In this document: in pieces, positions 1 to 64,000 of the stretch | Position numbering within the stretch: position 1 is the first letter of the stretch | Layout of the letters: the number at the start of each line of letters is the position of its first letter | Assembly (NCBI RefSeq): GCF_032062105.1 | Contig: NW_026939778.1 | Span: forward strand, 682,001 to 746,000 | Length of the DNA stretch: 64,000 nucleotides | Direction of reading: 5' to 3' | From: Saccostrea cucullata | Lineage: Eukaryota | Position numbers and translations under genes: made by a program | Notes under the pieces: generated by a model | Database searches by the model: none | What the model was told of the DNA's origin: nothing | What the model saw: the letters and a program-made list of their open reading frames with translations, nothing else

Positions 1-150
1 AAATGAAAAATTACTTTTGACTTGACAGTAGATTAATATATGTATTTATTTTGTTAATTCTGAAATAAATAAAGAAAATGCATGCTGCAACTAGCAGCTC
101 ATCATGCTCATTGTAAGATATTTTTTAAACCATGGTATTCCATCTTCCAG

Positions 151-877
151 GTAACTCATTTGGCCGGTGCCCTAAGGAAGCATGGGGTAGAGAAAGGGGA
201 CAGGGTACTGATTTACATGCCCATGATCCCCCAGGCTATCATTGCTATGATGGCCACGGCCAGGTTAGGGGCAATACATTCTCTTGTTTTTGGAGGCTTT
301 GCTTCAAAGGAACTGGCTGTCAGAATAGATCACGCAGAGGTAAGAAAAATAATTAAACAGAAAAGTATGAATCGTTCATTTACAATGCAGGAGAATTCCC
401 AGATTAAATTTGGCAGAGGTCATATGTGTTGCATCATTGATTTCCACTCAGTAATTGTCTCATGCATGTATAAATTAGCAAGACCTCTTGGAATAAGGAC
501 AACAATTCATTGAGAATTTTAAAGTGCTACCGTAAATCTGGAAATTTTTACTGTAGATAAATTTTTAGCAAATTTGCGAGTGCAATGCATTCGCAAAAAT
601 ATTTTTCTTAAAATTAAATCATGTAAAGAAATTTTTTTCTGAAAGTTGTTGTCTATTTTTAACTCAGTGAATAGGCGTCGGTAAGCACTGTTTATTTTTA
701 AAAAGAAACCTGTTTATACTACTGTAACTACAAGCTAATTATCCGTGCTTGTAAATTGCCCTCATTATACGCAATATCGTCCGATGGTTTGACAAGCACT
801 GAGATGGTGTGTCCCTTTTTTAGCTCTACTGGTCAGAGACCAGAAGAGCTTATGCGATAGTAATGCGTCCGTCGTCC

Positions 878-911
<34 letters not shown>

Positions 912-3900
912 AAACAATTTTTCAAAATGCTACTCCTCCTACAGTTTTGGTCCGATTTCAATATAACTTGGCACACAAGTAGACTACACTAAGATACATA
1001 ATTCTGTGCATCGGTTTTTGATTTTGATGAACGGTGTTGCCATGGTTACTAAAAATAGAAATTTCTGTGAAATTCTTTCAAAATGCTACTCCTCCTACAG
1101 TTTTAGTCTGATTTCAATATAACTTGGCACACAAGTAGACTACACTAAGATACATAATTCTGTGCATCGGTTTTGAATTTCGATGAACGGTGTTGCCATG
1201 GTTACCAAAAATAGAAATTTCTGTGAAATTCTTTCAAAATGCTACTCCTCCTACAGTTTTGGTCCAATTTCAATATAACTTGGCACAAAAGTAGACTACA
1301 CTAAGATACATGATTCTGTGCATTGGTTTTTGATTTCGATAAACGGTGTTGCCATGGTTACTAAAAATAGAAATTTCTGTGAAATTCTTTCAAAATGCTA
1401 CTCCTGCTACAGTTTTGGTTTGATTTCAATATAACTAGGCACACAAGTAGACTACACTAAGATACATAGTTCTGTGCATTGGTTTTTGATTTCGATGAAT
1501 GGTGTTGCCATGGATACCAAAAATAGAAATTTCTGTGAAAGACTTTTAAAATATGCTACTCCTCCTACAGTTTTGGTCTGATTTCATTATAACTTGGCAC
1601 ACGAGTAGACTACACTAAGATACATAAAGATGTGCATCGGTTGTTTGATTTCGATGAAAGGTGTTGCCATGGTTACTAAAAATAGAAATTTCTGTGAAAT
1701 TCTTTCAAAATGCTACTTCTCCTACAGTTTTGGTCTGATTTCAATATAACTTGGCACACAAGCAGACTATACTAAGATACATAATTCTGTGCATTGGTTT
1801 TTATTTTGATAAGTGGACCATTTTCTATTAATTGCTGTTTTAAAGTTTCAAGTGGCTACTGCTACTTTTCTCTTCCTTTGTTTTAAGTATAAACCAGTAG
1901 AGCTACAGTCTCGATAGAGACTTCTGGTTTTGTCACATAGGTTGGGAGATTGCACAAACTGAAATGGAATTTAAAATGTATGTACAGGCTGCCTAAAATC
2001 AGGGCTCCCACTGGACCGAAAATATTTTTCGCCACTTTTCGCGACAAAAGGAAAGGCATATTTACATCTGATTTTTCGAAATTGCAATGCACTTTATGTT
2101 AGTCCTTTTTTTAGCTCTACTGGTCAGAGACCAGAAGAGCTTATGCGATAGTAATGCGTCCGTCGTCCGTCCGTCTGTCTGTCTGTCTGTCCGTCTGTCT
2201 GTAAACAATTTTTCAAAATGCTACTCCTCCTACAGTTTTGGTCGGATTTCAATATAACTTGGCACATAAGTAGACTACACTAAGATACATAATTCTGTAT
2301 ATCGGTTTTTGATTTCGATGAACGGTGTTGCCGTGGTTACTAAAAATAGAAATTTCTGTGAAATTCTTTCAAAATGCTACTCCTCCTACAGTTTTAGTCT
2401 GATTTCAATATACCTTGGCACACAAGTAGACTACACTAAGATACATAATTCTGTGTATCGGTTTTTGATTTCGATGAACGGTGTTGCCGTGGTTACTAAA
2501 AATAGAAATTTCTGTGAAATTCTTTCAAAATGCTACCCCTACTACAGTTTTGGTCGGATTTCAATATAACTTGGCACACAAGTAGACTACACTAAGATAC
2601 ACAATTCTGTTTATCGGTTTTTGATTTCGATGAACGGTGTTCCGTGGTTACTAAAAATAGAAATTTCTGTGAAATTCTTTCAAAATGCTACTCCTTCAAC
2701 AGTTTTAGTCTGATTTCAATATAATTTGGCACACAAGTAGACTTCACTAAGATACATAATTCTATATATTGGTTTTTGATTTCGATGAACGGTGTTGCCG
2801 TGGTTACTAAAAATAGAAATTTCTGTGAAATTCTTTCAAAATGCTACTCCTCCTACACTTTTAGTCTGATTTCAAAATAACTTGGCACACAAGTAGACTA
2901 CACTAAGATACACAATTATGTTTATCAGTTTTTGATTTCGATGAACGGTGTTGCCGTGGTTACTAAAAATAGAAATTTCTGTGAAATTCTTTCAAAATGC
3001 TACTCCAAATACAATTTTAGTCTAATTATAATATAAATGTGGCATGCAAGTGGACTGCACTAAGAACAAAAGAGACTTAATCAAGGATCATTATTCTATT
3101 TATTGCTGTTGAAAAGTTTCAATTTCCAACTGCTTAAGTACTTTTCTCTTCCTTTGCTATAAGTACAAACCAGTAGAGCTTCAGTCTCGACAGAGACTTC
3201 TGGTAATTATTTTGCCAAGAAAGAGAGACCAGTTATTTAATCCAAGCATGTATCAACACGGGTGATAACTCGAGTTCAGTGCTTTTACTAGAGAGTTCCA
3301 AATGTAAACACGGCGTGTAAATTTTAGGTGAGAAAAAAACCAAACGTTGAGAAAATTAGTTATGTATATTTTTGTCTTTATTTGGATTATATTTTAGGTT
3401 AAAAGGCATACACAACCTCTAATTAATTTAGAAGTTATTTTCAGTGCAAATCCTTTTGTATTTTTATCTTCAAAATTGTTTCGGAGCGATTCTGCAATTT
3501 CTTGCCACGTTGCAAGTATATTGGTGGTATTCTAACTGTGCATACTAAATTGAAACATAAACTGATATGAAAATCTTAAGGGATTTTTAGGTCACCTGAG
3601 TAAACTCAGGTGACCTATTGCTATCTGTTTTTGTCCGTCGTCGTCCGTCGTGCGTCGTGTGTTAACATTTGAACATTTTCAGCTTCTTCTCTGAAACCAC
3701 TGAACCAATTTTAACCATATTTGGCACAAAGCAGGTATGGGTGAAGGGGAACAAAAATTGTGAATTTCATGATCCCTGCCCCCCTGGGGCCTGAGGGGTG
3801 GGGCCAAAACCACTGAAATTAATGCAATCTTTAAAAATCTTCTTCTTTACTCCTGGACATCAAGCAGTCAAACTGTTTGCATGATTGTAATCAGCAATGA

Positions 3901-6900
3901 GTCCTCTACCAAAATTGTGAATTTTATGGCCCTGGGGTCAGGGGTTCTGGTGTTAGGGCGGGGCTCTATTGATTATATAGTGAAAATACAGGAATTCTTT
4001 GAAAATCTTCTTCTCTGCTCCTGGGTATTAAATAAACTAACTAAGTACATAGTTATGATGAGCAAGAGTGCCTCTACCAAAATTGTGAATTTTATGGCCC
4101 CAGGGTCAGGGGTTCTTGTTTTAGGGTGGGGCTCTAATGATTATATAGTGAAATGCATGAATTCTTTGAACATCTTATCCTTTGCTTCTGGTTAATATGC
4201 TTATGATTTAATTACATATTTAAGGCCAGTATTTTTTTTATTTTCAGTTTTACAAACCCTCCGCTCAAGGTTTTGAATTTTCAGAAAAAAATAAAACAAT
4301 TTTTTCTTTCCGATGTCAAAATTGAGTCGGGATCGAGATTTCAAATTTACGAACTCGCACTTCCAGTTTTAAGATGAAACGGCGGGTAATGCTAGATCTA
4401 TCTGAGAAGATAGGTTAGTTTAGTGTAAAATTCATCGATTCGAGTGCCATTCAAAACGTTTCACCCGTTCAAAGGACAAATAAAATGCTGACGAATTTGT
4501 TGCACAATGACATGCTGGTGAGATAATTATGTATTAGTTTCAAAAGTGTCTGTCTGTAAATTATTTTCCTCCCCCAGGTTTTAAACTGCCCGTGGTAGCT
4601 ATTGCATATTGTCAGCGACATTGTTTAGGTCTCTGTTATAGCTTACAGTCTAAGCATCATTCTTCAGAAAAGGGTTGCTTATGCATCAGATGTAATGAAT
4701 AAAACTATGGGAGAAGTTAAGTCTATTTGAGGAAGAAATAAACAATAACCTGAAGAAATAAAAAAAATTTCAACTATTAAAAGGCAAGAATATACAAATA
4801 TATACAGGCATGTAGTATCATTTGTATCAGCCAGAAAAATTATTTTACACTTAATTGAAAAAATGTTCACCCTACTCTCCAATACTCCCTGTCTGTTTTA
4901 TGATAGGAATTATATAATTTTAGGCATCAAGTAAATTTTAGAACAATGCCTACACATTCACCTATCACATATTAAAAAAATGAAGATATATTGAAAGACA
5001 TTTAAAGAATTGATTTTTTAAAATACATTTTGACCAATATCACAAAATTTATATAACTGGCCCAAACTGGCAGATGATGAAATAAGCAATGTTCTACTTT
5101 CCTGTTTGTAAGCATTATGTGTCCAGTGGTAAGGAGCCTATTAGAATGGCATAAAAAAGAATGTACAAATGTTAATAATTGATTTATCCAAAAAAAAAAA
5201 TTTAATTATTTCCTTCTCATTCGGGACATTTTTATTCTCATGTTCATAACTAAACCTAAACATAAAAAAAATGCTGGACTTGTAATGAAGAAAGGGGCCT
5301 CTTTCAAAATAGATAATGTCAGGGCCGCTTGGTCAGGGGTACCAGGGGGGTACTTTGACTAAAAATAAATTAATGCATTGAAATCTGCCCTTTGATAAGC
5401 AATGGGGCCTCTTTCAAAATTTGTGAATTTCATGGCTTTTGGATTAAAACACGAACCAAATACAATCGCTGGAAAGTTGTTGCATGATACTCAGGTGACC
5501 TATAAGGCCCGTGGGCCTCTTGTTAATTTTAGCTCCAGTGACAATTCGCAAAATTTTGAAGCGTAAAAATTAATCAATAGCTTTTTGACCCAAATTCGCA
5601 AAAATAAATCGACGTAAGAATTTCCAGATTTACGGTATCACTATGTAGGAAGTGCTCCCACAATTTTCTTTCTTTTTTTTCAGCATTTGTATTAAATTTT
5701 TTTCTTGCACTTTTCAGCCAAAGGTTGTCATCAGTGCTAACTGTGGAGTAGAGCCAAACAGAAATGTCCTGTACAAGCCCATGCTGGATGCTGCTTTAGA
5801 AATGGCCACCCATAAACCAAAGAACTGCATCATTTACAACAGACCAATGGTAGGAAATCTGGAGTCTCATAGGACATAACTCATGGAATCAAATGATGAT
5901 CACAAAAAATTGGCATTTGATGATATAATTTTTAATTATCCACTGGGAAATACATGTACATTGTATTCTAAACTTTTTCATTTTAGTTTCCATTCTGCAC
6001 ATTTATCAAAGGCCGAGATTTAGATTGGGAGATAGAGGTTGGGATGTCTAAACCAGTAGACTGCGTGCCTGTGGATTCTATGGACCCGGCATATATCCTC
6101 TACACATCGGGGACAACAGGGCTTCCTAAGGTCTCCATTTACTGCAAAACAGCTATTTCTCATGTACTCTGTACAATTGAACACAGAAGCCTATAGTACT
6201 AATGATTATTGTTTCTTCTCCCTCAACAAATTTGGAATCACCTTGTCCATTTTCTAATAAGATTTTTTGTAATGAAGAAACATTTGAAGCTTATTCATTG
6301 ATTTCCATCACCTGATGGTGTGTCATGATAATGAATCAATGCCATTTGGGCAAATGATTGTAAAGTGAGGGTGTAGAATGATCTTGAACCAAGATCATTC
6401 ATGCAAGTTCAGGGTAACTTTAAGTTGACTGACGTGTACATGTATAATTATTTCCTGGCCATATATTGTAATGAAAAAAAACTTAGCATAAATATTGTCT
6501 ATGATCTGAGTGTGTTTCATGACCTTGACCCTTCACATTCAAGTCATATTATATGGCAAGGTAAATTTCGGAATTTTTTACCATTTTTAATCTAGTAGCA
6601 TTATATTTTTAGGCAGTGGTCCGGCCAAGCGGGGGTCATGCCGTGGTCTTGAAGTGGTCAATGTGGAATATCTATGGTCTCAAGCCAAAGGAGGTCAGTT
6701 CATAAACTTGATTAAGCAGTAAAGATATTGCTGATAATAAGTAACAGAAAATGCAACTGAAATGGTAGAGTGATTTTTTGGACTTTGATTTTCTTAGGTA
6801 TGGTGGTCAGCTTCGGATCTGGGCTGGGTTGTGGGACACTCCTATATTTGTTACGCCCCTTTACTCAATGGAAACACTACAATTGTGTATGAGGTAAGGT

Positions 6901-9900
6901 AACAGATCAGATGTTGAACTTTTTTGCTGAGATATTTTAAATCTTTTAATTTAATGTAAATCTATAAAATACTGCACAATATGTAATTGGTAAATTTAGT
7001 TTAAATCATTTATCAGAACTTGTCAATGTATAAAAAAAAAAGAAATTTTAAAAAAAGGGGACATGAAAAATAAAGATTTAAAACTTTTCTTATGTGTGTA
7101 TCAAATGTTAGGGAAGTATTTGAAGTATTTATAGGTTGATAATGTTGATACTAGAAGAAGAACTTGGAATAATACTGTTATAAAAGTTTCATAACCAATC
7201 TTGACTATGCTTTTATAGGGTAAACCTGTGGGTACCCCTGACCCTGGGGTTTACTTCCGGATTCTGAAGGAACATGATGTAGCAGGGATGTTTGTAGCCC
7301 CCACTGCAATCCGAGCCATTAGGAGAGAGGTGAATTGATAAATCCCATAGTATATTCATAGTAACTGTACTAACTGATTTATATAACTGTTGTCTAATAA
7401 GGGAGTGAAATCTTTGCTTTACCAATAAACCGTTTGTTGATCTTAATTTTTTAGGACCCAGATGCCTCTTTTGCTCAGAAGTACCTTCCACTGCCAAAGT
7501 AAGTAAAATAAAAATGAATTGTACTGGTAAAATTTTATACAGGGGCCATATCTTATGATTAACCAGTCTCTGTATTTTGACCTGTATTTTGACCTCTGTA
7601 GATTTTGAATTGTGTCACATTTACAAGTATCTGTGCATCTTTCTGTATTTTGACACATGTAGGGTTTGAGTATAGAAAGATTTACTTGACTGTATCCGTC
7701 TGTGTTTTGATCTTTGTAGGTTTTGAGTATTGTCAGATTTTTTTTTTTTATCTCTTCCTTATTTTTATCTCAGTCAGTAGATTTGAGATAAAGGTGTATC
7801 TAGTTTTTTTTTTCTCTGAAGATTAAGATAAAGGTGTATCTATTTCTAATCTCTGTAGGTTTGAGATTTAAATGTATCTATTTTTCATCCCTGCAGGTTT
7901 GAGATTTAAGTGTATATATTTTTCATCTCTGTAGATTTGAGATATCTATTTTTGATCTCTGTAGGTTTGAGATATCTATTTTTGATCTCTGTAGATTTGA
8001 GATATCTATTTTTGATCTCTTTAGATTTGAGATACTAGTATCTATTTTTTGACATCTGTAGATTTGAGATATCTGTTTTTGATCTCTGTAGATTTGAGAT
8101 ATCTATTTTTGATCTCTGTAGATTTGAGATATCTATATTTTGATCTCTGTAGATTTGAGATATCTATTTTTTGACATCTCTAGATTTGAAATATCAATTT
8201 TTGATCTCTGTAGATTTGAGATATCTATTTTTGATCTCTGTAGATTTGAGATATCTATTTTTGATCTCTGTAGATTTGAGATATCTATTTTTGATCTCTG
8301 TAGATTTGAGATATCTATATTTTGATCTCTGTAGATTTGAGATATCTATTTTTTGACATCTCTAGATTTGAAATATCAATTTTTGATGTCTGTAGATTTG
8401 AGATATCTATTTTTGATCTCTGTAGATTTGAGATATCTATTTTTGATCTCTGTAGGTTTCGAGGTTTGTTTGTGGCAGGAGAACACTGTGACAAGGAGAC
8501 TCTGGAGTTTGCTCACTCTGTACTGCAGGCTCCTATACTGGACAACTGGTGGCAAACAGGTCAGTATTAAAAATGATACATGTCTATACATGAATACTAA
8601 ATATTTCTACAAGTTTATAAAATCATTATGAATTAGACAAATATCACAGTAATAGATAAATTTGATAATTCCATGTAATTGAGCATTTTGTAACCAAATA
8701 CATGTACATACACCTGTACTGATGTGAATGAGTTGTGGGTGTGTGATACCTTTATTTATTTACAGAGACGGGGTGGGCCATCAGTGCGACATGTGCAGGG
8801 TTAAATATGTCCTTGTCCCCACCCTCAGGGGCTGCTGGGAAATCGGTACCGGGCTGGAATGGTAAAAAATTAATATACATAGGACAAATTAATAGTTTTA
8901 ATGAGCATTTAATGAGTCATTGTTTACTGAAAAACTAAGTTTTTGTTTGTTTGTTTTTTTTTAATTGCTTACAATCCAGTTTCTTTATAGTTCAGGTTTT
9001 AAGGAAGGATTTCTCACAGGCTTCCACTGGTGAGCTGGGAGACATTGTTGTCAAGTAGGTCTTGTGTAGATACAGTCAATTATACATACAATCTAATGTA
9101 ATATGTACCATGTATAAATATTTAAGATGTAAATAGACTTATTTTATTTGAAGAAAGAGTGAACATAGAGGTATGGACATGGTGATAGTATTGTTGAGTG
9201 AAATGTCAAATTTTCTTTCCTTAGGTTGCCTTTACCACCTGGAGCATTTAGTACCCTGTGGAAAAATGAGGAGCGATTCAAAAAGACTTACTTTGAAAGC
9301 AAACCAGTATGTTTTCCATTTTCTGTTTATCCAGTTGATTTGTAAATCAGATTGTAGATTGTGTATGCAGAAATTACATAAAAATAAAGTATCTTAGTTT
9401 TAAGAGAAAAATAAGATCAAGATTTTCAACATTATAAGTACATGTATTACAGATATCAGGTTTATTTTTAATAAATTGTAAGTGAAATTTTGCTTATGGA
9501 ATAGATCACAACAAGTTAGGTACTCACTGAGTATGTTTTTTCATCATTTTTGTTCTATACGACTAGTTTATAATCATTACAAGTTGGGTACTCATTGAAC
9601 AAGTTTTATCATGATTTTTATTCTACAGTTGTCTTCTGCCATTACAGGGTTACTATGACACCATGGATGCAGGCTACAAGGATGGAGAGGGCTATGTTTA
9701 TGTCATGGCCAGAAGTGATGATGTCATCAACGTGGCGGGCCACAGACTCTCGACGGGTGCAATAGAAGAGGTAGCCACTTTTATACTGGAAATAATGTCC
9801 ATTTGAATAAAGAGAAGAATGGCTGCCAAAAGAATTTTTTAGGCTGAAAAAAGTCAAGATGCACATTTTTATAAATGTTCGATTTTTGTACATGTACTAG

Positions 9901-11332
9901 AAGTGTAAAATGTTGTCATAGAGCATTGAAAGCGCACACTCTATTTAGTTTAGCCTGATCAATTAATGCATATTAAATGTCAAGGTACTACTGTTCCTTA
10001 ATAATGAAAGCAATACAATTTTTTTTTTCTATATCTACATGTATTTGTAGGCAATCATGACGAGTGAGGATATAGCTGAGGTGGCAGTGGTGGGAATACC
10101 TGACACACTCAAAGGTCAAATACCGCTGGGACTGTGTGTACTAAAACATGGTAAGTATACACAGTACTAAAACATGGTAAGTACACAATGACTAATATAC
10201 ACTCAAAGGACAGGTACCACTAGGACTGTACATACTAAAATGTGGTAAGTATACTAAATACCTAAACATGTAAGTACAAAGTACTAAAACATGATAAGTA
10301 CTTAGTGACCAAAATACAGGTACCAATGGGACTTTGTACTAAAACATGATAAGTATACAGTGACTTAAAGACATCCTCAAAAGACAGGTAATATGGTTCA
10401 TACACAGTGTTCTGAACATCAAAGCTTATTTAGAAATAGTAACGAATTGGTGAAGAAATATTCTGATCTTTATTTTTGAATAATTGGAAATTCTGATAGA
10501 AATATTTTTATTTTACAATTTTCCTTGATTTAAACAGGAGTGCAGAAGTCAGCAGATGAAGTTATAGATCATGTCCGAGATGTAGTGAGAAGCAGCATAG
10601 GACCAGTGGCCGCCTTCAAACTCGCGGTTATTGTCCCAAAGCTACCAAAGACTCGAGCTGGGAAGATAGCTCGTAGCACCATAGCTCTCATGGCAGCTGG
10701 TCAGCCATTCAAAGTAAGCAACTAATATGTGGTATTTGAATAAATACCTTTTATCCTTATTTTGATACAACTGATGATACTCAAGTGACCATCAAGGCCC
10801 ATGGACTTTGTTTCTTTTATATGTTGTGCATGCAGTTATGATAGATAAACTCTTTAAAAAATTGATTACTGTAGATCACTAAATTTTCACGACACCTTAT
10901 TTTCGCGAGATAGTCATTGACTCTTAATTAGCGAGACAAAATTTTCACGAATTGTGGTTCTTGCTCTTTATAATCTTAAGAAATGCTATTATACACGAGA
11001 ATTAAATTTTCTCGAGCACACTGTCACGCATAATTATGCAAAAATAAAGTTCTCGCGAATAAAAAGTGATTTACAGTACCTACTTGTAGTACAAGGTTGG
11101 GTAGGTATTTAACAAGTGGTGAGCTAATAAAATCTAAGAAGCCAAAATCTAGGAAAGCTATTTATGAAAAGTGTTTCTAAGTTTGACTGCTACATTATTT
11201 TATAAAAAGAAATCTCAGGTTTGATGAGATATGTTTTTGCACCCTTTGTAGATTCCAGTGACTATTGAGGATGCCTCTGTGTATCCGTACATCCGGGACG
11301 CTCTACAACAGATTGGCTATGCCAAAGAGTAA
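151..11332 (+). CDS. ACSS3: Acyl-CoA synthetase short-chain family member 3 (propionyl/acetyl-CoA synthetase), 5'-partial, with proximal last exon
   Basis: Phase-consistent GT-AG exons 151-339, 5718-5849, 5987-6130, 6613-6693, 6798-6893, 7219-7329, 7455-7498, 8456-8559, 8766-8861, 8991-9054, 9225-9306, 9648-9770, 10051-10150, 10538-10713, 11252-11332 (TAA). Encodes the AMP-binding motif YILYTSGTTGLPK plus SDLGWVVGHSYICY, YEGKPVGTPD, DNWWQTETG, RSDDVINVAGHRLS and PKTRAGKI, typical of ACSS3/PrpE. N-terminal exons lie upstream of the window. Confidence 0.95.
816..1931 (+). mobile_element. Helentron/HINE (DINE-1/CvA-like) non-autonomous element with 156-bp internal tandem array
   Basis: T-run insertion site, subterminal IR agctctactgg/ccagtagagct, 5' hairpin, (GTCY)n microsatellite at about 867-910, about 5.6 copies of a 156-bp unit from 921, 3' stem-loop agtctcgatagagact. 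Confidence 0.85.
2106..3204 (+). mobile_element. Second copy of the same HINE family with 156-bp array
   Basis: Same termini, microsatellite and 3' stem-loop as 816-1931; units start at about 2212, 2368, 2524, 2679, 2835 and 2991. Confidence 0.85.
3584..5524 (+). mobile_element. HINE-like element of a different family, interrupted at about 4220-5270
   Basis: 5' tttttaggtcacctgag..ctcaggtgaccta hairpin, gtcc/gtcg microsatellite, degenerate internal repeats, 3' ctcaggtgaccta plus aggcccgtgggcct stem-loop. Confidence 0.75.
7565..8455 (+). repeat. 30-bp minisatellite (ttttgatctctgtagatttgagatatctat) whose last unit is the ACSS3 acceptor
   Basis: 18 regular units with AG ends from 7934 to 8455, degenerate copies back to about 7565, and a 182-bp higher-order repeat (8140 vs 8322). 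Confidence 0.92.
10104..10392 (+). repeat. Degenerate tandem copies of an ACSS3 exon 3' end and donor (gtactaaaacatg/gtaagta)
   Basis: The motif recurs near 10138, 10164, 10233, 10261, 10281 and 10337; 10199-10250 copies the last ~46 nt of the exon plus donor. Confidence 0.8.
10869..11076. mobile_element. TA-flanked MITE
   Basis: TIR ctgtagatcact / agtgatttacag with TA on both sides. Confidence 0.75.
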
Positions 11333-12239
11333 TAAAGCAGCATTATATTAACACTGCCTTTTTGTAGCATTAACTTGATCTGTGTGTTATTGAAAAAAAT
11401 TAACTGACTTTGTGAATGGTTTAACATTTTTCTAAAATATTCGGCAAAAAAAGATCATGATAAATTTTGTTTGGTTTTAAATGAATACCATTCAACAGAG
11501 TACATGTATGTATATTTTGTGGGTTGCTTGCAGTGTACTGATTTTATTTATTATTCTTTTCAGATTAAAACAATAATTTTTCATTCCATATTATTTTCCT
11601 CACTAACACTCGCATGCTTATACATTGCATGAGTGAATATATTGATATATTTTTACTTAATATCATTCTTTGTGACAGCTTTGCATGTTTAATTATCTTT
11701 GAGTACATGTATAACATGACTGAATGGAAAATAAATTTTTAGAGAAAAGAAAAACTTTTTTATGACCTTGAAATGCATAAAGGAATGCAGTCATTACATG
11801 TTTTAAAAAAATTTTAAATTGTATAAATAATTTTTCTCGGTTAAATCAGGGACCTGTGTACTAAATACATGTATATAGGTCCCAGGATGTATGTATGTGT
11901 GGTTAAGTAGTATCTTCATTACGTACTGTATTTTGTTTGGTTTTTAATTTGTTTTTGCACTTTTACTCAGGCTATCCTATTTTGCTTACTTCATGTACAG
12001 TAACTGTTTATTATAAATGTACCAGTAGCTAATTTTTTTCTGATGAGTTGCAGGGGAGAAAATAAACAACTAAATTCTCTAAAAGCATTAATACCAAAAC
12101 TTATATCCTATATATCATTATAAGTTGATCTATATGATATATTTAAAAAAAACTACACTTTTAAAGTAATACTTCCTTATATTTTTTGTCAGTTTAAAAG
12201 ATTTACAAAATACATTATATAAATAGACAATAAACAAGA

Positions 12240-12393
12240 CAGTAAAACAGCCTTTTCAGCCAAGTGGCAGGGAAATGCAATTTCAATTCATTATAAGTGT
12301 AATTCATAATATTGTAGCACGAGCAATAGGATTAAAATCATAATTTAAGTGTGAATTCATTATAAGGGTGTTCACTATAACCATGTTTTACTG
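12240..12393. mobile_element. Degenerate MITE (cagtaaaaca family)
   Basis: TIR cagtaaaaca / tgttttactg. Confidence 0.55.
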
Positions 12394-12437
12394 TATTACA
12401 TACTGGTCAGGAGCTATATTTTGTGTATCTGTTGTAG

Positions 12438-12530
12438 GTACCAGCCACTCTAGAAGATCCAGAAGTCTATTCCAAACTGAAGGTGTCTTTTGAAGAAGCA
12501 GGGTTTACTGTTGGAGAACCACAATATTAA
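12438..12530 (+). CDS. ACSS3: Alternative (duplicated) terminal coding exon of ACSS3: VPATLEDPEVYSKLKVSFEEAGFTVGEPQY*
   Basis: Acceptor tgtgtatctgttgtag ends at 12437; phase 0 matches the donor at 10713; 30 open codons; P-x-T-[IL]-E-D-x-x-V-Y shared with exon 11252-11332. Confidence 0.8.
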   Translation, partial: VPATLEDPEVYSKLKVSFEEAGFTVGEPQY

Positions 12531-12710
12531 AAACATGCACTGAACCATATGTGTGCCTATAAGTGTGAACATACAACATTAGAGCACTGAGGAAAATGCA
12601 GCATTGGAGAATGTCCATGACAAAACAAAAAGTTATACCTCTCTTATGCCTAGAATTGGTTTGGGTAAAGTAGGCTAGCTACAGGTGTGCTAGGGCAACA
12701 CATGTTATTA

Positions 12711-12897
12711 CAGTAAAACATGCTTATAAAAGAGTGCCAGAGATGGATGATTTTGTTTTGCTATAAGCATACTAGTAATTAATCATTTCCACTAGTTTAC
12801 AAAACTAGTATATTGTAAAGTTGTATGAGGAATGAAAATCAGTTTGCTGTGAGAGACAATGCAATAGAAGTGTGTTTGCTATAAGCTTGTTTTACTG
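12711..12897. mobile_element. TA-flanked MITE (cagtaaaaca family)
   Basis: TIR cagtaaaacatgcttata / tataagcttgtttttactg with TA flanks. Confidence 0.7.
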
Positions 12898-13309
12898 TAA
12901 TTGTATAATTTTAGCAGTAGTTGTGATATATTTTGGTATATTTGTGTATGCTGTTATAGTCAGTTTTTATACATGCTTGTGTATATATGTGTCATACACT
13001 TTGTCTGATTTATCTAGTCTTCCAGAAATAAAACATTACTTTTCTTCAGATCACATATTTTATCTCCCACCCAATCTTTCACTCCCTTCCATTTTTTTTC
13101 CTTTACCCCTCCCCAATATTGATTTGAAATGTGCAAAAGTATTTAAAGATTTCTATTGCATATGTGGTTTTGCTTTGGGATAAAAATGTTATGCTAATTT
13201 GTTAGAAAATATTTTTTCAGCTGCTACTTTTATGTGATGTGTTATATTAATTAAGGAACTTGTGTAATGTCTTAACGTGTGATATGACTTCTATACTTTC
13301 TCAGACATA

Positions 13310-13500
13310 CAGTTGAACTTAAGTATCTTGAACATGGATATCTCTAATATCATGGATCTGATATGTCAATCAAAGTGATTTGAAAGCCCTAAGCATTTTT
13401 TCTTGAAGTACTTTACCCTCAATATCTTGAACCCTTTGATATCTCTAAAGGTTTATTTTAATTGATCCCATACTACATTTGAGATAATGAGGATTGACTG
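13310..13500. mobile_element. Degenerate TA-flanked MITE
   Basis: cagttgaactt..tatcttgaa / tttgagata..gattgactg with TA flanks. Confidence 0.55.
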
Positions 13501-14072
13501 TATGTACTTTATATAGGTATTCTTTTATGTAGTCATTCTTTACCAATTTACATGATGACATGAATATATGTTAATTTGGGGTCATTGAATCTATTTAATG
13601 TCATTGTCAAAATGTCAAGGTTATTGATACTGGGATCATGTTACTTTTATGTGGTACAAGAACAATTATTTACAAACAGTTACTAGGTACATGTACAAGT
13701 TTTAAAGGAACATTGTATTTTAAACTCAAGCAAGTTACTTGAGTTAAGGTCGAATTTATACATATGTTAAGGGCTCCTGAATGATTGTTTGCTTTTTAGT
13801 TTCCCAGAATTGATTCTGCATGATAACATACTGTATATGAATTGAAAAGAACTGCTTGGATTGGTTGTGATTATGTCAAAAACATGGACTCTTTCGAACA
13901 TGTTGTATATCAAATATATTTTAATCAGTGATGTCCAGTATTCTTTTTTCTCATGATCATGATAGAGATATTGTTGCTAAAAGGCACAGATGGGATTTGC
14001 ATCTATGATTAATTTTTTTTAGAAATGTTTTTCTTAATTGTTTACATAATGTTAGGCAATGAATAGTTACTA

Positions 14073-14283
14073 CTGTATACAGGGTTATTTTCGCCCCGTG
14101 ATATTTTCGCCCTTTCACATCTGAATACAAGTTTGCCCCGTTTTAAATTCACCCAAAAGATTTTTGTTTAAGATACATGTATTATACAGTTTACTTTGAA
14201 TTAGCCCTGTTTTATATTCCCCACGTCAGGCAAGGGCGAAAGGGGCGAAAATTAAATGGGGGTGAAAATTTCCCCGTATACAG
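14073..14283. mobile_element. TA-flanked MITE
   Basis: TIR ctgtatacagggttattttcgcccc / ggggtgaaaatttccccgtatacag with TA flanks. Confidence 0.8.
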
Positions 14284-15347
14284 TATATATATGCAAGTCA
14301 AATTTTCACCTACAAATTATTTGTTATTCATTGTTTTGTTATATGAGCAAATTGCCTTAAAAAAATTGTGATTAAAATAGTACAAATGTATTATACACAT
14401 GTAATGTGTCACTTTGTAATATATTTTCTTATACTGTATAAGAATTAATTTGTATAATTATATTTTTAATTAGTCATCTTTAATAAATTATGGTAAATAC
14501 TATCCCTTTGTATTTTATGTATGTTGATCACTCAATGTTATGTATGTTTCTCAAACTATCAGATTTATCATGAGCATAAATATGGCAAAAACCACTGAGC
14601 CATCTTCTTTTGATATATCTTGAGGCTCAAACTAATTTTCAAATTGTTTCAATTTGTCCCTTTCATGGCATTAAAAAAGCTATGTTCTCCCATCTTTGCT
14701 GGTAAAAAGGGTTTCCATTCCGAAATCTACCCTACAACTTAGATTTCAGATCGGACACCCTTGACCAGCAAAGAAGTGTCCCCAGATGAAATATGAAAAT
14801 TTCCAATCATGATTTTATTTTTCTTAAAACACAAAGTATCTCTTGTCCCCTTCCCACAAATTAAAATACGAGCCAATGAAAGTAAAAATTTATACAGTAG
14901 TCTGGCCTGGGAAAGATGTACTAAACTTTGAGTCTGCAAACGGGGCTTGCGAAAGCTAACAACTCGAGAGTCGGAGGTCAAAGTAGAGTGAATCATGTTT
15001 ATCTCAGTAACGCAGATTAAGCTGCATGACCAATATCTAACTATGGGTGAAAAAGTACAATTTTTCGCTCAAAAGGAATATATATTTGTATGTAGAAGGA
15101 GATATATAACTGCACAGAATGAACAGAATAAAGTTGACATGATCATTGAGCAAGCTTTTGTCACAGTGCTTACACAGAGATGCAATACATATACGGCTAC
15201 ATCGCAATCCAGTATGCAAACATGCAGTAAAGCTCTAAATGAGCATGCCTAGTATATATTTTAGTTTAAGGTTGCGTTGCTCTTCGTGTAGATTTGATCT
15301 CAACTGTTAAAATTTTTTTTGTTTCCTTTTTAAACAACCAAGTATTA

Positions 15348-16456
15348 CGGAAGCCCGTTGGTGCCACATACGAAAAATATTTTATCTGGCGGCCGCCACT
15401 TATTATTTGGCGGCCGCCACTTGTATATCTGGCGGCCGCCACATAATTATGTGGCGATCGCCACTTATTATTTGGCGGGCGCCACTTATATATCTGGCGG
15501 CCGCCACTTAATATATGGCGTTCGCCACATAATTTTTATGGTGGCCGCCACATAGTTTTTATGGCGGCCGCCACATATTTTTCTGGCGGCCGCTATATAA
15601 TATCTGGCGGCCGCCACATATTTTTCTGGCGGCCGCTATATAATATCTGGCGGCCGCTATATAACATCTGGCGGTCGCCACTTATTATTTGGCGGCCGCC
15701 ACATGTTTTATCTGGTGGCCGCCACTTATTTAATTGGTGACCGCCAAATATTTATCTGGCGGCCGCCACTTATATATCTGGCGGCCGCTACATAATATTT
15801 GGCGGCCGCCAGATAACACCTGGCTTCCTGAATCGCGCGCATGTTTTAATGTGTGGTTTAAGAGGTGGATACAGTGTAAAAATTATAATAGCAACATCAA
15901 TCAACCAAACTTGTAAGAGATTTATTATGAACCAACACTCCAATCCACACTTCTAATAGATATGTTTTTGCATAGAGCAGATTAATATTTGATTTGAATT
16001 ATGCAAGTATTTGTACTGTGTTTCGATTATTAAGAAGCCTCATCAGGGGTCACGGATATAAATCATGGTTTTTGCTGTAAGCTATGATTGGTTGAGAATT
16101 AAATGAAGTTTTGCATTTTGGATTTCCAAGAATGGTGTTCCAATATTTCAGAATTTGTTAACTTTTTTTTATCAATAAGCAGCGGTTGTGTCAACACCCA
16201 ATAACACTCACCTTTTGCAAAATAATTTATGTGGCGGCCGCCATATAAATTATTTGGCGGCCGCCAGATATATAAGTGGCGGCCGCCAGATATTAAGTGG
16301 TGGCCGCCAGATACATAAGTGGCGACCGCCAGATATATATGTGGCGGTCGCCAAATAATAAGTAACGGCCGCCAGATATATATGTGGCGGCCGCCAATTA
16401 ATAAGTGGCGGCCGCCAGATAAAATATTTTTCATACGTGGCACCAACGGGCTTCCG
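15348..16456. mobile_element. Foldback-type TA-flanked element with arms made of TGGCGGCCGCCA repeats
   Basis: TIR cggaagcccgttggtgccac / gtggcaccaacgggcttccg with TA flanks; about 20 units (21-23 bp) in the left arm and about 9 inverted units in the right arm; AT-rich spacer about 15815-16225. Confidence 0.88.
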
Positions 16457-17778
16457 TAAAGTATTGTCAGCTTCTAAAGACAAGTCGCAATGACAATTTA
16501 TTACACATTCATGACTACATGTATATAATTCCCTTGTAAAGAAATCTACAGATAAAATGAAGTGTTTAGTTTTTATCTTTTTTATTAGCATGCAAGTGAT
16601 TAAACACACATTCATCAAGAACATGCCTTCAAAAAGTGTGCCAATACATGTGAAAATCTCTTTGTGATCTAATACAAAGTTTTACACAAGTACTACAATA
16701 CTACATGGTGCACCAAGCGAAATATAAAAAAGAATAAGTGCACCATCATCTTTTTTCAACTCTTTCATCTTTCAAGGACACATTCAGTTTTGTGATGTAT
16801 GCTTTTCATTTACTATAGTATTTTTTCATTGATTTCATTTCTTTTAAATGGTTAAATAATATTTTTTTTAAATATAAATGTACATATGTGAATTTGATTT
16901 AAAACACAAGATCAAATATTGAGAAGTTTTAACTTCATATAAACAAATATTATAAACGTTAATTAAAATGATATGTCACTCAAGTTGGATACTTTAATGG
17001 CACCACATGAAGAAGAATCACTTTTCCAATTTCTATTGCACTCGAGTACCTTCATTTCTCAATAAATTTAATTGATACAAAAGACAGAAAAGAAAAGATA
17101 CACAATAACACAATTGTCCAGTTTGGGACTTTTTATACCACTATATTCATGCATATAGCACCTAGCTTTCATGACTGCAGAAATATTGCATGCTGTTTTT
17201 TTAAACAAAACTGAAAAAATATGTATTTTAAAAATAATAAAGTTTCCAGAACATTAGATATATATATATTATTATGTTTGCTAAATATAATACTGCATTT
17301 CAATATCAATACATAATAAATTTCAGAGACAGGGAAAATAGTCTAGATCTTGACATGTTGAGCAGCTTTAGTTTACAGTTGTTTCTAAATCTGATAAATA
17401 TTAAGGACCTTGAAAGCGGGAAATATTCAAAAGCATCAATATTTGTGTGCACATTATCATTTTTTAGAAAAAAGCACACAAGCAATTCCAAAGTCAGAAA
17501 AACCATTCTATAATGAAGTTGGTATATAAATCAGTATTTAAAGTTAACCACATTAGTTTTCAGTTAAAAAAAAAGAGCCTTCAAAGAAAGTCCATCTTGA
17601 TATATAATCTGAAATTCATTAATTATAATTACATGTATATATAAATGTATGCTGTAAAATAAGTTTACATATAATGTAAAAAAAACTCTAAAAAATGTTG
17701 TAGTTAGTTTGTTCCATGACATCCAATGTAAGACATCCTTCTGCAGCTACACAATGAGGTCTATGTTTTAGTGGCTGG

Positions 17779-19990
17779 TTACTTCAGTAGGGCTTTCACA
17801 TCCTCTTTTTCTGCACATTCTATTAAAGACTGTCCATCTGGCGATGTCACCGTTTTATCAGCACCCTGTAAAATCAACAAGACTTGAAGAAAAGTTTGGA
17901 TGGTAAAAATTTCAGGGAATTTATCTCCCTTGCTTTAAGGACAAATGTTTATTTGAGAAATATGAAGCAATTTAAAAGTGACTTCAACCTTTGACTGTTT
18001 CAGAGACATGTGCCAAGTTTGCTTGAAATTGGCCCAATTAGTGGTTTTGGAGAAAACGAAAATGTTAAAAGTTAACAACAACGAGGACAGCAACAACAAT
18101 AATAGACGACAGAAAAGCTTCACTCACCTCTCTTGAGCCTTTGGCTCAGGTGAGCTAGAAACAACTTGTTATATATTTGTGTATTTTATCACTAATATCT
18201 CTAAATTTGAGGGCACTTACTAGTTTAAGTAATGTTTCTACACTGGACACATGACCCTCCCATACTGCTGCCAGCAATGGAGTTATGTTGTGTTTGTCCT
18301 TTTGCTGTGGAATATAAAGAGATTATTGAGTTGTATGTACACTGCAATATGTTTAAAAATATTAGTCATACAATTTTATGAAGACTATTGTAAACCTTTT
18401 TAAGGGTCTCTGTGTCTTAGCTCTAAATTTCTATATCTTGTGTGTTTTAAAATTTCAGATGAAACATTGGTACAGGAATTTGTAAAAATCATAGACAGTG
18501 GTATGACTGAAGGATTTTTTTTTTGCTGATAATTCGACAAATTCTTGAATTTGTACCATCCTTTCATGAACATTTTAACATAGAGTCGTAACCTTGTTGT
18601 CTATGACTGGAAAGGGCAAGAAAAGCTTTGTGATAATTGGGCCAAAACAAAAAATAGTCTTGTTTCCTGCTACCCGACCTACCCTATTTTTTTGCACCCG
18701 ACCCTAAAGTTTTTTTTTAAGTTTTGGGGGAAAAAAATTGGGAATTTCAGGAATTTCATTTTCAAAAAGAAAAAATATATTAAAGCAGGTGGTATTTCAT
18801 GAAACTGTATGTAAAGATGTGTTAATATCTAATTTTAAAATATAATGTTGACCTATATGACATATTTTATTTGGTTATGTATTAGTTCATATCCAAAAAA
18901 TACCACTGGAAAAAATAAAATAATTTTAAAACATAAAATAATTTCCTACCTACCTACCCTATTTTTTTCAGGCTGGTAGCAGGAAACAAGACTATTATTT
19001 TTTTTGGCCTTGTATGTTAACAAATAAAACATAATAGAGATAAAATATACCCACATTGATATTGGCTCCTTTGCTGACAAGGTACTCAATAACTTGTGAC
19101 TGTCCATAGTCTGCAGCAAAGTGTAGAGGGTACCTGCCCTCCACCTCTTGGTTTACTATATCAGTACCCTAAAAGAGATCATTCACAGTTAATATCATTA
19201 TGAAAGAAATCAGTCAGGCAGCCACAAACATGCTATGGATTATATTACCACAACCTCAATATGGACACACAGAATGTGAATTTTTAAAGATGACATTCTA
19301 TGTCAAAATAGTGACAGTTATTCAGCTACCAGTACCAGCTAAACAGGGATATATTCAAGTACTCTGTCTTAGGAAAATCATTGCTTAAAAAATCGAAAAT
19401 GGTGAGTTAGTAGATAGAATGTTCTTTTACTGACATAATTTTGTCCTACAGATCTGAAAAGACTGTTCTGAGACAGAGTTAGATTAATCAACCTGATGTT
19501 CAAGTGGAATATGGGGAAATAAATGAAAACAAATCAAGGAAGGGATCCAATTTCCTAAGGGCTTCTCTCTTGTGTTTTGCAGGCTAGTAGTTGGAATATT
19601 GTTTTTTTTAAATAAAGAATGTCAAATTTAATGGCTTACTCTCCTGGAGAAAGCCCCTGTGATTGCACTAAGCAACATGTACAGGTATTCAGATACCCAA
19701 ACTGCCCCACCCCTTTCTTTACAAATCTACAATTCATAGTTTTACAACCTTTATTAGGAAAAATTTTTTTTTTACTATAAACAGGTATTTCTTTTACAAG
19801 TATACAATCATGTAATGCTAGTGCAGGACACGAGGTGCATGTCGATATTGTCAAACTATGCACTTTCAATATTGCACATGCTCACTTTCAAGTTATGCAT
19901 AACTTCATTTTTTATTGTTACCTTCTCTTCTACAAATTTCTGAACATCGTTTATTTGTCCGTTTTTAACATCCCAAATAAAACTTGTCAT
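17779..19990 (-). CDS. MTPN: Myotrophin (V-1), ankyrin-repeat capping-protein regulator, 117 aa
   Basis: Exons 19990-19922, 19168-19055, 18304-18221, 17865-17779, all phase 0: MTSFIWDVKNGQINDVQKFVEEK/GTDIVNQEVEGRYPLHFAADYGQSQVIEYLVSKGANIN/QKDKHNITPLLAAVWEGHVSSVETLLKL/GADKTVTSPDGQSLIECAEKEDVKALLK*. Confidence 0.95.
17930..18160 (-). mobile_element. HINE-like 5' fragment in MTPN intron
   Basis: gagcctttggctcaggtgagcta terminus with adjacent microsatellite remnant. Confidence 0.55.
18640..19009. mobile_element. MITE with GGCC termini (possibly Kolobok-like)
   Basis: About 35-bp TIR ggccaaaacaaaaaatagtcttgtttcctgctacc / ggtagcaggaaacaagactattattttttttggcc. Confidence 0.75.
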
Positions 19991-20039
19991 TTTTCGTTAA
20001 ATAAATAAGGAAATCACAAAATAATCAGGGAGTTTTCGG

Positions 20040-20135
20040 TATAAAATGAAACCGGAAGCGATCCACAGTTGACTCCTACGGTAACAAAATATTTGATTGG
20101 ATGGAGAAATATGTTCATTGACCAATCAATTACCT
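20040..20135 (-). promoter_or_regulatory. Putative MTPN core promoter
   Basis: ETS-type CCGGAAG (~20052) and two CCAAT boxes (gattgg ~20095, ccaatc ~20122) 60-140 bp upstream of the ATG. Confidence 0.45.
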
Positions 20136-23100
20136 TTTCCCAGATCCAAAATTTGTCAACTCGCGTTTAGAATTTTTCGTACATGTAATTATGGCAGAAC
20201 ATAAAAAAATTCCAATTTGGGGGGAGGGGGGGATAAGTGTTTTACAAACATCTCTTGTTCAGTTTATAACGCAGCCACATTTGAGGCCTGTTCTTTCCTT
20301 GTAAAAAATGCGGACAGTTACTAAATAAAGAGAAAGGATATGTCCAATAGCTTTGTTTGACGAAACCAACTAAAACAATTTTAGACTTTTGAAGCTCGAC
20401 AAAATCCGCATGGTTAACATACGGCAGTTGGTTAAAGTGGTTGACTGGTTTAGACAGACCAGGTAATTGACTGATAGTCAGGCTTACATTAATATTGAAA
20501 ATACACCTCTCAAGATTAAAAATAAGAAAGACAGAACAATTCTTTTCAACTCGTTTTCTTGCACATTATTTATGTACATTTAAATTGAATGTTTATACAT
20601 GTAAATATTCACAAATCTGGTATCTTTAGCTTTTTGCAACAATTTAAAAAACTTGTATCTGTATATATACTAATGGTTTTAAGGTAGTGTTACGGATTTC
20701 GATACTTGAGAGGACATATTATTTTTCATAAGGTTAAATTGAATTTTACCAATTTTCGATTTTTGATGTTCATATATAAAGCTGAATTATGATTTTTGAA
20801 GTCTCGCACTAATCCAATATTAAGTTTTTTTTTTTGGAAGGGGGAGGTATATCGTTACAGAAATTAAGCATTACGGTTTGAAGTTAGTTTCCAGCAATAG
20901 AAATTGAAATTCTTGGCATTAAATAAAATTATCGTTTGTTTTAAGAGAGCCGACTGGGGTTCTATAGTGTTAAATCTACAATAGAGAAACTCTTTAAGAA
21001 TGCAATTACACTTGAAATTAAAAAAAACTCAGCAATATTCGATAGTTAACCAAAATCCGGGGAAATCCTTTGATTTCAGTGAGGTGTATACTCTCGTATT
21101 TTCCCCTAACACTGATTCTGTTGATTTTCATTTATTTTTTTATCGTTAATTCTAAATCGTTTCTAAGTATTTTTTTTTTAAATTGAATGATGAGAACGCT
21201 TTACAGTATTACTCCTGTCTCGCTCTCTTCTTTCTTTCTTTTCTTTCTATCTTTTTTTTTTTTTGAAAAATGATGTGGACGTTTGTGCGTACAAACGTAC
21301 GCCTGGCTACGCGCCTGCCCTTGGACTTCACAAATTCCAATTATTTGTAGTTTCTGTTCATATTTTTGCAGAGGTTGCACATACTGAAGTGAAATTTAGC
21401 ATACAGATTTATCAGAAAAAAATATCTAGGTCAAGTTCTGTTTTGGATATAATTGCAGTGCCTTTTTGACAGAGTTATGCCCATTTGAACATAAAAAAAT
21501 TCCAATTTGGGGGGAGGGGGGCATAAGTGTCTTTTTTTTTTTTTTTTGTAAAATGATGTGGACGTTTGTGCGTACAAACGTACGTCTGGCTACGCGCCTG
21601 ATTTCTTGTCGTATTTTTTACAATTCCGATATGCATAACAGGTAATATCTTAAAAAGTCTTTGTGTGAAAATGTTGTAATTCATATTTTTTGAAAGAAAT
21701 TATTCATCTCTTTATTTTAACAAAGAAAAAAGTATACCTTTATGATAAAATAAACGAGAAATATGACGTTTTCTTTTATTTTCATACTATTGTGTCATAG
21801 ATATTGACCTTTCTGCATTAAAAAGGTAGGTAAGCACTGACAAATATCTGAATATAAAACTATTTTGCGAAAAACGGGTATTTTGTTTTGATTAGAAACA
21901 ATTAAAACAGATTAATTCTTTTCTTCTTTATTCTAATAATTCTGTTTCTCCCCCCCCCCCCCCCCCCCATTTCCCTGTCAACAACCAACACCTATTAGAA
22001 CCTAAGAATGACTTAATTATAAAATCTACATGTACCATAAATCAGTAAGCAAATATAGGTACGTTTCTTAATTTTTTTCTTAGTTTTATCCAGAAAATAC
22101 AATTAATGTAAACATAAAATTTAACATCATTCCCTGATTTTAGCCGCTTTCTTTGCTGAATTTTATCTTTTTGCACTTATATATCAGCATATCATCGAGC
22201 AACTAAAATTGCTATGAATTATCAACCAAAGGAAGATAATTCTAATATTCACAAACTCCATAAATCAAATAAAACTGTTATTAATGATGAATAAATTCTT
22301 TTTGTAAATTGTGTACGTTATTTATTATTAACAATGTTATGCCTATATCAAACTTGCATAGTGGTAGAGTATTTTGAAATCATTTCCAAATAAGTTGAGT
22401 TTAATATTTTTTTTATTTAGAAAAAGGCTTTCGAAAATGACTCTTGAAATAATGAATGGGGTACACATTACATTCCTTTCGTCAAAACTTGAATTACGTT
22501 TAAAACATATATTTATAAAAACAAAATTAATTCGTTAAATGAAAGAGCCCGCTAGATCTTGCTCATTTAAGAGCTGAAAAATGGTTTTCAGAATGCACTA
22601 GAACCCAAGAAAATTTACCCAACTTAATTATAATTTTTTTTAATTGAGGGACGGAAAACCACTCTCACACCCATCCCCCTTTTTTTACAATCACACACAC
22701 CAGCAAATAAACTCCTGTAAAATGTAAAGATGTGAAGGTAAGGGTTAAACAGAAACTAATGTAACAAAATAAAATACTAATAATAAAACACAACGGGGGT
22801 GGGTGGTTGGTTAATTATATACATTGTTATATTAGTTTGTTATCCAAACCAATTTTTATGTCCCGTCATTGTCCGGGCATAAATAGTTTGTCATGTCCAT
22901 CCGTCCCGCTTTCACGGCCAGGAACACGTTAAGTTCCAAGACAGTACCGTTGTCAGAAACATTTAAAGTTAAGCACTAAAAATGGCTCGTTGTCATGAAA
23001 ATACAGGTAAGGTTATGACAAAAACTGTCCGGTGTCATTACTTTAGAAGACAGGTCGTAAGCAGTTTTTCATTTTTTAAGTTAAATAATTCAACCAATGT

Positions 23101-23441
23101 CTGAAATTGCAATGGGGAATAGGACTGACACCCCTTTTGGTGTTGTATGAATTTCAGCCGTTAAAATGAAGTAATAAAAGAGGAGTTTGCGTTGGCGATA
23201 TTAAAACCTGGTGAAATCAAAACTTGATTTCATTCATTTTCCTTCTGAGATGTTATATTTTTTGTAAATAGAATATCATATATGTACCAATTGATGCAGT
23301 CAGTATCAGGACATGTTATAAGCCTTTACGGGAAAAAATAAAACAAATAAAAACTGAAATATTTGATTTATTATAATTTATGTCCGTTGTCATGACAAGA
23401 TACGAAAATTTAGTCCGTTGTCATCGGTCCGTTGTCGCTAC

Positions 23442-23727
23442 CACAGGCACCTGAAGTATGGATAATACCCCCCTTTTTTGAATGAAAAAAAATGTAAGAA
23501 TGTATAATATCTCGAAAAGAATGGCCCCATTCGGTATAATAAAATTTTTTATTATACCGAATGGGGCCATTCTTTAAACGTGAGAAAAAGTACAATCTGT
23601 TTGCATATAACGGCATATAGATATGTTTGACGGGGAAATTTTATATTTTCGAGGTATTATACATTCTTACATTTTTTTCATTCAAAAAAAGGGGGGGGGG
23701 GTATTATCCATACTGCAGGTACCTGTG
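23442..23727. mobile_element. MITE with 7-bp TSD (P-element-like)
   Basis: Termini CACAGG..CCTGTG, ~75-bp TIR, TSD TCGCTAC on both sides. Confidence 0.8.
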
Positions 23728-23782
23728 TCGCTACTTGACTGTACGTATACACTAGGAAGTAGGTCGAATTTAGTTTTTTAAT

Positions 23783-24613
23783 CAGGCACGTAGCATCGTT
23801 TCTGAAAGTGGGGGGGGGGGGCAACCTGAGAAAATTTTTTTTTAATTTACCTAAAAAAAAGATGACAAGCAAAAAAAAAACGCATTTTTTTTCTTGCCCA
23901 AACTCGAAAATCCTATTTCGTGGGGAGGGGGGGGGGTGGTAGTGGCCAACTTTTTTTTCAATTTAGACCAACTTCCTTTAGGCCATAATAAATAAATTGC
24001 TAGATTCTCATCCGAATTTTATAAAAAATCGAGGCGGGCGGGTGGCTTTTATTTTATATTTTTTATTTTCAATTTTGCAGATTTTTTATTGACCTGGTCA
24101 CATGGTGTAATTTTATCTACAATACCCGAATAAAAGTCACTGTAAAGGTTTAGTTATCTCTTACTTCACATCATCATCAATCTTTTTCGACGAATGACCC
24201 TTGTTTAAAATATATAGGCATGTATTACAGCAGTTACCATCTTTTCAGCTGTCAAAATCATGTCAACTTTCGCGGGATTTAAAAAGAAAGTAGAATGGTA
24301 GATGATTAAATACTGATCCTGATCAGAATTAAGACGAAGAAAAACAGAAATAAAAGAAATCGAGGCGGAGGTATAAAATCGGGGCGGGTGGGGATGAGAA
24401 TCTAGGAATATTTTTATTATGGCCTTAACTTCCATTTTTTTCCCATATATCCTTGCTATGGATATACTGTGGTAAAAATTTGGGGGGGGGGGGGAGGGGG
24501 GCAACCATCTTTTCAACGGACATTTTCTATAGTAAAGGTAATGTTGGGGGAAAAAGTGGAGGGGGGGTGGCCCCCCCTGCCCCCCCTCCCTGTTGCCTGT
24601 TGCTACGTGCCTG
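23783..24613. mobile_element. MITE (caggcacgtagca TIR) containing a nested GGCC-ended MITE at 23981-24424
   Basis: TIR caggcacgtagca / tgctacgtgcctg flanked by TTAAT; inner TIR ggccataataaa..ctagattctcatcc / ggatgagaatctag..tttattatggcc. Confidence 0.75.
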
Positions 24614-24939
24614 TTAATGCTTTGATAAATTTCAAACATGCCTTAAATAAATGGGTGAACTAATTAGTCATAAGAAACTAAACGTATGCTATTTTCTATA
24701 TTTCATATAATGTTCAGCTTTTGTTTGTAATATGTATATGGGCTTCAGCCTTTTTTCTTAAAAAAACTAATTTCAAAGTGAAGGAAGAAATATGCTCGAT
24801 AACTCTCGATTCCTGCCTACATTTTGCACTCATTTTGTTTAATATTAATGGCAATTTGGCCATAAAATCGTTTTTAATACAAAGAACAGTTAAGTGGTAT
24901 TTGATGAATTGTTTTAATATCAGCACAAATTCACAAAAA

Positions 24940-25312
24940 TGAGCTTAACCTAGTTTCACAATTGATAAACTAGGTTTATCGACTGTAAACTATAGTTTAC
25001 AAACCGTAAACTATAGTTAACGATTCGTAAAGTATAGTTTTCATCTGTAAAACTATATTTAACGGTTGTTAACTATAGTTTACGAATGATAATCTAAGTT
25101 TATCTGTCTGTAATAAGCGTTAACAATAGATTTTGTTGATAAACAAAGATTCACGTTTGTAAACTATAGTTTACAATCGTAAACTATAGTTAAGAGTTAT
25201 TAATCATAGTTTCACAAATCTTAAAACTATATTTTATCAGATCGTTAACTATAGTTAACGGTTTACAAATCGTGAAACTGTATTTATCAGATAATCTATG
25301 ATTACAAGTTAC
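24940..25312. repeat. Degenerate ~21-22-bp tandem repeat with palindromic AACTATAGTT core
   Basis: More than 12 recognisable copies of (a)aactatagtt. Confidence 0.75.
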
Positions 25313-26681
25313 TACTACATGAATAAGAAAAATACAAATTTTGACCAGATTGCAAAATAATACAAAAATGAACCCATAAAAAGGATGGGTTGAGGGTTTT
25401 TCCATCGCACTAACAGGGTAACAGAAATGGCGCAACAAAAACAAAGATTTTTTTTTTATTTAAAAAATCCGTAAACATGGTAACTATCCGACGGTTTAAG
25501 ATCAAATAGATTTCTCATAGCGGCATGAATTGAATTATAAATGTATCTGTGTGATAATTTTTTTTGTTTTTGTTTTTTTTTTTTGTCGTTTTTTTTTTTA
25601 TATAAACATATCTATGATAATATTGTTTTTGTCGTTTTTTTGTCTATAAAGTATACAAATCCCCCCCTCTTGAAACACAAAAAGCTTTGGTTTGAATTTT
25701 TGAAAAAAAATTGTCCATTGTCCATATCACCTGTAAAAAAGAATTTTTGTTTCACAAGGGGGGGGGGGGTATTTTCCGTTTTTCGTTGATTTCTTTTGTG
25801 AAAAACAAAAGTTTTACCAAATTTTTATAGTTATCTCTCTTTGTTTTCCCAAATTAGTAATGTTTTATGAAAATTTATATAATAATCTAATAAAAACAAT
25901 ATTAAAAATCCTTCGAATATGTTAACTTTTGAAAATTATAACTTGGCGGTAGGCGGAAAAACAATATGTATTCAAATAGCATAGTATCTGCTATTATATA
26001 TATTATATTATTTTTATCATTGATGAACTATTCAAAGATTTTATGCAAACGTTAATTTAAGAGCTTATATCTCAAAGTAAAAGATTCCCGGCAGTCATTG
26101 GTTCATATTTCTCTTCATTTTGAATAAATTTCCTTGCCTATTCAAAAAATTCTTTTAGGAGTGAACATCCTCTGTCTATACCGTTTACACCTACTGTGTG
26201 CCCCTTGTCTTGATCGGGAAATGTACCGGGAAAAATCCGTCAATATGTAAAATATGGCCTAATAATTACTATGAAAAACGTCAGTCAGCATTTGACTCCA
26301 TGATAAATTGTATTTGCTGTCAAGATCATTGCTTCGACCACGGAACTTTTGAAATTATGACTTTCTAAAACAAGACTTTTGATATTCTTGTTTCAGCAAC
26401 TTGTTTGTCAATAATTTAATATATACGTATTAAAAATTTCTGTATTTTTAAGTTCGTGTAGATCCAATATTTTATTTTTGTTTTACTGATAATATTTCAG
26501 GAATTGTTATACGTTTGCACTCTATATATTTAAGAACATCAGAGAATGGTAAGCACGTTCGGGTATATACACTACTCCTAAGACGACCCCCAAAAAGATT
26601 CAAAATTTTCTGCAAAATGCTTTCTCTTTCTTAAGAGTACATATACATTTGATCATTTTTGTTATACACGTATTTATTGAT

Positions 26682-26754
26682 CAGTCTGACTAAATCAAGC
26701 CCTTACTATTTCACTTCTAACAAAGTGTAATAGGGACTAGCTTTAGTCAGACCG
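26682..26754. mobile_element. 73-bp mini-MITE with 9-bp TSD
   Basis: TIR c(a/g)gtctgactaaa / tttagtcagaccg; TSD TTTATTGAT on both sides. Confidence 0.75.
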
Positions 26755-28599
26755 TTTATTGATAAACTTTTATGTTAAGAAAAAGACACCGGACTAGAAA
26801 AACTTAACAAGTACTGACAACGGACATTTTGCGTTTAAATTGCGATTTCTTAAAGCCTGCTACAAAGAAAAGGATGTCAGTTGCCTAAAACATGTAAAAT
26901 TAAGTTTTTCTTCATATTTCAAAATAAAAGGACCATTTTAATAAATTTTACGTAAGAAATATTAAATTTTCAGGCTGACGATCATGACTTCACACATGGG
27001 CATGTGATTGCCAACGCAAACTCCTCTTTTATTACTTCATTTTAACGGCTGAAATTCATACAACACCAAAAGGGGTGTCAGTCCTATTCCCCATTGCAAT
27101 TTCAGACATTGGTTGAATTATTTAACTTAAAAAATGAAAAACTGCTTACGACCTGTCTTCTAAAGTAATGACACCGGACAGTTTTTGTCATAACCTTACC
27201 TGTATTTTCATGACAACGAGCCATTTTTAGTGCTTAACTTTAAATGTTTCTGACAACGGTACTGTCTTGGAACTTAACGTGTTCCTGGCCGTGGCTTTGC
27301 TCGGTTCAACGCTCATGCAGTTTCAAAGAAACTATTCAAGATATTTTCATCAAACTTCCAATGCTGATATATATTGATGAGAGCTATTCAACTGTATCAA
27401 TATATCTGATCGTGATTTTTCCTTTGACCTTGACGTTACTTTTCTTAAATTGGTGTTTAGCTCAGTTTTAAAGAAACTATTCATTCAAGATAGTGAAATC
27501 AAACTGCATATGCTGATAAATACTAATATACGCTATTCAAATTCATCAACATTTTTCAACTTGTCATTTCCTTTGACCTTGACCTAACTTTTCTTAAATT
27601 AGTGCTCAGTTTTAGAAATTAAACCAAGGCAGCGTAATCAAACCTCAAAGGCTGATACATACTAAATAGTAATGTAAACTATTCAACTGCGTCACCATTT
27701 TTCACCTTTCTTGGTCCCTGACCTTGACCTATAGTGTTTACTTCGGTTTTAAGAAACTATTCATATTTTTTTCATACTTTATATATGCTGATGCGTATTT
27801 GTGAGAGCTACTCAACTGCATCAAAAACGTTTAACCTTCAAGTGCATTTTCCTGTGACCACGTATATATATATATATAGTCTCACTTTTCTTTAAGTTGC
27901 ATTTTGCCCTGTTTTAAAGAAACCATTCATCTTATTTATTTCAAACTTTATAATTATGCTAATCCATACTCATATATAAGCTAAAGTGCAACAACATTTT
28001 TAAACCTTTTTTGACCCTGACCTCACTTTTCTTAAAGTTTTTAGCTCTGTTTTAAAGAAACCATTCAATATGTTATTAGGGAGAGCTTCATGTATTCAAC
28101 TGTTCAAATACTTTTGACCTTGCATTTTCCTGTGACCTTGACCTCACTTTTTTAAAATATGCATTTGCTTACTTTTAAAGAAACAATTTAAGATATTGTA
28201 TGTAAGCTTATGCACTTATATATACTTTGGTGACAATTAATCATCTTTATCCATTTTTTAAGATTTCAAGTTTAAATAAACATTTCAGGATGATCTCATC
28301 AATTCATACACTTACATGTATACAATATTTCTTATCCCATGACCGACAAATTTTTCTTTGATCTTCGCAAGGGTGTATTTCTCATATCAACATAAGTGTG
28401 GTGATATATTAAATATCACATATGTGATATAAAGCTAGTGATATCCAACGGTTATACTCCGGATGTAGGAGGAGCTATGCAAATGAGACAAAAATTCGTT
28501 TAGAACTAGATTTTAATGAACTAACAAAAACAAGAGAAAAACAAAACAAAACAGTTTAAATCAAAATGCACAAATCTTTACAAAAAAGACATCGACACT

Positions 28600-29160
28600 G
28601 TCAGGCGGAGCATAATTCTCAAAGCGGATAACTTCATCTCCCATGATAGAAATTCGCACATTCAATAGTAGCATTTTCCTTCCCGGCATCCTCTGAAAAG
28701 TTCATATAATGAACACCTTGCTCTCATGTACCGTAGAATATCGGAACAAATCGGGAAGTATTTCGGGAATGGTTTTAAACTCACCAAGTTGCTGTTTTGC
28801 TGAGATTTCCAGTCGTTGAACACTTGAACCATGTTGACTGCCCATGAAGTGTTACGGCTCGTGAATTTACTTTCTTGATTTTTTAAGCGCACTTATTTCA
28901 ATGGCCGACACATGTTTTCCGAATCTAGTATTTTCAGTCCATTCCGTAAAATTTTCCCGTTTCAATCCCGGAAACTGTAAATCGAAATTCATAAAGTCCT
29001 GGCCCCATGGGCCTTTTAAATCCGATCGCCCGAGTTCATACATCTGAACTGCTTGACTCGATTGAAAATTATTGAAAATTATCCTCGTCGTAGGCTTGCT
29101 GAAAAACGACGATTCTTTACGCTGAACCCCTTCTGTCATTTTCGCCAGATCATAGAACAA
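28600..29160 (-). pseudogene. Frameshifted Crypton-type (DUF3504/KIAA1958/ZMYM-like) fragment
   Basis: Adjacent ORFs give RFGKHVSAIEISALK.. then SKFTSRNTSWAVNMVQVFNDWKSQQN, resembling the RF..S..NT...T.WA...F..W...RN N-terminal motif of Crypton-related proteins. Recognised from memory, not by search. Confidence 0.55.
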
Positions 29161-29236
29161 ATGAATTGATTATCTCAAGAAATTGATCACGTGTTACAGT
29201 ACTATGAAAATTACCAAATTTGTAAATCCGTTACTT

Positions 29237-32200
29237 CACGGCGGAGAATCTACGTCATCGGATGGGATTAGGACACACTAAAATGGAGGACAAATGCTCC
29301 GCTTCGATGTAAGAAGTTGATATTTTTGCATTTATAAAGAATGAATATTAAATCAGTATCCTGCCTAAAGTATGCCAACGAACGTCAACTACAATAGACA
29401 ATGTACGTTTGCTCGTGATAGAATCTTATTGTTCCAAACACTTCGACACAGTTTGAAAACAAGTGAGAAAAACCCGGGATGTGGGGTACACATTTTTAAA
29501 ATTCGACCAATTATTCGCATGTTCAGATGTACTAGACATTTTATTCTTCCGCGTTTACACTAGAACTAATATTTTTTAAAAATCCTGATTTTTTAAATAG
29601 TTAATTATGCTTTAATTATCCAAGAAAAAAGTATAAATAATTTTGTTTTCAGAAATGATGTAGGGCACACCAACACTAAAACGGATATGGGACACACAAT
29701 AAGTTACTTTCAAATTGAAACATCGAGCATTCACATCTTAAAGTTTCCACTTAAATGACTGCCATTTGATAGTATATGAACAATAACCTGTACAACTCAT
29801 CTTTGTAATACTCATCCAAATACTTGATTCCCTTGGTTTGCTTGTATCCATACAAAAATTATAAGTTGAAAACGCTGGTCTGATCTCCAACAAAAGCTTC
29901 CAACATGAATTTTAAATTTTGACTTTTATTAAATTTCATGTAGAAATTTACCGGTGTTCACTTCTGCAGATCCATAGAAGGAGGGAGGGGGGTCGAAGTC
30001 CGGAGATTGTGTTTATTGATATATCCATTTTAAGTTACACGACATCCGCCCCCCCCCCCCCCCCCGAAAAAAGAAACACGAAAAACACACACACACATAC
30101 AAACTCACGAAATAAGTTTTTTTTAGCTTTGTTGCTTACTTTATTGCTTGTCAAAATAGAAAATATTTTGGAGTCAGAAAATTCTTTGGACTTTGTGTGG
30201 ACTCCCCCCCCCCCCCCTCCCGAAAAAGTTCTTAAATCTGCAAATTGGTATTAATAAGATCTTTGACACTAGCATGTCTTTTAATATGGGAAAGAGATCA
30301 AGAACGTTTCTTATGCTCAAATATTTGCAACAACTGACCTTCCAGGTGATAATAAGAATTTATTTTCCCTACACAGTGGTCTAAAAATTGATCGGGAAAT
30401 TCCAAATTGCAACAAATAGTTTTGGAAAACTATTTTATTTGCTCCTAGCTTGCACTCAGGTGAACATAATATTAGAAATCGAATGTATGAAAGTGGTTGT
30501 TAGTGATGGGCAGGGCCAAAACAAAACTTGAAGTTAAAAATTGTCTTTTCGTGGGTGCCAATCAAAGGTTTTTAGCTGTCATTTTTCTCTGATAATGACC
30601 CCCCCCCCCCTTTTCAAACCTTATCATATAAAAGAGCCTGACATTATTTCTTTTTTATGTATAGCTACGAAAGTGCTTTTTACAACAAAAAAATCCCAAT
30701 TTATACGGCTGGTAATGTTTATTTAAGCCGGCTCCTATCATTGCTTTTGGCTAATATTCCAGCGAATGTAAATAAGATGACATGAACTGCTTTATGAGTA
30801 CGTAATATTTAATCACTGATTCATACATGTGTCTTTCCTGATATACTTTATTTTATCAAATAAAATATACAACATGGCTATCTTCATATAGTCATGTTGT
30901 ATATTTTATTTGATAAAATAAAGTATATCAGGAAAGACACATAATAAAACAATAATTTTTTTTTCAATTAATACGATGATGTTAACTTCGAAGTACAATA
31001 TTCAATTTTGTCTTTTTTTCTCAAATATATGGAGTCGGTAATTAACTATTAGAATTTTGAAAGAAGTTTGTCAGCAGTTGCAAATATTTGAGCATAAGAA
31101 AAATTCCTTAATCTCCGCTTCCTATCAGCTGACATACTAGAGTCTTACCGACAAAGATCTAATAAAAACAAACATTGAATATGCAAATACAGAAACTTTT
31201 CGAAGGGGGGGGGGTGTCCACACAAAATCAGAAAGAAAAAGAAGTTCTGACTCCAAAATATTTTTACAAGCAAAGAAATTAAACAATCAACCTCAAAAAG
31301 CTATTTTATATGTGTTTAATTGGGTCTGGGTCGTGTTACTTAACACAAAAATATCGTAGAGTACGTAAAATCATATACATAGACTCCGGACTTCAACCCT
31401 CCTTTTAGATCCGCACATGTAAATACCAGTATCTTTCAATATGATATTTAATAAAAGTCAAAATTTAAAATTCATTTTGGCAGCTAATGAGCTTTTGTTG
31501 AGGATCAGACCGGCCATTTCAACTTATAATATTTGAATTTTTGTATGGATACAAGCAAACCAAGGGAATTCCAATTAAAGATTTTTCTGACCCCAAACTA
31601 TTTTGACAAGCAGAAAAGTAAGACAATGCTAAAAAAACTTATTTCGTGAGTTTGTACAGGTGTGTGTGTGTGTGTTTTTTTTTTTTGGGGGGGGGTGTTT
31701 TTTTTCCAAGGGGGGGGGGGGGGGCGGATGTCGTGAAACTTTAAATAGAAATATCATAAAATAAACACAATCTCCGGACTTCGAACCCCCCCCCCTCTTT
31801 CTATGGATCTGCAGAAGTGAACACCGGTAAATTTCTACATGGAATTTAATAAAAGTCAAAATTTAAAATTCATGTTGGAAGCTTTTGTTGGAGATCAGAC
31901 CAGCGTTTTCAACTTATAATTTTTGTATGGATACAAGCAAACCAAGGGAATCAAGTATTTGGATGAGTATTACAAAGATGAGTTGTACAGGTTATTGTTC
32001 ATATACTATCAAATGGCAGTCATTTAAATGGAAACTTTAAGATGTGAATGCTCGATGTTTCAATTTGAAAGTAACTTATTGTGTGTCCCATATCCGTTTT
32101 AGTGTTGGTGTGCCCTACATCATTTCTGAAAACAAAATGATTTATACTTTTTTCTTGGATAATTAAAGCATAATAAACTATTTTAAAAATCAGGATTTTT

Positions 32201-32541
32201 AAAAAATATTAGTTCTAGTGTAAACGCGGAAGAATAAAATGTCTAGTACATCTGGACATGCGAATAATTGGTCGAATTTTAAAAATGTGTACCCTACATA
32301 CCGGTTTTTTCTCACTTGTTTTCAAACTGTGTCGAAGTGTTTGGAACAATAAGATTCTATCACGAGCAAACGTACATTGTCTATTGTAGTTGACGTTCTT
32401 TGGCATACTTTAGGCAGGATACTGATTTAATATTCATTCTTTATAAATGCAAAAATATCAACTTCTTACGTCGAAGCGGAGCATTTGTCCTCCATTTTTG
32501 TGTGTCCTAATCCCGTCCGATGACGTAGATTCTCCGCCGTG
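29237..32541. mobile_element. 3.3-kb foldback transposon with ~950-bp TIRs and CACGG termini (Transib-like)
   Basis: 29237-~30190 is the reverse complement of ~31575-32541 with scattered mismatches; flanks TACTT / TACTC; an extra degenerate inverted copy lies at ~31070-31570; no transposase ORF. Confidence 0.88.
30827..30942. repeat. Near-perfect 116-bp palindrome
   Basis: 55-bp arms atgtgtctttcctg..catggctat / atagtcatg..caggaaagacacat, one mismatch, 6-nt loop. Confidence 0.9.
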
Positions 32542-33210
32542 TACTCTCTACTGATCGAAGTGAGTAACTAACAACAGTAACCAAAACGCAATGCTACCTA
32601 GCAGTTACCTAGCAGTTACCAAGCATGACGTCATCACTAATGACTTCACGTAAAGCTAGGTCCTAAATGTTGGCTAAAAAAGTAAAATAATTTTTGCTTA
32701 CCTCTTTTGTCACCTAAATCCTTTTCAGTATATTAGAAAAATTAGTCTCTGTTTATAACATTCATATTACAAAGTTGATTGTTGATTGACATGTGATGTA
32801 ATAAGGCTGGAAGTGTCATAGACTAGTTCCCGCCACATTTATGTGTTTTGGCTCCGGATCCGCTAAATGAAAAACTGATCACTGCTACTCACATTTAAAT
32901 TTTTTTATTACAGATGTAAACTTATTTTTAACTCTAGTTTAAATATTGCTCCTCTATAGAAAATCTTTAGTAGTCTCTTCAGAAGCTTAGAGAAATAACA
33001 TTCTGTATTTCCATAAAATGTTTTTAAAAAATGAATTCTAGCAATTTACACATATTGTCCTCTACAAAAATCTTAATTTTTCAATTAAAATTTGTATATG
33101 CAGTGAAGAATTCAAATTTTTGTAGAGGACAATATCTTAAAATCGCAGCTGCATAACAAACAAGCTCATTGGGTGATATGATCATGAGTTATTCTTTAAT
33201 CTTAATTTCT
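32542..33210 (-). other. Local duplicate of the promoter/upstream region of the uncharacterised gene (42330-~43110)
   Basis: Starts tactctctactgatcgaagtgagtaactaacaacagtaacc, identical to 42330 onward; similarity decays distally; lacks the MITE present at 42701-42892 in the other copy. Confidence 0.85.
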
Positions 33211-33404
33211 TTTTGTTAAATATTGATAAATTTGTCATTTTACACAAATATGCCCAATTACCATTTCTGATGACGTTTACAAATACCTGTAATATCTTAA
33301 CTTATAATTTGAAAGATCGAGATCGATTTCGACCTTAAAATCAAAATAGACAAATGGATTTGTAAATATTTAGATATATATTTGCAGTTAAAGTTGTTGA
33401 TCCA

Positions 33405-33635
33405 AATTCCACTGCGGGACATAGAGACCGGTCCTTTGGATGAGACCGTATAAACCGAGGTCCCGTGTCGCAGTAGGTGCTGGAACGAAAACGATCCCTC
33501 CCTGCTAAATGGCACTGAGTGCCAAGTATAGGACAAGATTTACAGCTCTCCACCGGCAAGTGGTGGCGTCTTCATATGAATGAAAAAATTCTCGAGAGGG
33601 AAGTTAAACAACATACAATCAATCAATCAATCAAT
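33405..33635 (+). mobile_element. 5'-truncated V-domain SINE
   Basis: V-SINE-like core ggatgagaccgtataaaccgaggtcc and (AATC)n tail. Confidence 0.7.
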
Positions 33636-33865
33636 CTTATACCTGAAATCATAGCATGTCGCTAAGATCAATTATCTTAACAATTTTGTTTTAAATTGCA
33701 AGGACATTTTTTTCTAGTTTGTTTTAGACACACAGAACAAGGAAACTTTATTGGTCATAGATTTGTGGCAACATCACCAACAACTAAAATTCGAAAAATA
33801 AAAAGATCTTTATATACATGTAGGTTGAGTCTCTCGGTGTATTGTTTTCATCATGGCCGGAAATA

Positions 33866-34869
33866 AACAAAGGAATCCTCGGAGGATCAAGTTTAAAAAA
33901 TTCAAAGAATTGTGGTCCCCCGCTTTGGGTGTCTTTGTGGGTGGGATGTCATTTTTTATGACATATTGTGTCAAATCTTGTCACAGGTAATGCACATGTC
34001 AAATATGAAAGCCTTATCTCTTCTCAATCAAAAGTTATAAGGAAATGAAACACTGATGATCCCGTATGGCAAAATAGCGAAGATTAAACTTTTCTTAAAT
34101 GCAACTTAAATATATTGGTACCCAAACTTGGGCCATCTCACAAGAAATACGATTGTGAAATATGAAAGCCCTAGCACTGCCTGTTAAAAAGTTATGGTCA
34201 AGGAAAATTTTTTCAGTGGTAGGTCAAACTCCAAGGTCAAAAAGTCCAAGATGTTAGTTTCTTAAGAAAGGTCTTGCAACAAGTATTACATATATGTGAA
34301 GTATGAAAACGCGTGTCCTAAACGTTCAAAAGTTATGGCCAAGGATAAAATTTTTAAAAAGTAGGAAAACACAAAGGTCAAGGTCAAAGGGTCAAAGTTC
34401 AATGAAAGGTATCATCAAAAGGATTACATATGTAAAGTATGAAAACCCTAGCCCTTACCGTTCAAAAGTTATGACCAAGGTTAAAGTTTTTTTATAAGTA
34501 CGGAAATTTTCAAAGTCAAGGTCAAAAGGTCAAAGTCGTTGGTATTCAATGAAAGGTCTTGCCACAAAGAATATATATGTGAAGTATGAAAGCCTTACTT
34601 TCTACCTTTCAAATGTTATGGCCAAAGTAAAAATTTGGAATTTTTGTGTAAAAGTGGATCAAACTCCAAGGTCAAGGTCAAAAGATCAAATTTGGTGAAA
34701 CCCAAAGAAAGGTCTTGTCACAAGGAATACCCATGTCATATATGAAGGTCATAGCCTCCAATAAATCAAATGTTATGAGCAAGGTTAAAGTTTTTGTGAC
34801 GGACGGACAGACATACGGATAGACAAATGAGATTTAATGTCCCCTCGCTTTCGCGAAAGCGGGGGACAA
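33866..34869 (-). mobile_element. HINE-like element with degenerate ~120-bp internal repeats
   Basis: Repeated caaggtcaaggtca..aaaggtcttg..tatgaaagcc units, (GACG/GACA)n, terminal hairpin tcccctcgctttcgcgaaagcgggggaca. The left boundary is approximate. Confidence 0.7.
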
Positions 34870-34961
34870 CATCACATAGTCGTCCAAATAAATACCGTAT
34901 ATGAACCTTGACAGTAAAGTTTATAGTCAGTCGGTCGGGAGAGTTGAGGGCAACCAAACAA

Positions 34962-36004
34962 TTTTAAGCTAACCTGAGCTAAAATTTGAAATGAGCTTTT
35001 TCTGATACCCTTTGTCCGTCTATTCATCCACCCGTCCGTCTGTAAACTTTTCACATTTTCAACTTTTTCTCAAGAACCACTGGGCAAATTAACATGGTAC
35101 AAATCATCCTTGGGTCAAGGGAAGTTTAAATTGTTAAAATGAAGTGCCACGTCTCCATACGAGGGGAGATAATCAAGAAAACAAAAAAAAAATCTTCTCA
35201 AGAACCACTGAGCAAAAAAGCTGAAAATCACTGGTATTTGGAAGCATTCTGGGGTAATGTAGATTCCATTATAGCTTCAAATCATGGATGTAGGGCGGGG
35301 CCACAGTAAGTTTTACATTCAAATATATAGGAAAAATCTTTTAAAAAGAACCACTGGGCCCATCGTCGCAAACCACGGCTAAAATGTACGATCCTCTCCC
35401 ATTCTGGACGTGGTTGCATGAGAAGAGAATATTTTGTACCTCATTAAAGTATTGACCAATGCGAGTAAAGCATACTATTAGTCGGAAATTTACCTTTCAT
35501 ACGACCTTTCAATACCCAATCGCAGTGTACGAAATACTGCTGATGTAATTTGTTGATTTCAACTGCGATGGAAATAAAACTTGTCATTGACTGAATATGA
35601 CGTCACAATATAGAGAAGAGTAAATATTCAAGATTACGACACTTTTTGTGATCAAGCAGCCACGGGTAGGAGAGAGGCTTGAGACGATGCACTGGGCCAG
35701 AAAAGCTGAACTTATGTGGAAGCATCTTGGTGTAGTAAATCATGACCCCGAGGTATGGTGGGGCCTCAATAGGGAATCAAGTTTTGCATTGAAATATAAA
35801 GGAACTATCTTTAAAAAGTCTCCTCTCAATAACCGATGGGCTAGAAAAACTGAAACTTATGTTGAAGCATCTTTGGGTAGTGTAGATTCTAAATTGTTCA
35901 AACATGACCCCCGGGGGTTTGGTGGGACCACAATAGGTATTACAAGGGGGCAGCATTGCTAAAAAAGTGTCAGGTGAGCGGTGTGGCCTGTTGGGCTCTT
36001 GTTT
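34962..36004 (+). mobile_element. HINE-like element interrupted by a MITE
   Basis: 5' agctaacctgagc, gtcc microsatellite, 3' tcaggtgagcg..ggcctgttgggctcttgtt. Confidence 0.7.
35361..35689. mobile_element. MITE with 9-bp TSD (MULE/Merlin-like)
   Basis: TIR catcgtcgcaaacc / ggcttgagacgatg; TSD CACTGGGCC at 35352-35360 and 35690-35698. Confidence 0.8.
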
Positions 36005-37747
36005 TAAGATTCCCTAAACGTGTTCACTGTATTTTTCATCCAACATGTATGTGTCGTTGATCGTACCTTTGACCTTGGGTTTTCATTTCATTATTTCAGT
36101 TGCACATAGCTTATGTTCTAAGGGAAGATAATGTCTAAAGAAAATTTTGTGATTTAGATAATTTTGAAAAAAGAATTAAAAAACCTTGTCTAATTATATG
36201 GATTTTGTCATGTCTAGATCAAAGTTTTACAAAGGAAAGCATTGGGAAAATCTTTTAAACACCTTTTCTCAAAAACAGCGAAGTCATGCATATGTAAGCA
36301 TTCTCAGGTAGTGTAGATTCAAATTTGTTCAAATAATGTCCCGGGTATGTCTGGATAAAAGTCAATTTCAAGTGTAAATTAAATTGCCACATAGTATCCT
36401 TGGCTTTGCACCACTTTTATGTTTAGAATATAAATTAGTTCAAATAGCCAAAGGGCTCACGTGAAATGCCTTCTCTAATTTTATAGGCTGTGTGAAGATA
36501 AATGACAAACTTATGAAAATTTATAGTGACATTGCTTAAAATTCTCTTCTTGAAAATAAGAGGATCATAATTGGCAACATGAAATTTATAACTCATGAAA
36601 CTAGTAGTGGAAGCATCATTTGGCAGATGTTTAGATTTAAAGTTTTTTTGGATTTGGCAGGGCTGCAACTTGTTGATAAATAGTTTTACAAAGGAAAGCA
36701 TTTGGAAAATCTTTTAAACACATTTTCTCAAAAAGAGCGAAGTCATGCATATGTAAGCATTCTTAGGTAGTGTAGACTTAAATTTGTTCAAATAATGTCC
36801 CGGGGGTATGTCTGGGCGATAGAAGTTTTACTATACTTGTCAGAAAAATATACTGATAGCCTAAATAGACGTGACATGGGCACATTTTTATGTTGAACAA
36901 GTGTCTGTTCAAATAAAATGACAAGTCCCCATAATTTTTAAAAGACAACAAATAGCTTTGAAAACCACTTTTTATGTTTAAACTTTTAATCCAAATCTTC
37001 TTTCTGCATATTCCTAGCCAAAGATGCTCAGGTGAGCGACTATAGTTCCCTATGGGACTAATAAGTTGCGGATCGAGTTGCGGATCGGCGTTTATGCAAA
37101 TTATCACGCAAGCCAATCGATTGATCACATCATGAAATCGAAAAATAAAACAGCTATTCCTTAATAATACTAAAGGAAAGAACCAATTTTGTTGTGTACA
37201 GTGTATTAATGAAAAATATTAAAACTATCATCCAGAAAATTCAAATAGAAATGCGAGAAAGCACAATCCCCTTACAGTATTTGTGCCCTGTTTACAAAAA
37301 CAGTTTACGTTTCACGGATGTATTCAATTTATTAAACTCGATAAACACCACTGAGCACCGACTGACGATACTAGTGAGTAGGTTTTGTTTTCAAACATTT
37401 CTACTCTGAATTTTCTGGATTATAGATGTACTAGTAATGTTTTTATTAACACAACAAAATTGCTTCTTTTCTTAAATATAAAGGATAAAGTTATAGTTGA
37501 GAAAGTGCAAGGATCTGTTGATCAAACGCGTCCCGCAATTCGTAGTTCCAACAATTTCTAGATAAAATCCTTTTTTAAAATTTTCGTCAGAAACGCTATT
37601 GCATAATATACCAAGGTAATTCGTGATATTAGACATAAAATTTGAGAAAATATTAAGTTCAAATCTGGGTCTAAGCACCTTAAACCTAATCACATCACCT
37701 GATTTTATGATGAGTGTGACATACATGTATATTTCAAAAATTGCTGA

Positions 37748-38266
37748 GTCCGACACAAAGGAGGACATCCACAGCAGACTGGGCAAGACCAGGAAAGTAT
37801 TTAGAGAGATGAATAACATCTGGAGGTCTGCACAGTACAGCACCAAGCTCAAGCTTTACCAGGGCTGTGTTGTATCAACTCTCCTATATGGATCGGAATG
37901 CTGGAGAAAAACAAGAGACAGATCTTAGCAAATTACGGTCCTTCCACACTAAATGCCTTTGGATATCCTGGCCCAAAAAGGTTACAAATGAAGACCTGTT
38001 GCACTGATGCAATCAAGAGCACATATGTACCATCATAATCAAACGCTTTTGGACACGAAAAGACACCCAGTCAACAACAAGAACTGGATCCCAAGAGGGC
38101 AATCGGAGGCCAAGATTATCTTAAATTGGAGAAGGACGATGAAAAGTGAGATGAAAGCCATGCACCAAACATGGGAATGAAGTAGGATGGTCCACACTAG
38201 ACAAGAGTAGAGAGAGTCTGTTGCTCTACATACCACAGGGTGTAAAGGACGGTGATGATGATGATG
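37748..38266 (+). mobile_element. 5'-truncated, decayed RTE-like LINE (3' end)
   Basis: EDIHSRLGKTRKVFREMNNIW..KLKLYQGCVVSTLLYGSECW, typical of the post-RT region of RTE-like LINEs; stops and frameshifts downstream; (GAT)n tail. Confidence 0.8.
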
Positions 38267-39244
38267 AAAAGTAACTCTAAGGCAAACTCATCTGTTTAAA
38301 GAATATCAAAACAACAACAAAAGTAACATGCAAGTACTATATACAAAAAAGGTAAATCAGTTATATAAAGTCAATGAGAAATTCTAAAAAATGAAAATAA
38401 TAATGGTGAGTCTAAAAAAATAAAGGCAAATAAAACTTTGCCATATAAGGAAAAAATCACATCCGCTTAACATGCAGCAAATGTCTTATATAACAATGTC
38501 TATGCAAAGTCACACACAGCGCCTGATAAAATGCAATGCATAAACAGGACTGCACAGCGGTACTGTAAAGCACACTACGTATGTATAGTCAAACACATAT
38601 GGGTCCATGAAAGGTGCGCTGTACACTTAATACAAGCACAGTCAGTGCATGGTACTATGATGGTTGTCATGTGGTGTTATCACTGAGATGGACATTAAAG
38701 TAGCACTACGAAAAGTCTGGTACTAGGGTCCATATAAAGTGTGTGATACACAAAATACAAGTACAGTCAGTGCACGGTACTGTGATGGCTGTGGCAGTCA
38801 GTGTGTCTCAGATTCTTGCAAACTGTCTATCCAATACCTACAAGAAATTAGAAAATTGTATCAATATTCAACAGAACATACATACAGTCTAGAAATTTTA
38901 TCAGCCTTTACTGGTTAGAAAAAGGGACACCAAGCCTCCAAAGGGTTTTTTGGGGGGTGGGGTGGGGATTGGTTGTAATTATTTTTATTTCATTGCTTGA
39001 GAAAACATGAAGTTTAAAAAAAATCCATAACAGAGGGGCATGAATTCATGGTCTCTTCATTCCATGAAAGCAACGAGAAGAAAACACCAACAAAATGGGA
39101 GGAATTCATGGTATACATTTTTTTGTTAAATACTTGCAGGGTGGCATTCTTTAAAATAAAGACTTGCGGAAAAGTATAAAGCCTTTTAATCACATCACAT
39201 ATAATAGTTTCCGGTGGATTAACTCACCAAAATCATCCTCCTCT

Positions 39245-42200
39245 TTAGTAGACGTAAAAGGAGGAATTCAGGTCTTGTTTCTTGGAGACTTTATGACGTC
39301 TCTGTTCTGGTACGTTACGGCGCATGGGTCTGTGCTCAAAATTGACTCTAGCCAACCACTCCATCTATAAAAGACAAACATCGTAAATTATACAATTAAA
39401 TGTGACTAACTACAGTGTACCTTACAAGAAACTAGAGGTTCTGCGAGCACTGAGCTCACTAAATGATACCCCTGCCTCCCGTACCGGTGTTGTAGAGTAG
39501 GATTCCCCCCCGAGGAGAAATATCACACCAGAGCCAAATTTCCCCCTCTTTCTTTCTCAGAGTAGATTTCCCCCCTCGTTATAGATTCAATTCAAACCAC
39601 AGCCGCAATATTTTTGTGAAAAAAAGATAAACGACAAACTGATTTTTAAAAGTAAATGAGTGGGTTTTTTATGTTGTAAGGCAAATCATGCAATCTCAAC
39701 CAAAATATTTAACTTTCAAATTAAATGTAATATATTCTCAAAATATAATGAAACAAACGAAAATGGATGTTTAGATTGGTATATATTTTTGGACCTATTT
39801 TGGTTGTATATGAATACAATAATTAACTTTCTAAAATATTTAAGAAATTGTAAACTTACTCTGATGTTCAAATTTCTACCTCTCTGTAACGATACTTATT
39901 AATCTATACAATTTTTTTCCATATTAAATTTTTAGCTGTCCTTAAATTATATTTCATTGGAGGGGGGGGGGGGAATTGACTCTGGGGAAATCCCACTCTA
40001 TAACTACTATACAGAGTGGGATTCCCCCCCCCCCGGAAAATTGACTCTGGTGTGTGATTTCCGTAAGGGAAATCCTACCTTAGAGCCAGTTTTCCTGGGG
40101 GGAAATCCTACTCTAAAGCAAGTTTTCCGGGGGGGACGGAGCAAGTTTTCCGGGGGGAGATCAGCCTACTCTACAAGACCGGTATAATGGCAGAGTCCAT
40201 GTTTTGCTCTGGGAGACTCGAAATAAGTGTCGGACAAAAAGTAAAATAAAAGGTGCACGGTGGTATCATGTAATAAAAACTGTGAAAGTTTCCTTAAAAT
40301 TCATTAATTATGTGGTATGAGAGGAGTTACCGAAAAGAGATAGGTATACCAAAGCATTAGAAATGGCACCTGTAAACAGACGGACAGACAGACGGACATC
40401 CCGATCATTATATGCCCCCAACTTTTCAACAAGGGAGGTGGGGGGTATAAAAAGAGAGAAATAACACCCCCGCGAAACTGTTTATATAGATTGCAAAGTA
40501 TGTATATTGGATTCGAACAATGTTGAGTGCGGCACGTACCTGATGCGTAGGTTGAGGTATGGTGGGTAGCTCCCTACGCTCCTCAGACTTGTTGATGGCA
40601 TGGGTCAACTCATACTAGTACAAAAATAGAATATTATTAATTTCTTTTGAAACAAAGAATCATTTATATAACCAAAAGAGAAATGAATATTTATAAATGC
40701 CTTAAATGAGTATTAACACACCCAGACTCTTACCCAGTCTTTAATGTGCTCTCTCCACTCGTGAGCAGCAGAAGTAAAGATTTGTTTGCACTGGGGAGAA
40801 AGGATAGAAAATATAGAGAGTATTCACTGGAGAGATAAGACAGAAGCTACAGATATGTACTGAAAGAGAGAGAGAGAGAGGAGAGAGATTAGAGAGGGAA
40901 AACTTACAGCTGATTTGGCCGCCAGGGCAAGCATCACCTCGTACCACTGACGACTGTCATCTGAAGAGACGTCTATACGGCGCTAGAATAAAAAGAAACA
41001 TCAGTTATTATAAAAAGGAATACTAGTATATGTAATTTTTTTGCATTTCCTACATGTACATGTAACTGCACTTCCAGATAATTACACAAATTAAATACTG
41101 TTCATCAAAATGTATTAATTATAGCTTACAGATTAAAGCATTTTTAAAACTTTATTTCAAGGCAAACAAGTCCAAATTCACTTTCTATCAAAATACCAGT
41201 AATGTACATGTATGTAAATTTATTGCAAACAAAATATTTATTGGTTATGTACGTATACGCCTATTTACTTCTGTGTGTAAAAAACTAACTTTCATTTGCA
41301 AATATATTTTAAATTTTGTGGTAATGCTAACTTATGAAGTGAAAATCACAGGCAGATTATCGGTATGATAATGTCAAAAGTTGCAGATAAAAAAATAAAT
41401 TAGAAATTAGTAGTATTGCAATTTGATGCTGAGAAGTGAGCAATATTTTTTCAAGTGAAACTTTGAAATATTTTCAATATATACTAGTTATAAAAAAGAA
41501 AGAAAGAAAGCAATTCAGGATTTTATAATATAAATCAAATGTAGGTTATTGAAGACCCCTCCCCTTTCTTTTTTAATTGTCAAAGGGGGACAACTCAACT
41601 TTTGGTTGTTATAGAGTGCGCTCCCCTTTGTTTATTTACGGATGTTCGGTGAAATATTACTTATAAAGAACAAATTTGTATATGTTTTCTCAACATATCG
41701 TACCTTATGAAGTGAGTATTCATTCAAATTGATGTGATCTAAATTGAATTCAGCAGAAAAAATGCAGATTGTTTTGAAGAAAAAGCCCGAAAAAGATTTG
41801 TGTAATCTATAAGACTTATCGCGCATTTCCTCTATTTTGTGTTTTTGTTGATCTAATGTAAGGATCTAGGGTCTTACTGTATTTCAGAAGATCTTATATT
41901 AAATCCAACCCCTACCTCCGCTATGAATCAACCCCTCTATATCCCTACGCCTTTATTAGCAACATGTGTAGCACTGTAGCTTAACATACAGCTAGACAAT
42001 ATAGATTTGTGGGTTTAATTTGAATGGCAGCTTATACATTCTTCAAATTTATCAGCAGTTTTGCTTTAAATCTCAAATATCAGGAAATAAGCGATGCTCT
42101 AATACATTGTGCTAGCTAGGCTTCCCTTCAACGTCTTTAAAATTTGTGTACCCCCCCTTCCCCCAATATCCAATGGCACCGAATCTCATAAAAACAAGCA

Positions 42201-42288
42201 TTTAAATCCAATAAAATTTTATTTCCAGAAGAATTACCCTCTTAGATACACTCTGGCTCTTTCTCTCAGAAGATCTTTGTCTTTTCAT
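39245..42288 (-). CDS. Uncharacterised 6-coding-exon gene, about 179 aa, no recognised family
   Basis: Exons 42288-42238, 41865-41704, 40982-40908, 40790-40734, 40614-40540, 39364-39245 (TAA). All introns are phase 0 GT-AG and give one uninterrupted frame. A further intron (39227-38838) starts 17 nt after the stop. The exon-2 acceptor (ccctag) is weak; the last four exons have strong sites. Confidence 0.7.
39430..40452 (-). mobile_element. HINE-like element carrying a nested TA-flanked MITE (39484-40182)
   Basis: (GACA/GACG)n and tatgcccc..ggggtataaaa terminus; inner TIR ccggtgttgtagagtagg / cctactctacaagaccgg with TA flanks. Confidence 0.7.
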
Positions 42289-42334
42289 AGTGAAATTTGA
42301 GATTTTTGTCGCTCTGTGAAAAGCACGTCTACTC

Positions 42335-42575
42335 TCTACTGATCGAAGTGAGTAACTAACAACAGTAACCACAACGCAACGCTACCTAGCAGTTACTAAG
42401 CATGACGTCATCGCTAATGACTACACGTAAAGCTAGCCTTCAAATGTTAGCTGTACTAGAAAGTAAAATTATTATTTGCTTACCTCATATGTCACCTAAA
42501 TATTCAGGATATTAGAAAAAAATCGATCACATTCATATTAAACGAACAAAGTTAATTGATGTGTGACGTCATATG
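42335..42575 (-). promoter_or_regulatory. Putative promoter of the uncharacterised gene
   Basis: Inr-like TCAGT on the minus strand (42342-42338) about 50 nt upstream of the ATG; perfect CRE TGACGTCA at 42403-42410 and 42564-42571; imperfect X-box-like gctacctagcag at ~42381. Confidence 0.5.
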
Positions 42576-42700
42576 GCTGGAAATGGCATAGCCTAGACCT
42601 CGCGATGCTATGCTCTAGGTACTCACATCTAGGCCTATATATGTGTTTTTGGCTCCGCTAAGATTCTTTTAATTGCTGTAAAATAATGCACTGAACAATA

Positions 42701-42892
42701 CTGTAGATTCCTAAATATGCTCGAGGAATTAATTATCGCGTAATTTCGCGAAAAGCACCAATCGCGATATAGAATTACTAACTTTTATTGCCATGGTTCC
42801 GAAATGAATGTAAAATCTCTTAATCAACCGTCTACTCGAGAATCGACGTAAAAGAGCCATTGATTATACTCGGGAAAATAAGGAATCTACAG
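42701..42892. mobile_element. TA-flanked MITE
   Basis: TIR ctgtagattcct / aggaatctacag; absent from the duplicate copy near 32880. Confidence 0.8.
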
Positions 42893-43799
42893 TACTGTTC
42901 ACAATTAAATTTTATGTTATTACAATACTAAAAATTATTTTTAACTCCAGTAAAATTATTGATCCTCAAACGCAAAAGTAGAAATACCATTCTTTATTTT
43001 CATGGAATGTTGTAGATATTGAATTTGTGCAATTTATTTATAAATAGATCTTTAAGGTGCAGTTGCATAAAACACTAGCTCCTTGGGTAATATGACTTAC
43101 TGTTTAATCTAATATTGATTCTTAAAATCCATTTTGCCTGGCAAATTATCAATACATATGTTCGAGACACATAAATAATGTTGATCCCCGTTTACCCTGC
43201 CATTTCTAAATATTTTATTTTAGCGTTTTGTCATGTGTATAACTCAATTTCCAATAGATACTTCTTCTTGATTACATTAACCAATCTCTACCCCTCGACC
43301 TTGACATTTCAAATGAAATCGTAACTGAAAATGAAAAATGACTTACTCTTTGCCTTCGATAATTTAAATATATATGGATAAAGTTAAAAAAAATCTTAAA
43401 ACACATTTACGTTTGCTTGTTATCGTTTGAATTTTGTCAAACCCTCTAAAGAAATCATTTTATAAAAATTAGAATAACTTGAAAAAGTTAGAAAAAAACA
43501 TATGAATGTAACTTTAGGGATTTATTATTTATCTGAACTTATGTAATACTAGTACGTGCATGTAAATTTTGACTGAAAATACTCCAATTTCTTTTTTATT
43601 TTTATTTTGATCAGAGACATAAATAACATTATTATTTGTTATTTTATTTGTTATTTATGTCTCTTTTTGATACAAATTAAAATCTCTAAGTTAATAAAGA
43701 AAAAAAATCATGTTGACACCAGAATAGAAGTGCACTTTTTCTTGCATTATATACAAAGAGGGATAACTCTTTCCTGAAAAAAAAATCGATCAAAACAAT

Positions 43800-43959
43800 C
43801 GGGCTCGACGTTTCTATTTTCTTGTTACTACGCCGCCATAGTTGTTTACATTCGATATTTTGAGCGTGTCATAACATAACCACGTTTTCGGGATTAAGCA
43901 ACCATTACATTATCGGAAGAATATTCTGGAACTCGAGAAACAATACTAGAAGTGTTAAG
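43800..43959 (+). promoter_or_regulatory. Putative DNAAF1 promoter and non-coding first exon
   Basis: Locally CpG-rich; forkhead motif TGTTTAC at 43843-43849; donor aag/gtaaca after 43959. Confidence 0.45.
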
Positions 43960-44697
43960 GTAACATAATCTTGACTTTTATTTGAAATTAAAGGAATCAA
44001 AAGACATTGCAGGTGCTTGGAAGTGTTTTTGTCTAAATTTTGTTTGGAAATAATAAATTTAACTTTTGTGAGTATTGTCATTTATATAAATCAATGAAAG
44101 GTTTTGATATCTTGATAATTATTACAAATTTATATATATCATATTGTCCTTATGTAAATTTTCTGTGGATTTCATTTTGGTATATTTTTTATAGTAACTC
44201 TTTAATGCAGTACATTAATTCACATCAGATGTACATATTAGCTTATTCAACACGCGAAAAGTTTCATGTTTTAATAATAATAACTCATTTTAGCACAATT
44301 TTTGACAAATTTTTAAGTGTAAGATTTACTTATTCAACTTATTTAAAGTTTTGAAATATATACTGATATAGCCTTAAAATCTGGCAGATGTCCAGCCAAC
44401 TGTTTGTTACACAATTGTTCATTTGTCCTTTATCATTTTTTATACATGATAAATTGTAGACTCTATAAGCATTATGTAATTTCCACAGTCAGTATAGTAT
44501 AAACTTTATATTTGGACTGAATCCCTTTATAATGTACAGTATGCCAAAAAACAAGCTGGTTAATCTCACCAAGATTAATAATTAAACATGTATATGTAAT
44601 AAATCTAATTTTAGATGTTGGATTTTTACCATATCCTTATCCAAATTGACCATAACTATATTTATTTTTCATATAGGAATAGGATAGAACAGCAGCA

Positions 44698-50113
<5,416 letters not shown>

Positions 50114-52728
50114 CAATATTGATATTCTGTACTTTGGAAAAAAAATTGACTTGCATAAGTTTGGGAAGTTAAAAAAGGAAACCTTGCATAAGTTTTACAA
50201 CAAAAAGGGCTTTGAAGTTAATTCAGTTCCACAAAAATTATGTTTTGCTAATCAAAGTTTTTCAACAAAAAGTTTCATGCTTTGACAAAATGTTAATGAA
50301 GATTTTAAAAACCATCATTAAGGTATAAAGTAAATTTTACCAATTGACATGTAAGCAAATACATCCTATCATCTTGTAGGTATTAGTACAGGTGTGCTGA
50401 TTTTTTTTCAATTCATTTTGCAAAAATAAGGACACATTTTCATATGATTGTTCATGCTGTGTTAGTGCCAAGCAGCTATCTAAAAGTATTCATACCGTCC
50501 ATATAACTTGTCATATTTACAATTTGATTGTCACACAATTGGTTTTCATTGGAATAAGTCATTAAGTTATCAAGTAAATTTTATTTTAAAATTATTTTAA
50601 AATATTTGATGATCAAACATTGTGAATTTCATGCATTTCCATTCCTTTGGTTCAAATCCAAACAATCTTGTTTAAAATCTATTAAACAAGTAAAGAATAT
50701 TCTTTTTTTTGTTTTAAAACCAAAAACAGGTATTACAGGTGTGCTAATATATAAATGTAAATTTCATTTCAATTTGCTATTTATTAAAAAAATTTCATTT
50801 TGCTATTTGTTTAAACCATTTTTATGTTTTATTATTATTATTATGTTGGCGATATCTTGAGCATTACACATAATTTAACAAAAGTGTGGTGCGCCGTCAC
50901 TTCAGGAGACGTCATATTCACACAGTCATTTTCATGGGAATCGCATGGAGACAAAATCACTATATTTCTGTTAGTACTTCAAATATCATGTCAGAAATCT
51001 AAATACATAATAATAGGACAATTTAAAGATACATTTGAGAAAATTTTTATCGCGAAGTGCGAATTATAGAAAAAAAGTTTAAATTTTGATTCCGCATGCT
51101 TTTGCTTCAGTTTTTTTGTTGTGCTCCTTACCTCTCCATCAGCGATATCAACATACCGATAATTTTGGAATTTTTTTAAAATCAGAAATTTTAAATTTAT
51201 GAATCAATGTATATTTCTGTGAAATTTCATAACTATATGACAACTGTAAGAGTAAATAATAGCACAGTCCGCGTAATTTTTGAACAGCCCTCGTATATCT
51301 TGAAGTTTTTCTTGCTCTTATGGAGTTGGAGAGAACACAGTTTGACTGTATATTTCAGAGAGGCACCAACTTTGGATGTCATTTTACATCAATAAGAGCT
51401 ATGCTACATAAACCTTTCACTGAATTACTGTAGTTATGACTATAGATACAAGAGACATTCAGTAGCAAATAAATGATTCAGACTGTCATGGCAACAACAT
51501 TCATCAAAACCTTATAAAGATATATAAATAAGCCTTTGTAGTCCATGTGTACCAAGATTCACTGAAATCAAAATCAAAACTGTAAAGATTTGTCTTTTGA
51601 GAGAATTTCAACAGTTTGGTACTATGGTTCAGTGTTCAGCAAAAAATTACATACTAAAGTGCAGTTTATGGCTGTATCAATTTTACAGACCATCACTGTA
51701 GGAGGAAGGGCATACTGAGAGAATTCCACAGACATTTTCATTTTGAGAAGAAGATGTCAAAATTATTCTTCAATATCAATTCACTATACAAAGAATTGTA
51801 TGTCGACTGGTGGAGGATGGGCATTATACCACATGTCAAAATCTCTCATGGTCTTTGACAATAGAGCTAAAATTAGAACAACTAGGCACACTTGTTTCTT
51901 GTCTTGATAATTTCTTAACATTTTACAATTACAACAATACCAGAAGTGTTATTTTTTTATTTATTTATTTACATAACATGATTTCCATATACAAATTTAC
52001 CACAGTATACATATACATCTACCATCATGACTAGTTTCAACATCTGCTTATTGCAAGTGATACATAGATTATAACAGTATACTTTCCCAGTCAGATACAA
52101 GTCAATACAAAATGGAATGCAATTAAATTAATTCTTGGGACTAAATCCACAAATTTCAACATGTTTATCACCAAACTGTTCAGTACAAATGTATAACATA
52201 CTATTACAATCAATAAAAGCATTAATAATTCATGTGCATTCAAATCACAGTTTCATACCCCCATATTAGGGTCCTTTATAACAGTTCTACCATTTCTCCT
52301 GTTTGAACAAAGGTACTAATGCAGTAAAAATTGTCAGGCAGGGTTGCAAGGGGCAAGAACAAAATATGAGACAGTTGCAGGATGTTTGAATGGGAAAATG
52401 AAAACCATCAAATTAAGAACTAGGTAATTTAAAATTGTCTCTATGTATAACCTTAGAAATTCCAGCCAATGTATTCTGCTTTACAATTTCTTACAAACCA
52501 TTAGTCTCTATGTTTAAACAAAAGTAACAATATTTAAAAATCAACAAAGGAATAACTTTGTTCATAAAGTAAATTTTACAAAGGAGACCTATGTAATATA
52601 AATATCACTAAATCGTCATGGATTTGACCTTGACCCTCAAGCCAGGGGGAGAAGATATATTACCATCCGGCAGTAATAATGTCCAACCATACTGAATATA
52701 AAATAACCATTCTCCCACAGTGTGGTGT

Positions 52729-55700
52729 CTAGCGTGCGGAGTCTACTAAATCCAGGCTGATCTTGTAGTACACGTACGGGTAGTAGTCTACGTTACTGAG
52801 TCCTACTAAACCTGGAATCTCCATCTGTCCTGCCTACAAACAGAAGAAAATTTATACATTATTACATGTGCTTATTGGTACTTATATGAAACAGAACTTT
52901 ACAATTTACAACACTTGGCATGATTTTTTTTCTTCTCATTTTTTACTATACTCTTAGACATAATTTCAGTCAGATTTATATCTAGAGTTCTCAGACTTGA
53001 AATAATCTCATTTCCTTCTCTACAATTAAGAAATTACAAAAATGTCTGTAGCTTTTGATTGACAGACTACAAGATCATAAAATTCATTTATGTATCCATA
53101 AAAGACAGAGAGTGGAGAGAAAACGTACATCTTGTGATGCTGGAGAGTCTAAATGAGCATACAGCTGGTTCAGAACTTCTCGTAATTTTCTGGTTGTCTT
53201 CTTGTGGGGCTGCATTAACACAGCCAAGAAATTGACAGGTAAGCCATATCTACAATGAACCAGCCTTATTTTTATAAGTATAAATTACACTCATTATTAA
53301 TTTACCCTGCATTAAGAAATTATTTTAAAAATTCATAGGACTTTAATTATATGAATCCATAAACACTTTCAACAAGGACAAGAAAAAGACCACCTTGACC
53401 ATCTTAAAAACACACACCTTAGAACTGATTCCACAAATATTCTTAATGCTTTGACATGGATCCAAGCAGAGAAGCTTTCTCCAAAGTTTACTTTAAGCCA
53501 TTTAACCAGCGGACCCTGAAAAATATGATGACAAATATCACAAGGCAAACCTCATTAACACAAATTTGAGGCATTGATAAATCTTGCAGTTTTGACCTAA
53601 AATCTATGAAAACAGATTATCCAATAACCTTGAAAATTTGTTAATCACAGCAAAAAGTTCATCATTTATAATCAATTTGTTCTTTTATTGTGTGGTGTCA
53701 AGACAGATTTGTTTGCCAGATAGCTCAATTGGTAGAGCACCTGACCGGAGATTCAGAGGGCCTGGCTGGAATCTCTGTTTGGTCTGTTACATTTTCCCCT
53801 TACCTGTTACATTGGTGTGGTGACCAGGAAAATATGATCCAAAAATGTCACGGGAAAGGGGGGAAATGAGACACACTAGACAGGGATTCAAACCAGGGTC
53901 CCCCTAAATCTCAGTCAGGTGCTACACCAACTGAGCTATCTATCCATTAACAATTGAATCCATCTGACCATCACAACTGTTAAATCTGATGTACTGAATT
54001 GTTTACCTTTAAAGGAAAAATGGTATCTAATATCTTTTTTTAAAGTTTTCTTGGAAATACTCACATATAATTTCTTCTTGTCATCCTCCAGCTTTGAGAC
54101 TTCCATTTTCCCATCTGCAATGTCTTTTTCATTATAAGTGAAATCCCTCACCATAAATCTGAAAACATTAATGGAATTCTGTCATTTTTTCCCCAAAAAA
54201 GACCGCTGTCCACATATGGCAAATATTTCCAAAGCAAGTTTTCTTCACAAAAATCAATATTATAATTTTTCTAAATAAGATGCAGGCCATGAGCCAAACA
54301 GATCTCCTGATTGAGTCACTTCTTCCCTGATTGACTTTATCTAATGGCTTTTTAAACAGGAACATTCCTTGTATTGTTGGTTTGTACAGTTGTCTTAACC
54401 TGTTGTAATGCCAGCTTTGAACAAACTTGAAACAACATTATAGTGGACTTTGGACTTTTGTGTTTTCAGAGGTTTCAAAATATGCTGACAATTTTTGGCC
54501 CTCCTTTTTTAAAGGAGATTCTTCCGAAAAAGATAAAGAAATTCTCTATATTCTTAAGTAGAGTACTTAATTCCCTATAATGTCCCCATTCTTTCAAAAG
54601 GGCCATATCATATATCAAAATACATGTATCTACACAAGGAGGGTTTTCATATTTTCTATGGACCACAAGTTCATGATTTTTTTTTTCAAATTACCCTATC
54701 TTTGAAATTTCCTTTCAGGAAAATTACAATTATTTTCTTTTGGTCAATACACTGAATTAGAATAAATGTATAATTTAAACACCATTTAGAAGCATTTCCA
54801 GCAGAACTAAGTGTTTGAATGCAGTATTAAACCTACTTGTTCTCTCTACATCTGTTTTTGAAGTCTTCCGCCACTTTTCTGAAAAGTGTCACTGAGCATA
54901 GGCAGTTCTCATCATCTTCAAAAAGAGTCCTGAAACATTAAATTATTATTATTAAATTATATATATAAACAAGAGGTCCAGGGGCCACATCACTCACCTG
55001 AGCACTGGCTAAGAAAAAACCCCCAAAAAAATCTGTATAGTTTTAAAAAGCTTAAATGCATAAGTGTTCTTGACCTACCCCCTTAAAAGAGAGAGGGGGT
55101 ATGATTTGAACAAAAATAAATCTACACTAACTAAGCATGCGTACATACTTTTTTGATTGACTTTTTTCCTACGAGTTTGAACTTTCATTGTGGCCCCACC
55201 CTACCCCAGGGTTGAATCTACACTACTTAAGAATGCTTTCATCTGAGTTTCATCTTTCCTGTCCCAGTGGTTCTTGAAATGAAGATTTTTAAAAGATGCC
55301 ATTAATTCATCGCTAATTCATAATTATCTCCCCTTGGCTGTATATAAACAAAACTCACCTAGATGATCTAGGAACAATCATATCTGTCAGTGTTTCATAT
55401 TTAGCCTGCCAATCATGGATGATGTTTCTGAAATTACCGGTAAGATATCATTAATTATTGCTCAATTAAGTTTGTACTTTATTAAATCCCTGAAAAAAAA
55501 AATCTGACATCTGACACAGAATTCTAATGTGAAATGCTCCATTTGATTTTAAAATTTCCAGCTACTATATACCGTAATTTTCGGGTTATAGGTCGATACT
55601 TTATTTACTCAGAAAAATATATGAATTCGACCATTCTAAGGCTCAAGTTTACGAAAAAATGCCCCCAAATCAATAAAATTTACGTAAATTTCAGAGCAAA

Positions 55701-57849
55701 TCTGTGCCACTTTTATAACTTTTTTCATTATTTTATGCAGAAAAATTAATGCCTAGGTAAACAATAAAATATTTATTCTATAGCTTTCTTACAAAATAAA
55801 TTCCATTAAATATCCGTTGATGACAAAGGAAAAAACTGTGCTTCATCAAGTTAATCATTCCTCAACGTGTTATCCATTGCCATCATGCGGTAGCCATCTT
55901 GTGAAGTTAGGAAGTCGCTATCGTTTACTAAAAGTAAAACCGCAAAATCAAAATTTAAAATACGGAAAAATTTTCAAGATCACAAGTGTAGTGTTTTACC
56001 ATTAATTAGTAGATTGATAAATTGAAATAGTATTAATTTTTTGATTGTAAAAGTCTTATATTTATTATAATGTAAAATGAGTGAAATAAATTGTTGCCAG
56101 TCAATTCCTAAAAATCGTTTTGAAAGATAGTTTGAAGTTTTACAAGCAATTATGGAAATATACATGGGGATGATAAAAAATTAATTTTATTGATATGGAG
56201 TTTTACAAGCAAAGAATTAGTAATAAATGCAGTTTACAGAAATTTGATTTAAAACAGAAATATAATTTTAACTGATATTATAAGGTTTATTAAAAGCTTC
56301 TTCGTACACAAGAAGTACACTGAATTACCGCTATACAAAGATTGGCTTCTAACGAATTTTAATTGTCTGACAGATAAAAGGATTTACACTGTGTGTACGC
56401 GCAAAGGTTTCAACACCTGTGTTGGTTTAATACCCACAGGGCATGATTAGCAAATCCACATGCCGCTATAGGGTATTAGTGTTACACATCATTGAACAAA
56501 CAAAGCCATGAAATTCATAATGACTGTCAAATTGTGGATGTACCGGTACTCTCAATTAAATTTATAAATTAAACTTACAGCGTGGTAATATTATTTCAAT
56601 TCTTTACTGTTGTTTTATATATACATTCAATGGTCGTTTGCGGGTTTTAGCAAATCCCTGAAGAACAAAAATGAAAATGGCGGACATCGAAGCAATTGTC
56701 GTCCACCGGTAAATAAATAACTGAATAAACTATATTAGGAATGTGTCCAAGTTGTTCTGAAATCAGAATTATTATTCTTTGATCTCGGGTATTTCCCGAA
56801 TTATAGCTGAAAATAAGAAACATATTTACGTGTTATTTTTGCCTCTGGTTTAACAACAGTATGAAACTACGGAGGCATTGAACAGGCAAGTTGGAGAAAA
56901 AAAGTAGTAACACAATTCAAAGATGTTTTAACTACATTTTTTTAAAAACTTTATTTAAATGCTGTACTCATTAAAATACCTGTTTGTTTTCTTGATACGT
57001 TCATGTCACGGAATTGCCCCGGTAATTTTAGAGGTTTACCTGTTCTAATATGTTGTATCTGCGTAAGAATCTTTAGAAAACGGGAAACAAAGCCTCGTCC
57101 TATATAGTAAGTTCGTCCTATCTTATGATTTTTCAAAAATTAAGGCTGAAAATGAGCCTTTCGACCTATATACCCCATCGACTTATAATCCGAAAATTAC
57201 GGTAAGTTATAAACTTACAGTCAAACCTCAACATCTCAAACTCAATGGAATCCCCCCCCCAAAAAAATCAGATATCTGATGTATCTGTGGGGTATTTGAT
57301 CAAGTGGAGGATCCCTTATTTTTAATTCTGATAACTCACTCACCTTGGTACAACCACTAGCAGAGTCTGCAGGTACTCTGAGTCCAAAACAAAATCCTCT
57401 CGCTTCACAAGCTCGGCAAGGTTTCTTGTGAAAAGACTTCCACTGAAACAATCATTTTTTTTATATACATTTAAAGTGTTCATTTTGAACAAAATGATTC
57501 ATTCAAACTATGTTTTCTAAAAGTTAATGGAACTAAAAACAAAAAGACATCAAAAAGTTAAAGATATTGAGAGTACAATTCATAAAGAAATGTTGTTGTT
57601 ACTTCCAAATTCACTTTGAGATACCCATGATATTCAAGATATTTATATCTTCAAAATATCAAAGTTCAAGTGAACATAAATTTCCTAACAGCTTCTACCT
57701 CATGACTTGGAAATGATTTCCGACAAATTACTTATTTAAACCCGTACTCTAACTTACGTTGATTTTCTTTCCAGGTTCTGTAAGTTTCCTTTTAAGTTGT
57801 TATACGCTGTGGCTTTTGTTTTCAAGTCTGTTTCAATCTGTGAAACTTG
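52729..57849 (-). CDS. ATP6V1C1: V-type proton ATPase V1 subunit C, 5'-partial
   Basis: Phase-consistent exons 57849-57758, 57442-57344, 55427-55359, 54929-54837, 54158-54065, 53515-53418, 53249-53129, 52833-52729 (TAG). Encodes [59 protein letters not shown] and [10 protein letters not shown]. No upstream exon was found in 57850-64000. Confidence 0.95.
53715..53943. mobile_element. Inverted pair of tRNA-derived SINE units
   Basis: 53715-~53812 (+) has an A-box tagctcaattggtagagc and a degenerate B-box; ~53846-53943 is a diverged reverse-complement copy. Confidence 0.7.
54968..55335 (-). mobile_element. HINE-like 3' fragment
   Basis: aacaagaggtccaggggccacatcactcacctgagc terminus plus typical internal repeat remnants. 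Confidence 0.6.
55572..57202. mobile_element. 1.6-kb non-autonomous Tc1/mariner-pogo-type element
   Basis: TIR ccgtaattttcgggttataggtcgat / atcgacttataatccgaaaattacgg with TA flanks; no transposase ORF. Confidence 0.8.
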
Positions 57850-58039
57850 CTGGAAACAAAGGTTAGAATAACATACCGTTTATTCTTAAGAACTTGTCTT
57901 ACACTTCCATCCAAATAAGTGGTACATGTAAAATGTTTTTTCTTATAACTCTTAAGATTCTTTGTGTAAAATCACAAGGAGCAAGTTTCAAACAATTCAT
58001 TATATATTATATTTTCAATATTTTCAGTACATACATACA

Positions 58040-58282
58040 GCTCCCCTCCCCTCTATGGAACCCCTGACCCTGGGGCCTTGAAATTCACAATTCTGGTAGA
58101 TTATCATAACTATATAGGTAGTTCATCTGCTTAATACCCAGGAGCAAAGAAGAAAATTTTCAAAGATTTAATGTATTTGCATTATATAATCAATAGAGCC
58201 CCGCCCTAACACCAGAATCCCTGACCCTGGGGTCATAAAATTTATAATTTTTAAAGAGGCATTCTTGCTCATCATAACTATT
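58040..58282 (-). mobile_element. Fragment of the same HINE family as 3584-5524
   Basis: Reverse complement matches 3900-4150 (ggggtcaggg..gtgttagggcggggctctattgattatata); truncated at about 58282. Confidence 0.7.
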
Positions 58283-61200
58283 GTAACGTGCCCGAGGTAT
58301 GAGGCTTTATAATTGATCAAATCTCCAATGAAGGAGATATATTTCATTGTAACCAATATATGTGGTACTTCCTGGTAATTTGTTATTTGGTAATCCTGGT
58401 TGATTTGGTAAGATAAATCCCTGTGTTGGTCAGTAAAATATTGCATTGCAGAGGCAAACAAGAGCACAACATAAGATAATTCAAGTTTCAGCAATAATTT
58501 AATAAAGGAATAACAGTTACTGTAATACTGATGACTGGAAAAACCAAATGAACAGTGGTGATAATACAATTGGTCAGACCGGACGTCACATAATTATGAT
58601 TTGGTCACGCTATTATGATTTGGTAACGTTATTATGATTTGGTAAAGTGATGACTGTTGATTTTCCATAATAAATCAATTTGGTCAAATGTACACAATGG
58701 TAAAACTTCAAAGAGACTGTTGAATTCCTTAATAAATCTATTTGGTCAATATAATCTATAGTAAAAACTCCCCAACCGTTAGTTATATCAGTGTTTACGT
58801 ACAAATTCTATTAAAGTTGTTGCGCAGACGTTCTGCAGAGTCAAACTGAAACTTCAGCGTCCGTGGCGACGCTTATATAGGGTAAACTACCGGACATGCG
58901 CAGTGCGCTTTACCTAACCAAAAGGGAAAGTATAGACCAAAATGGCAGACGATACTAACAACATCGCCGAAGTGGGACAAACCATGAAAAATACGAACAA
59001 TGTGACGCCGAATCGTAAAACAAATACATAATAATAAAGAATGAAGGTAAGTTGCATAAAAATGTACAATACAAGTTGCGTATAAGTTAACAATAATAAA
59101 ATAATGACGTTCGAGGACGGAGAACAATAACCTAAACCCCCCTTGTAAATTAGAATCTTCCGAATCGCCATGACCAAAAAGGAAAACAACGTGATCGACA
59201 GACACACATGAAAAACGGTATTTACGATCAATTTAAACAATGTACTGTAAGTAAAATGAAATAAACACTCATAATAAATACTGTTTCAATCATAAGAGTC
59301 CATAATTTTACGTATCAGTCCATATTTCCTCCGTGGTAAACTTGGTCATTTACCAAACATGAAAGTGTAGGATTTACCAAACATGGAATAATAGGAAGTA
59401 CCAAACATCGTTTTATAGTACACTTGGTAATGTTTACAGTTCATTTATAATTGCTATAAGAGAAATCATGTACAAATAATGTTTACAAATAATTATACAC
59501 ATGTGACATATAGAGGGGGGGGTCTCAAAACACAAATATTTCACATTATCCCCTCCTTTGAAAAATTGTTCGTCCTCGAACAAAAAAAATATGTGAAAAC
59601 AAGTAATGATTGTAGACAATTTAGTAATAAATAATTATAACGAAATATCAATTATCGACATATAGATTTATAACATGAAATAAAACAATTTTTCTTTTTA
59701 CTCAGAAGACACAGAATCCAGTAATGTTTGCAGTAATGGCCCACTCAGATGAAGATTCAATCAATGGTAATATTGTATGAATTATCACACAGTTATAATT
59801 ACACATATCATAAAATATCAAAAGTAAAACATGATCCATTACAAAAATGGTCATCATTCCTTTCAATAAAATAAATATTTTCAAAAATCCATCCCCCTCC
59901 CAAAGCATACTCAAATTGCTTATAATTCTAACAAATACCCTTAATAATATAAAAGTCTTTATACCTATACCATATAGTCTCACAGTCCATAAGTCAGCAT
60001 CATCATCGTGAAGGAAGAAAGTTTGTTTCGCATCACACAGAATTTCTGTTTCCCTTAACTTCCACAAGTTAGAGTATAAATTGGCGGTTACCACATCTGA
60101 TTGACATCTCTGGCGATCACATCAAATTAGTCTATTAATCAGGTTAATATATCTGGAATGCCTGTAACAAGGAGTTGATGATCTGTTTTAATACTGTTCA
60201 TAATTATAAGATCTCTGATTGTAGGTGGTTACCCAAGATGTAGGGTAGAGTGTCACTTGACAGCTAGAACATTATGGCATGCAGGCAGGAGTCTTGGTTT
60301 GCATTTATCCTTCCTGTGCTGATCAGACTGCATGTGGACTTGTATCAAACTTTTTCAAACAACCATGGATCAGTGCTGTATATTCTTAAGGGCACTCATA
60401 TAGAAAGGTAAACAGGTCTGGTAAAAGTAATATAATCATATGTGATGTCCAATCAGTCAGTTGACTATCGTTAATTCATGACAATTCTGAATGTTCGTAG
60501 AAAATTTTACAGTTTGAACTTTTCCATAACACTCTTTGAGAAGATTAAGGTGTACTGCTTAATCGCCACTGTCATGTTGTACTGTATCCTGTACTCTAGG
60601 TCACTAAGTTTATTTTATTTATTAAACTGATGGTATAATGTCACTCCAATGTTTTAGTAAATTTTGGATAGATGCCACTCTTCTGCTTTTTATGAGAAAG
60701 CCATGTGGTTCTGTCTTGAAGGAAACTTGTTTTGCATTATGATCATAATGAATCGATGTATCTGTCTGTAATTAGCTTTAAGCATTTTCAATTACAGTCA
60801 ATTCTCGAATTATCGCCATTCGATTCATCGCCATTTTCGCTATACCGCCATGATTTCCCAAGAACGTTTTTCCTGCTATATAAAATTCTCTTTATAACGC
60901 CAAATTCGCATACCGCCATCCGCCACCCTGTTTTCACAACAAACGTCCATTTTTAAGTGTCAATTATTTCGATATACCGCCATAGGTGCGTGTGGTCAGT
61001 GAAGCGCGGTTAATTGGTTGACACTATCCCTGTTGTAAAGCATGTAAAGGCAGGCAATGTACAAGCAATTACGTAATTAAACAAGAACTAAATAAACAAG
61101 AATTTTAACATGAACTGTTCTAATAATTTTGTTTTCTGTTGAATAAGATTCATATAGTCACGGCTTTGCCACGAAAGCGGTCGTTGTTAAACTACGCCGA

Positions 61201-61532
61201 TAACTATATTATTTAGATTTTCTCTGCTTTAAACAATGCAAAGTTTGCTGAAAAAATAATTATTAATACATTATAAATTGTGAATTTTGAATTGACAATG
61301 TTGCCATATATAAACAATATTATTCAAGAATTCATTTTACTCACTATCGGCAATATATCACGACGATTTACCCAGCATGTTTTTTTTTAAAGCAGAACTG
61401 CAGATTTAAATGCACACCCATGTACTTGTCTTTATTTTTATAACTGCACATATTGTTTCATATATATAGCGAATTTGTACATTAAAAAAATTACTTGAAG
61501 TATTTTCAATCAGAAATATATGTTTTTAAATA

Positions 61533-61749
61533 CTGTAAACCAACTTTTATTCGCGACGACTTTATTTCGCGATTTACCAGGGGAAAACTATTTTGCGACG
61601 ATTAATTTTCGCGATCAAGCTGATTTTGGATCTGTTATTAATGTACACAGAGACTTTAAGACCGATTCACGGCGAGAAATATTCGCGATGACAAGGCTCT
61701 CGCGAACTTCGCGAAAATTTCTCGCACGCGAATAAAAGTTGGTTTACAG
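61533..61749. mobile_element. TA-flanked MITE, apparently nested in an older element starting near 60794
   Basis: TIR ctgtaaaccaacttttattcgcg / cgcgaataaaagttggtttacag with TA flanks. Confidence 0.85.
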
Positions 61750-64000
61750 TACATGTACATATAATAATAAGAACATAAACGCTAAATGGTATTTCTAAGA
61801 ACGGTAACTCTACTTCTTGTTTTCCAGAAGATGGGAAATTCAATTCATCGCCAAATTGGTTATACCGCCATGATTTCTAAATTACAAAAGGTGGCGGTAA
61901 ATGCTTTGTTATTATTGTAATTCTGTGTCACTTTATTGTTTTCATATTCGTCTTTATTTCATTTCACTTTGACTTTTACCATTCTTCATTTTGTCTTTAC
62001 TTCTATGTTGCTTTATTTTTTTTTAATTCATTCTACTTTCTTTTAAACTTAAACAGTTTCTTAAATAAATTAACAGCATTATCTCTACTACGAATGTTAA
62101 TTCAATCACGCTAACATTGAAGCATATTCAATGAAGACGAATGGAAGTTGTCAGCATTATAACACTAGGTGGTGTGGTGTTCACTACGAGTGTTGGTAAA
62201 ACTAGGTAAGCAAACCCGTGCTGGGGTTATTTGAGATTCTTCAATAGGCCTTAGTACTTTATCAATCGAACTTCTGAAGGCCGGATCCGATCACCCGATT
62301 CAATGATGGAAACTCCATATTTATTTTCTCTGGGTATACAGGAATACCAGCCTCTTTTTTTCAGACATAACTTTATACTATACTGAATATGTTCATTAGG
62401 TATAGTAGGAAGAAAATTTAAATTTGATTCTATAGAAGAAGTTGAATCTAACTCAAAACCCACCCCGCCCCCGAAATAGGATTTTATTGGCGTCGGAAGC
62501 TAATTGAAAGTGGGGGGGGGGGGGGGGGTAATTATAAGATTTCTTTTTAGACCTTCAAAAAAAACCTGAAAAAAAAAAAGAAATGTCCATTTTCCAAACA
62601 CAAAAATCCTATTTCGTGAGAAGGGGGGGGGGGGGGGGGGGTTTGAAGGTTCGAACTCCAGTGCCAAAGTTTTTTTTCCCCAAATTCCACTACTTTCCCC
62701 ATCTTAAACCTTTACTGCATCGTGTCCATGGAAAGTGGGGTGTGGTGGGGGTGGGGGCTAAACCTACGCAGGAATGTTCAATGTCTATACTAAGTCTATC
62801 TTTGGAAAGAAGTGGGGGCTAAGCCCCTCTCCCCCCTCCCCGGTTCTGACGCCTATGTATTTTCAAGTTTGGACAATTTCCTGGGGTATATTTTGCGCTT
62901 GTCAAGTTGTTTTCAGCTGGGCAGCTTGAATATTTATTCTCTTGTTGCCCCCCTCCCCACTTTCAAAAACGATGCTACGTCACTGTTCTCTCGCCTGAAA
63001 AATATAACTCTACTAAAGTTATTTGTTGAATATTTGAATTTCAGTTTAATTGGATATAAAAATGTTAAATATTTTGATACTACAAAGTTTTTCGGAACCT
63101 TCCACTGAACAGAACTTTATTTCACGACAGATAGTAACTGCTGATGCACGTGAATCTGCAGGGCTTTGCAAAGGAGTGAGGAGCGTTATGGGTAGGCAGG
63201 CAGGGATCCAGAATTTTTTTCCAGTGGGGGGGGACAACCCAGTCAAAAAAAAATCCAATCCCAGAATTTTCTTGACAAGCATAAAAAGAAGAAAAAAAAA
63301 CTAAACTCGCTCAAACGTCAAAATTCTATTTCGGGGGGGTGGGGGGGTTTAACTTTTTTCCCTTGTTTTAGTAACCTTGTAAATTCCAGGGGGTCCTCCC
63401 CCCCCTCTAGATCCACGCATTGAAGGCGAAGTCGGAACCAGACTACATGCACCCAGGCATACTAGAAACACCCAGGTCTTTTTTTCTGCGTTAATATTTG
63501 ATATTTAAATAGCACTTTTTAATAAAGAAAGAAATATCTTTAGTATGCACCGTGTTTGTCATCAACCAGGAGAGCTAAAAAAAACCTTAAAACTCAAAAA
63601 TTCTATTTGGTGGTAGTGAAAGGGGGGGGGGGGGTCGTCAACTTTTTTCAGTAATAAGTTTTACACATATGCATACATGTTAACCTATTGTGATGGGGGA
63701 GGACCTCAAAAGCGGGGGGGGTTTAACGCTTGGATTATCGATATCTTTCATGTAATATACATGTATATTATAAGCCTTAAATGAAATCAGGTACCTACAC
63801 TAATTAATTTAAATATCAGTAATAAGTTTTACACATATGCCACTAAGTACATGACTTTATATATATAAATTGACTATTAGTACTGCAACAAAAAGTGTAA
63901 GGGATGTCAGCTTCTGGGGGCATGACAAGCCTTTCGCTGAATTTTTCCAGTAGTAAAAAATTACATTTAGGAAAATGTTTCGAGATTTTATGGCCACCCT

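Follow-up and report, generated by a model that had tools for sequence, protein, structure and literature searches.

A junction-spanning minisatellite with probably tolerated decoy acceptors in an oyster ACSS3 gene

Repeats that cross splice junctions

The closest described relatives of the repeat reported here are the mirages of amphioxus, tandem repeats that run across an intron/exon boundary at either side (PMC3087553, PMC3902484). The available text of these papers describes them in Adh3 and in the globin genes BflGb6 and BflGb9 (PMC3087553), with PGBD5 and troponin C as further host genes (PMC3902484). In the BflGb6 mirage the 3′ end of the intron and the start of the next exon are repeated in 3–6 copies, and the units of the Adh3 mirage measure 10–72 bp (PMC3087553, PMC3902484). 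Many units are described as keeping an AG or GT and evolving in concert, with regular splicing undisturbed (PMC3087553, PMC3902484).

In humans, junction-spanning VNTRs on the donor side have been reported for F7 intron 7 (37 bp), CBS intron 13, LMNB2, PDGF intron 4 and 6-16 (PMC1557585). According to the available text of that paper, F7, LMNB2 and PDGF use the authentic site only, and in CBS intron 13 and 6-16 the two nearest pseudo-sites are also used. Human CBS 844ins68 is a duplicated intron/exon junction at which, in the available text, splicing strongly prefers the downstream copy and yields normal mRNA (PMC2630376), and splicing-altering tandem repeats (spl-TR) have been catalogued in humans (PMC10078293, abridged text). 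Our literature search, from which subscription papers were mostly excluded, returned no paper on an acceptor-side VNTR, none on a junction minisatellite in oysters and, by title, no mirage paper on molluscs.

The repeat described here precedes an exon of ACSS3 in the oyster Saccostrea cucullata. Judged from its sequence it is a mirage, a junction-spanning minisatellite of the kind already described: minisatellite-sized units lie head to tail, each unit carries both sides of the junction, the terminal unit overlaps the site that is used, and the origin is local.

The ACSS3 gene and its acceptor array

The window, a stretch of 64,000 nucleotides (positions 682,001–746,000 of contig NW_026939778.1), carries a collinear chain of ACSS3 exons on the plus strand from 148 to about 12500, as mapped with four ACSS3-like proteins, the 5′ end of the gene lying outside the window. 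A single-exon protein search returned ACSS3-like proteins, including Ostrea edulis ACSS3 isoform X2; most exons are 74–100% identical to the Ostrea edulis ACSS3-like isoform X2 (P0003), and the ACAS_N, AMP-binding and AMP-binding_C domains are present in the ACSS3 homologue. The features around the array are as follows.

7455–7498, plus strand: upstream ACSS3 exon of 44 nt with a phase-2 GT donor after 7498, located by tblastn with an oyster-like ACSS3; its letters are the loose ends before 8457 in RNA reads.
7565–7934, plus strand: older degenerate acceptor-like units of 37–61 bp, with unit ends at 7601, 7662, 7719, 7780, 7821, 7858, 7896 and 7934.
7935–8455, plus strand: young array, with units of 30 or 31 bp apart from a single 37-bp one and a higher-order repeat of 182 bp, defined by TRF and cut at the AG of each unit.
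8454–8455, plus strand: AG of the true acceptor, from protein mapping and RNA reads; its intronic signals come from the last array unit.
8456–8559, plus strand: ACSS3 exon of 104 nt (FRGLFVAGE...NWWQT), 50% GC against 26% in the array, from protein mapping and RNA reads.

The ACSS3-like proteins P0001–P0003 run from LPLPK into FRGLFVAGE without an insert (P0009 lacks that stretch), and this continuity fixes the junction at 7498/8456; spliced reads also join donor 7498 to acceptor 8455. In the assembly we found a single copy of the exon and no second haplotype of the array locus. Two candidate alternative last exons of ACSS3 were also seen, one at 11252–11329, matching the C-terminus of P0001, P0002 and P0009, and one at 12438–12524, matching that of the Ostrea edulis isoform X2 (P0003) at 55% identity. 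A read joint from 8557 to 8765 with one G between (three reads in run X9, one in run X10) is best read as a synonymous variant beside the normal 8559/8766 junction, with no new splice form.

TRF describes a period of 30 in 17.9 copies with 89% matches at 7913–8459, inside which a 182-bp higher-order period recurs three times, and a 38-bp period at 7835–7943. Upstream of 8455 lie 17 near-identical AG-ending units, with ends at 7934, 7964, 7994, 8024, 8061, 8091, 8121, 8152, 8183, 8213, 8243, 8273, 8303, 8334, 8365, 8395 and 8425, confirming the count given in a sequence-only reading that had placed the acceptor at the end of a 30-bp array. Seven of the 17 are identical to the true acceptor over its last 25 nt; the identity extends over 37 upstream bases for 8425 and over 67 for both 8273 and 8303. 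Before them come about seven older, degenerate units of 37–61 bp, with ends between 7601 and 7896. Each young unit consists of a decayed exon start, a pyrimidine tract and an AG, and the 38-bp unit type starts with about 17 nt that resemble the exon start. The same reading had drawn attention to units of the form ag/gtttgag. Such units exist, but they number only one of the 17 (7964) plus two older ones (7858 and 7896), most units reading ag/atttgag. The first base of the exon is A in both transcript sources, in keeping with this majority form; the A is synonymous, and relative to the commonest unit start the real junction has one extra base.

Searched across the 1.17-Gb assembly with at most one mismatch allowed, a 24-nt unit pattern occurs 14 times, always inside the ACSS3 array, and its reversed control never. 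Of nine units examined, the two best follow 7858 and 7896; their opening 17 nt share 13 identities with the first 18 nt of the exon, and their score of 7 is reached by 3 of 6494 other AG-following 17-mers in the window; the motif [AG]TTTGAG or [AG]TTTCGA follows none of the 6496 other AGs. On the exon side of the junction the likeness covers 13 of 18 nt in the 38-bp type and about 7 nt in the 30-bp type, the intron side being identical. The unit after 7719 aligns to the exon start without an internal gap and has a T in place of the C of the exon's CG, and the units suggest that the exon start decayed by a C-to-T change and then by the loss of one T. The suggestion that the array derives from the junction itself is upheld by the locus-private unit and by the decayed exon-start copy at the start of the units, and it is likely that the unit arose from the ACSS3 intron/exon junction. 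Unit size shrinks toward the exon, from 57–61 through 38 to 30 bp, from which we infer that the array probably grew last at the end nearest the exon.

A dispersed-repeat origin of the array was considered and rejected: the unit is private to the locus, and the one other match in a DNA search of the assembly, weak (69%) and outside the array, appears to belong to a different minisatellite. The latter is a separate tandem repeat of about 33 bp, at about 1500–1980 of L004, whose resemblance is probably a chance likeness of T-rich units.

When each of 28 ACSS3 splice sites was compared with its own intron (two boundaries being approximate and one off by one base), junction copies scored above all 200 null stretches at two, acceptor 8455 and donor 10150, which points to junction duplication as a recurrent process.

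10105–10358, plus strand: second junction-derived repeat, at the donor after 10150, from TRF and the junction-copy test.

Here further copies of the donor keep GT at 10176, 10244 and 10269 and have decayed to AT at 10293 and 10348, and two copies carry about 50 nt of the exon end; by these sequence features the repeat is a donor-side mirage in ACSS3.

Other repeats and genes were noted in the window. Two arrays of one 156-bp unit, about 5.5 copies each and each following (GTCT)n, occupy 874–1897 and 2157–3065 in a long ACSS3 intron; we take them to resemble oyster non-autonomous Helitron-type elements with central repeats. A 21–22-bp GC-core minisatellite forms two arrays in opposite orientation at 15382–15824 and 16227–16421, which might, at a guess, be the two termini of a foldback-like element. 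The plus strand carries, at 46051–50113, exons of a gene with leucine-rich repeats (Pfam LRR_4), presumably dynein assembly factor DNAAF1/LRRC50, and the minus strand has, at 53939–54181, an exon with a match to V-ATPase subunit C (PF03223) that at E 2e-4 does not reach the curated cut-off.

Acceptor choice among near-identical sites

Between 7500 and 8455 there are 60 AG dinucleotides, five of which are followed by an open frame: 8455, 8425, 8395, 8365 and a weak GAG site at 8341 that was absent from the earlier list of in-frame acceptors. Three are array decoys.

8364–8365, plus strand: decoy AG lying 90 nt upstream; by frame scan it keeps the frame and meets no stop.
8394–8395, plus strand: decoy AG lying 60 nt upstream, with the frame kept and no stop by frame scan; it sits immediately outside the stretch used for read alignment, but its use would place reads on 8396–8442, where none were seen.
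8424–8425, plus strand: decoy AG lying 30 nt upstream, likewise in frame with no stop by frame scan; no use seen in RNA reads.

These spacings and open frames had been correctly predicted, as had the non-productive nature of the distal acceptors, since all 21 more distal unit acceptors run into TAA or TGA inside the array. The older 37–38-bp units are out of frame, with early stops, and among shuffled units read in one fixed frame 47% lack a stop; these comparisons give no support to selection for an open frame. The in-frame run needs none, given the 30-nt unit length and the share of shuffled units that are stop-free, and the frame pattern as a whole follows from unit length together with the 182-bp higher-order repeat. 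An insert would sit just before the conserved AGE segment, in a region in which a 1-residue gap is all that separates three solved homologues from oyster ACSS3, and in this position it would be more likely to harm than to benefit the enzyme. A weak protein search, with the in-frame units plus the exon as query, gave no insert-bearing ACSS3 among five matches (seven candidates), all five being from other species and covering the exon part only (55–58% of the query).

Four read or contig sets (X1, X2, X9 and X10) were aligned to 8396–9800, so that the distal decoys are reached only indirectly. Raw poly(A) RNA from a related species makes up X9 and X10, two runs of one study, with 62 and 55 aligned reads that are mostly 90–99% like the window exons and never 99% or more. 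X1 consists of DNA contigs of the same species, and X2, labelled DNA by guess, yields spliced sequence about 99% identical to the window exons, as assembled contigs, a form in which rare variants are dropped. In 10 reads of X9 and 8 of X10 the loose ends before 8457 have the letters of the upstream exon, and all 18 of these junction reads join it to the exon-proximal AG at 8455, the junction also found in X2. RNA depth is zero over 8396–8442 among the 117 aligned reads of X9 and X10, and no loose end at 8426 is listed in the aligned RNA. Splicing at the array is regular in these 18 reads and one contig, at low depth and without an NMD block, and the absence of decoy use from 18 reads limits the decoy share to about 15% at most in steady-state poly(A) RNA, in which forms removed by NMD could go unseen. 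The sequence-only reading had posed two possibilities, and it is the first, that the spliceosome ignores the decoys, that agrees with these data; the second, that copy number tunes the productive versus NMD fraction or adds decapeptides, finds no support, either in the RNA, which leaves that interval empty, or in the five matched proteins, which carry no insert.

The related species also carries acceptor-like decoys, as its unit-like DNA contigs indicate. A unit-to-unit joint with 12 letters between corresponds to a 38-bp unit, a loose end resembles the 38-bp unit of the window, and the summed contig depth (1175 versus about 52 at 8396–8442) fits an array and is not a copy number. A contig over 8416–8554 shows seven differences and no gap; if a 38-bp unit stood immediately in front of the exon, 14 mismatches would be expected over 8416–8455, so the exon-proximal unit of this species is probably 30-bp-like.

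We consider it most likely that the array is a minisatellite of ACSS3 junction copies whose extra acceptors are probably skipped, and which is tolerated, only the last copy preceding an exon and a donor. A duplication across the junction, of about 17 nt of exon and about 21–40 nt of intron, would have been followed by slippage or unequal exchange, leaving old units of 57–61 bp farthest from the exon, then those of 38 bp, and the young 30/31-bp ones adjoining it, with the functional acceptor homogenised together with the array. The acceptor would be chosen by exon definition, and any transcript that leaked to the distal sites would run into a stop and probably be degraded, making the array cheap to carry. 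Since decoys 8273 and 8303 match the true site over 67 nt, a length expected to take in both the pyrimidine tract and the usual range of branch points, the choice must depend on the downstream side. After 8455 comes the 104-nt exon, 50% GC and 55% purine in its first 60 nt and closed by a donor; after a decoy comes U-rich repeat of 26% GC and 40% purine. Exon definition is an established account of splice-site choice, the classic duplicated-site experiments reportedly being those of Reed and Maniatis, and it appears to be the simplest account of last-copy choice here.

A low-level, unselected leak, in which the nearest decoys would be used in a few percent of transcripts to give rare inserts of 10–30 residues or NMD substrates, is unlikely. 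A decoy share of up to about 15% is compatible with the 18 reads, 8425 matches the true site over 37 upstream bases, and human CBS intron 13 and 6-16 are described as using proximal pseudo-sites (PMC1557585, available text); however, none of the 117 aligned RNA reads (62 from X9, 55 from X10) falls on 8396–8442, and the amphioxus mirages are reported without aberrant mRNA in the text available (PMC3087553, PMC3902484). We regard as very unlikely a length-variable cis-acting dial in the oyster's own species, in which the nearest three acceptors would add 10–30 residues, the distal ones would lead to NMD and alleles would tune ACSS3, all hidden in the steady-state RNA of a related species. Highly improbable, too, is a functional dial in the wider sense, in which array length or the position of the 31-nt units would set the productive versus NMD fraction, or decapeptides would change the enzyme. 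The division between three in-frame unit acceptors and 21 of 21 distal ones that meet stops would suit such a device, related units persist in a second species, and human tandem repeats can alter splicing (PMC10078293, abridged text), but the frame pattern is explained by unit length and the 182-bp repeat, with 47% of shuffled units stop-free, and the insert would precede the conserved AGE segment, where the three solved homologues vary by a 1-residue gap only. No decoy use is seen in the RNA, no insert in the five homologous proteins, all of other species, and any length polymorphism is hypothetical, the assembly having yielded a single copy of the exon.

RNA folding offers an extremely improbable means of masking the decoys, each decoy AG being held in a short hairpin with the next unit and the last AG being left without a partner. 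Short fragments around 8303 and 8425 do place the AG in a 6–7-bp stem (about −4.5 kcal/mol), and the unpaired probability is 0.15 at 8425 versus 0.36 at 8455, but the true site is no more accessible than decoys 8365 (0.44), 8183 (0.38) and 8024 (0.36), 12 other ACSS3 acceptors span 0.07 to 0.68, and 8214–8500 folds weakly (z = −1.64, with 7 of 200 shuffles folding equally well). With an effect so weak and inconsistent across decoys, hairpin masking as the main mechanism is not supported. That the array is an assembly artefact has a nearly negligible probability. In the oyster's own species the array is taken from the assembly; against an artefact, the units carry ordered variants and a 182-bp higher-order repeat, and DNA contigs of the related species hold like units beside the exon. 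The exact copy number could nevertheless be mis-assembled.

Comparison with described systems

The importance of the ACSS3 array is modest: it extends mirages to oysters and provides a clean natural substrate for testing 3′ splice-site choice. With two decoys identical to the true site over 67 upstream bases, a rule of 'first suitable branch point, then first AG' fails to account for use of the last copy, and if the window species splices as the aligned reads do, it is the downstream exon context that must decide. A length-dependent dial, if true, would matter more; nothing seen supports it. In a spl-TR, repeat length goes with splicing outcome across individuals; at the ACSS3 array no alternative junction was observed in the aligned RNA reads.

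Compared with the CBS 844ins68 allele, a single 68-bp duplication in the text available (PMC2630376), ACSS3 carries an array. As in the human VNTRs, many identical pseudo-sites lie beside an authentic site and the site touching the exon wins; those described in the available text repeat the donor (PMC1557585), whereas the ACSS3 array repeats the acceptor, the 10105–10358 repeat of the same gene being of the donor type. The likeness to the amphioxus mirages, as far as the available text describes them (PMC3087553, PMC3902484), is that the ACSS3 array spans a boundary and keeps an AG in its units. It differs from them in its oyster host, in its 17 plus about seven copies against the 3–6 of BflGb6, in a young unit whose exon-derived portion has dwindled to about 7 nt, and in the homogenisation of the intron part of the last unit with the array.

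What the first reader, a model, noticed from the sequence alone, without database searches (positions are those of the whole stretch)
11252..12530. ACSS3 has two homologous, mutually exclusive last exons
Seen: exon A (IPVTIEDASVYPYIRDALQQIGYAKE*) and exon B (VPATLEDPEVYSKLKVSFEEAGFTVGEPQY*) both have good phase-0 acceptors, intact frames and the P-x-T-x-E-D-x-x-V motif of the acyl-CoA synthetase C-terminus, yet are highly diverged in DNA. An AATAAA overlaps exon A's stop (11331-11336). Inference: an old exon duplication kept by selection, swapping the C-terminal helix and 3'UTR through alternative splicing and polyadenylation. I do not recall this arrangement for vertebrate ACSS3.
Basis: partly seen in the sequence, partly recalled or inferred. 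Interest (0 to 1): 0.75.

Follow-up and report, generated by a model that had tools for sequence, protein, structure and literature searches.

The report
Oyster ACSS3: two swappable C-terminal exons
An oyster propionyl-CoA synthetase gene carries two old, related copies of its last coding exon, so it can probably make two enzymes that differ only in the final helix; public annotation of other molluscs already shows both forms.

Summary
Exon A (from 11252) and exon B (12438-12530) both follow the penultimate ACSS3 exon (ends 10713), with AG acceptors in phase 0. They are homologous at 7 of 24 residues.

RefSeq already lists both C-termini as isoforms X1/X2 in Ostrea, Magallana, Mytilus, Mya and two sea snails. 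The window's exon B groups with the B exons of three other oysters.

The layout is probably not two separate last exons with their own poly(A) sites. Oyster A-type proteins end ...IGYAKE plus YQPL/YQPQ. In the window, YQPL-stop is exon B read one base out of frame. Exon A is therefore most likely a 77-nt cassette exon with donor GA|GTAATA at 11329, spliced to exon B's acceptor.
- Included: the frame shifts and stops after four codons.
- Skipped: exon B supplies the alternative helix.

KRAS exons 4A/4B are the nearest named case of alternatively used homologous last exons.

No RNA run was listed for this species, so use of either form here is inferred from orthologues. This is a new member of a known kind, of modest interest.

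The parts
142..10152 (+). Upstream ACSS3-like coding exons inside the window. Approximate tblastn match ranges: 142-354, 5715-5849, 6005-6139, 6613-6696, 6774-6893, 7204-7329, 7455-7499, 8421-8558, 8753-9178 (split), 9217-9306, 9645-9770, 10051-10152. The gene starts upstream of the window.
   Evidence: tblastn of Saccostrea cucullata ACSS3-like P0297 against the window gave exon matches mostly at 90-100% identity. NCBIfam's best family is propionate--CoA ligase for 3 of the 4 window exons tested.
10538..10713 (+). Penultimate coding exon. It carries the A10 motif LPKTRAGKIAR and ends with the donor AAA|GTAAGC.
   Evidence: It is single-copy in the assembly, with only a 45%-identical distant paralogue elsewhere.
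11252..11328 (+). Exon A, a 77-nt probable cassette exon encoding IPVTIEDASVYPYIRDALQQIGYAK plus GA of the split codon. This is the canonical ACSS3 C-terminal strand and helix.
   Evidence: Over 25 columns it is identical to S. cucullata P0297, and it closely resembles the single C-terminus of other phyla. Its length is not a multiple of 3.
11329..11336 (+). Proposed donor GTAATAAA of exon A. If the intron is not removed, these same bases hold an in-frame TAA (11330-11332) and AATAAA (11331-11336).
   Evidence: Sequence. Use as a donor is inferred from the orthologue tail EYQPL.
11329..12437 (+). Intron between exon A and exon B (1109 nt).
   Evidence: Inferred from the donor and the acceptor ...tctgttgtag.
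12438..12530 (+). Exon B coding part in frame 0: VPATLEDPEVYSKLKVSFEEAGFTVGEPQY, stop TAA at 12528-12530. It is read this way when exon A is skipped.
   Evidence: tblastn of the Ostrea and Magallana B-type isoforms matched it at 55-57% identity. It sits in the oyster B clade, 95/98.
12438..12453 (+). The same exon read after exon A. G completes GAG (E), then TAC CAG CCA CTC TAG gives YQPL and a stop.
   Evidence: The result is identical to the last residues (EYQPL) of S. cucullata P0297.
12531..13032 (+). Putative shared 3'UTR. The next AATAAA after the stop is at 13027-13032; an ATTAAA overlaps the stop at 12526.
   Evidence: Hexamer positions. Their use is an inference with no RNA evidence.

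Best explanation
The gene is the oyster orthologue of ACSS3, a mitochondrial propionate/short-chain acyl-CoA synthetase. Its last coding exon was duplicated in tandem long ago.

The upstream copy, A (11252-11328, 77 nt), is the canonical version and behaves as a cassette exon. It has a weak donor, GA|GTAATA, and is spliced to the acceptor of the downstream copy, B (12438). B is the shared terminal exon.

- Exon A included: because 77 is not a multiple of 3, exon B is read one base out of frame and stops after YQPL. The protein ends ...IGYAKEYQPL.
- Exon A skipped: the penultimate exon joins exon B in frame. The protein ends VPATLEDPEVYSKLKVSFEEAGFTVGEPQY.

Either way only one version of the final short strand and 11-residue helix of the small C-terminal domain is made. 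That domain also carries the catalytic A10 lysine. Both stops lie in the last exon, so neither form should trigger nonsense-mediated decay.

Shown here: the sequence anatomy, the homology, the single-copy status, and both protein forms in related species.

Inferred: that this species makes both forms, that A-inclusion is the major form, and that the swap alters enzyme behaviour.
For: Anatomy and frames.

Homology of A and B.

Single locus in the assembly.

Both forms in orthologues:
- Ostrea edulis X1 (A + YLPQ) and X2 (B)
- Magallana gigas X1 (A + YQPQ) and X2 (B)
- XP_052706718 X2 (B)
- Crassostrea virginica X1 (B)
- Three Mytilus RefSeq sets plus two M. coruscus models from another annotation (A and B-like)
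- Mya arenaria X2 (A) and X1 (B)

Splicing of A to B:
- The S. cucullata protein P0297 matches the window's exons at about 90-100% and ends EYQPL. In the window, YQPL* sits at 12439-12453.
- The A-tail can be coded by a shifted frame of the B start in 7 of 7 oyster and Mytilus pairs: +1 in oysters, +2 in Mytilus.
- All 20 of the 20 listed Logan-derived members of the two oyster clusters are the spliced A + tail form. Several stand on contigs of about 3.5-3.9 kb, far shorter than the gene, so they are transcript-like.

Retention of B:
- The four oyster B exons form a starred clade, 95/98.
- All four B peptides, the three from proteins and the window's intact ORF, share ...AGFTVG.P, which lies well beyond the part needed for the YQPL tail.

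Fold: AlphaFold2 models of the M. gigas B and A isoforms both place a helix at 659-669, with block pLDDT of 89 and 90.

Gene identity. The nearest solved structure, 5gxd, aligns across the exon junction.
Against: - There are no RNA data for this species. The look-up of sequencing runs listed no run, so read laying could not be used. No junction, poly(A) site or isoform ratio has been seen.
- No transcript-derived B-type protein was seen. B forms came only from annotation pipelines. Hidden members of the 90% clusters could not all be read: 40 of 50 were read and 15 listed for one cluster.
- S. cucullata, the nearest named species, has only the A form annotated.
- B evolves much faster than A among oysters: 13/24 against 22-24/24 identities to the window.
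- The donor GTAATA is weak, and it overlaps an in-frame TAA and an AATAAA. Termination inside a non-spliced exon A is therefore possible.
- The frame test has low specificity: 2 of 5 cross-species controls were also compatible.
Confidence: 0.72

Rival explanations
1. One reading: A and B are two true alternative terminal exons. Transcripts that use A stop at TAA 11330-11332 and are cleaved after AATAAA 11331-11336. Transcripts that use B skip A.
For: An in-frame TAA and an AATAAA lie directly after ...AKE. The donor at 11329 is weak: GTAATA, with no G at +5. For Mya, Babylonia and Littorina, the A-type protein end cannot be coded by a shifted frame of B (0 of 3 pairs), so A may carry its own stop in those lineages.
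Against: All listed oyster A-type proteins have the 4-residue tail that only an A-to-B splice can give. This includes the 20 listed Logan-derived members and P0297 of the nearest species. The window keeps both the GT and an intact YQPL* frame. AATAAA or ATTAAA occurs about once per 290 nt in this AT-rich stretch, 13 times in 3.8 kb, so one next to the stop is weak evidence.
Confidence: 0.12
2. Exon B is only the constitutive terminal exon, supplying the YQPL tail and the 3'UTR. Its long frame-0 reading is a decaying relic of the duplication that annotation pipelines turn into a spurious isoform.
For: Every transcript-derived oyster protein listed is A-type, 20 of 20. S. cucullata has no B isoform annotated. 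B is about 55% identical among oysters against about 92% for A. From base composition alone I estimate that a stop-free run of 30 codons has roughly a 10% chance in DNA of about 33% GC; this figure was not simulated.
Against: The frame is open and aligns without gaps in four oyster genera. The motif ...AGFTVG.P is conserved at its far end, and a related ...AGFTTGKPE is found in Mya. The window's B joins the oyster B clade at 95/98. The hydrophobic positions of the helix are kept, and the AF2 model of the B isoform predicts the helix with block pLDDT 89. An independent, non-RefSeq annotation of Mytilus coruscus also gives both ends.
Confidence: 0.1
3. Exon B belongs to another gene or to a tandem paralogue.
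For: None was found.
Against: The penultimate exon, A and B are each found once in the 1.17-Gb assembly. Only 1109 nt separate A from B. B has a phase-0 acceptor that matches the penultimate donor.
Confidence: 0.01

Closest known systems
RefSeq isoforms X1/X2 of 'acyl-CoA synthetase short-chain family member 3, mitochondrial(-like)' in Ostrea edulis (XP_048730308/309), Magallana gigas (XP_065940867/868), Mytilus spp. and Mya arenaria (XP_052800400/401)
   Same: It is the same gene with the same two C-terminal peptide types. In oysters the A form has the same 4-residue tail. The window's A and B are orthologous to them.
   Different: Those are automatic annotations with no stated interpretation. 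I found no paper that describes the pair as duplicated homologous exons or notes the two-frame use of the last exon. The species of the window has no such annotation among the proteins seen.
KRAS exons 4A/4B, and alternatively spliced tandemly duplicated exons in general
   Same: Two homologous exons at the 3' end of a gene give alternative C-termini. The source is passages of PMC9882654 read, which call this a frequent outcome for tandemly duplicated exons. From recall: in KRAS the upstream exon 4A is optional, and exon 4B is present in both mRNAs.
   Different: Here exclusivity comes from a frameshift: a 77-nt exon moves the stop to four codons inside exon B, rather than a stop inside the upstream exon. 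The KRAS detail is recalled, not taken from a call. The protein is a mitochondrial enzyme, not a membrane-targeted GTPase, and the swapped part is a structural helix, not a lipidation signal.
Bacterial propionate--CoA ligase PrpE / acetyl-CoA synthetase family (nearest solved chain 5gxd_A)
   Same: The enzyme fold and motifs match. An A-type spliced fragment (P0161) aligns with 5gxd residues 560-622 across the junction, covering ...PKTRSGKI... and then PATIDDPAIL. P0297 matches the PrpE profiles end to end.
   Different: Bacterial genes have one C-terminus and no introns. P0297 scores 669 bits, below the curated equivalog cut-off of 955.

Membership tests
ACSS3 / propionate--CoA ligase (AMP-forming acyl-CoA synthetase) | Domain set: ACAS_N, AMP-binding and AMP-binding_C | tested here: met
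   Precomputed Pfam PF16177, PF00501 and PF13193 were found on the orthologues, including the oyster clusters. Fragments of the same penultimate exon carry PF13193. The window's exons match P0297 at about 90-100%.
ACSS3 / propionate--CoA ligase (AMP-forming acyl-CoA synthetase) | A10 motif with the catalytic lysine (PKTRxGK) | tested here: met
   LPKTRAGKIAR is present in the penultimate exon. The name of the motif is recalled.
ACSS3 / propionate--CoA ligase (AMP-forming acyl-CoA synthetase) | Best family match is propionate rather than acetate ligase, above the curated cut-off | tested here: inconclusive
   Propionate--CoA ligase is the best family for P0297 (669 bits against a cut-off of 955) and for 3 of 4 window exons. 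The penultimate exon scores higher for acetate--CoA ligase, 34.6 against 24.3 bits. Single exons cannot reach whole-protein cut-offs.
Alternatively spliced homologous (tandemly duplicated) exons | Two neighbouring exons are homologous, with the same acceptor phase | tested here: met
   (E 3e-6, ungapped).
Alternatively spliced homologous (tandemly duplicated) exons | Both versions are conserved across species | tested here: met
   A is nearly invariant. B is found in four oyster genera, with B-like ends in Mytilus, Mya, Babylonia and Littorina. A single origin of all B exons is neither shown nor rejected (p-AU 0.227).
Alternatively spliced homologous (tandemly duplicated) exons | Transcripts carry one or the other version in this organism | not testable with these tools
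   No RNA run was listed. The only evidence is orthologue proteins.
   Oyster A-type proteins end in a tail encoded by exon B's +1 frame. A GT donor is present at 11329. This rests on sequence and orthologues, not on RNA of this species.

The most novel reading that the evidence does not exclude
The A/B exon pair may be a single duplication older than the split of bivalves and gastropods, and perhaps shared with nemerteans (Tubulanus X1/X2 also differ only in this peptide). On this reading it has been kept for some half a billion years because the two terminal helices give the mitochondrial propionyl-CoA synthetase different regulation or partners next to the catalytic A10 lysine. Oysters and mussels would enforce the either-or choice by reading one terminal exon in two frames.
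Probability: 0.25. Interest if true: 0.5.

Novelty: new member of a known kind. Interest (0 to 1): 0.3.

Why it matters
The case is a clean, conserved example of proteome diversification by tandem exon duplication in a core metabolic enzyme, in a phylum where splicing is little studied. One small twist stands out: a 77-nt cassette exon makes the shared last exon dual-coding, so the two homologous helices can never occur together, and neither form should trigger nonsense-mediated decay.

For annotation, exon A should not be called a terminal exon, and the short YQPL tail is real coding sequence.

For biology, the question is what a swapped last helix does to an acyl-CoA synthetase whose C-terminal domain must rotate during catalysis. 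That can be tested with recombinant isoforms. It is not a surprise to specialists, and the isoforms are already in RefSeq for related species.

Tried and rejected
- RNA evidence. The look-up of sequencing runs on 9600-13000 listed no run, so read laying had nothing to lay and was not called.
I therefore could not check the donor, the TAA/AATAAA or dN/dS in other oysters, nor whether exon A has its own stop in Mya and the gastropods.
- Short-fragment search with the penultimate exon. Of 13 hits, 11 read through into the intron, 1 diverges early, 1 is a spliced A-type, and none is B-type.
- Representative search. It gave 646 hits at E<=0.001 and listed 150. I fetched 34 of these. Most are exon fragments running into the intron, and none is B-type.
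- Search with the Ostrea B-type C-terminus. Of 78 hits, only the query itself is B-type. The 90% clustering hides isoforms inside clusters, so I used the listing of cluster members instead.
- PDB searches with the A and B peptides alone. Nothing meaningful was found, because the peptides are too short.
- Peroxisomal or other C-terminal sorting signal as the point of the swap. None of the A or B ends looks like a PTS1 tripeptide. The consensus is recalled and this was judged by eye. Rejected.
- Tandem paralogue. Rejected.
- Tree of the 25-residue peptides. It is too short to date the duplication. Only the oyster B clade is well supported, and B_Littorina with x1_Tubulanus is flagged as a long-branch join.
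- Bacterial promoter/terminator scan. It is irrelevant to a eukaryotic gene and was ignored.
- Supplementary files of papers were not consulted. Of the papers, I read only passages of PMC9882654. All others were seen as search listings only.
Full report
**What is in the sequence**

The window carries most of an ACSS3-like gene on the + strand.
- The penultimate coding exon (10538-10713) encodes ...GPVAAFKLAVIVPKLPKTRAGKIARSTIALMAAGQPFK and ends at the donor AAA|gtaagc.
- After an AG acceptor, 11252-11332 reads IPVTIEDASVYPYIRDALQQIGYAKE-stop.
- After another AG acceptor, 12438-12530 reads VPATLEDPEVYSKLKVSFEEAGFTVGEPQY-stop.
- Both acceptors are in phase 0, and AATAAA lies at 11331-11336.
- The two peptides align without gaps at 7/24 identities and 15/24 positives, E 3e-6 for the pair. 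The DNA is only weakly alike.

**Gene identity and copy number**

NCBIfam's best family is propionate--CoA ligase for 3 of the 4 window exons tested, and for the orthologue P0297 end to end (669 bits, below the bacterial equivalog cut-off of 955). The penultimate exon alone scores slightly better for acetate--CoA ligase.

tblastn of Saccostrea cucullata 'ACSS3, mitochondrial-like' (P0297) against the window matches the exons mostly at 90-100%. The window therefore comes from an oyster close to that species.

In the 1.17-Gb assembly the penultimate exon, exon A and exon B each occur once. The only other hit to the penultimate exon is a 45%-identical paralogue on another contig. A tandem paralogue is excluded.

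**Which copy is canonical**

Proteins from other phyla end like exon A, with the pattern IPVTIEDxxVYPxIKxALQxIGYAK. These include a tardigrade, a brachiopod, an annelid and a hemichordate; bacteria are similar. This comes (34 of the 150 listed representatives fetched). Exon A is the conserved original. Exon B is the diverged copy.

**Both forms exist in relatives**

A full-length search returned many molluscan ACSS3 entries labelled isoform X1 or X2. Because isoforms fall into one 90% cluster, I listed the cluster members.

| Species | A-type end | B-type end |
|---|---|---|
| Ostrea edulis | X1 ...IGYAREYLPQ | X2 IPSSIEDADVYLQLRVAFEDAGFTVGAPE |
| Magallana gigas | X1 ...IGYAKEYQPQ | X2 IPASIEDAEVYPQLEEVLKEAGFTVGKPV (same in XP_052706718) |
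| Crassostrea virginica | not listed | X1 ...AGFTVGKPTYT |
| Mytilus (three RefSeq sets, two M. coruscus models from another pipeline) | ...IGYPKNSPIN | IPPSIEDPTVFSAIQTALKGIGLIKNTD... |
| Mya arenaria | X2 | X1 ...AGFTTGKPEIVPTD |
| Babylonia, Littorina (gastropods) | present | a B-like end |

- A second look-up added the nemertean Tubulanus, whose X1 and X2 also differ only in this peptide.
- Haliotis, Patella, Biomphalaria, Physella, Lingula and Capitella show only one type.
- The Ostrea and Magallana B tails hit the window's exon B at E 1.5e-6 and 6.6e-5.
- In a 25-column tree the four oyster B exons, the window's included, form a starred clade (95/98). One clade of all B exons is not rejected (p-AU 0.227) but is not shown either.

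Every listed oyster A-type protein has four more residues after ...AK/R-E/Q: YQPL, YQPQ, YLPQ or YRPQ. In the window, exon A's frame stops right after E.

The missing YQPL-stop is found at 12439-12453, which is exon B read one base out of frame. I first saw this by accident and then confirmed it. For this reading, exon A must end at 11328 (...GCC AAA GA), where the next bases are GTAATA. The G at 12438 then completes GAG.

Exon A is therefore a 77-nt internal exon with its own donor, spliced to the same acceptor that the skipping form uses.
- Included: the frame shifts and ends after four codons.
- Skipped: exon B is read in frame.

A back-translation test supports this. A shifted frame of the B start can encode the A tail in 7 of 7 oyster and Mytilus pairs, +1 in oysters and +2 in Mytilus. 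This implies exon A lengths of 2 and 1 modulo 3 respectively. It works in 0 of 5 tests for Mya, Babylonia, Littorina and Tubulanus (Tubulanus tried in both directions). Two of 5 cross-species controls were also compatible, so the test alone is weak.

The spliced A + tail form is also the only one among the 20 listed Logan-derived members of the two oyster clusters. Several of these stand on contigs of about 3.5-3.9 kb, which is transcript-like.

**What the swap changes**

- An A-type spliced fragment aligns with the solved PrpE-like chain 5gxd across the junction, up to its last residues.
- AlphaFold2 models of the M. gigas B (P0282) and A (P0284) isoforms have mean pLDDT of 83.3 and 83.5.
- Both models place a bridge residue near 654 and a helix at 659-669. 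The pLDDT for block 661-670 is 89 in B and 90 in A.
- The hydrophobic positions I1, I/L5, V10, Y11, I/L14, L/F18 and G22-Y/F23 are kept in both copies, while the exposed positions differ.
- The swap therefore replaces the surface of the last helix of the C-terminal domain. That helix lies just after the A10 lysine motif, and B adds a short tail, TVGEPQY.
- What this does to catalysis or regulation is unknown. I saw no sorting signal in any of the ends.

**Limits**

- No RNA run was listed for this DNA.
- Use of the GT at 11329, skipping of exon A, and any use of the AATAAA at 11331 in this species are inferences from orthologue proteins.
- No transcript-derived B-type protein was seen. B forms come from annotation pipelines, which in my recollection create extra isoforms only with transcript support.
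- S. cucullata has only the A form annotated.
- B evolves faster than A: 13/24 against 22-24/24 identities to the window among oysters.

**Comparison with what is known, and novelty**

The kind is well known: tandemly duplicated homologous exons used alternatively. KRAS 4A/4B is a case at the 3' end of a gene (passages of PMC9882654).

The two protein forms are already in RefSeq for related molluscs. I found no paper on them:
- 'ACSS3' with 'alternative last exon' gave 0 papers.
- 'ACSS3' with 'alternative splicing' and 'mollus' gave 0 papers.
- 'ACSS3' with 'oyster' gave 4 papers, which look unrelated by title and abstract start.

Two points may be new descriptively: the homology of the two exons, and the two-frame use of the shared last exon. 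The pair may also be very old.

**Verdict**

The feature is real and conserved. It is a new member of a known kind, with an interest score of 0.3.

Noticed in passing
window 12354-12398, 12706-12728, 12858-12901: A short repeat (...TATAAGCxTGTTTTACTGTAAT...) occurs three times around exon B. One copy lies 40-60 nt upstream of exon B's acceptor. The other two form an inverted pair, 95% complementary and 151 nt apart, in the putative 3'UTR, which looks like a MITE. The intronic copy is 91% complementary to the first 3'UTR copy, so the pre-mRNA could pair across exon B.
   Followed up: no
window 7565-8559: A minisatellite of ORF-like repeats (DLRYLFLISV... units) runs up to the acceptor of the ACSS3 exon matched at 8421-8558. 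It was already noted in earlier finding s1-732158.
   Followed up: no
proteins P0285, P0287 (Crassostrea/Magallana gigas models): Two further annotated C-terminal variants break off inside exon A after IPVTI...IPVTILCDRFQ and ...IPVTINYML. This suggests an additional internal donor or older mis-models in that species.
   Followed up: no
proteins P0249 / P0411 (Tubulanus polymorphus X2 / X1): A nemertean ACSS3 also has two annotated isoforms that differ only in the last-exon peptide. This is either a shared ancient duplication or an independent one.
   Followed up: partly
window 765-2570: Repeated ORF fragments (for example ...NGVAMVTKNRNFCEILSKCYSSYSFSLISI and TDRQTDRQTD runs) lie in the large intron after the first exon of the window. 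They look like copies of a dispersed repeat.
   Followed up: no
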